Below are positions 1-64,000 of a stretch of 64,000 nucleotides of DNA, one piece after another. A program made the position numbers and the translations under genes. Where the stretch lies: contig OZ024746.1 in NCBI GenBank assembly GCA_964016885.1, positions 89,714,001 through 89,778,000 of the forward strand, written 5' to 3'. The DNA is from Eledone cirrhosa. Lineage: Eukaryota. The notes beneath the pieces were generated by a model that saw nothing but the letters and a program-made list of their open reading frames with translations, made no database searches and had not been told where the DNA came from. How positions within the stretch are numbered: the stretch's first letter is position 1; the number at the start of each line of letters is the position of its first letter.

Positions 1-183
1 GGAAAGGATCAGGGGTGTATAACACTCCACTTATCCAGCAGGCAGTATGAGGTTAGCTCAATGTCTGAGGACAGAGCCGTAATATAATAAATAAATAAAG
101 CAGGCAGTATGAGGTTAGGGCGGATGAAACAATGTTAGCAAGTAAAGATATGCATATGCTATAAGCGTTCTTTGTTATTTATT

Positions 184-277
<94 letters not shown>

Positions 278-349
278 ATATAATTGGCAGATGTGTCGTA
301 TGAAGACAGACGTCCAATACTTTCAATGTTACTATTATTTAGCAACTTG

Positions 350-533
350 GGGTGGTTGATTGGCAGTATCAGTAGAGGGTGAGACGCCATGCATTGCAGC
401 ATAGATTTGCGCTCCTTTATGGTCAAATCTCACCGAGGTTAACTTTGCCTACCATCCTTACGGGGGCGATAAAATATAGTACCAGTAATGTACTGGGTAA
501 TTGCTGGCCTTGTGCCAAAAGTAGAAACAATCA
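350..533 (+). mobile_element. tRNA-derived SINE family A (short form)
   Basis: A-box-like TGGCAGTATCAG head, central CATCCTTACGGGGGCGATAAAATATAGTACC (Nin/Deu-like domain), tail GCCTTGTGCCAAAAGTAGAAACAAT; ATTTAGCAA on both sides (TSD-like). Confidence 0.85.
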
Positions 534-713
534 TTTAGCAAATTTCTTTTGCATCTCTACACACCTACCAGTTTTAGTTTTATCCATTCTGGTCTTCGAT
601 GACTTAGTCGATTTTACAATTTAAACTCACAATACATGTGTTGATCTTCCCTATCAGTATATATAACACACTATTCTCAGCTGTTCATTTCTCTCAACCT
701 ATTCTGACACATG

Positions 714-715
714 AA

Positions 716-756
<41 letters not shown>

Positions 757-845
757 TATCACCACTATCACTATTATCACTACTACTACTTCCATACTTC
801 CTACTCCCAGCAGAACTCAAACAACAACCACTATTAATACTACTG
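714..845 (+). repeat. (TAC)n microsatellite decaying into low-complexity sequence
   Basis: Pure TAC run at about 717-755, degenerate CTA/CAA triplets afterwards. Confidence 0.9.
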
Positions 846-2495
846 CTATTGCCATTTTTGCCATACTCTTGTTTATACAACACAATTGCCTCTTTATTGA
901 TTTCATCTTTCCTAGTCCTTCCAACATAACCTCAAATAATATTTGAAATGACGTACAGTGATTAGTTGATATAGCACATCTGCTCTGCATAAATACAATC
1001 AAGCTGAACAATAAAGAACAAATGGTAACGGATCCAATCACAATAATAGGCATCCAAGATGAGTGATGACCTAGTGTTAAATAAGAATAACATCAACAAT
1101 TGTCATTACTTTATTCAGACAGCAGAAACGCTGAAGAGCATAAAAAGATTTGATAGTTTTACCAAGAATATGACACAATGAGTGTTAAGATCTGGTGTGG
1201 TCGAAGGTATTATAACAGCACCCTATCGCCTACGGAAGAATATAAATCAATTTCATTTATAAATCATCTTCCATTATCAAAATGATACTGCAATGCCAGG
1301 CATCTATTGTTTCAAATGTAAATATTTTTCTAAGAGATAATATATAATTGCTTCTATAGTTTCGAGATATAACGATTGCATACAAGCATCATTTTCCATC
1401 AATGTTTACATATTGGTTATAATCTATTGACTGCAACTTACTGCAAAGAAAACTGCAAATATTCATAATCTCAGAGAAATTGTGTTCATTACGACCCGAA
1501 AGTAATTTGTGTAAATGTCTGGGTATATATTGAAACAACTAAACATTATGTTGACATTTAAAAAAAATATTGTTCGTGGGTAATTTTATCATAAGAATTG
1601 GATGTAGAAATCTCTGTCTTTCATACTACCGGCAATGTTTTCGAAATACATAGTGACACGACATTTAACCATTCCTTTTGATAGCACGACATTCATTCAG
1701 AGAGATGTTATGCATATTCCCGTACTGTATATATTCCGCATCCAGGCTGGTGAAACATTGGAATCCACTCTGAATAGCGTCAGTAATTCCAAATATATTC
1801 TATGCTCAGACCGATCTATTCAATGTTAATTTGCATCTCGCTCACCAACGCCCGCTGATCGCTTCCGCTGCTTGATTCGCTTCAATTCCATCTTTTCCAT
1901 TCTTATTTATTTGTCTCATTCAATTTTCTTTTTATTTCCATTCAATGTTGTTGTTTTTAACATGCCTGTGTATAGCAATGGCATTGGAAGACATAGACAG
2001 TATATATAACATCTAATTATATGTGTCTTATCTGACACCCTGTTCGTGTGTGTATAAAATTGTACACATTCAAGGATATCAATATTATACCGTGCGGAAT
2101 GCGTAATAATTTGCCTTCAGGTTGAATAGAGAAATTTTTGTACGTAGAACAAAATTAATTAGATAGATTCGAACATATTCTGTGGTGGCAATGGATTGAA
2201 ACCGTTGATGCAGAACGGTGTATTAACAAAAGTGTAAATTAATCAGCATTAGGCAGATTGTTAACACGGCGCCATTTTGAGGGAAGAAAAACCTCTTATT
2301 TTATTTATAATTCCAGTATACAAGCGTCGTTCAGAATTTGGTATCGTTAATGGTAATTGACGTCTTTCGTTCATTTTCCTCCGTAATATATGGAACACTC
2401 ATATTCAGGATTACAATTCTCTTATCTTCTGTAATTAACGCATATTATGCCCGCACGTAGAGATGTATGAATGTACACACACACATGCACACACG

Positions 2496-2583
<88 letters not shown>

Positions 2584-3294
2584 TTTAGTACCGCATTAAC
2601 GAAGCTTTAAGTTGCGGCCAAGTAAACGAATGCAAATTCGGTATGTAGCTTTAACACTCGATAGGGAATAGCACGCCAGAGTAATAACAATACGTTTAGA
2701 CAGATTTGCAAATTAAATATAGCGATCGGCTGGCCGCATTGCCATAGCAAGGAAAATGGTTAGACTCAGGAAAAGATTTTAGACTGACCTGGACCAAGCG
2801 CAGAGACCGAATGCAATATATAATGCATATCGTATGCACACGATATACATCACATACAACACACAACATCCACGCTAGGTTTCTGTAAATCTGAGATCGA
2901 CTAATTCCGCTTGCAGGGTTATTGGTCTTTGACGACAGAACAAAGGATTTACTTCTTCAACAAGTCTTGCGTTCTTTAGCCTCTGCGGGTGTGTTCTAGT
3001 AGTAAATTTCGCTATTGACACGTGGTTTTCTAGCGGTGAATTCGAAACTTAAGACAAAGGAATGAAATTCCCTTAGACAAACCGAATTAAGCACTCAACC
3101 AGAAGTTATCAAACAAACATAAACAATTAATCAATAGAATTGTCTAATTAAATTAATCAGTTAATCGTTAATTATAGGAGTTAAAATACAAATTTAAGTA
3201 CAGCAGTAACATTACAGAACGGAGTGAAAGACTCACTATAATCTCTATAATTTAATGAGGCGAAGAGTAGATTCCAGACTCTTTGTAAATCATC

Positions 3295-3370
<76 letters not shown>

Positions 3371-3421
3371 TATATGATTTTGAACGTACATGTATATATG
3401 TGTAATTTTTTATATTCATAT

Positions 3422-3453
<32 letters not shown>

Positions 3454-3483
3454 TCATACACACACAGAGAGACACACACACGT

Positions 3484-3534
<51 letters not shown>

Positions 3535-3657
3535 GGAGGTGAGTTTCATTGTAGTACAATAAAGCAATGCAGATATCGGATAAGTAGCAGTCTACAGTTT
3601 GTAGGACTGGAGTATAAATAATATATAAGATCAAAAGATGGTTAAAAGAGTTCCATG

Positions 3658-3728
3658 TATTTTATTATGCGCATTTCAAAAACAAATATCATCATGCGAT
3701 GACATTTGCGTTTTCGTCAGATAAAATA
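3658..3728 (-). ncRNA. Type-I minimal hammerhead ribozyme (mirror copy)
   Basis: Reverse complement of the 3937-4007 motif with CTGACGA and GAAA cores intact. Confidence 0.8.
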
Positions 3729-3936
3729 GGGAGACATGATATGAAGGTGAACAAACACTTGTGAATAGTGTAGTTTTAAATCAACATAACAAAAGTAGTT
3801 TTAGATTGATGTGTGATATTGGGAAAAACTTGACGAGGGGGGGGGGGTTCACACGTCAATCTAAAACTACTTTTCTTATGTTGATTTAAAACTGCACTAT
3901 TCACAACTGTTTTTTAACCTTCATATCATGTCTCCC

Positions 3937-4007
3937 TATTTTATCTGACGAAAACGCAAATGTCATCGCATGATGGTATTTGCTTTTGAAATGCGCATAA
4001 TAAAATA
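3937..4007 (+). ncRNA. Type-I minimal hammerhead ribozyme
   Basis: TATTTTAT-CTGACGA-[AAACGCAAATGTCATC gcat GATGGTATTTGCTTTT]-GAAA-T GCGC A-TA-ATAAAATA: 8-bp stem I, long stem II, palindromic stem III, AUA cleavage triplet. Confidence 0.85.
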
Positions 4008-4039
4008 CATGGAACTCTTTTAACCATCTTTTGATCTTA

Positions 4040-4100
<61 letters not shown>

Positions 4101-4118
4101 TGTGTGTGTATGTACATG

Positions 4119-4150
<32 letters not shown>

Positions 4151-4464
4151 CACATATATGTATGTAGTCTCATACATGCACACATACATGCACATATATA
4201 GTTACGTGTATAAATATTATAACAGTACAATATTTATGCATACATACGCATATATGCATTTATATGAATGGCAAACCCTTTTCTTCATCCGTTAAACCTC
4301 AACTTCCTCTTAACTTCAAGTTTTCGTAATGAAGTATTAACACCCAATACTTTCCTTTTCCATTTTCAAAAAAGCATGAAATTAATATACTTTGTGTAAC
4401 GGTATATATGTGTTCTTTCTACTGTATTCTGGTACTAAGCATTCATAGATGCATATATACATAC

Positions 4465-4770
4465 ATGATGGCTGCCCCCTCTTTATCGAGTATGTCCATT
4501 GCACGATATACCATTATTAATAATTATTAATTAATTGTTTGTGCAATGCCTGTGAGTGAAGACATTTTTTAAAGTGAGGAAAGACTGTGCACTGAGCCAA
4601 TCCCACTCTCTGAGGCACAGTAGCTATAACCCGAAACTACTGAGCCGCAGGTTTTATATCGGAGTTATCCCAGTTTCCTGTGTTGCCTTCTCCCAGAAAA
4701 ATGCCGTGACAAATTCTCGGGGTCCTTCACTCCCAGTGGTTTAACGGCGCGATCGGGTCTCCAGCCCAAC
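4465..4770 (-). mobile_element. Dispersed repeat, probably RTE-type LINE 5' region
   Basis: Shares blocks with 40090-40502 (ATGGCTGCC, GCAATGCCTGTG, GCCAATCCCACTCTCT, TTATATCGGAGTT, CCTTCTCC); both follow (CATA)n. Confidence 0.5.
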
Positions 4771-5100
4771 TATTTCAATGTCCCCGCGCATATACATATA
4801 CATGCACCCATGCATACACACATATAATCATACACACACATTTACATGTGTATATACATATTTACACACTTTTGGATGGCCGTTGACTGTTATGAGTTCT
4901 TCTCCTCTTTGTCAGGTATTGTTTTTTGTCCTGTAGGGTGTCCAAAATCACCCTCTTCACCAAGTAAACTTGGTGGGTTGCCGGTTCACTCTTGAGTGCT
5001 ACTGGTAACATGTAATCCAGTAAAAACCTATCGCATGTTCGGGTCGTCGGCGACATACATACATAAAGATGTATGTACATGCACATGTCATTGCTATGAA

Positions 5101-5292
5101 TAATTGTTTCTACTTTTGGCACAAGGCCAGCAATTATCCCAGTGCATTAATGGTGCTTTATTTTTTCGACCTCGTGAGGATGAAAGGCAAAGCTAACCTC
5201 GGCGACATTTGGACTCAGAACGTAAATGGTAATAACTCTATGCTGCAAAGCATGGTGACTGACGCTCCTCCGATACTCCCCAAACCACCACC
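5101..5292 (-). mobile_element. SINE family A
   Basis: Reverse-complement match to the family A consensus; in tandem with the next copy. Confidence 0.85.
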
Positions 5293-5304
5293 CTGGGCTG
5301 TAAA

Positions 5305-5493
5305 TAATTATTTCTACTTTTGGCACAAGGCCAGCAATTATTCCAATGGATTACTGGTACTTTATTTTATCGACTCCGTAAGGATTAAAGGCAAAGTTAA
5401 CCTCGGCGTGATTTGAACTCAGACAATAAAGGGCCGTAACTCTATGCTGGAAAGTATGGCGTCCGATATTCTACCGATACTGCCAATCCACCG
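5305..5493 (-). mobile_element. SINE family A
   Basis: Near full length; TSD GTAAATAATTATT at about 5300 and 5493. Confidence 0.9.
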
Positions 5494-6344
5494 TAAATAA
5501 TTATTACCAAATCATTACCTTCTTGGGCACAAGCATGACCTTTCCTGAGCTGATGGTACTTCTTCCATCATAACATGTTGGCTTCTGGTCAGCAATAATG
5601 ACTGAATCTATGTAGTAACTACTTACACATTCCTATAAAGTTCCTAACGTCTTATGATAACTTCAATGTCAATCTCTTCGCCCAAAGTCATTAGATTGGT
5701 TGACATTTAGAAGGGTGTTAAATTTCGTTGAAGTGTCTTATTCGTGATCTCAAATAATTTGATGGTATTAAGTAGAGTGCTCTAAACTACGAAAGTGGAC
5801 GATCTAGTTATACACATGTAACTACGTATATACAGGTTGGGAACAGAGACTACGCCGATGTGTATATGATTATACACATTTTTAATATATAGACATGTTG
5901 ACCTGCTACATATGCAAAATAACGATTTTCAGACATAGGTAGGTTTAAATCAGAAGGTGTATATATCATATAAATGATCAGAAACAGACATGCCTCTGTT
6001 GCGTTTATATACTCATTTATTAATAGTAACTTTCTGGAATGGACGTACTAATTTGCATATAATTAGCTCTCGTGTTAGTAATTAATTAAGTTATATATTA
6101 AGAAGTGCGATATGCCATGGAAGTGTACAATACATTAATATATGTATATATACAGGGTAGGGAACCGAGACTGAGCTGTTGTGCATATAAATATACACAT
6201 ATTTAAAATATAGACATGTAGACATGCAGGACTTATGAACTTCTCTGTATTTCTGGAAAGTGTTACTATTTATTGCTATTTGATTCTTCACTTTTGAGCA
6301 ATTAATAGACATTCCTGACGCCATTACAGTTTAAAAAAAAACGC

Positions 6345-6755
6345 AGATTTTGGCTGTAAGACTGTAATGTGTGACCGAACTAATATGATTGCGAATACAA
6401 GCGACCGAAATGGTGTTATACCGAAACGTCCTTGAAGTAACGTTGCTTGATAGAGTGAGTAGCTCGGAAATCAGAGAGTCATTCCGGATGGAGCTCCTAC
6501 TTCGGATATATGGACATGTGGTTAGAATGTCTGATGAAAGAATTGCTGGATATATTTGACGGGCAAAACTAAATGATAGGAGACCAGAGGGGTAGACACC
6601 TAGCAAGATAGTAGGATAACATCCAAGAACATGGCTGGTCATATGTGAGGATCGAAGTGGATCATTTGGAGACGGCTGTTTGTGACCCCCTAGAATAGGT
6701 GTTTGAGGACTCTGCCCTTACGAGCCTCTCAGGAATAAGTGGGAGAAAGAAAAGT
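6345..6755 (+). mobile_element. RTE-clade LINE 3' fragment (decayed)
   Basis: Translates to LEVTLLDRVSSSEIRES...YGHVVRMSDERIAG...RRPEG, matching the RTE C-terminal pattern GHVxRM...GxRPRGRP; A/G-rich tail. Confidence 0.7.
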
Positions 6756-6951
6756 AAAAGCAACGCTTCCATGGATTCTACCCAAAACCTGAATGCACCC
6801 AGACACAATTAACCAGGTGTACATCTATATTATATATCAAGTAGTTCTCAATATAGTTCATATATATAACATTTTCAACACTAATGCACTAACATATTTA
6901 CTCGTTGATCTTTATGCTCAGCTCCTATGTGTGTCTGTATGCGTGTGTGTG

Positions 6952-7060
<109 letters not shown>

Positions 7061-7921
7061 TCTGAATTTCCCGAATCTACGCTTCATCCCAACTAGAAAT
7101 CAGATAATTTATTACGACTCAATTTTTATCTTTGGATACATCTATTCCAATATGACGATATTGAAAATTGTATTCCCTTAATTGTTATTTATGGCACAGT
7201 AAATATACAATGAAGCACAACCACAAACACAATCACAGGTAAAATGGTAAAATTATGTATTTACGTGTATGTTATATTAAAGCAATATATTTCTACGTGC
7301 CTCTGCACCATTGCGGCTTTCAATAGATAGTTAATACCTTACTGTAAACGAATATATGAACAGTATTCAAGTTAGCACATTGTTTTAGTTTATGATCAAG
7401 TTCCCTTCAGGAAATATCTGCAGCTACATTCTTCTAGGCTCCACTACTGTCACGACTGCATTGTCCTGCGTATATCCTCACATTACTAAGGTATAAAATC
7501 ATCCCAAGCAACCACGTCTATTTATTTCTGATAACGTTACACACTCTTCTTCATTCCCCCGAGCTACATAGATGAATTAACAATATCGATTGCGTTATTC
7601 TTCAATAGAAAGACACAAGGAACTTAATCTCAGCTTAATAGGCGTTTATATTTCACAGGAGATATTACTCCATTCATTGTGTGTATTGCCAAGAGTAAAT
7701 TGCACGAACAGTGATATTTTGAATGAGATCATATATTGATTGATAAAATATTTTTATATAATTTCTGGAAATAATTGCGTCAAAACATACACATATATGT
7801 ACGTTTATACATATACATACATACGTACATATTTACATACTTGCGTACATATATAAATACATACATACATTCATACATACAGGTATACACACATGCACAA
7901 TTAAATATATGTATATATATA

Positions 7922-8315
7922 TACGAGGGTAATCCAAAAAGTAACGTCTCCAAAGCGATGGGGTTGCAGAGAAACTGTTCATTTGGCTGTTGGCAACACC
8001 GTTGTGAATGGTGCTTCCTTCACTCCCAAACAAGCACGCGCGCTCTTCGCTGGGATGCGCAATCTTGGCTTGGCAGCCATTGAGAACGGAGCTCCCGTTA
8101 AACGCTACCGCCAAGTGCGAATTTCGCGCAGTTATTATATAGAGGGCAATCCCAAAAGTAATGTCTCCTTCAGAGGAAAAAATGCGTAAAGGTCGGCGGA
8201 TCACTCTGGATGGACTCTGCATTTTGGTTCCTGAGGTTTCCCGAAGCACCATCCACAGGATTTTAACGTAAAAGTTGCAATATCGGAAGGAGACCTTACT
8301 TTTGGGATTTCCATC

Positions 8316-8320
<5 letters not shown>
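7922..8320 (+). mobile_element. Internally deleted mariner element
   Basis: TIR TACGAGGGTAATCCAAAAAGTAACGTCTCC versus GGAGACCTTACTTTTGGGATTTCCATCGTGTA; transposase relics ELPLNATAKCEFRAVI and RRITLDGLCILVPEVSRSTIHRILT*KLQYRK; TA flanks. Confidence 0.85.
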
Positions 8321-8365
<45 letters not shown>

Positions 8366-8431
8366 ATATAGTAATTGCATAATATAAAGACGTACATACA
8401 TAAATATGTACATTCTATATATACATATGCT

Positions 8432-10008
8432 TGTGTCCTGAATGTGTGTCGACATCAACTTGCATATCCTCTTGTTAACCTGTGGAGGAACTCACTGGAG
8501 ACTGGCTATATTCCTGAAAACTTTCTGTCCCAGTCCGTTGTCCCACTCTTCAAAAAGGGAAATAAGTCCTTGCAGTGAACTACCGTCCGATCTCGCCCAC
8601 CTCTCATATTATCAAGGTATTTGTGAGGGTGGTGAGATCACGAATAACCCTTTTTCTTGAAAGCAACGGCCTGCTGAACTCCAACCAACATGGGTTCTGT
8701 AATGGAAGGGACTGCCTAGCGCAGCTCCTGCATCACTTTGACGATGTTTTGGGATCTTTGGGAGAGGGCTCCAACACTGATGTCATCTACCTTGACTTCA
8801 ACAAGGCCTTCGACAGGGTTGATCATATGATTCTACTGAAAAAACTATCCAATGTTGGTGTCTCTGGAAGGTTACTACAGTGGATCAAATATTTCCTGTC
8901 TTGTCAGGCAGAACCCAGCATGTTTTAATCGAAGGAGTAAAATCAAGCCCTGCCAAAGTCAGCAGGGGCGTCCCACAAAGCACTGTGTTGGGCCCACTTC
9001 TTTTCATCATCTACATTAATGACATTACTGACTTCATCAAGCACAGCATCATCAGATTCTTCGCAGATGATTCCAAGATCCAAAGGACCATCAATGAGGG
9101 GGGCGGGGTGACCGGACTTGCCTTCAGTCAGACCTACTAGCTGTTATCCAATGGGTAGAAATGAATAATATCCTGTTGAATGAGGATAAATTTGAATTAA
9201 TCCACTTTGGCAAAAAGTGAAACTCTAGTGGCATCCAATAACATCAGAGACCTGGGAGTAATTGTGGACAACAACATAAGCTGGGCTACTCATATAAACA
9301 GCAATGTCGATATGGCTCGCAGAATGTGTTCCTGGATTCTTAGAACTTTCCAGTCAAGAGATAGCCACACTGTTATCCTTCTCTTCTCCACTTTTTCCCG
9401 ACCCCACCTTGAATACTGTTGTCCACCATGGTCACCCCACACCAAAGTACCATGAAAGTTGAAGCACCCCAAAGGTGAATTACAAAAAAGATAGATGGCA
9501 TGACAGGCCTTGACTATTGGAGTCGATTAGAAAAGCTCAAACTTTATTCTCTTCAACTTCGGCGTGAGCGCTACATTATCTGTATGATGTGGAAAATATT
9601 CCATCACCTGTGCCCAAATGATGTTGGCATCACCTTTAGTGTACACCCAAGGCTTGAGCCCGTGATATCCGCCCACGACAAAAATCCCACTCGCATCACA
9701 TAACAACAATCCGGCACAATTATTTCACCTCAATTGGCCCTGCATTCCTTAACATTACACCAAGACACATGAAAGCAGAGACAGACCCCATCACGTTCAA
9801 GAAGTCTTTGGATAAATTCCTTCAAGAAATCCCGGATAAGCCTCCTACACCCAGATATTCCTCCGTAAACAATAACTCTCTGCTCGAGTTGGCCATGGTG
9901 CCCAAACACTGATTTGTAAGACTTCGCCAGATGGTGCTATTAAGTTAGACATGGTCTGGGCCAATACTGGCCGAAACCTATCAAAGTTATCAAAGATATC
10001 AAAGTTAT
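8432..10008 (+). mobile_element. 5'-truncated CR1/L2-group LINE; reverse transcriptase pseudogene
   Basis: Frameshifted RT: NYRPIS, NQHGF, YLDFNKAFDRVDH, GVPQSTVLGPLLFIIYIND, FFADDSK, RDLGVIVD, RPHLEYC..WSP, LRRER; 3' tandem tail (TATCAAAG[T/A])x3. Confidence 0.92.
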
Positions 10009-10010
10009 AT

Positions 10011-10063
<53 letters not shown>

Positions 10064-10319
10064 CAAGACACTTTATTTAATTTTGCTCCCGTTTACTCAG
10101 CTGTAAAGAACTACTAGTAACATTTAGCCTTGTACAATCTGTTACATGTTCGGGCCATCTGCGACTTAACCGGTAACCCCACACAACTTTGGTGGTGGGG
10201 AGGTTAACTGTTGGACACTGTGGGATGAAAAAAAAATCTTGAATGGGTGGAGGGACGCTGAAAAGTCGATGGCCATCCGATACCTGAGGTTTATAGATCA
10301 CTAGATTCGTGGTAAATAT

Positions 10320-10680
10320 TTGCACCAATCCTATGTTATCAACATTTCAGAAAAATGTGGCTGGTATAAAACAGAGTTGTGCCATGGCTCCTGTTCTCGT
10401 TGCTTTATTATTCCTTGGAATAGTCCAGTATGGATTTGTCGATTCAGACACTTGTTTCAATTCCTTACATCAGGTGTGTTATTCAAGCTTCAGCGCATTA
10501 AAGCTGAAACACTTACACGAGCAAGTCGTATTTGTGATTTACTGCTTGCTGATGATGATTCACTTGTTGAAATATTCCAAGAAGAGGCACGAGAATAGAT
10601 GAACCATTTATCTCTTTCCTGTAAAGCATTTGGTTTAATAAACAGCATTAGGAAATCTGATGTACATCAATACGGGCAAG
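10320..10680 (+). mobile_element. RTE-clade LINE RT fragment
   Basis: GIKQSCAMAPVL (GVKQGCVLAP-like), then frameshifted GVLFKLQRIKAET...DLLLADDDSLV...CKAFGL. Confidence 0.8.
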
Positions 10681-10769
10681 GAAAGACTTGTCAATGTCAG
10701 TGTTATATCTCTTAAAACGAAATGTGTAGTTTATTGTGGAGTGGTACTGACAATACCCTTATATAACTC

Positions 10770-10900
10770 GGAGTCATGAACGCTTTATCTCACCCACATT
10801 TATAAACTTGATGTTTTCCATATACATCCCCTTCGCTCTAACTGGGTTAAGTACTTTCTTACAGAATCCCCAATGCCGCTCTGTTCAGTAAATGAAACGT
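10770..10900 (+). mobile_element. Highly decayed LINE RT fragment
   Basis: IYKLDVFHIHPLRSNWVKYFLTE resembles LLxKLxxxGIxxxLLxWIxSFL. Confidence 0.45.
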
Positions 10901-11325
10901 AGGTAGGATTGAGTCATTTCTCATGTGATCCCAGCTTAGATGCGCTCATCATATCTTACCGATGACTGGTGATTGCACACCCATGCACATCACACTATCA
11001 ACTTCATAATGGTGCTCATAAGGTAGACAGACTATTACAAATCTATACAAACAAACAGAAGTACAATTATAAATCTGTGAATCTGTGAACTTAAACCTCA
11101 CTTCATATAAGCCCTAGCTACGGACCATGGAGGTATACAAACTTTGCAAAATCTCGTCTGTCCATTATCGTGTTTTAAGATCTGACCACACGATCCGATC
11201 AAATATCTTAATATCTCATACTTCTCTGCTCAAAGTCCTGTCATCTGCTTTAAATTCCATTTGATTCGCAAATGAGCAGCAGAGTGATAACCATAAAAAC
11301 GGAGAACATTGTAAAGCCGTCACAC

Positions 11326-11384
<59 letters not shown>

Positions 11385-11386
<2 letters not shown>

Positions 11387-11716
11387 AGTGTAACTTGGAA
11401 TTACTGTAGGTTCACCCGTATGAGCACTCGATATTTAGGTTCACTTCTGTGGCGAGGTGTAGAGCTATACAGAGTGTATTATATTGAAAGGATAACAAGG
11501 ACGATTGGTTACACCTTCATTACATTTATTGGTTGGTGAGGCGCGTTTCGCCACGGATTAGCTCAAGGTTCGATATGTATCGATCTTACCCGACTCTGTA
11601 ATCCGCAGCTCGACGGACCCCTTAAAATGCTAATAGAAAATGAATACATGCTATATGATAATGTCAGAAGTTCATATGTTGGTCAATAAGGATTGTTTTT
11701 TTGATTGGTGGAATAG

Positions 11717-11720
<4 letters not shown>
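11385..11720 (-). mobile_element. TA-embedded repeat with degenerate hammerhead and GAGTGCT tail, family H5
   Basis: About 230 bp homologous to 27075-27310; minus strand GGT-ccgtcga-GCTGCGGATTA...TAATCCGTGGC-GAAA-CGCGCC-TC-ACC; TCGAGTGCT at 11423-11431. Confidence 0.6.
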
Positions 11721-11773
<53 letters not shown>

Positions 11774-12237
11774 CGTTTCTGAAATTGTTTAGCTAGATTC
11801 TTTATCTGAAAACGTGTGTTGAAACCGATATTGTTATGCTTTGGGAAGGTCATGTTGCCAATAAGAAAGTGAAAGCAACTGGTGCGTGTGTTTCTTATTG
11901 GCAACATGACTCTCACAAAGCTAACAATTTATATATATATATATATATTCATATATACAGATGTCAATCGAAACAATATCATCTCGATTTTGTTTTACCA
12001 TCTCAATGAAATGTGCAAGCGAATGCTTCGCCTACACACACGGTATTGTTATGGGAACCAAAGTAAGTTTGTTTTGCAATGCATATCAGTGAGCAGTGAA
12101 CTAAGCAAGGCAGAAATATTCACTTACATTACAATTAAATTCTTGCCAATACCGCGGTTTCAGACCCAACGAAAAGAATATACAAATGGCCTTAATTAAA
12201 ATGAACCAGATAATTATCAAATTTAATACAAATTTAA

Positions 12238-12452
12238 TGAAGGCGTGTGGCTGAGTCGTTTGAGAATTGGATTCGCAATCGTAAGGTTGTGAGTTCGAAT
12301 CCTGGACCAGGTGATGCGTTATGTCCTTATGCAAGACAGTTTATTTCACGTTGCTCCTCCTACCTGGAGTTGCGACCGATAGATATTATTAGCAATTGGA
12401 AAGACCAACGGAAACCTTGTTCCCTCGGTCCGATTTGACGAAAGTCGATCGT
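12238..12452 (+). mobile_element. tRNA-derived SINE family B
   Basis: A box TGGCTGAGTCG, B box GAGTTCGAATCC, TGTCCTT..GCAAGACA domain; homologous to 42130-42345. Confidence 0.85.
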
Positions 12453-13453
12453 TCCTATTAATACAATGGTTTTCATAAGTAAGCGCTCATTTTAGTTCTA
12501 TAATATATATACTATGAAGCGGGAGTTCAAATTGAAAAATGAAATCATAGGTTTTGTTAAAATAAGCTAGAGAAGTTACGTTGGAATTCGGTGGGAAGGC
12601 AATATAATTCACCCATAAATAACCATGTACGTTTTAACATTACATGGATTGCAAAGAGGATAGGGATGAGGTGGAAGTAGCACACCAGCAAATTCAAATA
12701 GTGGCACAAACACACACAAACACACACACACACCCACACACATACATACACGCCCATATCCCCCACCCCACCCACAAATACCCCCCGTACATATATATGT
12801 ATATATATAAATATATTCTGAAGACCTAGTCGAGTGCTTCCATTGCACATTCTTTACTTTTTTCAATTTGTTAAAATGACCATCGTGTTCGTAAAAAATA
12901 GGGGATACTAGCTTAGTGCCCTTTCCCTGTCCCATGAGAGTGATAGTAGCGCTGACTACTGTAACGGCCATTCCACACCAAATATAGTGGATTAGTGTTT
13001 GGCCTGTTCCGAGACTAACTTCCCGCTGATGAAGTTACACTTAGCCGATTAGGTAACGTTTAATGGCATTATTTAATTTCTGCGCACGCCACTCCAGCAT
13101 GGACTGCCGCCAACAGAGAGTATAACAGAAACTAGTGCCTAGTCCCAGGACAGAGAATTAAACTCTCTTCCCACAAAAAATCGTCTCTCTCACTATTAAC
13201 GTATAAGTATGGATTTCCTTTTTAGTCGGTTTCCTAATGATGCAGGCTTAATTAAAGCATTGATTAGGTGACAGATGGTCGGAGATACACCGGTTCTTCG
13301 CGTGACTTCGTTTCAATATCGTTATATATATACTCTGGAAGAAATTGTCTTAACTTTTCACACAATCGAATGCTTTGTGACTGGTTCAAACAATTCAATT
13401 GGTATCTTATATATTGCGGCTTCATCTTCGATTTATACACATTACTATTGTTA

Positions 13454-13510
<57 letters not shown>

Positions 13511-13683
13511 AATTGTGTATAAAAACTAATTGAAAAGGAGAGATGAGTGACTAGCTATGAGAATTTTATGCTATTAGTGTGCTTAATGCGTATTAGATAG
13601 AAGACAAGCGAACACAGTGAGTAAGCCTGAGAAATAAAAATAAAGTCAAACAAAAAAATGTATAAGCAGAGATTTAATACATT

Positions 13684-13721
<38 letters not shown>

Positions 13722-15854
13722 CATGAAAACTACTTATAAGCAAGTGTATGTCTATCCATGAGCACATCCATTCATACAACATATATATGTATAGTACATA
13801 CTTACATGCATGCAATAAGTACATAGATAAGTACATACATATTTTCATACACACATACACATATAAATATATATACTTGATAACGTAAATAGGTGTGCGT
13901 GTGTATTGAATATAAAATATTTTCCCATGGATATCTTTCTAATAGAATGCGTTATTTACCTGTGTTCATATGTGCATGTCTCACTGTGTGTATTTATATG
14001 TGCTTAGATATTGACTGCAGTTAAAATGATCTTTCTTTCATCTTTCCACCAAAGCAAAATTACACATACATGTATATAACTATTTTAATGTATCTCTATG
14101 GAGAATTACACTGGAGTAGAGTATGAGAGTAACTTGTATGTAATATTTCTCAAAGGTGTAGTGAAACATACTAAAACAATATCCTCTTTTTCTGCTTACA
14201 GACATAAAATATTTGTTCAAACTTCATTCTAAGTGTTTATGTGTTACAGAATGGCTAAACATAGGAATATTAAAAAATCTCAGATTTTTCTCTCTTTTCC
14301 TCCCCTAATCCTTGTGTGAGTATGTGCGTGCGAGAACATATATATATTCATTTTTCTTGTCCAAGATTGTATTTTCTTCCTGAATACCTTTTGATGTACT
14401 GGTTGTGAAGAGTCCTGTCTTACAAACCATCCGATATTATATTGATTTTCAGAAGGCGGCTGATCAGTGTAAATTGTCCAGGTGCTGGTCTCATCCGTGT
14501 TTTCTGTTTCCTATATTTATACCACACGGTTTTATTGATATCGTCACCATGATCACACATAACAATTTTCAAATCTAACTGTTGCTTAGTACTGCTGTCT
14601 CTGTCTGTCTCTCCCTCTATCTGTATCTCTCCGCTCTCCGCTCTCTCTCCGTGTATCTGTTATCTCTATTTCTCCATCCCCTGTATCCCACATCTACCTT
14701 TTTCTCCTTCTCTCTCAGTTCTTAATATTTTACTCCCTCCCTTTTAGTTCTTAATACTGCTCTTTGCATGACTTCCCTTCATACAGCCCTACATCCCACT
14801 TCCAGTTAAACCTTTGTTTCATTCTTTTGCGATCTGATTACTGACTAGGTCAGTCAATTTTTCCCACACCTCTTATATGTTAATACCGCGTCTAGGGCTA
14901 TTATTCAAACCAAATTGAATTAGTTTATTTCATGCTTCCCTACGGATACTACCCGTACATATGTGTGTTGCATTCGAATTTAATAATTTTCCTACCTCAT
15001 ATAGGTATGTAGATATTTCCATTTTGTTTTGTTAAAGAAAAGGAAAATAATGGCAGAGGGGACGTCAAGCTGTGGGTTCTGTCCTAAATAGAAAGCTAAT
15101 CATACCTATGATAAAGTTAAATGAAAAAAAAATTTGTTTCTGATCGAGACGAAGGAAGAGTATATTTGGATACATATAAACATGAGAAAGCTCATCACTA
15201 GAAACAGCCTTTAAATAGAGATGGTCAAGAGTGCCCCAGGGAACAGAGACCAGCGGCCAGTGGTCAACAGAATGACAATCCACAAGGTTGGTGACAGGCA
15301 AATGAAATATAGAAATTATTCATAGAGGAGGAGGACAAAGATAAGGGTGTTGGCACACAGAAGTGACTGGAAGGGCAAATAAAGAAAGGTGATGTACAAG
15401 ACAAGTTTACACACATACAACTACACCCTCATCAACTCTCAACACAGCCAAATGATGTGGATACAATTAACGTCTTGATGTGGATACAATTAACAGACCC
15501 GGGCTGTACAGTTTCAATGGTTTGTGTGCAAAACAGTTGTATCAGCGAATATTACTCACAGAAGGCACGCAATATTGCCAAATGTTACTAATATTACATA
15601 AGCAGCCCTAACAATGACATCAGCTGGAGTTCAGACCTAATGCAATCGGAAGACTTTTTTTTATCCAAGAGACTGCCAGAGTTGAACTGATACATCATAG
15701 TCATAGTGATACCAGTTACATACTGTGGCATGATCACGTGACCGTCTAAGCAGGAGAGCAGTTGAAAACAGCCATTACTTGTAAAACACTTATGGTGTAA
15801 ATTCCAAATAACTGAATAAGCGGGAGAGCAGACATGCATATACATTTACTTTTC

Positions 15855-16090
15855 TGATCGACTTCTGGAGATTTACCATCGTTGAGCATGTGCAACGCCT
15901 CTTCGACTTTGTCCTGGAGAATTGGAGTATTGGTGGAATTGTCCAGGATGTTGATGTCATGTCTGAGTTTCTGGATATAAAGTTTTTCGCTATACTCAGA
16001 ACCTTCTTTGAATACATCGGCCTCATCTGTGAGGAGCACCCCACATTTGTCCTCAATGGGAATGACAGAGTATTACTTTTGTTTTATTAG
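15855..16090 (-). mobile_element. RTE-clade LINE fragment
   Basis: EYSEKLY...TPILQDKVEEALHMLNDGKSPEVD matches the pre-RT PILxxEVExA...GKSPGxD motif. Confidence 0.75.
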
Positions 16091-16339
16091 AATGAGGGTT
16101 TCATAGGCATATTTGTGTTTGTTATATCAATATTGAATTCTACCCCCAAAACTGAAGAGTTTATATATATAAGAGTTTATATATATAAGGTTGCAACGTT
16201 TTTTGAAATATCCAGTTCTGCGTTTACAGATTGACTTTGTTAGTTTCAGAAGATCCCGTTAAGGGTGAAAGCAGCGATTCTTTGCTTAAACTTTAATCTG
16301 TTATTTTAATAAATATATATATATATATATATATATATT

Positions 16340-17159
<820 letters not shown>

Positions 17160-18299
17160 ATGTATATTTGTCTGTATATATTTGTATAGATATATGTATC
17201 GAGTATTGATTCGCCTTCCGATGATCAGTGCTTTAGACATATTCTGTGATATTTTATACGTCCCTTATGTTGTGTGAGGAAATAGGTTGGAACAAACTTA
17301 ATCTTGTTTGAGAGATTGGATTTCTATAACGTTGGTATAAATGTCTCTCTATTAAGAGGAATATAATTTCTGTTAAGTAGAATTATATTTATTTTAGATC
17401 GGTGTTTTATCCTTAAACTATCCCGGTGAGGGGATTTGATTACTGCCAATATGAAAGAGATCTGGAATCCTTCAACTATATAATCTAGTGTTGTTTCCCA
17501 TGCCGAAACATCTTCCATTGTTATAAATAATTTGAATATAAATTCCTTAAAACTACAGAGAGCAACCTAAACATAGTGCGTAACAGCGGATCTCAAACTA
17601 AAAACTAATTGTATGAAAATACACTACAAATTTATCAATTAAAATTCTTCTTTTATATCTAGTTTCGAACATATAGGTTTCGTGTAGTTCGTAATTAGAA
17701 ATTATGGGTTGCGAAATGTGTTTTATACGCAGTGATGTTGTTGTTTACCGCTATAGACTAGTTGGTATAGCTGCATCAGATATATTTCAGATTATCTGTT
17801 TTCGTAGTCTCTGTAAACATCGTGATGATTTGCGTTTGCACAGTTATTTAGAATCTATGGGTGCTAGCTTCTAGTAGAGGAATTGGCTAAAGATTCTTCA
17901 AATTTAGATCAAGTGTAGAAATAATAAACTGCCATTTTGAAAGCAGGAGAATGAATATAACTCGAAATATGGTACAGTCTTTGGTTATTGTATTACCATA
18001 ATTATGAGGTGCTGGCGATGTTTGCGTGACATGCTACAGGAGAGATGAGTTATTTATTTGTGTTACATATGGAGACATATCTAATAAATCAGTTTTATGA
18101 TGTCCTGGGTATGACATTAAACTGCATACAGTGGCAAGGCTCCAATTCGAGGGTTCAGGAGCAGTGAGGAATTTGGATTTATCCCTTAGCTTTTTTTACG
18201 CCCAGGCCTGTTTTCGCCCGGAGCAGTAATACCCGGTAGGGCCCGGTTTAAGGGTTAAACTATTACTTATTCGCGTAGACCCGCTAAAGTACTCTCCGC

Positions 18300-19040
18300 C
18301 ATTGAAAGTAACCAGAGTGAGTATAATTAACAGCCCAGCGTTAGGGCCCCTAACCACATTGTCAAGGAGCACTAAGGTCATTATGACTCTGCTGGCTTCA
18401 AGCCAGGGATAATTCTCTCAGACACAACAGTAAAATACAATGAACTGAGTTTTGTCCTGAAGAAGAGCCATTTAAATTGCCGCACTAAATGTAAGGACTG
18501 CTAGGACGTTGGAGAAGAGAGACGTGATGGGTCATCTGTTCGAGAAGAGAGATTGTAGATCAGAGTGAAGAACAGGTTCAGTAATCTATGTGGAAAAGAG
18601 AGAATTTGGGGATTGAAGAGTGAGTGACGAGAAGGTAAGGGTACTTCAGCACTGCAGTAGCAGAAGAAAGTGAGGCCTTAGTGCTGAGGAGAGATAGAGG
18701 AAAAGGAAGAAAGACTACTCTGCAGACCCAAAAGAGTGTGCAGCCAAAGCACACCTGAGAGCTGCCGAGGACCAATTCCAAGCTGATCTTACGGAGAAGG
18801 GGAAGAAGAATATGGAGGTGAGGAAGGAAATACTGAGGTGTACAGTTGTAAGTGTAAAGTGAGCTGAACGACCATCAACGAATCTACATGGAGAAAGAGA
18901 GGGTGGTCGAGACAGATCCGAGACAAACTCGGAAGCAGCGAAGGAAGCAGAGGATTTGATGTGAGAGTTAGAGAATGTTGATGAGTGTGGGGCTGAACAT
19001 GATTGAGAGTAAGGCGAAGTATCTGATAGAGAACATCAAG
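18300..19040 (-). mobile_element. Decayed LINE 3' region (uncertain)
   Basis: Purine-skewed, higher-GC block with weak resemblance to LINE post-RT sequence; no clean motif. Confidence 0.35.
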
Positions 19041-19059
19041 GTGTCACAGAAGATTACGA

Positions 19060-19430
19060 ATGTGGGCGTAAATCATTTAGAGCTGGTTGAGGACTTCCTG
19101 TGTCTGGGAGCGAAGAATCGGATCACATAGTATGATGTTGTCGAAAGGAAAATCCATGTTTGGACGGCGTGTCATCGTTTAATGTCGGTGGTGAAGTCTG
19201 ATCTTCGTAAAGTTTTGAAGATCTCTCTTTTCGTTGCTACAGTAGAGTATGTGCTGCTGTACGGTTCAGAGACTTGGATACAGACCAATAGCCTCACTCA
19301 GATGGTGTGTGTGTGTTACAGAAGGATGCTGAGGTTACCTCTGAACGTTAATCAGTATTCACTGACAATGAAGAAATCGGAGGTCTACGGGAGCCTCGCA
19401 AACGTCAGTTCGAAAGGCACAACTGAAAGC
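19060..19430 (+). mobile_element. RTE-like LINE post-RT fragment
   Basis: LELVEDFLCLG...WTACHRL...KISLFVATVEYVLLYGSETW...CYRRMLRLPLNV...EVYGSLANVSSK. Confidence 0.8.
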
Positions 19431-22215
19431 AGATATAATCCACACACAATACAACCTATAACATAAGCACCTACTAAATAACTGCAATTTCCGCAAAAGA
19501 ATATTCTACAGAATTAACACACCCAAACTATTCACACACACGTTTATAGTTTATATAACAGATACATAACACTGTTACACCAATGTTTAACACAACCAAC
19601 GTTCTAGATAGCCGCAACCCCTTAATGCTACATCAGCCGCATGGCCGACACCGAGGTAGATAACGCCGATTACAACACATATACGAAATATATTAACTTT
19701 TTAATAAGATAATACAACTCACATTCCTCTACACAACAGAACATACATTAAAATAACGCAAAAACAATCTAAATACATAAAGAAAAACAAATGGATGTAA
19801 TATAATAATGAATCTAGGTCGCCACACGCACGAAAATACGCAAAAGAACAGAATGTTTCACCTGATAACAGCTGTTGAAATTGCAACAGCAACAACAGCA
19901 ACAAAACATTAACAAATAAAAAGCATGTCTTATAATTGACGATAATATATCTACCAATGGAGTGGAGAGACTATCCAAATATAAAAATCTACTGATAGAA
20001 ATAAAACCGAATGTGATTGATGAAAACAGAAGCAAGACATACAATGCTAGGAGCTCTGGCTATGATAAAACTCTCACAGCACAGATACATAACACAACCT
20101 CAGTACTTACAAATATACACAGCATACACAAAATAGCACTACTAAGCACTGCACACATATAACGATGTGTAGCCTCATTACAATAGAAACACTACTAACA
20201 TATTCCACACTGCACATAGCCAAGACTCAAAGAGTTTCACTCGGTAATGTAATTACGATAATAAAAATATGACTATTAATATTAATGTAATTAAACATTT
20301 GCACATTTGGCAAAATAGCAGAGAATTTATGAGAGAAGAAAGTCGAATTAATCGACATCAATAATTAACTACTACTTTCCATTGTCGACACAAGCAGAAT
20401 GAAAAGCAAATTAGACTGTTCATGAACGCAGGATTTACTCAGGTCTCTCCATAATAACCACCATCGCCATGATCCCTATTAACAATACAAACAATAGAAG
20501 CAGTAACATAAATAGGAGCAGCAACATGAGCCATGACTGAATACATGCAACAATAAAAATAAAGTTTCTAAGGCAAGATTTCAAGGCGGGAGATGGACTT
20601 GGAAGAATATAGCCAAAGAATCATCGAGTAATAACCGACCGTCTGCGTTACATGATTACAAGTGACCGCCTGATAACTGATCCAATTTTAGTTGAGCTCT
20701 GATTGAATTTTCCGGCACACACACTCAATTCACTGGACACTAAATCATTCCGCAAAAAAGTACAATTTTTACGATGATTTACAAAATGGATCTAGGCAAA
20801 CTGTGCAAATGCTGTTATACTAAAAAAACAGAATGGTATGTTAAATGCACAATGCATGGTAAATAAGGTGGAAGACTGAATTTAAAGTCATTTCTGCATA
20901 GTTTTCTGTCTTTTAGTCTGAGGGGAAGAAGTCGTTTCAATAAATTTTTGTTTAGCTGTCTCGCATTAAATCTGTGATTTTCTTGTTTCATCTATACATG
21001 GAGAATATGGAAATATAGATAATTTTAAGGAAGCTGTTATTACCTGCCTTGTTTGCAAACAAATTGCGAAAAATAAAACATTTATGGGATTGTGGTGGAT
21101 TGTATTATTTTCTGTCATCTGACAAAGTATGCTACGTATCTTTGCTTAGTAATGTGTCTTCCCCAAATATCTGAGCTGAAATAGAATATTAGTCGAAAGT
21201 ATGTTCTTAATGGTCCGGATGTTTAACATTTAATAATTCCTATAGCTGAAGAGATTGTAGCATAGTGTTGGAAAATATTGGGTAGCAGGGTATCATGTGT
21301 ATGAATTGATATACTATAGTGAACGTGAGCCCCACATAAACTACTATGCACATGTACCCTGAAAGCTGTTTTCTAAGATTATCAATGTTATTTGGGATAT
21401 AGTATAGTTTAATCCGCAGCATTATTAATAAGTTTCTGTATGAAGTGAAATAATATATTGAATTAAATGTAGTCAGTTAAATACGGTATATAAGACATAA
21501 TATATATATATATATATATGACCGGACTATAAGAGTGCCTTTACAAATTTTGTTTTGACATTAAATAATCATTATATACAGGGCCATGTGCTGAATATAA
21601 TGGAAGCGTTTGTTCCGTTGAACTGTTGCATCAATTATTTTCCTCCAACAAAACACTCGAGTTTATTCCTGAGAATCTTAATGCATTTAACGTCACTAAA
21701 TAGAATCGTGCGGATTTCACTTAACGTGGTGTCGAGATGATTTATGATTGGGGAATTAAGTTCCATGTATTTAGAGAAAAATATACGGAAGATTTTACAT
21801 TGACAATAAAGGCATTTATTTGCAAATCAGATTTGTTGGAAAATGGAAGAATTTCGTCTTTAATAGACGCTAGTTAGATCGCCACAGCCTGAACTATTCG
21901 GTAATTATGAATTATTTCGCAGTGTGTGCAGTTGTGAATTGCTTCTAAAAATAATGCCCCATGCTACTAGAGAGCCATTTTCAACATTCATACTATAGGT
22001 AATAATTCCACTAGAGTTCATCAAAATCGTCCATCTTCTTGGTCACTGTAAATATGATCTATATGACAGAATCCTGTGAAATAAAGCAGCTTATCTAAAT
22101 TTCAAAATTGCATATTGTTGAAAGCTAATACATTACGTTTCCTCGTTTTGTATTTGTATATCTAAACACAGTATTTTCTACACTGGCACTGAATACTCAT
22201 TCCCGTGTTCACCTG

Positions 22216-22266
<51 letters not shown>

Positions 22267-22267
22267 C

Positions 22268-22324
<57 letters not shown>

Positions 22325-22746
22325 AGAAAACAACGGCAATATAGAAGCGTTTTGCGTTCGATTTGCTATTTCAAGGTAGACAATATACAATTACATTATA
22401 GATATTAAACTAGTATGTCTAAATGCCACAACAATTATTTGACAATAGAGGTTATGAGTAAATACTGTCCAATAGTTTTCGTCTCTCCCAGTGGAAAATA
22501 TTTACTTATATACTAGGGGCCACGGACGTAATCTTAAGCAATTTATTGAATAATAAAAAAAAAAACAATGTCTGACTTCAAAACCTCTATCTTATACATA
22601 CTATACACAGATGACTACAGAAGACAACGGAAACGCACACATAAATACATTCACTCACAAATACACAAAAACACATACACAGACAGATAGACAGGCAGAC
22701 AAACATACACACACGCACACACACACACACACACAGACACACAGAG

Positions 22747-22783
<37 letters not shown>

Positions 22784-22796
22784 GACAGACAGACAG

Positions 22797-22840
<44 letters not shown>

Positions 22841-22850
22841 CGCACGCGAG

Positions 22851-22881
<31 letters not shown>

Positions 22882-24096
22882 CAGGCAGACAGATGGGTAG
22901 AGGGAAAGGGAGAATTAAATTGAGAGAAATATAGATAAATAAAAATAGAGAGACAAACACGTTGAGAAATATAGACTTAAACAGATATAGAGACATAGGC
23001 AGGAATAGTGTGAGTGCTAGAAACATATTATGGAGACATACGCTTGCATGTATGCATGAACATTTAGTTAGTGATATTGATTTTCAGCTACCTTTGCTTC
23101 TAGCAAATTACCCTAGGGATGAATCAAGATATATTCAACAAATACAATATGAGGCGTTTACTTGACAAAAGAAATTCATAATTATTATTTACTAAGCGCA
23201 CACATATTTATAAACTCTCTATCTTGTTATCGTCGATATGTAAAACCAGCTTTACTGCTACAAAAGCCTCCGGTATATTAGCGACTAATGCGATCAATAA
23301 CGTAACAGCCTTACATCTTCACATGGATAGATTAATGTACCGTTACATTTCCTTCTTTTAAATTTCCTATGATGGAATCCGGGTCAACAAATTTACATTA
23401 AATTTGATGTATATACAGATTTTTTTAACGATAAAAGAAATGGAATGTGTTTATGGAGATATAACAGAAAGTGAATTGATGAAAAGTCCATCTTATCGAG
23501 CGAATACATATGTTTGAGGAATTATAAAAAATACACAAAAAGTATTTTTCCAGTAAAATACAACCAAAATATTTACATATTCGTTTCATCTCTGGTTTGT
23601 TTCTCAAATTTTTTCTTAGAAAAATGTTCAATGTATTTTTGTTTAGCATCTAAATCAGCTTGTATACTGACTTAATTTTTCTTTGATGAGAAAAATGTCT
23701 GCTGTAAAATTCCAACAGATGTCAATGATTAATATAATCATCAATTTCCATACCGTAAAGCAAGTGAAAAACAAATTTTCAGCAATTCGTGTCAATATTT
23801 AAAGAAACTATGAATTATATTGCAGACTGATGTTTATTGAGCACTGTTGACACCACATTACATCGCAGTTAATCTTGTGAAAAATTGATTATCGACTGTG
23901 ATTTTAGATTCTGAAGTTTAAGCATCTTATGTATTAGTAATTAGCCGACAGTCAATATTAGTCATTTATATAAACACCATATTATTTTCTAATTATTTCT
24001 TTCTAAAATATAATTATTTACGATAACAATGTTCAATTATTTAGTATAAATAATTCCCATTCCAAAATCGTATATTCAACCGAAAGCTTGAGGAAT

Positions 24097-24185
24097 TATT
24101 CTCTTTCAATATTCATTTTCTTTCAATATTCTCTTTCAATATTCTCTTTCAATATTCTCTTTCAATATTCATTTTCATTTTGATA
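24097..24185 (+). repeat. 13-bp tandem repeat (ATTCTCTTTCAAT)n
   Basis: About five direct copies with small insertions. Confidence 0.85.
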
Positions 24186-24270
24186 TTATTCAATTTCTCA
24201 AGCAAATATGCAATGTTTGTATAATCAGATGACTGAAACAAAATTAGAGCCACATTTGTCAGCGCGCATA

Positions 24271-24456
24271 TAATGCTTTCTGATTTAGGTCAAAGGCTAA
24301 ATCAACCACAGTGTATTACTGGTACATTATTTTATCAACCACAGTAAGCATGAAAAGCAAAGCTAACCTAGGTGGGATTTGAACTCAGAACATAAAGGGC
24401 CATAACTCTGTGCCACTAAACATGGTGCCCTACAGTCTATATAATAGCTATGCCAC
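24271..24456 (-). mobile_element. SINE family A (old, degraded)
   Basis: ATTACTGGTAC...GGGATTTGAACTCAGAAC recognisable. Confidence 0.7.
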
Positions 24457-24479
24457 ATTAATATATTGTGTTACATATA

Positions 24480-24693
24480 ATGGTTTCTTATATAGGCACA
24501 AGGCCAACAATTTAGGGGGAGGGAAAAGTCGATTAAATCGACCCTAGTAAGTGACTGGTACTTTATTTTATCAACCTCGTAAGAATGAAAGCCAAAGTTA
24601 ACATCGGCGGGATTTGTACTCAGATAAAAAAGGGCCGTAACTTTATGCTGCAAAGCATGGTGTCCGATCCTCTACGGATACTGCCAATCCGCT
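24480..24693 (-). mobile_element. SINE family A (long form)
   Basis: Carries extra GGGGGAGGGAAAAGTCGATTAAATCGACCC segment; 19-bp TSD TATTGTGTTACATATAATG. Confidence 0.9.
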
Positions 24694-24715
24694 GTCCTAT
24701 TGTGTTACATATAAT

Positions 24716-26425
24716 GAAATGTGAAACATATTTTTTGTTCCCCGTTTCTAAGTGTCATTTCATGGTTTGTTATATCCCATTATTATTAAAAAAAACACTA
24801 TTATTTAATCAAAAGTTTGGGTTTGTGGTCAGGAGTTTGATATTTCGAAATTTTCATATTTTTCAAGAAAAAACACATTTTAAAAAAAATTATCAGTTCA
24901 TATAATTAAATCAACAGAGTATTTATTTATTTTAATACACAATCTTATCAAAAGCAAACAAGTGAAAACAAATAACACTTATAAAGCAAATTATACACGT
25001 CAGAAATGTCTGGATTTCCTGGATTTGCGATTGTACTCCAGGTCGCATTCCCGCACTAGCCCCCAGATATAATCCCCCATCATGTTTTCATTGTAGCGGC
25101 CCTGGTATCTCCGCTCTATTTCTTTCACATCTGAGTAGGCACCCATATTGTCCTTGAATTTTTCCAGGTGAGCGTAGAGCATATGGAGTTTAAGCGACAT
25201 CCTGCATCCCATGGCGCCAAAAGCCTTTATCAGATTCTGCACCAGTTGCTGGGAGATTTCAGCTCTGTAGTTGCCCAGTTAGCCCTTAACAACTCCCTTG
25301 AAACAGTTCCATGCTGTTCTCCCTATCCTATTGAGCTTATTGGAGAACTCGGTAGACTCAAACACCCTCTTTATCTGCGGTCCAACAAAAATTCCACCTT
25401 GGATTTTGGCCTCAGATAACTTGGGGAAGAATTCAAGAAGCTACTTAAAAGCGACAAGATTCTTGGTTGAGAGCCTTCACAAACTGTCTCATCAACCACA
25501 ACTTAATGTGCAGTGGCGGCATGAGCATAATCCTGGGATCAACCAGTGGCTCCCACATGACGTTCTGGGTCCCAACTACAAATTCTGCTCGCTGCTCACA
25601 GTTCTTTCTTTTGTAGTGGTCAGAGGTGGCTCTGCTGTCCCAAAGGCAGAGGAATCATTGGAATTTGATAAAGCCTCCTTGGAGTGTCCTAGCAGGAAAT
25701 CCACCATCTTGACGTCTCCAATGATTTCCCAATTGTACAGGTTGTATTGCAGAGCTTCCAAGAGGACTTTCACACTGTAGTAATCTTCCTTCAGCCAGAT
25801 TGAATGTGCTAGGGGCAGTGTTGGAAACTTGTTTCCACTGTGGAGGAGGACAGCCTTCAAACTTGTGGTGGAGCTGTCTATAAATAGCCGCCACTCCTTG
25901 AGCACAAACGGCACGCCAATAACGTCAAAGAGTCCAGGCACGTCTTGGCAGAAGCAGAGGTCATCCCTAAGGGTAAAAGCCTGAGAAAGGTTCGTGTCGA
26001 CTTCTCTAACTTGTCACCTTCCCTTCCTCCTTGACCAAGTTCCACTGCTTCATCCTGGAGACGAATGCTTAACACATTACTTACCCTTTATTCAGGGTGC
26101 GAACATCCAGTATCAATATATCTCTTTATCCACTTTTTTGCACTTTTATACTTTATTGCACTTTTATAATTTTATTTAGGTATTACTCTTTATTTTATCA
26201 TTTTAATTTAACCTGATACATATATTAAAAAAATCATTTAACATAAGCAAATTAAACTTACATACAACGTAAAATCCAGCATACAAATAATTCTAGTGAA
26301 TAGCTTAGAATTTTTACAAACCGAAACTTTTAACTGTTTAAAAGCACTTTTTTATATATTTGGGACCTAAGCAAAACAAAAAAGTGATTACAAGCCAAGA
26401 ACAGAACATTTTTTGTTACACGGTG
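24716..26425 (-). mobile_element. Chapaev3-like (CMC/Transib-related) DNA transposon; transposase pseudogene at about 25000-26060
   Basis: WRLFIDSSTTSLKAVLLHSGNKFPTLPLAHS...WEIIGDVKMVDFLLG and MSLKLHMLYAHLEKF...ERRYQGR...MMGDYIW, with frameshifts and deletions; terminus TTTTTTGTTACACGGTG followed by TAA; other end degraded. Confidence 0.75.
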
Positions 26426-26762
26426 TAATTAGGTACATAAAGAAAACGATAGACACATAAGACTATCATATCTTACATAAGATCTTATATAAGTTTTGTA
26501 TTTGAATATATATATGGGGAGAGTCATAATTTTATAATATTGCCAGCAATAACAACAGTTTTTGGTTTGGGTTGGTTTTCGCTTCTGTATATTTTATATC
26601 TCCATAGTTAATTTATTTGGCAATCAATGTTTATCAGTGATTGAACAACGATTAAATATACGTATATAAATCTAAGCAGAAGGGATATTTAATTTGTTAG
26701 TAATTCAACAAATATAAATGTTTATAAATGATTCAGAGCACTCGACAGATTTTATATACAAT

Positions 26763-26885
26763 GATATTAAATAAATGGAAACTATATTTATGAAAACCAT
26801 ATTTATTCTATTATATATATTTCAAGGGTACGCTATCATCAAATAAAAAACGAAGTGTGTTTTATAAAATTTATAAAATTTAACA
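26763..26885 (-). mobile_element. Tail-less degraded copy of cassette family H2
   Basis: AAATGGAAACTATATTTAT..AAAACCATATTTATT..ATTATA.ATATTTCAAGG matches 48820-48880; hammerhead core decayed (TTGATGA...GAAA). Confidence 0.65.
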
Positions 26886-27037
26886 TAACCAAGGAGTAAA
26901 TACCCATACACACACACGCACACGCAAATACCCATACACACACGCACCCACACACACCCACGCACCCACACCCGCACCCACACGCACACACACACACGCA
27001 CACACACGCACAAACACACACACACACACGCACACAT

Positions 27038-27073
<36 letters not shown>

Positions 27074-27074
27074 C

Positions 27075-27310
27075 TGAGGAGTGTAACGCGGAGTTACTCT
27101 TGGTTGGTTCACCCGGGTGAGCACTCGATGTTTAGTTTCACTTCTCTACCGAAGTGCAGATCTAGACCGAGTGTAGTATAAAAAATAAAACAAGGAAGAC
27201 TGGATACTCCTTCATTCCGTTTATTGGTTGGTGGCGCGCGTTTTGCCACCGATCAGCTCAAGGTTCAATCTGTATCGATCTAGCAGAACTCTGTAATCCA
27301 CGGCTCGTGT
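27075..27310 (-). mobile_element. Family H5 copy
   Basis: Homologous to 11385-11615; starts at a (TA)n tract; AGCACTCGA at 27120-27128. Confidence 0.7.
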
Positions 27311-27394
27311 GAATGTGTGGGTGTAAGTGTGTGTGTCTGTGTGTATGTGCCTGTTATAAACCTAACCTTTATATAGATACATATATATATATAT

Positions 27395-27575
27395 ATAATA
27401 TAAGATCAAAAGATGGTTAAAAAAGTTCCATGTATTTTATTTTATAAAATACATGGAAGTCTTTTAACCATCTTTTGATCTTATATTATTTATACTCCAG
27501 TCCTATAAACTGTTGAGTGCTACTTATCCGATATTTGCATTGCTTTATTGTGCTACAATAAAACTCACCTCCTAC

Positions 27576-27578
<3 letters not shown>
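27395..27578 (+). mobile_element. Short fold-back cassette, family H1
   Basis: About 45-bp arms meeting at 27441-27443; tail matches the reverse complement of 3531-3620; (TA)n flanks. Confidence 0.85.
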
Positions 27579-27627
<49 letters not shown>

Positions 27628-27631
<4 letters not shown>

Positions 27632-27834
27632 AACCAGTAAGACCCCGACAGCTGAGCTCAAGCCGTTTCGACGGCTAATTCTGGACTAACTTTTTTTAGT
27701 CCAGAATTAGCCGTCGAAACGGCTTGAGCTCAGCTGTCGGGGTCTTACTGGTTCCTATTACCCACTCTACTACCTCAAGCATTGAGTACTTTGGTGCGTT
27801 ATGGTCCACCTGGTTCCTTACCACATTTCCTCCG

Positions 27835-27836
<2 letters not shown>
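27628..27836 (+). mobile_element. Fold-back cassette family H3
   Basis: Perfect 62-bp inverted arms 27628-27689 and 27696-27757; tail with TTGAGTACT; (TA)n flanks. Confidence 0.85.
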
Positions 27837-27881
<45 letters not shown>

Positions 27882-27888
27882 AATATAT

Positions 27889-27919
<31 letters not shown>

Positions 27920-27936
27920 CGTCGTGAATGGTTGCC

Positions 27937-28008
<72 letters not shown>

Positions 28009-28604
28009 CTTTGTATAGTTAGTGTATATGTAAATCTTTATATTTGATAATCTCTCATAAGGTTGAGATGCAATTTAGGCAATATTAGGCTGCGTTTCTA
28101 GTAACCAGCCCACTCGCCGTAATGCACCAATCACATTCTTTCTGACTTGACCACTGCCACATCACAGTTCTTAGCCATTTTGAATTCGTTTCTGGCAAGG
28201 ATCATTTATGAAAAATCTTCGTCCAAGTGAGTGTGTTTCCTGATGATTTCGAAGCTCGTGAATTTATCCTTTATCGGACATTTCCAAAAGCGAAGGAACC
28301 CCAAGGGGTAGAGACGTAATCATGGTATGTTTATATACATTTTTTCTTCTAACTTTAATTTTATACATAATTGTGTATGGTTGACGATATATTTAATCGA
28401 TTTCCACGTGCTATTGAAATGGTGGCTAAATATTATATAGCTGTTGATCGCGAATAGATGGCTGTCGTTTATTTATCTATTATTTCTTCATAGGTGCCTT
28501 TAATCTTATAGCCTGCTTTAATTGTTTTTTTGTGTGGTTGCTTATGCTGATTTGGAGAGGAGATGGTGTATATATCTTATCAAATGATTCTATGGACATA
28601 CTTT

Positions 28605-28664
<60 letters not shown>

Positions 28665-28669
<5 letters not shown>

Positions 28670-28847
28670 GTTTCTACTTGTGGCACAGGGCCAGCAATTA
28701 CCCAGTACATTACTGGTACTTTATTTTATCGACACCGTAAAGATGAAAGGCAAAGTTAATCTCGGCGGGATTTGAACTCAGTTCGTAAAGGAACGTAACT
28801 GTGCTGCAAAGCATGGCGTCTGACCCTCTACTGATACTGCCAATCCA
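28665..28847 (-). mobile_element. SINE family A
   Basis: Near full-length consensus match between TA-rich tracts. Confidence 0.9.
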
Positions 28848-28894
28848 TATATATATAATATATATAATAATATTATATAATATATATATATAAT

Positions 28895-29529
28895 CATATT
28901 TCCTTTGTCTAACACTTTGAAACTACTCGCCAAAAACCGGAAGTTGCTTCCCTTGTTGGAAATAACACGTGACAACTAAATATACGATTCGCTTGCTCAT
29001 AGCAGCATCATTTTGAGTTCGCCCTGATCTTAAGCATAACGAAATTCCTGTTGATGAAATGAGTCCTCTGTTCGTTCATGGAATACGACGAGCGTGCCAG
29101 TTACGTAAGTCGGATATTTGATTTCGAATTCATAGAAACACTTTAAATAATAACGTTTGATCTGTCCAGGTGTATCTTTTCAACCTGTTAGTTTTCTCGT
29201 TATTTTGGTATTGTTCAATTTGTCAAGCTATTTAAACGTATGTTATTACTCTAAGGACCTACCCTTATTGAGTGCTTTGCTAACTCATTCATAGTGTAGG
29301 TCGACTTTGCTTGCCCACAGCCAAATATTCGATTTTACTAAGCCTCCACTTATATTATTTTGTCCTAGATTTAATAATTAATTAATTAATTTAATTAGAC
29401 AATTCTGTTGGTTGGTTAATATTTGTGTTTGTTTAATAACATCTGGTTGAGAGCTTTTATTCTGAATGTTAGCGGAAATTAGAATATTTCCTTTGTTTAA
29501 CACTTTGAATCGATTTTACTACGCCTTCA

Positions 29530-29532
<3 letters not shown>
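28895..29532 (+). mobile_element. TA-flanked element with internal direct repeats, degenerate hammerhead and TTGAGTGCT motif (PLE pseudo-LTR-like)
   Basis: ATATTTCCTTTGT.TAACACTTTGAA at about 28897 and 29484; TCGATTTTACTA.GCCT.CACTTATA at about 29328 and 29510; 29372-29508 homologous to the reverse complement of 3040-3177. Confidence 0.55.
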
Positions 29533-29621
<89 letters not shown>

Positions 29622-30382
29622 GAGAGAAATAGAGAGAGAGAAAGAGAGTCAGAGAGAGAGAGAAGAAAGAGAGGAGAAAATATATTATTTATAATATATT
29701 ATATTGCATACTAAAATAGTGAAGTTGGAATCTTTGCCGATTTATTGTACAATATATTACGTAGATATACTCGTAGTCCTTATTTCATTTAGTATAAATC
29801 ACTTTATATACCTTCTTCTAGTCATATTTCCAAGTAAAATATTGACCACATAGAAATATATATTGCATCATTGCGACATTACAATAATATATTATTATAT
29901 CATATTTCGTATCCTCATGAATACCAATACCGTAAAGCAAAAAACAAAAATATTAATAGGAATATCTTTTGCCGTAATGTTCTAGATGGAAAATTTATCT
30001 TTATACTATTGTGTGTTGGATGTATGATTTGAATGTTCTACATATCGCTTTATATAATATTTTCACAAGATAGGAATCAAATCAATGGGAGTTTTGTAGT
30101 CATGAATTTTTGACAAGAAAACGATAGCAAATCGTCGATGTTCTTTTGACAGATATCAAAGAAATGACTTTCCTGTCACACCTCTTAAACATACTGAATA
30201 ATATAGTGGCTATTCCAGATCTAAAAATGTATGCTTCTATATACTATGGATTAGTATGGCTGGGAAACATCTATCAAGGAAGACAAACCAGATATAAGAA
30301 AACCAACAATAACAGCAACATTTGAACACAACCTTAACATTAGGTACGAGAAATATTATCATAAATGCAAAGAAATAATAAA

Positions 30383-30595
30383 TAATGATTTCTACTACAG
30401 GCACAAGGTCAGCAATATTTGGGGGTAGGAGAAAGTTGATTAAATCGAACCCAGTACTTACTGGTACTTTTTTTATCGAACCCGTAAGGTTGAAATGTAT
30501 ACACGGCAGGGTTTGAAATAAGAACGTAAAGGGCCATATCTCTATCTGAAAAAAACTTGGTGTCTGACGCCCCAGCAGTTTTACTAATCCACCCC
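30383..30595 (-). mobile_element. SINE family A (long form, diverged)
   Basis: GGCACAAGG...AAAGTTGATTAAATCGAACCCAGTAC...GGTTTGAA. Confidence 0.8.
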
Positions 30596-31001
30596 CCCCC
30601 TAAACAAGTAATAAATTATACCATAGCGTACTATTCGTTCTAAACAGAATGTGTCTACGATGGAAACAAAGAGAGCTGTTTTATTCAAATGTCAGAAATA
30701 TTTATCATTTCATTGAAGTACTGTACCAGGCAGTTCCATTGTTGTCACTCATTTTCATGTGGGTAACGTCGTACCTTAAACTGTGATTTGTTGTGAATAC
30801 TGCCACTGCATCATCATACCGGGGTTCGCATGTCTTATGGAATAAACAATGTTGTATTTATTAACCTAATATATATATATATATTGCAGAATGAAAGAAT
30901 ATCAGTAAACTACTTGTTTTCCTTTCCGTACATCTATATACATTAACCTATATTTTAGGAAACTATATTTTAGGAAACTCATACAGACATACCAGGTCAC
31001 A

Positions 31002-31161
31002 TGGTGTCGGATGCCATGCTTTGGCGCATATAGTTACGGCCCTTGCCATTCTGAGTTCAACCTGCCGAGGTTAACTTTGCCTTTCATTCTTAAGGGGTCG
31101 ATAAAATAAAGTACCAGTAATACACTGGGTAATTGATGGCCTTGTGCCTAACGTAGAAATA
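31002..31161 (+). mobile_element. SINE family A (5'-truncated)
   Basis: Consensus match from ATGCCATGCTTT to GTAGAAATAATT. Confidence 0.85.
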
Positions 31162-31219
31162 ATTAATTATATATGTATATATAGGTCAACTTTGCCTTGC
31201 ATCCTTACGGGGTCGATAT

Positions 31220-31849
31220 TGGTATTTCATCGCTTTAAATACCATATACCTCCGGTTGGTGCGAGCAACGGCTAAAAAAAGTCGTTGGGACACGTAAATA
31301 AAGGGGACACGAGAGTGTAAACAAACAAAGATTGTGAAGCAACGAAAAGTGGGGAAGAAGGAGTCAAGTCCCAAATTTCCATGAATATAAGTTCGGTGAA
31401 ATCGTGAACGAGAGAGAATAAAGACCATCAAACCTGGTTGGAATGTGAGCAAGGAAGGAATTCCGTACAGGTCTAACGGGAGGAAGAAGGAATCTAGTCT
31501 GTGAATTCGGTAAACATAAGTTCTGTGAAATCGTAGACGAGAGAGAGAAAAAAAGGAAACATGCCTGACCAAAGGTGCGAAAGAAAAGAATTACGCACAG
31601 GTCAAACGGGAAGGAGGAGGAGGAGGAGGAGGAGAGGTAGTAACAGAGAGTGAGTGAGTGAAGGGTGAGGAATAGGCTAACAGAGAGAGTGACTGCTAGA
31701 GAGGGTATATATATACGAAAACCAGTGTATCTGTAGCTAAGATAGTGTTTGTTTTATTTACATTATTAAATCACACTCTCTCACTAACTCTCTTGTCTTG
31801 TTTCCCCAACATTTATTTTCTACATTACCCATACATACGTGTCCGTACA
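31220..31849 (+). mobile_element. Candidate solo LTR
   Basis: Interrupts a SINE; purine-rich with an about 130-bp internal direct repeat (GAAGAAGGA...ATAAGTTC.GTGAAATCGT..ACGAGAGAGA), TATA-like run, ATTAAA, ends ...GTCCGTACA. Confidence 0.45.
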
Positions 31850-31871
31850 CTAAAGTACATATACATATATA

Positions 31872-31971
31872 ATTAATTGTTTCTACTTCTGGCACAAGGA
31901 CAGCAATTTTCCAGTACATTACTGGTACTTTATTTTATCGACCCCGTAAGGATGCAAGTCAAAGTTGACCT
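31872..31971 (-). mobile_element. SINE family A (3' half)
   Basis: Consensus match, flanked by the duplicated ATATACATATATAATTAAT. Confidence 0.85.
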
Positions 31972-32207
31972 ATATATATATACATATATAATTAATGTGA
32001 CGTCGTATGTCTGTATGAGTTTCCTAAAATATAGTTTCTTAAAATATAGTTAATGTATATAGATGTACGGAAAGGAAAAAAAGTAGATTACTGATATTCT
32101 TACATATATATATACGTGTGTGTGTAAAAGGTAAACATAAATAACAATACAATCGGTACAGTACATGGAAAGGAAATATTAGGTTAACGCTTTGTATAGC
32201 AGGAAGA

Positions 32208-32248
32208 GGGTTTTAACGTTTCGGACGCTCGTCCTTCATCAGAAGAAA
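32208..32248 (-). ncRNA. Minimal hammerhead ribozyme motif
   Basis: Minus strand TT-CTGATGA-A-GGAC gagc GTCC-GAAA-CGT-TA-AA; palindromic AACGTT stem III; stem I very short; inside a microsatellite-flanked segment at 32125-32392. Confidence 0.65.
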
Positions 32249-35200
32249 GAATGAAAAATTAGATAGATTGAGGGGACAGGCGGGTTGGAATTGCAAAAAT
32301 GTCTTCAGATAAAAGTAACAGGTCCATTCATATTGAGATCTCTTGCAAAACTGTTGGTGCTGGCGTTTTGTGTCTGATTTATTTTTTAGAAATATATATA
32401 TATACATATGTGTGTGTGTGTTTGTACATATACATTTATTTCAATTTGTAATACCGTAATATCTATTTTATAAATCCCTATTCGTATTTTGCTCGCTTCA
32501 TTTTGCGTTTTATGAAATATAAATTCCGGTCAGTATTTTAAGCGTTAAAACATTATACAATATATTTGACTTAACAACGTGAACATATATTGTAACTCTC
32601 GTAACTACGATCTAGGTATTAGTGCTCATTCTTAACATACAACGATCAGAATAGCATTATACAAGATCATCTACTCTCTTTACGGAATACAGACTTTCAA
32701 GTTTATTATATCTTGCTGGGATCAATAATCGCGATATAGAGACAATGTGGTTGGTTTGAAGCATAATTGCAGTTTCATATTAATTCTCTATATTTCATGA
32801 TTTCGTTAACATATATCAGGCTTTTTCTTTCATATCAGATATTGATTCTGATGTTTCATAGTAAGATCATAAAATGTTATAATCGGTTATCGTTATTTTC
32901 ATTTGCGCAGCTTCCACTTTTCTCTGGTGTTAATGTAAATTCAAGATTTATATTTGTTCTATAAACATAAAGGCACATTCATTTTATGTATTCTTGGAAG
33001 GTACAGCAATGGTTTGAGGAATTCCTGCTTAGCAAACATCAATAATTATCTCGGGATTGCTTAGAAGAATTCTAAAAGCTAATTCTGCCTTTTAATCATT
33101 CTAGTAAAATACAGATCCTTTTAACTTTTATAGTCCCTCATTGGCGCCTTTCATTTCGACTGATTAAACATTTTCTAGTACTTGTTTAGTCTCCCATCCA
33201 ATGTCTTTATGACCGTATCAGGTGTTTTGAGGAGGTATTTCTTCAATAGCTGCATACGGGCATTGCATTTAATGTTATTGTTCTTTTTACAAATCATGAC
33301 ATATTTGTAAAACGTAATATCAAATATTTTGTCTATAAACATAACCACTAAAAGAAAAAGAAGTTACTAATTGCATAAAAAATATTTTCCTTTAAAATAT
33401 CAATCATATTTTTCATAATTGGATAATGTTTATTTTTTACTTTTATGGATAATCTTGTGTAATGTGCATAAGAAAAAAAATTAAATTTAGCAATGCATAA
33501 TAATAAATACCCCCGTCAATTTAGCTTTCAGCTAGACAGTACAAAAAATATTTATGGAACATTACTTGAAATCATAGACTACGGAGATGAAGCCTAATAT
33601 TATGAGATATTCTATTTACGAATACATTACTCCTGAGAATTTTCAGCCTTCCAATATTTGATATGACATTAATATTCATTTAAGCCTGTAATTGTGTGCT
33701 AGAATTTAATTGTGTTTGGAAGCATGAAGTGATGCATGCATACGAAAAGGTTTGATCATTGACATGTGTAATATAATATGGCGGTAATATTTGCTTAGAT
33801 CAACATAATTTAAAGTTTTACATGGTTGGGGTTATGAAGGCGTCCTTTTAGCAAAAGCGGAATGTTGATTCACCATATTCTTTTCGTGCAAGTCAGCTAG
33901 TCTAAAAATGAAAAAAAAGAACAAACGAACGTCTTTAAATAAGATATTAAAACGAACGCTGAAAGCCAAAGACAATGATACAGTTCTATCAATCTACATA
34001 ACAATATGCATGTTTGGCAATATTATATTTTTGTACATCATTTGGAACGTGCATATAGTGAGTTTATTGAAGTAGATAAGAGCAACAGTTAATCAGTGCG
34101 TACGGGAACTAATGCGTAAGGTTCATTATAAAAATCGAACAAACAGATATGATATGATTTTGTCAGACAAGAAACTCATATCAAAACGTGATCTGCACTC
34201 CATCATATTTTAGTTCAAGGATATAGAAAAAGGGTTTTCATATTTCCTGTGAGGTTATGCATACACATTCACATAGAATATATAACAGGTAGTCATTTCG
34301 ATCCAAAGTCACATAGCAAGTAAAGCATGGTAATGTGATTAAATGGAAGAAAGATTACAGAAACGACTTGATTCGGATTCGGGAAAATATTCGTCAATGA
34401 TGGATAGAAGTTAACATAAAAGGATCAGCTCCACACAACACGCAATTCTATTCGTATTTTATCGTAGAATACACAAGGTCGAATAACAATGTGGAATCAA
34501 TTTACATCGTTATTGATTGGATCAATGCATATGCCACATTTTATCAGAGCAATTTAAATGACGTTTTACAATGAAATAGCCAAACCTAACATCCATTATT
34601 TGTCTTTCTCACTGAGGGCGTGTGTAAAGATATTCAATATGTGCCGTTGTATAGTATGACATTTCAATTGATTTATTATTGCGTATGTATACTTGAGTAT
34701 TTTACATGGAGAGAAAACTAATATCTAACGGAATATATATAATGCAACAACAAATATGATTCAGGATAGAATAATGAAAATCTGCTGACTACTATACACA
34801 AACAACCCCACACGTTCATTTGACTGTCAGTCATATTGATATCTCTTATTAATAAGTCTCCATCAATTGTATCTGTCATGTAGACGGTGTATTCATTTTC
34901 GAAACATCCTACTATACTCCATTAAACACTAATAGTATGTAGGTTTGCTATGACTGCAATCTGTTGGAATGTGTGGACGGCTAGCCATAGGAGGCCAGGC
35001 TCTTCTTTATATTTAGCTATCTTTGATAGCACGTTAATATTTCTTTTGCAAAGAGTTGTGTAGTTGAGAAATCATTCGATACATTTAATTACTCTATCCA
35101 AGGTTAGCGCTCATTTATGCGAAATAGAATGCCGCAAGATACGATTTGTTCACTATACTTGTCTGCATCCAACTGTGTTAATTTATGATTATGAAGTTAT

Positions 35201-35340
35201 ACAGTTATTATATGATATGCCCTGGTGATAACAAAGTAAAATGACGCACATGTGCCCATACAATTATAGACACAAAAGCCGTAAAATACTCATACCTCTC
35301 CAATGAATGATACAGCGGAAAATACAGAATGAAATATACT

Positions 35341-35388
<48 letters not shown>

Positions 35389-35491
35389 GTTAAAGATGTA
35401 CATCCATATATGTATACTGAAATTGTTTAAGCGTCAGTCATACAAAAGTGAGTTACAAACGAAACGAAATTTAATTTCGTTTCGTTATTTG

Positions 35492-35554
<63 letters not shown>

Positions 35555-35599
35555 TAGAAATGGCTGTGTAGTTGCTATTTAAGGTAACTTAAAATGCAG

Positions 35600-36560
35600 T
35601 GGGACTACGATTATGTTGTGGTAGCGGTGTTGTGGTGGGAAGTGTTTTTCGAGGAGCCTAAAGAAGATTGCTACCTCGGCATTGCGGGGAGCGTTGAACC
35701 ACGTTACGTGGCGTGAGCGGTGGCGTCGCCTGCTGGTTCCGCTAAGGGAAGCTGGATAGAAAGAGATTTCCTCCCTAAAGCCGCTTCGCTTGAGGGCTTG
35801 ATTGTAATGAGGCGCATGTTCATCGAATATCTGCTCATTAGCGGACAAGCGAAATATGCGGAGGGAGATGTTTTTAACCAGTTTATTGGTGATGTTTCTA
35901 GGATGGTTAGTGCTGGGTGGATGTAGTGAAGGTTCTGGTTTGGTTTCCTGTAAGGGTAGTACAGAACATTTTCGAAGTTGAATGTAACATCCATGAAATT
36001 GACTCAGGTTAGAGACGTTTGTAGGGTGATTTTAAATCCCCAGTCCCGGAAGAAGTTGATTAGTTGTTTACGAACCCGGTTTGTACTACTTGGGTTGTAC
36101 CCTTTGAGGGTAAGGAGCACATCGTCTCGGTACAATCCACAGCCGAATGCAGAAAACATTTCGGTGATTTTACGTAGTAGGAATAATCCTATAAGATCGG
36201 TCACCTCGGCTGAGTCGGTCGCGCCCATACTGACGTCGAAGGGGGAATCGGGAGCTCTCTTTATCCACTTGGAGTTGACAAAAAGGTGGATTGTCTGCCT
36301 GGCGTCAAGAATGATGATTCTTTCTTGGTCGGTGATGGGTGTGAGTGTTTTGGCAAAGTCCAAAGCGGCCGTAAGGAGCGGTAAGGTAAAAGAGGCGTAA
36401 TAGCTCTCTATCTCGAACTGGATGAAATTGGTGTCGCGTTTGTCCTCAATATTCCTGAACCATGAGATGACTTCCTGGGTGCTGACCCAAAGGCTAAGTC
36501 TCGTATTTTGCTTAACTTTTGGTATAACGCGGTCTAGCATCTTTTTACTGATTCTGCCTA
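35600..36560 (-). mobile_element. Penelope-like element reverse transcriptase fragment (pseudogene)
   Basis: FIQFEIESYYAS, FDVSMGATDSAEVTDLIGLFLL, CGLYRDDVL, F.DVTFN...YYPYRKPN, HVTWFNAP...FFRLLEKHFPPQH; frameshifts; starts at a (TA)n tract. Confidence 0.9.
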
Positions 36561-36871
36561 TATATATATATAAATTAAAATGAAACCGTGTTCTGACTAA
36601 ACACTATCTATGGAAGTGTAAAATGACTCCTGTTTCTAATGAATTAAACCTAACCTATACATTCGTAAAATTATGATGGATGCATTTATAACACATGTAT
36701 TTCATTTGATTAATGACATTTATACACAATGCAGGTAAAATATTGACACGAACGTGCTTAGCAGGAATTTGCCGCTGTTCATAATTTTCAACATATTTAC
36801 GTAGATACAGAATTCCTCTTTGGAATTAAGTATATGCGTATATATTTGTTCATTATTAATCTTCATTATTT

Positions 36872-37010
36872 GACGCTTAGAGTTATGGCCCTTGCCATTC
36901 TGATTAAATCCAGCCGAGGTTAACTTTGCCTGTCATCCTTACGGAGTAGATAAAAGAAAGTACCAGTAATGCACTGGTAATTGCTGGTCTTGTACCAAGA
37001 GTAGAAAATT
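36872..37010 (+). mobile_element. SINE family A (5'-truncated)
   Basis: Consensus match. Confidence 0.8.
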
Positions 37011-37224
37011 ATCTTACAGCAGATGGAAGATTTTAACTTGAATTAATTTCATTGACAACGTCACCGTTCAGATTTAATTAATACAATTTACACCCCATCA
37101 TTTAGATACTGCTTTGTGATGGTCATATGATGAGAAATGAACCTGAAGTCAATGTTTGAATGCACGTGGAATCTCTTTACCGCACAATAATGTAATTAAT
37201 ACATAGAATGATATTTCTATGAAC

Positions 37225-37413
37225 CGGTGAATTGGCAGTATCGGTAGAGCGTCAGACACCATGCTTTACAGCATAGAGCTATGGCCCTTTACGTTCTGAG
37301 TTCAAATCCCGCCGACGTTAACTTTGCCTTTCATCCTTACGGGGTCGATAAAATAAAGTACCATTAATGCTCTGGGATAATTGCTGGCCTTGTGCCAAAA
37401 GTAGAAACAATTA
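37225..37413 (+). mobile_element. SINE family A
   Basis: Full length with A box TGGCAGTATCGG and B box GAGTTCAAATCCC. Confidence 0.92.
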
Positions 37414-37446
37414 TATAGTGCGTTGATTGGTGTGATACTCACATAA

Positions 37447-37632
37447 TTAATTGTTTCTACTTTTGGCACAAGGCCAGCAATTAAACAGTGGATTACTGGT
37501 ACTTTATTTTATCGACGCCATAAGGATGAAAGGCAAAGTTAACATCGGCGGGATTAGAAGTCAGACCATAAAGGGCCGTAACTCTTTGTTGCAAAGCATA
37601 GCGACAGACCCTCTACCGATACTGCCAATCCA
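37447..37632 (-). mobile_element. SINE family A
   Basis: Near full length; TSD GATACTCA.ATAATTAAT. Confidence 0.9.
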
Positions 37633-37660
37633 AAACTATCGATACTCATATAATTAATGG

Positions 37661-37757
37661 TGTAAATTTGGGTAAACAAATAAAACGTTACATGGGTAAA
37701 TTTGGGTAAACAAATAAAACGTTACATGGGTAAATTTGGGTAAACAATTAAAACGTT
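37661..37757 (+). repeat. 34-bp tandem repeat, about 2.8 copies
   Basis: TAAATTTGGGTAAACAAATAAAACGTTACATGGG starting at 37663, 37697 and 37731. Confidence 0.9.
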
Positions 37758-38063
37758 TTATATATATTGTAAGTTTTCGGTTATCACCAGCAGAAACATG
37801 AAGATATTTCACTTAGGTGCATTAGAAAGAAACATTAACTTAAATTACAAACCCTAATTCCAGTTTTTTCCGATATTGACCACTTCATTAGGATTTCGAT
37901 ATCTGAAAGCCTACTAGAAATAATGGTCACATTAATTTCTTATCGCAGCTTAAATAAGGGCAAACACACTATATGACGACCATATTGCTCTCATATCTCA
38001 TCATAAATATTAATCAGAACAGATATAGATAACTGCTTAGTATAACTCAGGTAGTCAAAGACT

Positions 38064-38151
38064 TGGGATTTGAACTCAGAGTGTAAAGAGCCATAACTCT
38101 ATGCTGCAAAGCATGGTGTCTGACGCTCTACCGATACTGCCAATCCACCGC
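38064..38151 (-). mobile_element. SINE family A (head only)
   Basis: GGGATTTGAACTCAG...CCGATACTGCCAATCCACCGC. Confidence 0.85.
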
Positions 38152-39631
38152 AATAATTGATGGTAAATTGTATCAAATTTGATTGAAAATACACAGTTAT
38201 AGATTGGCATATGAGAGAACAGGGACAGTAGCTGATCCATAACGATCTTTCTTCGTTCATTCTTTCTCTACATTGAGATCTTTGATTATTTCTTCTCTTA
38301 AACTAAATCAAAATATTAATCTATATTATATCTATATTTACTATGTCTATTACCCAGTGAGATAGCACGAATCTGTTTGTTTCTCTATCGAGAGTTTTCA
38401 GCTATACTTTTTTCTGAAGCCATCTTCTAATTTACGAGATCTCTTCCATCAAATGCCGTGTAATAACGTATTTCAGTGTATCAATCATATTCAACTTCTA
38501 CATTCTATGTACCCTTACCAAAAATATAAGCAACAAAATATGCAGAAACAGCCAATTTTCCTTCGAAACCTTGTCAAAGAATTGCAATGGATAAAATACA
38601 ATTTGCGATGAAGCCACGTTAGATGATAAAATAATTTATCGCAACCACAGTCAGATCACATTAGATTTCAGAATACTGTTTCAGATGTTTCTATAAACAT
38701 ACAACAACTGAAGTAGATATATATGGATGGAAAATCATTTTGATATATGGAAGGATTATGATAGTGACTGTAGCGTGCGAGGGTATATGTTTTATATTAT
38801 ATCGTTCATATGTATGTTGTTACAATAGATATTTAGCCAAAATTCTTTTATATCTGATGAAGCAGAATTAAGTTAATATGCGCTCAAACTTCATTATCAG
38901 CTTATTCCCAGGCAGATATTACAGGAGCACACTATCCAATTTATATTTCCTTTTCCTGCGACAGTGAAAGGTGATTTGAAGAAGATATTGCTGCTATTCA
39001 GAGCAATTGGAGAGAAGTTGTTTGTGAATTTATCAGTTGAAATCTCATCCGATTTAAAAATCCAGAATGTATGCAAATAGTATGTTCAATATCATCCGTT
39101 GATAAAATCGACCACACAGTTCGTATGTGACCTAGATGATATACACGCAGACTTTGTTCATGGTAGTTTTATCAGTAACTAAACAACCTTTTATTTATTG
39201 TTGTCTCATTTTCTACAGTCGGTGTTCAGGCCTAAATAGATTCACATGTATTCTACATCTCACTATACTCGAGGAAATAACTAGCAATAATTATAGTGGA
39301 CGCAATTCAGGCTATAAAGTACAGCATATGAATAAGAAATATCTCCCAATGTGTAGATGTATGTGTAAGTTATACAATATTCAACATGTAGTTCGAGAGA
39401 TCGATAGACGTTGAAGAGCAATATATTTACATAATTGTAAACATTAAATATGAAGTAATGCAACTTCATTCACAGTTACCTACTATTTAAGTTTTTATTT
39501 CTGCATGAACCCTGCAGCTAAGCAAAATATATAATGACGTTATAAAGTAACTATGTGTCCCGTATGTGCTTGTGAGAATAACACAGATTCAACAGATGAA
39601 GCACTATTAATGAAATCATATCATTATGATT

Positions 39632-39815
39632 GCGGATTGGCAGTATCGGTAGAGGGTCGGACGCCATGCTTTCCAGCATAGTTACGTCCCTTTACGATCT
39701 GAGTTCATATCCCGCCGAGGTTGACTTTGCCTTTCATCCTTACGGGGTCGATAAAATAAAGTACCATTAATGCACTGGGTAATTGCTGGCCTTGTGCAAA
39801 AAGTAGAAACAATTA
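39632..39815 (+). mobile_element. SINE family A
   Basis: Full length; TSD ATTATGATTG. Confidence 0.92.
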
Positions 39816-40089
39816 TGATTGTAAATCTTATCACTAAGTACACATTTTCAAGAGTAGTACTTATAATCAAGAAGCAATATTTAGAATTTCATGATTTCCA
39901 TTGAAAATTTATTCCGTCTAACAAACAAAAATCTTACTGCTTAAGCTCCGCAATTGTATCTTTACTAAGACGAATACATACATACACACATACATACATA
40001 CATACATACATACATACATACATACATACATACATACATACATACATACTTACATACATACATACATACATACACACATACATACATAC

Positions 40090-40502
40090 TTACATACATA
40101 CATACATACATGGTGGCTGCCAACTCGTTTTCGAGTACGGCCACTACTTTATATCCATGTAGGAGAACCCCTACCAATGCGCTGAATGAGTGTGGCTTTT
40201 TAGTCCAGCCAGCGACTTGAAAACTCTGGTACAAATACTACACTTGTGACAATTATTGACACATAGAGCTGGGCCATGTGACGACAAGTGCAGAGAGATC
40301 TCCAGATATAAAGCAATGCCTGTGCCATGAAGCTTTTATAGTGAGCAAAGGCACTGCACAAAGCCAGTCCCACTCTCTTAACCAAGATGATAGTTACCAA
40401 AAAGAAGAACAAGTCAACATCATTGGATACCATCAGGGTTGCAGGTGTTATATCAGAGTTTTCCTTCTCCTAGAATTCTGCCTTGACAAAGGCTAAGGGG
40501 TC
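40090..40502 (-). mobile_element. Dispersed repeat, probably RTE-type LINE 5' region
   Basis: Minus strand CTAGGAGAAGGAAAACTCTGATATAAC resembles an RTE 5'-UTR motif; related to 4465-4770. Confidence 0.5.
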
Positions 40503-40529
40503 ATCTCTCATACATACATACATACGTGC

Positions 40530-40565
<36 letters not shown>

Positions 40566-40568
<3 letters not shown>

Positions 40569-40754
40569 AGAGGATGTGGTAAGATACCATGTGGACCATA
40601 ACGCACCAGGGTACTCAATATTTAGTTTAGTGAGTGGATAATAGGAAAAGAGTCGGGACTCCGACGTCTGAGCTCCGGCAGATCCGGCAGATCCGACAGC
40701 TAGATCCAAACTCGAATTTAGCTGTCGAAACAGTGGGGGTTCAGCCAGACTCTT
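40566..40754 (-). mobile_element. Diverged cassette family H3 copy
   Basis: Tail GTGGACCATAACGCACCAGGGTACTCAAT matches 16910-16940; residual hairpin GACAGCTA...TAGCTGTC-GAAAC. Confidence 0.7.
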
Positions 40755-40766
40755 TATATATATATA

Positions 40767-41416
40767 TCGATATATATAAAGTTGTATTCCTGTCTGTTTG
40801 TCTGTTTGTTTAGTTTGTTCTCGGACTCGTCCTATGGTTTTTGAAATATACCACCATAACCATATATATTGTGAAAGTACATTGCCCAGGGTACTTGGAT
40901 AAGTATATTTCATTTTAATCAAAGGGTTGCCGGGGTGCACAAATCCCGCTGAAAGCTTTCGCTTTATATGAACGTTAAACCATAGGCAAATGACAAGATA
41001 TGATGCCTATACTCTAAATTTCAGCAAATTTCAATAATATTAAGAAATCCTAACGGGGGTTAAACCGCCTATTAGGGTTCCCCGGAGGCAAAAAAACCCC
41101 GCTGAAAATGTTTTCCCTTCTATTTATATTAAATTTAAACCATAGCTAAGTTACAAGATATGATGCCTATTCACAAAAGTTTTGAATTTATATTTTGAAA
41201 AAAATTATTTACAAGAAAAAAAATAAGTAAAAGATTTAGTAATGTAATTTTGATTTCATATATTACAAAAGATAATGGTTTCCAATCTTTCATGTATCAC
41301 ATTTTACACTGAGTTTTTCTCCATAAATTATTTCACTGATTTCAAATCAATCATCATTTTCCTACAAAAGAAAAAAAAATGTTTGAAATGCAGCAAAGCG
41401 CGGGTAATTCGGGTAG
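40767..41416 (+). mobile_element. Non-autonomous Helitron-like element
   Basis: Starts TC.ATATATATAAAG followed by (GTCT/GTTT)n; internal direct repeat (CCCGCTGAAA...ACAAGATATGATGCCTAT); ends GCAAAGCGCGGGTAATTCGGGTAG|T (degenerate CTAG). Confidence 0.6.
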
Positions 41417-42026
41417 TATATATATTTAGTTTAATATAATAGGTCTTTGTTGATTTTATTCAATGAACAAATATAATTATTTCTGAAGACAACATATGAT
41501 CTATTTTCATCCCTAAAATAATCTTTCATTCATAATATTCTTTCCATCCAAAACTGAAATCTACCTTCCTCTACCCCTAAATTAAGGTTCTATTACTACT
41601 ATTTTACCGTATTGACCTCACTATCTTTCTATTGGTCAATTCAAAACCTGTTCCCAAACAGACCTATTGTATTAAATCTTTGTTGGTTTTTTTCAATAAA
41701 CAAATATCATTATTTCTGAAGACAGCATATATATGTGTAGGTATGTATATTCCTTCTGATAGTTTGTAAACATTTTACATAGATCTAAATGATATGCATA
41801 CCAACACTAACATATATATCCTAGAAACGATCGTAAAATGATGTATTTTTTTAATATAAGGAACTGTTTCTTTGTTTATTCATTATTTTTATTAATTTAT
41901 CTTGACTCTGTCTTCCTGTATTTTTCATCGAAATAAATGTTTGAATACATCTCTTTTCATGATTTCGGATTACATTGAGTTCTTCATACAGATTGGACAC
42001 TACCGTACATTTTGGTAGATTTATCT

Positions 42027-42100
<74 letters not shown>

Positions 42101-42129
42101 GTGCGTGTGTGTGTGTGTGTGTGCGTGCG

Positions 42130-42345
42130 TGAAGGTGTGTGGCTGAGTGGTTAGAGGATTTGATTCGCAATCGTGAGGTTGTGAGTTCGATTCCCGGACC
42201 GGGAGATGCATTATGTCCTTGACCAAGACACTTTATTTCATGTTGCTCCTTATACCTAGAGTTGCGACCGATAGATAGTATTAGCAACTGGAAAGACCAA
42301 TGGAAACATTGTTTCCTCGGTCTGTTTTGACGAAAGTCGATCGAC
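42130..42345 (+). mobile_element. SINE family B
   Basis: A box TGGCTGAGTGG, B box GAGTTCGATTCC; homologous to 12238-12452. Confidence 0.88.
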
Positions 42346-42351
42346 TGTCTG

Positions 42352-42422
<71 letters not shown>

Positions 42423-42462
42423 CGCACACAAAACACACACACAAGCACACAAACACACAGCC

Positions 42463-42535
42463 CAAGCTGATGATCCTAATAAGGGGAAACAAATTCTTTT
42501 CGTTATGGTGAAGTAACTGTTGTTGAAATCTTCCA
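42463..42535 (+). ncRNA. Hammerhead motif, family H4 (diverged, tail-less)
   Basis: CAAG-CTGATGA-TCC taataa GGG-GAAA-CAAATTC-TT-TTCG followed by the family H4 downstream sequence. Confidence 0.6.
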
Positions 42536-45500
42536 TATATGTATATATGTATATATATATAATTAAATTCCCTCTGTATATTCAATACACATTATTGGTA
42601 TTTTGCAATAAATACATTACGTAAATTACAAATATACCATGAAGGATGTAAAAAGAATATAAAATACTAACAGCTCTAGTACCATGTGTTTTTCTATACA
42701 TGTTTTATTTTGCTGTGTTGGAAAGATATCAGATGTTTTTTTGTTTTTTGCATGCATTTGCACTAAAACGTTCTCTTTAGATTCCTCTATTCTCTTCCTG
42801 ACATGATGTCGCTTAATTACTTTTTTCTCTTTACATATGAATGAAGTAAACTAGTGTAATAAGATTTTTACTATAACTATTTGTATATGTTTACAGCGCG
42901 GAAAAAAATAAGTGCATGTCGAATAAATAAATAAAAATTAATTCTCACGTCGACACAACAACATACATCTACACACATTCCCTTGCACAAGCGCTAACAC
43001 ACACTTGCACATATTGTGTTCTTTATGACAGTAAATATTTATTGGAAATTTAGTTCTGTTCCATACTGTGTTACGTAAAATAAATTGTTTGATCTTCTAT
43101 GCATATGCTAACATTGATTAAAATGGCAGCCTATCTTTACAAATTTATTCAGTACTGATTACAACAGAGAGAAAAACTACTGTTGTCAGCAATACAACCT
43201 CGACCACCACCAACAGAAATATCAACGAATCCACCATCACTACAAACGATAAGAACATTTTAGTCGTTATCAGCACAATGATTATCACTATTATCCAACA
43301 CTTCTCCACATTGACAATGTGGGATCATACTATTACTCTATACATCAGCTCGCCGTAATAGATTTAAAAAACAGAATAATAACAGAAAAAGAAAAAGCCA
43401 AATATCCGAATATATTATTTATACAAATATTGAGAAAAAAGTGATGTTATAAATGATAAAATAATGAATTTCCTTCAAAACAGCGTTGAATCAAATGAAT
43501 TAGTAAATCCTTCTATTTTATATGTCGTATTCATTTCCATTTAAACACAACTTCCAAATGCATCTATAATAGTATTCGATTTATCAACAATATATCTCCA
43601 CATTTAAAAGCTTCTTTAAATTAATAGGCATGGAGTGTAAACATTAATAGTAATTCTCCACCAAAGAATCTGAACAAACACACTGACGCACGTACATATT
43701 CACATAGAGAGACATAAAAAATGATAATTGTGTTTCACTCATATAAATATATACCCCACTACGCATACACATATGTATATATGGTTGTATATTAGTTTAT
43801 GTTTCTCTGATTATATGTGAGACCAAATATTTATTTGGATTATAACATCGATTTTCTTCCTACCGAATTGCAATTGATTGCCTACGTAGATATGCAAATA
43901 GAAATGCATGTTCAATAGTAGAGTATTTCTCTTTATTTGGAATCTGTGTCCTACATTTGTTGTACCAGGAACATGTTCACATTTGCCGAGAATATCAAAT
44001 TTGTAAAAGGTGTAGTGAGATGGATTTAGTCACTGCTGTATAAGGTTGATGTTCAACAAACATTTCAAATCATCCCCTAAAATATCACGAAGTTAAAGAT
44101 GCACCAGAAATAGATGGAAGACCCGAGGCCATTCACATACTGACGGTAATTTCTTTCCTTGACCCTCAAGTCCTGTCTGAACCATTTAATCGCCCGTGTT
44201 TGGGTAGAATCATTTCTTCAATTGCAGCACTCTGTCAGTAGCTACAGCAAGATCAGTTCGATAAACGTTGTAGACAAAGCATTCATTATCATTTTCGCAT
44301 AATGTTTTCGCCATGATAGTGTTCAACCTTAGTTCAATTTTTAGTAGACTCGACAGATCATCATTTCATCTTGAGAAGTAACCGATATTTATGAGTACAA
44401 CGTTTGTGAGATGGATCAGGGAGTTTCGCGCGGAGTAGAAATGTCGGGTGATGGGATGCCAGCCGGATGACAAGGCCAATATATACAGTTTTATCTATTT
44501 GGGGGAGAAAGTGTATAATGGAGGTATAGTTTGTGGTGACGAAGGGATCGGTGGTGGTGGTGGATGGTAGGAGTGAGGACGTGATAAATTGGTGAATGTT
44601 GGAGGACATTTGTTGATATATTGTGGGCTACCGCAACCATGTCTACGTCTGTAAAACATATGATTCGCCTCTTACTTTTTTCTTAAATTCTGTTCACTCG
44701 TATCTAATTTTTCATTAATGGATTTTATTGGCGGTTAACAGTTTAATTATGTAGTAGATAGACTGTAAATTTAAGCTTTACTTTTTCTGTCGACCTCGTG
44801 GCCATAACATTTCTGCCAGTTAATTATATCAGTATAAATGTGAATTCTTCTTGCGCCACCCACTTGTCTGATGTCACAAACATGTATTGTTACTGCCTTA
44901 ACAATTCTGGGTTAAGTTGGTCTTGTGGTCTTTGCATTACCAGAATGTCTGCGACATCGACATCAGATCCACTTTTAACAAAAATTAGCAGGTTTTAACA
45001 AAAACTACGGGCGGTTTTCTGCTGCCACGTGTAGTATATATGCATGTAGATATGATACGTTGTATACATGCATGTAGATAGGATACGTAGTATATATGAA
45101 TGTATATATGATACGTAAAATGTAAAGTAAATTGACAATATGTACAGAAATTGAACAGAGACTGTGTTACACTTTCTTCTGTAATCTGTAAAGTAATCCA
45201 TGATACATTAAAAAAAATGCATTATATATAAACCGCATTACGGCAAAATATGTGGTCGTGTGGGTATGTACGAAAGACAGGTAATATGATGCAATACCGT
45301 GGCACGATACCTAACCTGGTTAACACTTGATTGTGTTTAAACTATATTACTAATGTTATTCCTTACAAATTAATCTTTCTCCTCGACAACATATCTCTCC
45401 TGTTCAATCTAAGTCTTTGGAGACTATATTTGCTATTATTTTGCCTGTATTAACTTGTGTTTGTACTTGTGTAATGGTTAAGCATAAACATGTTTAATTC

Positions 45501-45894
45501 TACATCTCTATGGTTGCATCTGCAGAATATTCACAATCTATATGACTTAAATCAATAATTTATTACTTAAACGCCACAATGTTTGAATGTAGTTTAATTT
45601 TTCATTTCGTGAAAATATTAATTTTAATCTATTAATCTCATTTGAGCAATATTATTTTGTCTTGTTTTTGTTTAAATTTGTGCAGCTGTTTGCTCATAAA
45701 TTTTAATTTTTATATATTATTGCCAACGAATAGGCTATTACCAATATTATTATATTTGTTGTCAGATATATGTGGATCATAATAAGAGAAATAATGGGAT
45801 GGACTTTTATGGGTTGGTATGGAAAATGCAATCGATTGAAATGGTTTTTCCCAACCCACATAAGAAAACACACGCAAAACTAAATATATATAAA

Positions 45895-46430
45895 GGAATA
45901 ATATTATTTTATCTCCGGGCTACCGCTAATAAATACAAGACTGGAATTAGATCACACCTCCATTCGTTTAAGCATACAAAACGTAGGAACTCCACTTCTC
46001 TCGCTAACTATATCACTCAATTAACTGAATCTAACACTAGTTACACAACTTAATGGCGTATTATGGAGGCATATTATATGATATGCTCCGTATCAATTGT
46101 GATACGGAATGGATTGGCAGTAGCGGTAGAGGGTCGGATGCAATGCTTTGCATCATAGAGTTACGGCCCTTTATGATCTGAGTTCAAATGACATCGACGT
46201 TAAATTTATTTTTCATCTTTACGGCCTCGATAAAATAAAGTACCAGTCACGCACTGGGGTCGATTTAATCGACTTTTCCCTCCCTCAAAATTGCTGGCCT
46301 TGTGCCTATATAAGAAACCATTATATTATATGCTCCGTTCCCACACTGATTAACAATAGGGCTGAAACGCTAGTAATCTGCTCGCATCGACGCCCCTATT
46401 CCTCCTATTCCTTATCTAACAGTGTCTAAC
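45895..46430 (+). mobile_element. Penelope-like GIY-YIG endonuclease fragment interrupted by a SINE
   Basis: KYKTGIRSHLHSFKHTKRRNSTSLANYITQL...*WRI before the SINE and LINNRAETLVICSHRR after it; both typical of PLE C-termini. Confidence 0.75.
46108..46324 (+). mobile_element. SINE family A (long form)
   Basis: Contains GGGGTCGATTTAATCGACTTTTCCCTCCC; TSD ATTATAT.ATATGCTCCGT. Confidence 0.9.
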
Positions 46431-47030
46431 ATCGATATAGCTAACTAAATTGTTCACACCTAAAAACACGCCCCCCCCCTCAACCATAAAGTATATTCCC
46501 TGTTATCCATTTACTATAAACTAGACCAAAACGTTTGATAATTATTTTTCCTTCCTATCATTTTGACTAAGCATAATACAAATAGCCAATATATAGTTAT
46601 AAATATATACCACATTTGCTTACCCCAGATTGAATGTATAAAATATTTTTCTTTCCTAATATTTCCTCGTTTTTTTATTTTGTTCCCCATTTTTTAATAT
46701 GCAATGTTCCCTTTATTGCACTATTCTTTACCACATAACCAAACAATTATATGCAACCACACCAGTAGACCACTGCAGCTTATAGTTGATAGTTTAATTT
46801 AAGAATGTAAGCTTTGGCCATCAATACAAACTGAAACAAGTGGTGAAAGGGTGTGATGCGTGTAGGGGTGGCGGTGGTGTGTGTATATAAGGTGACAGGG
46901 GGTCCGACGGCGGAGGGTGGTGTATGTGTATGTGTATAGGTGTACGTGTGTGTGCATATGTGTATAATTATATAAATATATAGATATATATATATATACA
47001 TATATATATTTATTTATTTAATTATTTATT

Positions 47031-47228
47031 TATTTATTAAAATAACAAGTTACAGTTTAAGCAAAGAATGGCTGCTTTCACCCTTAACGGGAAAGCAGCG
47101 ATTCTTTCCTTAAACTTTAATCTGTTATTCTAATAAATATTTGCTCTCGGGTTCTTATATATTTGATATATATTCATCCTTATCGAGCCCTCTTTGGTTT
47201 TAGTCTTCACATTTATTATTATTACTAA
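47031..47228 (+). mobile_element. Fold-back cassette family H6
   Basis: Arms 47031-47079 and 47091-47139 around ACCCTTAACGG; homologous to 16247-16315. Confidence 0.75.
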
Positions 47229-47476
47229 ATATATATATATATTATATTACGTAGCTGTCTTTATCCCATTGCAGAAACTAATTAGTTGGAGTGAAAATTT
47301 TAGTAAGTAAGTTAATTTTTTAAATTCTTTTTAAAATTTTCTTATTTTACGTCTTTCATATTATTGTTCTGCATCCTCTTGCATTGAACCACCTAGGTAC
47401 TATGACATAACTCATGTATTTGCTAGCATTAGCGTACATCTGTACGCATATGTTAGTAGATATACTAAATTCTCTC

Positions 47477-47564
<88 letters not shown>

Positions 47565-47618
47565 CACACATACACATAGAAAGATAGATAGATAGATATG
47601 AATATGTGTATGCAATGG

Positions 47619-47676
<58 letters not shown>

Positions 47677-48179
47677 GAGAGAGAGAGAATGAATCGGAAA
47701 TATATACGATTAAAGTGAGGTCTTATACAGACATCACAAATAAAAAGAAAAGAAAGATTCTAACAACCAATATATCATTATTTTCGATACCAACATTTTA
47801 TATAATTACATTCTATACTATTAGAAGAGTAATTTAGAAATCTTTCTCTTCTTTCCTTTCTAGTTAAAATTGTAATACACCAGGGATTTGCTTAACTTAA
47901 TTTCTTTGAGTTTCTTATTTCTATCATTGCTGCCATGGTGGGAGTTATATAACTCTTGGTTCCAGGTAGGTGAGGTCACGACTTTTACGGTTATTCTGCA
48001 CCCAGGTGCCTTGTTATAATTATCTACTAACAACTTAGTGCGCTGTTTATGGACAGAGATCTAAGACAATACTTAATCACGTTTAACATGTTTCCCAAAC
48101 GTGAGTTAAAAGGTTATTTGCAAACATGACCCTAACCCATTGTATAGACAAAAATGAATTTTCATATGTTACTTCATAA

Positions 48180-48283
48180 TAAATGTTTCTCCTTTTGGCA
48201 CTAGGCCAGAAATTAACCAGTAGATTACTGGTATTTTATGTTATCGACCCCGTAAGGATGAAAGGCAAAGTTAAGCTTGGCGT
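48180..48283 (-). mobile_element. SINE family A (3' half)
   Basis: Consensus match. Confidence 0.8.
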
Positions 48284-48436
48284 CCAAATATTAGTCAAAC
48301 GAATAGCAATCGAAATACAAATAAAGATGTTTTAAACAAAATTCAGCCAAATAAGAAAAAAAGGTCAATTATTATTGAATGCACCTCACCTTAAATTAGA
48401 GCATGTGCATATATAGATGTAATATATATATATATG

Positions 48437-48512
<76 letters not shown>

Positions 48513-48739
48513 CCACATACATACGTTAAAATGTATACATACACACACACACATACACACATACATACATATATATATATATATACATACATATATATAT
48601 ACACACACATACACATATATATATATACATATATATACACACACACATACATATGGATATATATATGTATATATATATATGTATGTGTAGAACTCATTCA
48701 TTGATGTATTCATTGAACCTTGTGTAACTCTCTCTGTCT

Positions 48740-48815
<76 letters not shown>

Positions 48816-48854
48816 GATATTAACAAATGGAAACTATATTTATAAAACCATATT

Positions 48855-48919
48855 TATTTCATTATACATATTTCAAGGATACCCAGTTAAATTATGGTAT
48901 ACCTTCATCAGACAAAATA
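48855..48919 (-). ncRNA. Type-I hammerhead ribozyme (mirror copy)
   Basis: Reverse complement of 49060-49124 with cores intact. Confidence 0.72.
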
Positions 48920-49059
48920 CAATATATACCAGTTTTATAGATAAACATTAACGTGCCCTTTCAAAATGCGATCGTTACTTTTGGAAGACATCAGGATAAA
49001 GGAACGGTCGCATTTTGAAAGGGTACGTCAATGTTTATCTATAAAACTGGTATATATTG

Positions 49060-49124
49060 TATTTTGTCTGATGAAGGCATACCATAATTTGACTCAGTAT
49101 CCTTGAAATATGTATAATGAAATA
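49060..49124 (+). ncRNA. Type-I hammerhead ribozyme
   Basis: TATTTTGT-CTGATGA-AGGCATAC...GTATCCTT-GAAA-T ATGT A-TA-ATGAAATA; 8-bp stem I with two G-U pairs. Confidence 0.75.
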
Positions 49125-49251
49125 AATATGGTTTTATAAATATAGTTTCCATTTGTTAATATCGTATATCTACTCCATATAGTTGTTGAGTGCTTTATAT
49201 CAATTATAAAAATATTTACTTGTTGTATCCCAACAATTTAAATAGAACTTT

Positions 49252-49311
<60 letters not shown>

Positions 49312-49461
49312 TATTGAAGTTTCCGTTGAAAAAGTCAGAGGAATGAAGAGTGCTCTATGTAAGTTACAGAGCTGAATATTTAATGTATATTAAACAATAC
49401 AATATAACTACCTCATTACCAGGGGTTTCTCGAATAAAACGAATACAAGAAACGTCCGCAT

Positions 49462-49545
49462 AACATGTCCATTACGAGGTGACGATCCGCTAAGGTGAAA
49501 CAATTGTTCTCGGTATGGTGAACTAACTGTTGTGTAACCACTTCT
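49462..49545 (+). ncRNA. Hammerhead motif, family H4 (core C->G variant, tail-less)
   Basis: CGAG-gTGACGA-TCC gctaa GGT-GAAA-C AATT G-TT-CTCG. Confidence 0.65.
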
Positions 49546-49572
49546 ATATATATATCTATATATCTATATCTA

Positions 49573-50626
<1,054 letters not shown>

Positions 50627-50627
50627 A

Positions 50628-50926
50628 ATGGAAGTGGTTACACAACAGTTAGTTCACCAAACCGAGAACAATTGTTTCTCCTTAGCGGATCCTCAGCTCG
50701 TAATGGAAAGGGTTATACGGAACAGGCAGGACAACCGTACCCTTTTTTTCGCTCCTTTCGAAGCGGACCTTCTTGACCGTACCATGTCCATTATAAGCTG
50801 AGGATCCGCTATGGTGAAGCAACTGTTCTCGGTATGATAAACTAACTGCTGTGTATCCACTTCTACCTAACTCGACCCATGGACTGAATGCTCTACCACC
50901 ACGGATATTACCTTCCAGTGTTCTAC

Positions 50927-50930
<4 letters not shown>
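50628..50930 (+). mobile_element. Fold-back hammerhead cassette family H4
   Basis: Inverted arms at about 50631-50710 and 50785-50863; tail 50864-50930 with AACTC...CTGAATGCT; (TA)n flanks. Confidence 0.8.
50663..50700 (-). ncRNA. Type-I minimal hammerhead ribozyme
   Basis: Minus strand CGAG-CTGAGGA-TCC gctaa GGA-GAAA-C AATT G-TT-CTCG: all three stems pair, GUU triplet, palindromic AACAATTGTT. Confidence 0.88.
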
Positions 50931-51006
<76 letters not shown>

Positions 51007-51577
51007 TTTTAAAGAGTAAACAGAGAACAAAAACAGAAAAACGAAGAGGCAGTACCAATGATATTATCAGATTCACACTTGAGACACACACACTCAAGAC
51101 ACACACCCACACACGCACCCACGCACACACACAAGCGCGCGCGCACACACACACACACACACATACATATATATAGATATATATTTATAAAGCTAATGGA
51201 AATAGAAATCTGCAAACTACATATCACCTTTATTATTCAGTTTTACGTGAAATTGCAGATTCGGAATATATTTCATAATTTATAGGGCTGTCATATTAAT
51301 ACCTTAAAATGAATACATCTAGAATACATGAATATATCAATTTATTGCATTAAATATGGAATTAATAGTTTCTTTCTTTAATTTCAAAATATGCATGCAA
51401 TGAAAAAAATATATATAAATACATACATTTGAAATATTTTCTGATATTAATTCACATATTTCGGATATGCTGAGTGAGATTTGTCTCTCTTTCACTTCAC
51501 TTCAGTTCTCCTTAGCATCTTGTGAAATATATTAAGATCATTACTGTTATTTCTAAATATATTATACGTATATAATT

Positions 51578-52790
51578 GTATGTAGAGGTGGATAAGACAT
51601 GTGTCGAGGTATCGAGTAGGTTGGCCGATCTCACTCAAAAATGGGCCGAGAGGAAACAATCCCTGAATAGTCAGGTGGAGGTGGCGAGCGCACATATCAC
51701 GTCCGTCATGTACTACTTCCTGACCGTCTTCAATTGCAGCCGTTCCCACCTCATCAGATTGGAGCCCCTGCTCTGCAAATTCTCGAGGAATGGCCTGGTT
51801 CCATTGGTGAGGCGGTTCATCTCTTTACGCGAATAGCTTGGTGTTCTGTGGCTGATGATGCACACACATGCTCTTAGACTACGGCCACTTTAGGTTAACA
51901 ATACTGGTTGCCGTTTGTAAGACAGGCCTTTCTGCAGTGACAAAGACTGGTTGCCGTTTGTAAGACAGGCCTTTCTACAGTGAACAAGACTGGTTGCCGT
52001 TTGTAAGATAGGCCTTTCTGCAGTGACAAAGACTGGTTGCCGTTTGTAAGACAGGCCTTTCTGCAGTGAACAAGACTGGTTGCCGTTTGTAAGACAGGCC
52101 TTTCTGCAGTGAACAAGACTGGTTGCCGTTTGTAAGACAGGCCTTTCTGCAGTGAACAAGACTGGTTGCCGTTTGTAAGACAGGCCTTTCTGCAGTGAAC
52201 AAGACTGGTTGCCGTTTGTATCTTTGACTGAGCTTCACTCCTGGATAATTAAGAGACCGAGTCTCGGCGCCTGGTAACTGGTATATGGCCAGATGCTCAC
52301 TACCCTCTACCCCGCAGGCAATGGTCAGTGGCAATTCCATTGTAGAGTTCTAAAAATATTTAAAGGCCCTCGAAAAGGCTATGGACATCGACGGAATCAA
52401 ACCGACCAGTCTGAAGACATTTAAGCCGGGGACCTTGAATAATTTCCTGAATTATCCCATTTTGTAGTGTTACCTGCTGGCATTTCCGGTTCAATATACA
52501 AACTACAGACATGGAGGTGCTAACATATGGACGGACCTTTCCGAGATGCGTGCAGAACGACGAAACCATCATGCACGCACTCGTCCAATATCCGTGCATT
52601 ACTGACTGGTGGAGTTATGTCGAACAGCTGTTATCACGCGTGGGACGAATACTGCTATTGACCGAGTCCATCGTGAAGATCGCCCCACTGCCTTCTATTG
52701 GCCGGGAAGGGCTGCATTTTTCCTCTACCTGGTGGTCGTAGCGAAAGAGGTTGTGTGATGGAAGATGTTCAAAGATTAAAGGCAGACACT
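51578..52790 (+). mobile_element. Tx1/L1-clade LINE ORF2 3' fragment (pseudogene)
   Basis: LTQKWAERKQSL...EVASAHITSVMYY...LVPLVRR...LGVLWLMMHTHALRL, then FPRCVQNDETIMHALVQYP (decayed C-terminal zinc knuckle). Confidence 0.8.
51903..52220 (+). repeat. 43-bp minisatellite, about 7.4 copies
   Basis: ACTGGTTGCCGTTTGTAAGACAGGCCTTTCTGCAGTGAACAAG at 51903, 51946, 51989 and onward; no spacers. Confidence 0.95.
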
Positions 52791-52815
52791 TTCCTCTTCT
52801 GTCGATCCCTCATTA

Positions 52816-52970
52816 TGCCATGCTTTCCAGCATAGTTACGTCCTTTTACGGTCTGAGTTCAAATCCCGCCGAGGTTTACTTTGCCTTTCATCATTACGAG
52901 GTCGATAAAATAAACTACCAGTAATGCACTGGGTAATTGCTGGCCTTGTGCATAAAGTAGAAACAATTAT
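52816..52970 (+). mobile_element. SINE family A (5'-truncated)
   Basis: Consensus match. Confidence 0.88.
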
Positions 52971-53143
52971 ATTTTTTCAAGTTTCACTTGCAAAGGAACG
53001 TTTAGAGTGTAGAGGAATATGCTGCCACACACGAATGTATTTGCTAAACGGAGGTTGAATGTTGAGAGGATAGCCAGTGTTATTGTGCCTACTCTGAAGG
53101 TCAGGAGATAGGGCATCTGGTTTAAGTTTATTATCAGAATCAT

Positions 53144-53329
53144 TGGATTGGCAGTATCGGTAGAGGGTCGCACGCCATGCTTTGAAGCATAGAGTTACTT
53201 CCCTGCATCATCTGAGTTCAAATCCCGCCGAGGTTAACTATGCCTTTCAGCCTTACGGGGTCGATAAAATAAAGTACCAGTAATGCACTGAGTAATTGCT
53301 GGCCTTCTGCCAAATGTAGAAACAATTAT
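53144..53329 (+). mobile_element. SINE family A
   Basis: Near full length; TSD TTATCAGAATCAT. Confidence 0.92.
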
Positions 53330-53805
53330 CAGAATCATGGTGTTTGTGTGTTGTACTCTCGATTTTCTGTTTTGTTTAGAATTTTGATATTTTCTCGTGA
53401 TTTGTTAGTCTATACTATTATTGGTTTTGATTTTCATCGATCTAGTAGTTCATCATTAGTGTTGTAGTTGATATCAATCATTCACTATATGAAATGTGTT
53501 TTTTATCGTTCTTTTCTACCTCCCCCTCCGAAATAATCAATGCCTTGTGTGATTGTGCCTAATGAATTATCGTTTTATTAATATGGCATGTTTAATTGTA
53601 TTGAGCTGAATCTCATTTTTTTCTGTTAACATGTATCTTTAACAGTTTACAATATTTGAACTGGATCAATTTCTGTAAATGTTCAAGATATCATTTAACA
53701 ATTCATTCCTCTTTCCTAGGGTAAGGAATCAATACATTTACATACGTTTTCTTTAACAACAGCACCTTTTTTTTTATTTTCTTCATCAATAAGACATTCT
53801 CAATT

Positions 53806-54103
53806 TCAAGAGGAGAGGCGTTTTCTCAAAACACCTTGTACAGACATTGCGATAGAATGTCTCAGTAAAAATCGCTGCACAGAATTTACGGACAAAACCA
53901 AAGGACAGGAGACCCAAGTGTAGAGCAAATGTAGAGACTCGAACAAGGTGGATGGATAACATCCATGAACTCTGTTGTTCTCGCTTTGGGATCCCTCCAT
54001 GTCAATTGGTGGTGGTTGCTGTTGACAGGACCCGTTGGAAGCAGACATTTAGGAGTCTGACAACCACAACTCTCCTAGGAATAAACAGAAGAAGAAGGAG
54101 AAG
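53806..54103 (+). mobile_element. RTE-clade LINE 3' end
   Basis: HCDRMSQ...TRTRWMDNIHELCCSRFGIPPCQLVVVAVDRTRWK, ending in an (AGA)n tail. Confidence 0.7.
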
Positions 54104-54545
54104 TCAATAATTCATGTTTATATATTTTTACTCATATAGCAAACATGAAGAACGAAAAAATGGTGAACACTCTTCTCTTCTACTGACGTTTATGTTTATC
54201 AAACATGAACGCAAGGAAAGACATGCAATATCTAACATTTATGTATTAATTTCATTAACACTTCGGAAGGATTTTATTATGTATAACGATGCAAATGTAT
54301 CGGAATGCGTGCAATGCAACTCTGGTGTAAAACAATGTTTATGTCATTTTTACAACGTAATAAATATGAAAGCAATAACACTAAGTCATGTTATTTTTAT
54401 CATTCATTAACATGAATCACGAAATACATACAGAGTGAGTTTATAAATTAAATAAATTGATTTCTCTTCCAATATAATGAGAATGTATTCCCTGTTTTGT
54501 TTTGTAAACTTCCGAAGAGTAGATGGGAATACTCTGTTGGTTACA

Positions 54546-54580
<35 letters not shown>

Positions 54581-54585
<5 letters not shown>

Positions 54586-54872
54586 TTGTAAACAAATATT
54601 CCGTATTAATCCGTAGTGTCTAGCAACCACCGTTGCTCATTTGTTCAACACTGACAAGGGAACGCTGTACTCAACGTATACCTTTCTGCCAGATACTTGA
54701 ACGTTCAACTATCTGGCAGGAAGGTATACGTTGAGTACAGCGCTCCTTTGTCTGTCTTGAACAAATGAGGAACGGTGGTTGCTAGACACTACGGCTTAAT
54801 ACGGGATGTTTGTTTACAAACACACGGAGATAACAGCCGTACTAAGAGTGGGAAATGATTTTTTTCCGTTTA
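54581..54872 (+). repeat. Spacer-less fold-back palindrome with short tail between microsatellites
   Basis: About 120-bp arms centred on TTGAAC|GTTCAA (54702/54703); tail 54826-54872. Confidence 0.85.
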
Positions 54873-54882
54873 TATATATATT

Positions 54883-54996
<114 letters not shown>

Positions 54997-56521
54997 AGTC
55001 GAATATGCAATGAAATTTGGGTAAATTTGTTGACTAAAATATCCATTCACATTGGTAAGTGGGGGAAAATCTGTTGCAATTCAATTTTGTCTGCACGATT
55101 CGTGCAAAATGGTTCATTTCAGTTTGTGTAGATTTTTAATACCTTCACAGCATTACTAAATTTTTAAACATAATTCAATATTTGCATTGTGTTTCAACTT
55201 ATTTGATTGTAAATGAATTACAACTGATTGCAAAGAATCAGCTGCATTATCTGCCATGACACCAGTATTTTCTTTCGTATAACGCATTTCAACTACAGGA
55301 AGATTGTTAATTGTTTTAATCGCTAATTAATATGTTAACTATGTGACTAGCAATACCAATAATTGTGACCCTCTAATTCCAACTTTCTATTTAGCGTTCA
55401 TGAAAATTTTACATTTATATTTCTGCTCATTAAATATCATTCGCTTTTAGCCGTTGCAAACAAATGTAATTTCACACGTGTACAATAAATTATTATATCT
55501 CGCTTCAAGGTCCATAAAAATTAATTTAATTTCATTGTTCACCCGTTCATTGTTTTCTATTTCATCACTCTACTTAGTAGTAGGGAGTGTACACATGGAA
55601 GAACACTATTATTGCTACAGAAGGTGGCGTTAGATATTAGAAGAGTTAAAAACATTGTTGATGCTAGATCACTTCATTTCCACTTAAACAACAGGGCGTT
55701 TGACCATTCCTTCAATTATGACTAATCCGAAAAGAGGCAATCGCGCTTTAGCACACCTTAAAGAAAATACCTTCACCTCTAATCATTTCAATCAAAAAAG
55801 AAAAACAAAGCAATCCTAACAAAGTTTGACATCCTGATATTGCTTCTTTCAGTATTGCTATAATGCCAGAGACAGTAAATCGTAATTATTCTCACATTAT
55901 TATTCTCACATTATATGATATTAAAGGAGTTACACATTGTGAAACGTTACTTAATGAACACAATGTCGATGTGTTGATTCATTGTCTTCTCTTTATAAGT
56001 GATTTCTTCAATTTTCATACATAAAACAGGTGGTTTTATGAATTCTTTTAATTGCTTTCTTCTCTGAACGCAGAGAGAGATTCAATTGTATATTTTCCTT
56101 ATGCTAATTGGCTCTAACATAGTGAGGAAAATTTTGCCTTCAACGGATATTCGTAAACTAGAAATGCATAGAAAACCCGAATATATCTACCAAACCTTTA
56201 AATATCGCATCCGCATCGGATACTCAAATAAAAACAAAACCAGCAAGAAAACGAATATTGTTTCATGTTTATACTAATAAAACTCTGTGATTGTGTGCTT
56301 GTCTGTAATTTAATACAGCCAGAACGTTGCATAATTCGAAAATTCTTTGAAAGAATGTTCACCCTGAAATGGGAATACAATTGGAATAACACAAGTTTCG
56401 CGTAAATTGGAGGTTGTGTTGGCGAGATACGGTGTTTTTCCAGTTACCTTCAAAAATAGAGAAAGAGAAAGATGAATAGATAGATATATAGTGAGAGAGA
56501 GTATGAGAGAGAGAGAGAGAG

Positions 56522-56568
<47 letters not shown>

Positions 56569-56655
56569 TGGTAGTGTTGTTAAATGATATTATAAAACGT
56601 GATTTGTGTTTTTGTATACATGTTTGAGTCTGTGACCAGTGTATGTAGGAAACAT

Positions 56656-56721
<66 letters not shown>

Positions 56722-56747
56722 ATACAAAAAACGCACACACACACAAT

Positions 56748-56779
<32 letters not shown>

Positions 56780-57112
56780 TATATATAAATATGGGGCTTC
56801 AAATTTCCTTTTCGATTATACATTGTGTAAATTTTAATTATTTAACAATTATTTTTACGTGAACATGATTTAAAAAAAAAAATAAGAGAACGGGTCCCAG
56901 GTGGTCTTGTATAATATTGGTAAACATAACGGATCTACTCTTCTTAAGCTTCGTTGCCTTGCTGATGTGAATGTATTTTCTCGTCTATTAAGACATGCGT
57001 AGTTCGTCATTCCCTATATCAGCTGATTTGCATAAAACGTCGAAATGTTGGAGATCTTCTCAAACTTCAGATTTGTAAAACGATTTAAATATTCTTTATT
57101 TGTGTGTACAGA

Positions 57113-57181
<69 letters not shown>

Positions 57182-57212
57182 GGTGTGTGTGTGTGTGTGT
57201 GTGTGTGCGTAC

Positions 57213-57256
<44 letters not shown>

Positions 57257-57569
57257 TCACCTATATGCATATACTTTACGAACGCAGGAATGTACATGCT
57301 CACATACACACAGCTACTCGTATACTAATGTTATATGTTCAGTTATAATATTAATATATGAGTAGCTCTGTTTATGATTACGGTGTATCAACTCGTATAT
57401 CTCCGCGTATATACAAAGAAGTACTTTAAATCATTTAATGTACATCCTAAGCCCTGGACCTTTTTTGAGGAAAACATATATACGAATATGTATACATGCA
57501 TCGCTAAACGCATATATACCTATACATATATCAGATTTTCCCTTTCTTTTTTAATTATTATAAAAATAG

Positions 57570-57757
57570 ACGGTGGATTGGCAGTATAGGTAGAGGGTCG
57601 GACGTCATGCTTTGACGCATATAGTTATGGCCCTTGCCATTCTGAGTTCAAATCCCGCCGAGGTTTACTTTGCCTTTCATCCTTACAGGGTCGATAAAAT
57701 AGAGTACCAGTAATGCACTGGTAATTGCTGGCATTGTGCCAAAAGTAGAAACAATTA
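57570..57757 (+). mobile_element. SINE family A
   Basis: Full length; TSD ATTATAAAAATAG. Confidence 0.92.
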
Positions 57758-59799
57758 TAAAAATAGGAGTAACATTATATGTTAGTGAAGGGGAAAATGC
57801 TATGTTTACTGATTCATTTTGTTCCACAATATGTGAACAGAGAACTTAATAGAAATTAAATATGTATAACGAAATATTGTGTAATAAGACTCTTTAGAAA
57901 ATTATAGTAGTCCACGAGCCTGTGGAATTCCGACTTCTCGTCATTAGGATGCTCTGTCGTTCAACAATAAATTTAACTCTTACATACTGAAGTTCTACAT
58001 AGGTATTGCATCGTATATTGAATTTAGCAGAATAAGCAGGAATATTCAGAAAGTATGATAGAGTTTTCTCCTTTTGCCAAAATCATTATTAAAGTAAGAA
58101 TGGCAGATCACTTTAATTATGAATGGAAATATACAATAGATCTGGATTTTTAATGAAACCTTTAAGATATGGCGTAACATTCTTAACATCTAAGGTGATA
58201 TTGGCTTCTGCAAATTTTATTGACTGCACATTTGAAATTGAGTTATACTACACTTTTGTTTCCTGTTCAGCTTATTATGTAATTTTGGTGCACCTTATAT
58301 TTTTTAATGTATTGCACGTACATAAATCTGGCTGGTGTGGAAGGTCTTTAACTTGTTTATCTCCTGTCAAGTAAACAGTCAATAACCCTATTGACTTGTG
58401 TTTGACAAAACCAATATTTCGTATTTTATGGCGCAACCTAAAAATAAAAGTAAAAGAAACAAGCAGCAAAGGAAATAAAATCTGAAAAAGAAAAGTGAGA
58501 TTGCGCGAAAATCCATACATTATTTAATTAGAAATATCAGCTCTACCGAGGGGAGATATCACCTGATAAAAGAATTGAAATCAGGTAATTAACTCTTCGA
58601 ACATAAAATTCGGTTTCTAATGTGAAAGAGAGAAAAATGTTAATTAACTGGAATGACTTCATACTGAAGCATTATATTTTGTTTTTACGTTAGTTGCTTT
58701 TATTTTTTCTTGGTCCATTCACTTAAAAATAATAAGGCACATCTTTTTAGTGCCTTATAATTAAATGCATCGTTCGTTTGATTCTGAGATGAAAAGGGGA
58801 GAATTGATTATTTAAACGAATAACTTGTTAAAGCAGCCCCGGGAAATAATTTCAACTCGATGCAACTGATTGCTAGAAGGATTGCAATGTTTCAACATCA
58901 AAAACATTGAAATAAATCCTAATTAAACAGGAAGAACAAAAGAACACTATTTCATGGGAGATTCTATCATTTCATCCTGTAATGAAAGGTTGCAAGGTTT
59001 TCAAGAATCCAATATTAAAACTAAACCTTAGTGCTGTAGTTCTTTATAAAAGGTGGGTTTTAAAATACAGTGAAAGCAAAACCGGCACTAAAGTATTAAG
59101 TTAAAAGCACAAGAATAATTAGTTACCTGCCAAGGTTAAATTCTTGATTCGATATCTCAGTACACTGCATTCCATGATAGAACCTTAGCTTTGTGTCTAC
59201 ACTCATACACGAACACAAACACAACAAACTCATACACACTCACTCATACATACGCACAAACACACACTCAACACAGCCGAGGATTGATTTGAAAATGAGA
59301 AGGTGAATCTCCTCCAGTCTTGGCTATCGAACCGTGCGTGTCGGGATATTAGTTAGTGCTTCAATCAAAATATTGGAGTTATAGAGTTACGTTCGTCCAC
59401 ACTTATTTCATCATTCATTCTGTAAAGGTGTGAACGAGCAATATATAACATAATTTCCCCATGTTTACGCTTAAAATGTCGGTGACACATACATTGAGAT
59501 CATAGAGTAGCTTCCACAAGAAAGGGAACCCGATGTTGTATAGATATTAACTGTTAGGAGTGAATTTCGACAACAATACATAGTTGAACCAAATGTATTC
59601 TTTGGTGAAACACCCTCGACTTATAACAGATTTAACAAGGTACTTAGGTGGATGCCATTAGAAGTTATATAACTTAAATATACTAGGTGTACAAATGACG
59701 ATAGTAACATATTGAGATCTGCTTAATTCAATTTAAAACTGTCAGATTACGTGCGTATTAATTTTTCTATTGTGTCTTACTATTTAGCAAGGATTAAAT

Positions 59800-59995
59800 G
59801 GAGGCCTGGTGTCAGTACAAACATTAGAAATACTTTCAACACTATCATGCTGATGACACTGAGCTACACTGCATGCTGACCCCCATGATTCTGTAGCACA
59901 AAAATCAAGAGAAATGCAAACCTCCATCCCAGCAGACGTTACCGTCTATAAATGAAGTATACTGAAACTTAACTCTCAGAAGGCAGACGCCGTTT
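59800..59995 (+). mobile_element. Ancient L2-like RT fragment
   Basis: QHYHADDTELH (YADDTQLY-like) and downstream LKLNSQKAD (LKLNxxKTE-like). Confidence 0.55.
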
Positions 59996-60823
59996 ATAAA
60001 AGGCAAACTAAAGCATATTTTTTGTATACCAAATGTTGCAGTCCAACATCATAGACAATCTTCATCCATCCGTATAGATACGTAGATAGCAAAATATTCA
60101 ATAATTCTGCACCAGATAAGCAAATACTGTACAATTTTCGATGGTCTCCTCTCACATTTGTTACGCTCTGAGTGTTCTTATATAATCCATAAAACATTAT
60201 CTAATCTTTTGAGCAGGGCAATCTGTATTTACACCATTTGATTGGCATTTCGATAGTTTAAGGCCTGTATAGTATCAAAGTGACTTGGTTTTTCTTATCT
60301 TCTGTTCCTCTCATAATACTTGGCTGCTGCTAACTGGAATAGTCATCAGAACCTTCTTGAACATTCTATTAGCATTTCGGTTGAAATAATGAACATAGTA
60401 TTTTCTGAATATCAAGTTAAATGTTTATTCAATGACAATACACGGAGAGGTATAGAGCTATAATATATCACATAGGGATAAATCAAGTAAAACAATACCT
60501 CATTTATTACGTAATTTCACTTCACCGTGTGATATAACCAAAACCTATTCTGATATATTTACTTGTTTTTTATTGAAAATATATCATCTCCAAGTAAATA
60601 TGTAATGAACGTACTAATAAAAGTCTAGCCTCCCTTTTAATTGAATTAGGTAGACTCACATATATAGATAAACAGGCCATAATAACATGATTAATTTTAA
60701 GTTTAAGTATTAGCCGAAAGTCTTTGGAGAACCTTTATTTTTTTGTTGAGTATCGACGTTCTCAATTTTAATATATCTTGCATGTATTCCATCAAATAAC
60801 TGTGTACTATATTAATGGTAAAC

Positions 60824-61012
60824 AATGACTGTTTCTACTTTCGGCACAAGGCCGCCAACAATTACCTCAGTGCATTACTGGTGCTTTAGTTTATCAACCC
60901 CCGTAAGGATAAAAGGAAAATTAACCGCGGCTGGATTTGTCTCGGAATGTAAATGGCCATAACACTATGTTGCTTATCATGGTTTCTAACGCTCTACCAA
61001 TATGCCCATACA
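60824..61012 (-). mobile_element. SINE family A (diverged)
   Basis: Degraded full-length match. Confidence 0.8.
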
Positions 61013-61076
61013 CTGGCCATCGTATATAACATTAATGTTTAGTTGAGCTTTCTTTGAAAATATGTGAATACAACAT

Positions 61077-61265
61077 AATTATTTCTACTTTTGGCACAAG
61101 GCCAGCAATTATCCCAGTACATTACTGGTACTTTATTTTATCGACCCCGTAATGATGAAAGGCAAAGTTAACCTCGGCGGGATTTGAACTCAGACCATAA
61201 AGAACCGTAACTCTTTGCTGCAAAGCATAGCGTCCGACCCTCTACCGAAACTGCCAATCCACCGT
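61077..61265 (-). mobile_element. SINE family A
   Basis: Full length, close to consensus. Confidence 0.92.
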
Positions 61266-62774
61266 CTGATTATATAGTAGTTAAGTTCTCATTGGTCTTT
61301 TAGGTGAGGCTTTGCCATATTTTGTATGTATAAGTTAGTCTAAGTTAGTTTTTGTTTCTCTAAGCTACATTTTTGGTAATGTCTAAATTTCCAATATAGG
61401 CTAACAAAACAATCTTAATTATAATGCATTCCCGATATATGGAAATTGATGTGTTCCAATCTATAAAATGTTCGAGATAAGGAGTTACAGAAGAGCACAT
61501 TGTTTAAAAATAGACTTGGTCTTGGGCACAATGCCGGTAACACATTAGCAGCACTCCAACAACAGGGTATTTGGCTAAATAATGTTACATGCTTATTTTG
61601 ATTACAGAAATATTTCATGACAATGAAACATGAAACGTGATGAGATTAACTGTGAAAACAAAACAGTTAGTTGATTGATATTTATTGATGTGCTTAAAAT
61701 CAATAATTCCTTTAAAATCGATGAGTCCACTTGCTTCGCCATTTAAGTAATGTATACAGACACATCAACGAAAATTGGAAGTGAAAACATGAAACTAATC
61801 AATTCGTTTATTTATAGAGTTATCTTCTTTTCTACTTTTCTAGCCCAATTGACCCCATGTCTTGTTTTCTCTCACAGTATAGCTTTAATTAGTGAAATAA
61901 AGTCAGATAATCCAGAGACCTTGTTTCTTCTATTTACTTTGTAACTTGAGAAGTTATACATAAAAGGTTTTCGTATATAGCAGACATAATTGAACAATAA
62001 AGCTGTTTATCAAGTTACGAGTTTTCGCTCTCGTTTTTCAGAATGAACATAATCTAATATATTTTTATTAAACATAAAAACGTCTCCTTATCAATTTCTT
62101 TTCCTACAAGGAATATATTCAGTTAACTAGGTCTGTACCAAATTAGATTAGTATCGGAGAAGGGATATTTTAGTGGTGCATCATAATTGTGCTAAACTAG
62201 TTCGTTCTTTCAAACATTATCTTTATTTATATTTCTAGACGTTACGTTATCTAATCCGCTCGTTTATTTTATCTATAAAATATAAAGTGCCCATTTATAA
62301 TGCGAAAGCCTTAAAAATTATAATTAATTTTCGTTATTATTCTTGGCTAATGGGATTTAGTTGGCGACTGTATTGACCTAGTATAGTATAAAACCTTTAC
62401 AATTACTGTACCACTGTAATGTTAATGAGTTCAGTTCAAACCGGCATGGGGGACGGTATATCGGATAACGAAAGAAAAAATTGTATGAGTATTTAAAAAC
62501 AAAATGAAGTACTTTAGATGCTTAGAAATAAATGATAGCTTGGAACGTATTAAAATATAATAAATGGACATAAATCTAACCTACATAGGATTTATTTGTA
62601 GTTAAACCTTAAAATTAAAAGCCCTAAGTTAAACAACAAAAACACACCCAAGATTCTAAAAGTGAGTAGTATCTAACGACTTGAGACGCTCCTATCACAC
62701 TATCTACGATATAATCTTACAGTCTGATTAGAGAAAATAATATCTAAATAATATAATAATATCTAAAATTAATA

Positions 62775-62875
62775 ATAATTGTTTCTACTTTTGGCACAAG
62801 GCCAGCAATTATATCAGTGTATTACAGGTACTTTATTTCATCGACCCTGTAAGGATGAAAGGCAAAGTTAACCTC
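62775..62875 (-). mobile_element. SINE family A (3' half)
   Basis: Consensus match; CTAAAATTAATAAT on both sides. Confidence 0.85.
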
Positions 62876-63324
62876 TAAAATTAATAATATTATCTAAAAT
62901 TCATAATATTCCTGACAGGTAAACAACACAACAGTACGCTTAAGATATATCTCTCGACGGAATTATAAACACACATGTTCTATGATTTAGAAACTAGAGT
63001 ACTATAATCATTCAGGAATACGTTTAAATATAATCAAATAAAGCATCTTTACACAAACCAATAGTCCATCTTTTATAAACGCATATGAAATCATTGAAGA
63101 CTAATTCCTGATATTCGTAACGAAGACATTTTGCTACAAATATGGAATCCAGCCGATATCCGTATTCACCAAACTGCATTTTGCATAACATATATCATCG
63201 ACACGGTCGTGAGATTATCTCTATTAACATAAATCTTGAAATAGTTTTACTGCATAATATGCATACTCCTCACAGAAAAGCACACCCGTTCGTATACATA
63301 CACACACACCACATACACATACAT

Positions 63325-63364
<40 letters not shown>

Positions 63365-63801
63365 GAATATGTGTAATAAAGCCAAAACAATGCAGATATG
63401 GACATAGAAAACAGAATGCAATTGTAAAAGATGTTGTTGATAATTCGTCCTTTACCTTGAATTTATTAAAATGTCCTTAATTTTCGAGATAATATCTCTT
63501 CTTCGGAGGGAAATAAAGGTCTCAAACCAGCACTTTAAATATCTAGTCAAGCCATGCTGACAGGAAAGAGTATAGAGTATCTGTTCTATCTCTAATATCA
63601 AAGAATTAAAATTAGGTGGATAAAGAGTAGTCTCCCTTTAAAAGGGGTTTCTTTAGGGTTTTTTTTTTTTTGTTGTTATATATATATATATAAAATGTTC
63701 TGGCTTATTAATTTATTAACCCGCCATAGAACAACATTGGCATTCGGTTGGATAATACTTGTTTCCCTATATGTAATTTTTACACGTAGGAATTCATACT
63801 T

Positions 63802-63901
<100 letters not shown>

Positions 63902-64000
63902 ATATTTCCTCTGATAATTTGTAATATTTTTACATAGATCTATATGATATACATACCAACACACACATACATCCCAGAAAGTTTCGTAAGATGATGAATT

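Follow-up and report, generated by a model that had tools for sequence, protein, structure and literature searches.

The Hydra clade of Penelope-like elements (PLEs) is characterized, in the accessible sections of PMC8557442, by a DKT motif, a CxCX5C linker, CxxC and CxH motifs around a conserved E and N, a C-terminal GIY-YIG-type domain, a hammerhead in the pLTR, insertion into (TA)n, and an inverted, 5'-truncated pLTR together with a tail; all of these features recur in the element described here. The same source calls the role of hammerheads in endonuclease-bearing Penelope-like elements unclear, and the available part of PMC4209133 reports poor cleavage of minimal hammerheads in vitro and, in 2014, called in vivo evidence absent.

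Two described systems bear on how such RNAs are copied. In vitro, the protein of the green anole element Poseidon (Frangieh et al. 2024, PMC11167929) nicks both strands of the target, which are extended from two start sites that flank the tail, and it uses mainly uncut RNA; its own hammerhead, located near the pLTR-ORF junction, cleaves with the protein present. Our element appears to resemble Poseidon in the two start sites, the use of both strands, the mainly uncut template and the approximate place of the hammerhead, but its ribozyme lies entirely upstream of the ORF, and its genomic junctions, which mark a capped 5' end, suggest that cut templates are copied in a minority of cases, whereas the accessible text on the anole element reports that RNA reads at the cut site were not found. 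In R2, the cut made by an HDV-like ribozyme frees the element RNA from an rRNA co-transcript, its position tracks the type of 5' junction, and the cut site, as here, leaves a mark on the genomic 5' junctions (Eickbush et al. 2013, PMC3774820, in the part available). In our element, by contrast, the ribozyme is of a different kind, the mark involves roughly 1% of arms (a rough estimate), and the likely promoter start dominates.

Two further systems are similar in structure. In the inverted pLTRs of Adineta vaga Penelope elements, as here, the inverted junction is a head-to-head palindrome of which one arm bears a tail, and self-priming on an antisense template was proposed for them (Arkhipova et al. 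2013, PMC3846280, accessible sections); in our family, a cap-like G and inverted arms that outrun the tail arm point instead to sense RNA that was primed twice. Non-LTR retrozymes (Cervera and de la Pena, as summarized in the available text of bioRxiv 10.64898/2026.07.22.740005) are likewise short, non-coding and Penelope-derived with a type I hammerhead, but their units, each with its own ribozyme, are repeated head-to-tail in tandem, whereas the short copy studied here is head-to-head and keeps solely the 3' strand of stem I. A retrozyme was accordingly rejected as the identity of this copy, which lacks the hammerhead core and the head-to-tail units with complete hammerheads.

The window, a stretch of 64,000 nucleotides from Eledone cirrhosa, contains only two copies of the family, a short one and a long one, which belong to different subfamilies. 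Positions are numbered from the predicted hammerhead cut, +1 being the first base 3' of it (27444 in the short copy, 4000 in the long copy) and -1 the preceding base. The features of the two copies are as follows.

27390..27440, minus strand: inverted arm, pLTR +1 to about +51; its outer end coincides with the second, fixed start point of the family
27441..27443, no strand: junction TTT (AAA on the cDNA strand of the tail arm), likely an untemplated addition or TTTTA slippage
27444..27494, plus strand: paired part of the tail-bearing arm, +1 to +51, from alignment to the long copy
27495..27578, plus strand: tail, +52 to about +135; its end is the putative main priming point
27579..27630, no strand: (TA)n target tract, from reading of the sequence; a shorter TA tract lies at about 27380-27394
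3531..4054, no strand: long palindromic copy of the other subfamily, with arms reaching about 150-165 nt upstream of the cut and spanning the whole ribozyme
3937..4007, plus strand: type I minimal hammerhead, predicted cut between 3999 and 4000
3658..3728, minus strand: second predicted hammerhead, in the tail-bearing arm of the long copy, from pattern and folding

The short copy (27390-27578) lies inside a (TA)n tract and is an end fragment, in head-to-head arrangement, of a Hydra-clade Penelope-like retrotransposon. Both of its arms end at +1, the first base past the predicted cut, and are separated by TTT: the letters run ...CCATGTATTTTAT up to 27440, TTT at 27441-27443, and ATAAAATACATGG from 27444. 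The first-pass annotation had described a short palindrome turning at the predicted cut, and a tail-bearing arm that begins with the first base of the predicted 3' cleavage product. Both observations are borne out: aligned to the tail-bearing arm of the long copy, 27444-27576 starts at reference position 166 (= +1) with 92.6% identity over 135 nt, and 27444..27494 opens with the 3' strand of hammerhead stem I. That annotation also gave the two copies the same tail and outer arm boundary; they are indeed of one family, but the limits need correction. The inverted arm, which aligns at 27441-27388 to the arm of the long copy, extends to about 27390 (+51), a limit blurred by the TA tract, and the long palindrome extends to about 4054. 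The two arms of the short copy are mismatched at 3/51 positions, which suggests that the insertion is real and has aged, and that it did not arise as a fold-back artefact of a read.

The junction itself allows more than one reading, as the first T of TTT could be templated (-1), or the copy could have been a perfect +1 palindrome with a later TTTTA duplication; a junction of the TTT type was seen once in a second family (C3:35440234). Taken singly, the short copy could be due to chance, whereas its genome-wide class is not. A deletion between two copies of stem I was also considered as its origin and rejected, since it predicts a ribozyme core kept on one side, as is present at C2:165170538, and the junction here differs. 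In the TA tracts flanking the short copy, no target duplication is readable; at three other loci (L183, L182 and L187), similar interrupted TA tracts flank the insertion on both sides and are possibly target duplications of about 20-30 nt. Adjoining the short copy in the same TA tract, 27627-27835 is a near-perfect palindrome with arms of about 60 nt and a one-sided tail of about 75 nt, likely from a third Penelope-like family.

Each arm of the long copy carries a complete type I minimal hammerhead as predicted from its sequence, consisting of an 8-bp stem I (TATTTTAT/ATAAAATA), CTGACGA, a 12-bp stem II (predicted at -12.5 kcal/mol by folding), GAAA, TGCGCA and TA. It thus has the CUGANGA and GAAA core, an NUH cut triplet, stems I and II, and a palindromic stem III, whose self-complementary ATGCGCAT is predicted to pair solely as a dimer. 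An Rfam scan of the window (E<=1) returned 146 matches, none to a hammerhead family and the hits being microsatellite-driven miRNA only, so that the motif call rests on pattern and folding rather than on a covariance-model hit; the long stem II and minimal stem III may lie outside the Rfam models. Across 163 arms that span the ribozyme, subfamily-level changes are confined to five sites in stem II, at all of which pairing is kept, to loop II, to N7 and the unpaired base that follows the core, and to sequence beyond the motif; none fall in the rest of the core or in stems I and III.

The parent element was read from longer copies. Beyond the tail, tandem copies (L007 and L025, in both of which YRDD was read) run on into an ORF, and in L108 the reverse transcriptase is followed by the endonuclease in ORF pieces broken by frameshifts and stops. 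The repeat unit of L108 is 3.67 kb, with tails at 2074 and 5743 flanking the ORF and inverted arms upstream. Within this locus, 1016-5833 is near full-length, comprising two inverted arms, one of 990 nt and the other short, a 5' pLTR reduced to +19, the ORF pieces, a pyrimidine-rich 3' region of about 1 kb and the 3' pLTR. The parent element thus has the hallmarks of an endonuclease-bearing (EN+) Penelope-like element, with a single ORF for reverse transcriptase and GIY-YIG endonuclease, a pLTR-ORF-pLTR partial tandem, an inverted 5' pLTR and a tail on one end. Three homologues were found, of which P0001 shares 42% identity with the RT-side piece and 36% with the EN piece, and matches Atlas clusters with GIY-YIG (26-50% of members) and RVT_1; searches of Pfam, with six ORF pieces and the three homologues, and of PDB sequences matched nothing relevant.

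The motifs SDKTNN, CNCPVRSKC, CNLCLAE and NRR..CLH, all in L108, supply the Hydra-clade set (DKT, CxCX5C linker, CxxC-E, N-CxH), which is accompanied by a C-terminal EN, (TA)n targets and no CCHH. On these motifs, the element is assigned to the Hydra clade as a new member. Compared with the clade as described in the accessible sections of PMC8557442, the decayed copies have RWI or GWI in place of RWK (RWK is present in the homologues P0001-P0003), the unit is 3.67 kb rather than 'generally <3 kb', and the tail is about 84 nt rather than the 30-40 bp usually quoted. The Naiad clade, considered for its (TA)n preference, was rejected, as the EN piece is C-terminal (N-terminal in Naiad) and a hammerhead is present, whereas Naiad elements lack a canonical one. 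A short repeat ending in ...GCCTTGTGCC(T/A)AAAGTAGAAACA occurs just 5' of or within several copies (L185, L080, L132, L149 and L152), often at about +42, and may be a second mobile element that targets this TA-rich spot.

Arm ends, defined as the furthest 5' element position assignable to an arm, were surveyed across the 3.0-Gb Eledone cirrhosa assembly, with tallies from search listings counted by eye. The exact 26-nt tail motif occurs 695 times in the genome, and 95 of 100 listed matches gave an unbiased sample of 94 tail arms after one duplicate was dropped. L125 and L126, which lie 1.5 Mb apart with an identical junction, are likely a segmental duplicate and count as one copy. Adjacent inverted arms accompany 40 of the 94, a further 13 inverted matches having been left out as non-adjacent or misassigned. 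The outer ends of the family are fixed at two sites, whereas the inner ends form a dominant class at -124, with an extra G, and a minor class at +1. The tails stop between about +133 and +135, and inverted arms begin at +49 to +51 in 35/40 adjacent cases. Ends at -121 to -125 account for 16/94 tail arms and 22/40 inverted arms, that is, for 38/134 arm ends in all (28%). Only one of the 134 arm ends, that of the inverted arm L086, falls within 3 bases of the cut, and none of the 94 tail arms does so; L106, flagged as a cut-site tail arm, reads to +11. The majority of arms pass through the uncut ribozyme. Thus, the hammerhead does not define the usual template end, and the proposal of the first-pass annotation that it does so is not supported.

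Palindromes with spacers of up to 22 nt show the same dominance genome-wide, with 197 around -124, 47 around the cut and 5 in a control window around -76 to -86 that includes a 6-nt palindrome in one subfamily; as the searches used different anchors, these counts are only roughly comparable. Among the 50 palindromes listed at -124, at least 8 have an untemplated G immediately before ATATG, and at 6 others the reading is ambiguous. In 16 non-overlapping arms that start at -124, the preceding base is G in 8, a templated C in 3, T in 4 and A in 1, an excess of extra G (8/16) with p about 0.002. Reverse transcriptases copy the cap as an extra G, and -124 is likely the capped transcription start, readable from genomic junctions alone. 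Examples of this end, with a TCA-type initiator, are L087, L103, L158, L178, L202 and L213. For Penelope and Chlamys-3, a start site within the pLTR is known from the part of PMC8557442 available.

In 20/40 cases, the inverted arm outreaches the tail arm in the 5' direction by more than 10 nt, and the reverse holds in 10/40. A second priming event is therefore needed, and the earlier account of reverse transcription 'followed by inversion' is too simple. For the same reason, fold-back of a tail-primed cDNA was rejected as the general source of inverted arms, although it is possible for the short copy alone.

A smaller excess of ends is found at +1. The complete genome-wide list of palindromes with a turn near the cut has 47 entries. 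Thirteen of these are perfect, with the AT at +1/+2 as their centre, as against a total of 4 at five comparable two-base centres (2 at +7/8, 1 at +6/7, 0 at +2/3, 1 at -2/-1 and 0 at -3/-2; binomial p = 9e-8), and in seven others both arms lie within 3 bases of +1. About nine in ten of the perfect +1 palindromes exceed the background. If the palindromes are instead read as fold-backs of one cDNA with added A's, +1 is still ahead by 13 against 3 and 3 (p = 8e-5). The mapping of apexes proposed at the outset, therefore, gave a non-uniform distribution with a peak of symmetric palindromes at the cut, although the excess is small over all arms.

Four causes of the +1 excess were weighed, namely cleavage, which is the most likely, stalling at the ribozyme fold, sequence bias and amplification. 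The last would mean that one or a few +1-apex palindromes were transcribed and re-copied, inflating the count. The full subfamily-A haplotype is common to 7/13 of the +1 palindromes, and 135 nt offer little phylogenetic resolution; the p value rises to 6e-4 with these seven copies collapsed, and to 0.03 if only four lineages are counted. However, the flanks of the +1 palindromes differ, at least five haplotypes are represented, the subfamily-A marker is equally common among +1 palindromes (8/13) and those with other apexes (6/13; Fisher p = 0.70), and the short form lacks the inferred start site. Together with the variety of mixed junctions described next, these observations make re-copying very improbable.

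Mixed junctions, which join a cut-region arm to a start-site arm, number 54 in the complete list (53 distinct). Their cut-region ends comprise 14 distinct cases at +1 (15 rows), with 2 at +2, 6 at +3, 2 at +4, 4 at +5, 8 at +6, 0 at +7, 3 at +8 and 4 at +9 on the plus side, and 2 at -1, 0 at -2, 3 at -3, 1 at -9 and 4 at -11 on the minus side. Thus, 28 ends fall at +1 to +5 and 5 at -1 to -5 (p = 3e-5); +1 exceeds -3 (p = 0.006), and the difference between +1 and +6 is not significant (p = 0.14). The +1 junctions have seven or more different junction sequences, which argues against re-copying. Among the fetched loci (14 at +1 and one at -1), the cut-site arm bears the tail in 14/15, as judged by eye; the polarity is the same in 5/5 control loci at +6 and -3, so that it is a general property and not specific to +1. 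At L010:1490-1510, the tail arm begins at +1, and the inverted remnant is merely 6-8 nt, followed by unrelated DNA.

The position of the +1 ends might alternatively be a chance product of sequence, with AT-rich microhomology, or added A's folding on a T run, setting the junction and the ribozyme uninvolved. Longer microhomologies do produce their own apex peaks. In a filtered survey of breaks, the peak lies at +10, a four-base microhomology (17/67), with 3/67 at +1; its filter excludes perfect +1 palindromes and most mixed +1/-124 joints, and this survey is therefore superseded by the unfiltered designs. Among 50 palindromes listed of 92 matches, at least 13 have apexes at TGCGCA and at least about 20 at a TTTT/AAAA pairing. 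Microhomology, which the first-pass annotation had named as the explanation that would undo its reading, thus accounts for peaks elsewhere, but centres of equal two-base homology hold only 0-2 copies each, and the mixed-junction ends fall from 28 to 5 across the cut. Furthermore, the fold-back geometry is tightest at +1, making this position the least favourable for fold-back. Even with the weak arm-level excess and the non-significant palindromes of the second family set out below, we regard sequence-driven chance as improbable.

The main rival to cleavage is stalling of the reverse transcriptase where an uncut RNA forms the three-way junction of the ribozyme (for instance, at an 8-bp ATGCGCAT dimer duplex), with the ends trimmed and joined at the nearest AT. 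The stem III duplex, predicted at -10.5 kcal/mol, would start 2 nt from the cut. The palindromes with a TTTT/AAAA pairing have an arm end near the base of stem II, and structure may shape such ends, but the microhomology also explains them. Among the 47 palindromes near the cut, a G before +1 is found solely in L199 and L200; this rarity is expected if the +1 ends are uncapped, and a cap G would likewise be absent after a stall. However, stalling predicts ends at -1, and a blunt -1/-1 join was seen once as against 13 joins at +1. We therefore rate stalling as unlikely, though less so than the chance explanation.

Over all arms, the +1 excess is only 1.1-2-fold. Three matched searches for arms leaving the element at +1, +6 and -3, sites that all end in TAT, listed 100 matches each of 199, 146 and 253, respectively, and substitutions, small indels and internal deletions were discarded from the counts. 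True breaks per 100 matches listed were 34-38 at +1, 26-29 at +6 and 12-14 at -3, which scale to 68-76, 38-42 and 30-35 in the genome. Within the genomic range common to the three lists, there were 16-19, 8-11 and 12-14 ends (by eye), giving a ratio for +1 of 1.1-1.9 (p 0.03-0.43). The +1 share of arms is roughly 1%, about 70 of the several thousand implied by the substitution rows, which is a rough inference.

A second palindrome-plus-tail family in the window (48807-49260) has its own predicted type I hammerhead, with G-U pairs in stem I and a predicted cut between 49116 and 49117, and 89 short-spacer palindromes lie near this cut genome-wide. Among 50 of these 89 loci listed, perfect palindromes number 4-5 at +1, 3 at -2, 2 each at -4, +6 and +8, and 3 in stem III (p 0.21-0.35 for +1), and arm ends number 22 at +1, 18 at +6 and 7 at -3 (p 0.03-0.14). 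The second family thus weakly replicates the +1 excess.

Taken together, these observations are consistent with a model in which the element protein would nick both strands of the (TA)n target, and two cDNAs would be primed, one at the tail end (+135) and one at an internal site (+51). Both would extend toward the 5' end of the RNA, after which their 3' ends would be linked by added A's or by a few bases that they share. On uncut and presumably capped RNA, which would be the common case, the cDNAs would stop at -124; on the rare RNA that had been cut, they would stop at +1. In the short copy, both arms would have ended at +1, most simply on a self-cleaved RNA, and the three bases between them would be an addition or a product of slippage. 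We moderately favour this origin, in which reverse transcription ran off a self-cut RNA, for the short copy. Self-cleavage of the family's hammerhead is what we infer from the genomic junctions, and the first-pass proposal of reverse transcription of a self-cleaved RNA is partly supported by the small +1 excess, but would apply to a small minority of templates.

More broadly, PLE insertions may be a readable fossil record of RNA templates, in which copying reaches either a capped start at -124 or, at +1, an uncapped end made by the hammerhead, and in which the inverted pLTR derives from a second priming on sense RNA that runs off the cap and is in some insertions joined to a tail arm whose synthesis ran to the end of a cut ribozyme; we hold this broader reading to be evenly balanced between right and wrong. 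If true, it would be evidence, from the genome, of cleavage by a metazoan PLE hammerhead within the transposing particle, and the hammerhead would be a rare abort switch rather than the maker of the template end. In a literature search that lacked most subscription journals, we found neither a cap-derived G in PLE copies nor a peak of junctions at the hammerhead cut of a PLE described before. Junction mapping is a way to address the role of the hammerhead from genomes alone. Read in this way, the record suggests that cleavage probably occurs but rarely shapes insertions, that the template is mostly capped and uncut, and that inverted pLTRs fit two primings on sense RNA; it also yields exact coordinates (-124, +1, +51 and +135).

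The output of a generic repeat finder for the window is dominated by (TA)n. Further long inverted repeats are present in the window at 16437-16759, 37228-37632, 54580-54825 and 49455-50721; they are probably more head-to-head retroelement ends.

Follow-up and report, generated by a model that had tools for sequence, protein, structure and literature searches.

The closest described relatives of the sequences analyzed here are the Hydra-clade Penelope-like retroelements (PLEs) with a C-terminal endonuclease (Craig et al. 2021, PMC8557442). They are characterized by RWR/RWK and DKT motifs, a CxCx5C linker, a C-terminal GIY-YIG domain and a canonical hammerhead, and they occupy (TA)n targets as tandem and inverted copies with a one-sided tail, which that paper attributes to endonuclease-mediated resolution. 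The text of PMC8557442 that was examined contains no occurrence of "hairpin" or "stem-loop". In the Poseidon element PAc (Frangieh et al. 2024, PMC11167929), the tail is delimited by two internal reverse transcriptase (RT) starts that lie downstream of the hammerhead; each strand of the target is cut and then extended, the protein is predicted to be dimeric, and the ribozyme is dispensable in vitro. Small, tandem, non-autonomous elements mobilised by PLEs have been described as non-LTR retrozymes (PMC7229834; bioRxiv 10.64898/2026.07.22.740005). The elements, their hammerheads, the tail and internal initiation are already known. The present analysis bears on how the RTs of PLEs, the sister group of telomerase, choose a template and a start, and on how the one-sided tail and the head-to-head repeats originate.

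Hairpin sites in the window and the elements that carry them

The window is a 64-kb stretch (64,000 nucleotides) of the Eledone cirrhosa genome (OZ024746.1), and plain coordinates below refer to it. A preliminary description had listed ten 3' boxes in it as parts of an ACTC/GAGT stem-loop. All ten were found where they had been placed, and seven exactly so (27493-27521, 49171-49194, 29247-29276, 50869-50892, and, on the minus strand, 11423, 27120 and 3090), with small errors at the other three: ACTC of the 27765 site actually begins at 27764, the 5' half of the 16931 site (minus) is decayed (CTCTCC), and the 40610 site (minus) ends in GAGTACC. The 50869 copy is point-changed, and GAGTGCT is present in most of the 30 family copies fetched. 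We conclude that Hydra-clade PLEs and their non-coding dependants carry a bulged hairpin twice, here called A and B, and that the motif is the first copy. The features follow; F numbers denote families and L numbers fetched loci.

27398..27577, no strand: F2 two-ended insertion in (TA)n; left, inverted arm to site A; right, direct arm and 91-nt tail to site B
27494..27521, plus: hairpin A of F2 (ACTC, upper stem CAGT-ACTG, TT bulge, GAGT-GCT); F2 hairpin B lies in read-through copy L051
27630..27835, no strand: F1 two-ended insertion, A end left, B end right, 80-nt tail
27716..27738, plus: 3' half of the F1 type I hammerhead (GAAA, stem III, predicted cleavage after GUC)
27764..27790, plus: hairpin A of F1
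49172..49194, plus: hairpin A of F3, within insertion 48815-49254
49068-49116, plus, and 48863-48911, minus: hammerheads of F3 insertion 48815-49254, from sequence
29248..29276, plus: hairpin A of F4 (non-coding tandem family, 616-nt unit)
29362..29455, plus: hairpin B of F4, long loop, decayed; U-A basal pair (TCTC/GAGA) in other copies
50870..50892, plus: hairpin A of F11, point-changed, with a 1-nt bulge or G-A mismatch, within insertion 50627-50929
11423..11475, minus: hairpin A of F6, 40-nt loop with inner hairpin
27120..27172, minus: hairpin A of F6, second copy
16931..16958, minus: hairpin A of an F1 subfamily, 5' half decayed, within insertion 16885-17084
40610..40635, minus: hairpin A of an F1-like subfamily
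3090..3181, minus: hairpin B of F5 (non-coding tandem family, 650-nt unit), loop of ~75 nt
2653..2682, minus: hairpin A of F5, decayed copy, absent from the preliminary list
3586..3613, minus: decayed hairpin A of a second F2 insertion (3532-4037)
3666-3720, minus, and 3945-3999, plus: hammerheads of the second F2 insertion (3532-4037)
47143..47191, plus: additional hairpin A (GCTC/GAGC-CCT), from a further family that shows hairpin B in L241 and L248
49349..49372, minus: extra hairpin (GCTC/GAGC-ACT) of a further family, 40 nt before a (TA)n junction
35609..36561, minus: fragment of a broken Hydra PLE RT that shares 73-84% identity with intact F1

The pattern ACTC-N5-35-TYGAGTRCT matched four times in the window, compared with 0.11 in 100 shuffles, none of which reached four. 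The preliminary description had named positional enrichment in tails as the point on which its proposal would stand or fall, and the motif proved to be enriched. We searched for the box YYGAGTRCT in 800 kb of the 3.0-Gb E. cirrhosa genome, sampled at round coordinates as 80 stretches of 10 kb each. A (TA)n run followed 30-89 nt behind 44 of the 71 boxes, whereas 3.2 would be expected, and the fresh 400-kb half of this sample (the 40 stretches fetched last) replicated the enrichment with 24 of 40 boxes. Since family copies are non-independent in such counts, it is the family-level tests that carry weight. Between the tails of eight window families, we did not observe any pairwise DNA similarity behind the box relative to shuffles (28 pairs, all p > 0.07). 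Chance, a microsatellite artefact and simple family homology are rejected as sources of the motif on the basis of the shuffles, the (TA)n enrichment and the tail comparison.

The distance of 40-60 nt from box to (TA)n that had been reported for the window was recovered as 37-60 nt at eight of the ten sites; 29247 and 3090 deviate because both sit in tandem units. This distance is the A-to-B spacer. More palindrome-plus-tail cassettes lie in (TA)n at 11772-11930 and 16339-16759 and have no clear copy of the motif. A SINE-like repeat of 190 nt is abundant in the window as well, its copies frequently paired in tandem or inverted order (37228-37632, 5099-5494, 60824-61265 and ~20 further places), and there is a tandem array at 51894-52220 made up of 7.5 copies of a 43-nt unit, 95% alike and open in two frames.

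Family F1, whose 3' end forms the cassette at 27630-27835, was found by way of the broken RT at 35609-36561. It is intact, with 784-aa frames in tandem units of 3,531 nt. The frame is a single ORF with YRDD, in which the RT is followed by a C-terminal GIY-YIG domain (VIY...YIG, residue 606 of 717), although a Pfam scan of the protein gave no match at 1e-3. F1 has an N-terminal RWR motif of the RWK type and DKT where other elements have DKG (RW[KR] in 93 and DK[TS] in 96 of the 97 sequences in alignment A1), a CxCx5C linker, and CxxC and CxH near the C-terminus (residues 572, 670 and 698). Its elements occupy (TA)n as tandem and inverted copies with a tail, like the described Hydra PLEs; tails here are 57-113 nt long rather than the 30-40 nt given in PMC8557442, and F1 is 3.5 kb long, intact and young. 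Naiad elements and SECIS, considered as first identities, were dropped, the endonuclease being C-terminal; F1 also departs from Naiad/Chlamys PLEs in that the endonuclease is not N-terminal and a hammerhead is present. A canonical type I hammerhead, predicted by sequence and our own descriptor, precedes the motif in F1, F2, F3 and F11, and the F1 hammerhead is complete, with a U3-A8 core, in L026 and L028. None was detected in F4 or F5.

The families of the window had been described as unrelated, a reading that does not hold for the coding ones, which all belong to the Hydra clade. F3, F6 and F10 read through into Hydra ORF starts that are 27-64% identical to one another and to F1 (F3 hairpin B and ORF start in L205 and L209; F6 hairpin B and ORF start in L219), and the arms of F2 and F11 contain Hydra RT, with F2 arms bordering RT-coding DNA in L060 and L072 and RT lying upstream of F11 in L252. 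Because the coding families are all Hydra, the window families are best seen as diverged relatives and dependants. The dependants F4 (29247) and F5 (2653 and 3090) are non-coding and form tandem arrays, with unit lengths of 616 and 650 nt, respectively. They differ from the retrozymes described in PMC7229834 and bioRxiv 10.64898/2026.07.22.740005 in having no detectable hammerhead and retaining twin hairpins instead; the available texts of those reports do not name such a motif.

Loci L026-L045 (G000 C1, C2, C13, C19 and others) hold many intact, near-identical Hydra PLE copies with 784-aa frames in tandem arrays, a U3-A8 hammerhead core and a 1.2-kb spacer behind the ORF. Judging from these sequences, the family is young and probably active, and the E. 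cirrhosa genome offers many intact copies of it for study. Short, internally deleted elements in L220-L222 and L195 keep a hairpin, the first Hydra ORF codons and a hammerhead and are retrozyme-like dependants, and at L210:1600-1900 a Hydra 5' end is fused to an endonuclease fragment of Naiad/Neptune type (CxxxxC..C zinc finger, NLIYCIKC).

Structure and distribution of the twin hairpin

The consensus hairpin consists of RCUC, an upper stem, a loop of 4 to ~75 nt, a U-Y bulge, GAGY and RCU-N-U. The final two U residues of RCU-N-U, which lie outside the search anchor, are present in 41 and 38 of 42 hairpins. A MAFFT alignment of 30 hairpins left the stems unaligned, so pairs were counted by script from anchors set by sequence only, using one hairpin A per protein family (26 families). 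Upper pair 1 of hairpin A is C-G in 13 and U-A in 12 of the 26 families; shuffles gave a mean of 12.5 Watson-Crick pairs, and none of 20,000 reached 25. Pair 2 is Watson-Crick in 20 of 23 families, compared with 8.1 in partner shuffles, and pairs 3 and 4 are so in 11 of 19 and 8 of 14, each above partner shuffles. On an RT tree made by a quick method from F1 and metagenome relatives only, in which L132 and L144 form long branches and may be wrong ORFs, pair 1 switches seven to eight times, with at least four to five of the changes forced by strong branches. Covariation in hairpin B alone (16 families) was not significant. The basal pair is mostly G-C, with A-U in hairpin A of E. cirrhosa and U-A in hairpin B of F4. 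The lower stem is nearly invariant and therefore gives little information on pairing; it includes three ACTC/GAGC mismatches. We conclude from sequence comparison that hairpin A is a conserved structured element with compensatory changes in its upper stem. The motif that the preliminary description had recognized is real, but it is no plain stem, having a covarying upper stem, a 2-nt U-Y bulge and a second copy. Minimum-energy folds produced both hairpins in about three of seven contexts and neither hairpin in F1, suggesting that the stem is weak and probably held by protein.

These properties bear on the possibility that the motif is read as DNA, with the GIY-YIG endonuclease recognizing the donor or displaced cDNA and nicking the upstream TA, so that ends would be set during resolution or tandem formation. 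The D. virilis tail is reported to be required for endonuclease recognition (PMC11167929), the invariant bases would suit sequence reading, TA precedes both sites, and wobble counts favor neither strand, showing no preference for the RNA strand. Covariation across a bulge and loops of 4 to 75 nt would be unexpected for a duplex DNA site, however, and the finished B end does not contain hairpin B. We consider this explanation quite unlikely.

Read-through copies give the order of the element as hammerhead, 38-60 nt, hairpin A, spacer, hairpin B and AUG, with hairpin B sitting 12-62 nt upstream of the AUG. Genome-wide, two boxes 55-85 nt apart were matched 130 times, compared with four times for the backward control; two other pattern searches, which came near their backward controls (116 vs. 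47 and 31 vs. 26), were used for fetching loci only. The twin layout is present in nine families of the E. cirrhosa genome. It also recurs in a metagenome set of 78 loci of marine Hydra PLE relatives (52 clusters at 70% identity, median protein identity ~47%), in which the layout was counted at the 30 loci with a hammerhead directly before the ORF start, leaving out the other 48. Hairpin A is present in 28 of these 30 intact 5' regions, 38-57 nt behind the cleavage site, and both hairpins are complete in 24; the remaining six have an N, variant halves or a composite locus. Hydra consensus sequences already published for coral, sea cucumber and sea louse contain the hairpin as well, and in the consensus file of PMC8557442 it is clear in three of the six new Hydra families (twice in Hydra-1_Ajap), present as variants in two and not evident in one. 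When the consensus files of Naiad and Chlamys were searched with six 9-letter forms of the box, three matches came up and none was at an end; all three seem to be internal, and the 5' half is missing from each. The RCUC/GAGY hairpin was not found in the 97 letters of PAc printed in PMC11167929. Rfam gave no match at gathering score in six loci (28,363 bases), where its sensitivity is limited, since the hammerheads of these loci escaped detection as well. Neither the twin hairpin nor the pairing of A and B ends described below was found in Rfam or in full-text searches of freely accessible papers. We regard the twin hairpin as a new cis-element of a known retroelement clade.

Insertion ends and the pairing of A with B

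The own-genome loci, 1.2 Mb in all, contain 1,768 (TA)n junctions. Mapping placed 251 of them near a hairpin, and in 200 of these the point of divergence is 3-9 nt 5' of the first base of hairpin A or B. F1 junctions fall at -3 of B in 36 of 40 cases and at -5 of A in 29 of 37, and across the whole 3,531-nt F1 unit, A or B accounts for 23 of the 26 junctions in sense orientation, with three at other places. Together with the positional enrichment of the box, these junctions bear out the earlier suggestion of a cis signal at the boundary between pLTR and tail. TAT or ATA occurs at -8 to -2 of 31 of 42 hairpins, compared with 7-17 of 42 in four upstream windows, and so a nicked (TA)n primer could anneal beside the hairpin. 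The tail is the A-to-B interval.

Two-ended insertions of hammerhead-bearing families comprised 43 A+B pairs, no A+A and no B+B, with two more having an unassigned end. This set is partly selected for B, as most F2/F11 loci (26 pairs) were fetched with a B-arm query, and 27 "F6 xx" pairs were left out of the count as template artefacts (simple or foreign repeat). In unselected DNA, we observed 14 A+B, two A+A and no B+B pairs, with one unassigned (P = 0.002 vs. free choice); two of the unselected pairs are also part of the 43-pair set, and L396, first classed as A+A, proved to be A+B on inspection. The F3a "x-3xx" and "5p" classes of this sample were left out as template artefacts (simple or foreign repeat in the template). 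One of the two unselected A+A pairs has mirrored flanks and looks secondary. At L384:230-640, an A+A palindrome has a symmetry extending into the flanks, pointing to secondary palindrome homogenisation after insertion.

In our preferred reading, to which we assign a probability of about 0.7, each hairpin is an RT recognition site on RNA, and the inverted cassette results from priming twice on the same template. Because an end-defining hairpin is not itself part of the copy, it must be read on a precursor, a geometry that favors a signal read on the template. An RT-endonuclease, probably in two copies, would bind both hairpins of one read-through RNA and cut both strands of (TA)n; each target 3' end would anneal to UA just 5' of a hairpin, giving rise to two cDNAs. 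The trailing RT would displace, or stall at, the leading RT, and the cDNA 3' ends would join head to head; the inverted arm would then terminate at A, while the A-to-B tail would be part of the direct arm. Binding, the dimer and the single template are steps that we infer, the dimer step from the predicted dimeric protein of PAc only (PMC11167929). Two primings would match both the two internal starts and the predicted dimer of PAc, which differs in belonging to another clade and in starting in an AC-rich stem-loop without target homology; the available text of PMC11167929 names no conserved duplicated signal.

The fixed register of 3-9 nt and the absence of the hairpin from the copy could also be accounted for if the hairpins were RNA-processing signals, just 5' of which a host or element nuclease cuts, with ordinary target-primed reverse transcription (TPRT) proceeding from the resulting 3' ends. 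A few B arms do end at hairpin A, as this explanation would allow. Two RNAs with random ends, however, predict that A+A and B+B should be about as common as A+B, which made up 14 of the 16 unselected pairs; an RNA cut at A cannot template B arms running kilobases beyond A; and PAc starts internally on uncut RNA (PMC11167929). We therefore hold RNA processing to be unlikely.

The arms of the 43 cassettes are equal within 30 nt in 19, with the A arm longer in 16 and the B arm longer in eight; for several F3 and F11 cassettes, the references were too short to give full arm lengths. Near-equal arms are what would be expected if inverted cassettes formed when one strand folds back or primes itself, a mechanism that PMC3846280 proposed for an antisense template, and the hairpin did no more than pause or stop the synthesis of the second strand. 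One B-primed strand folding back cannot be the source of the longer A arms (up to 5.4 kb vs. a B arm of 0.1 kb) or of the four B arms that end inside the tail and never reach site A, and it leaves the identical hairpin behind site B unexplained. We judge it to be highly improbable.

The non-coding families F4 and F5 retain both hairpins, and F4 has 27 B ends and F5 21, with no A end in either and one B+B pair among them. Since hairpin A is kept without A ends, the hairpin alone is insufficient at site A, which needs something more. Both families combine the lack of a detectable hammerhead with the longest spacers, and either the ribozyme or spacer length may govern the second priming. In F4/F5 loci L309-L363 an inverted arm is almost never seen (one two-ended case), unlike in the hammerhead-bearing families.

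The unused hairpin A of F4 and F5, along with the position of hairpin B 12-62 nt before the AUG, would also suit a role of the hairpins in the leader (translation, RNA stability or ribozyme control), the ends adjoining them only because RT starts at accessible UA beside any stable stem. Yet F4 and F5 keep both hairpins with neither an ORF nor a detectable hammerhead, and elsewhere in the 3.5-kb F1 unit, stems and UA stretches see very little use (3 of 26). Such a leader function strikes us as very unlikely to be the explanation.

In LINE-1 twin priming, two target-primed cDNAs from one RNA yield an inverted insertion; the second priming is opportunistic, and the arms do not overlap. The hepadnavirus epsilon and the template-boundary elements of telomerase consist of a lower stem, a bulge and an upper stem. 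In Hydra PLEs, in contrast to LINE-1, the starts are fixed by a repeated structure and the arms usually overlap. Their bulged stem resembles epsilon and the template-boundary elements, by shape only, as a likely RT-binding form that fixes a start, but the start lies 5' of the stem and the primer is target DNA.

Our tentative broader proposal, to which we give somewhat less than even odds, is that Hydra PLEs integrate by programmed twin priming, in which a dimeric RT-endonuclease would dock on two identical hairpins of one RNA, prime cDNA from each cut (TA)n strand and join the cDNAs, a paired, clade-specific signal being the general cause of the PLE tail. If this were true, a module of ~100 nt would be the whole cis requirement and portable to any cargo RNA, making the twin hairpin a candidate minimal module for RNA-templated DNA insertion. 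Because the hairpin is duplicated, covaries and keeps a fixed distance to each end, it lends itself to tests with point mutants, an assay existing for another clade, and it provides an annotation rule for the ends of Hydra elements and their non-coding dependants.

A tailed, (TA)n-inserted, non-coding tandem family with a unit of ~450 nt (54570-54883 in the window; L366-L383) has two 3' ends ~55-60 nt apart. The RCUC/GAGY hairpin was not found in it, indicating that the motif is not universal to tailed repeats in this genome, and three of its motifs were not found in the Craig consensus files. Behind each of the two ends lies a short stretch with GCCG, which may be another paired signal.
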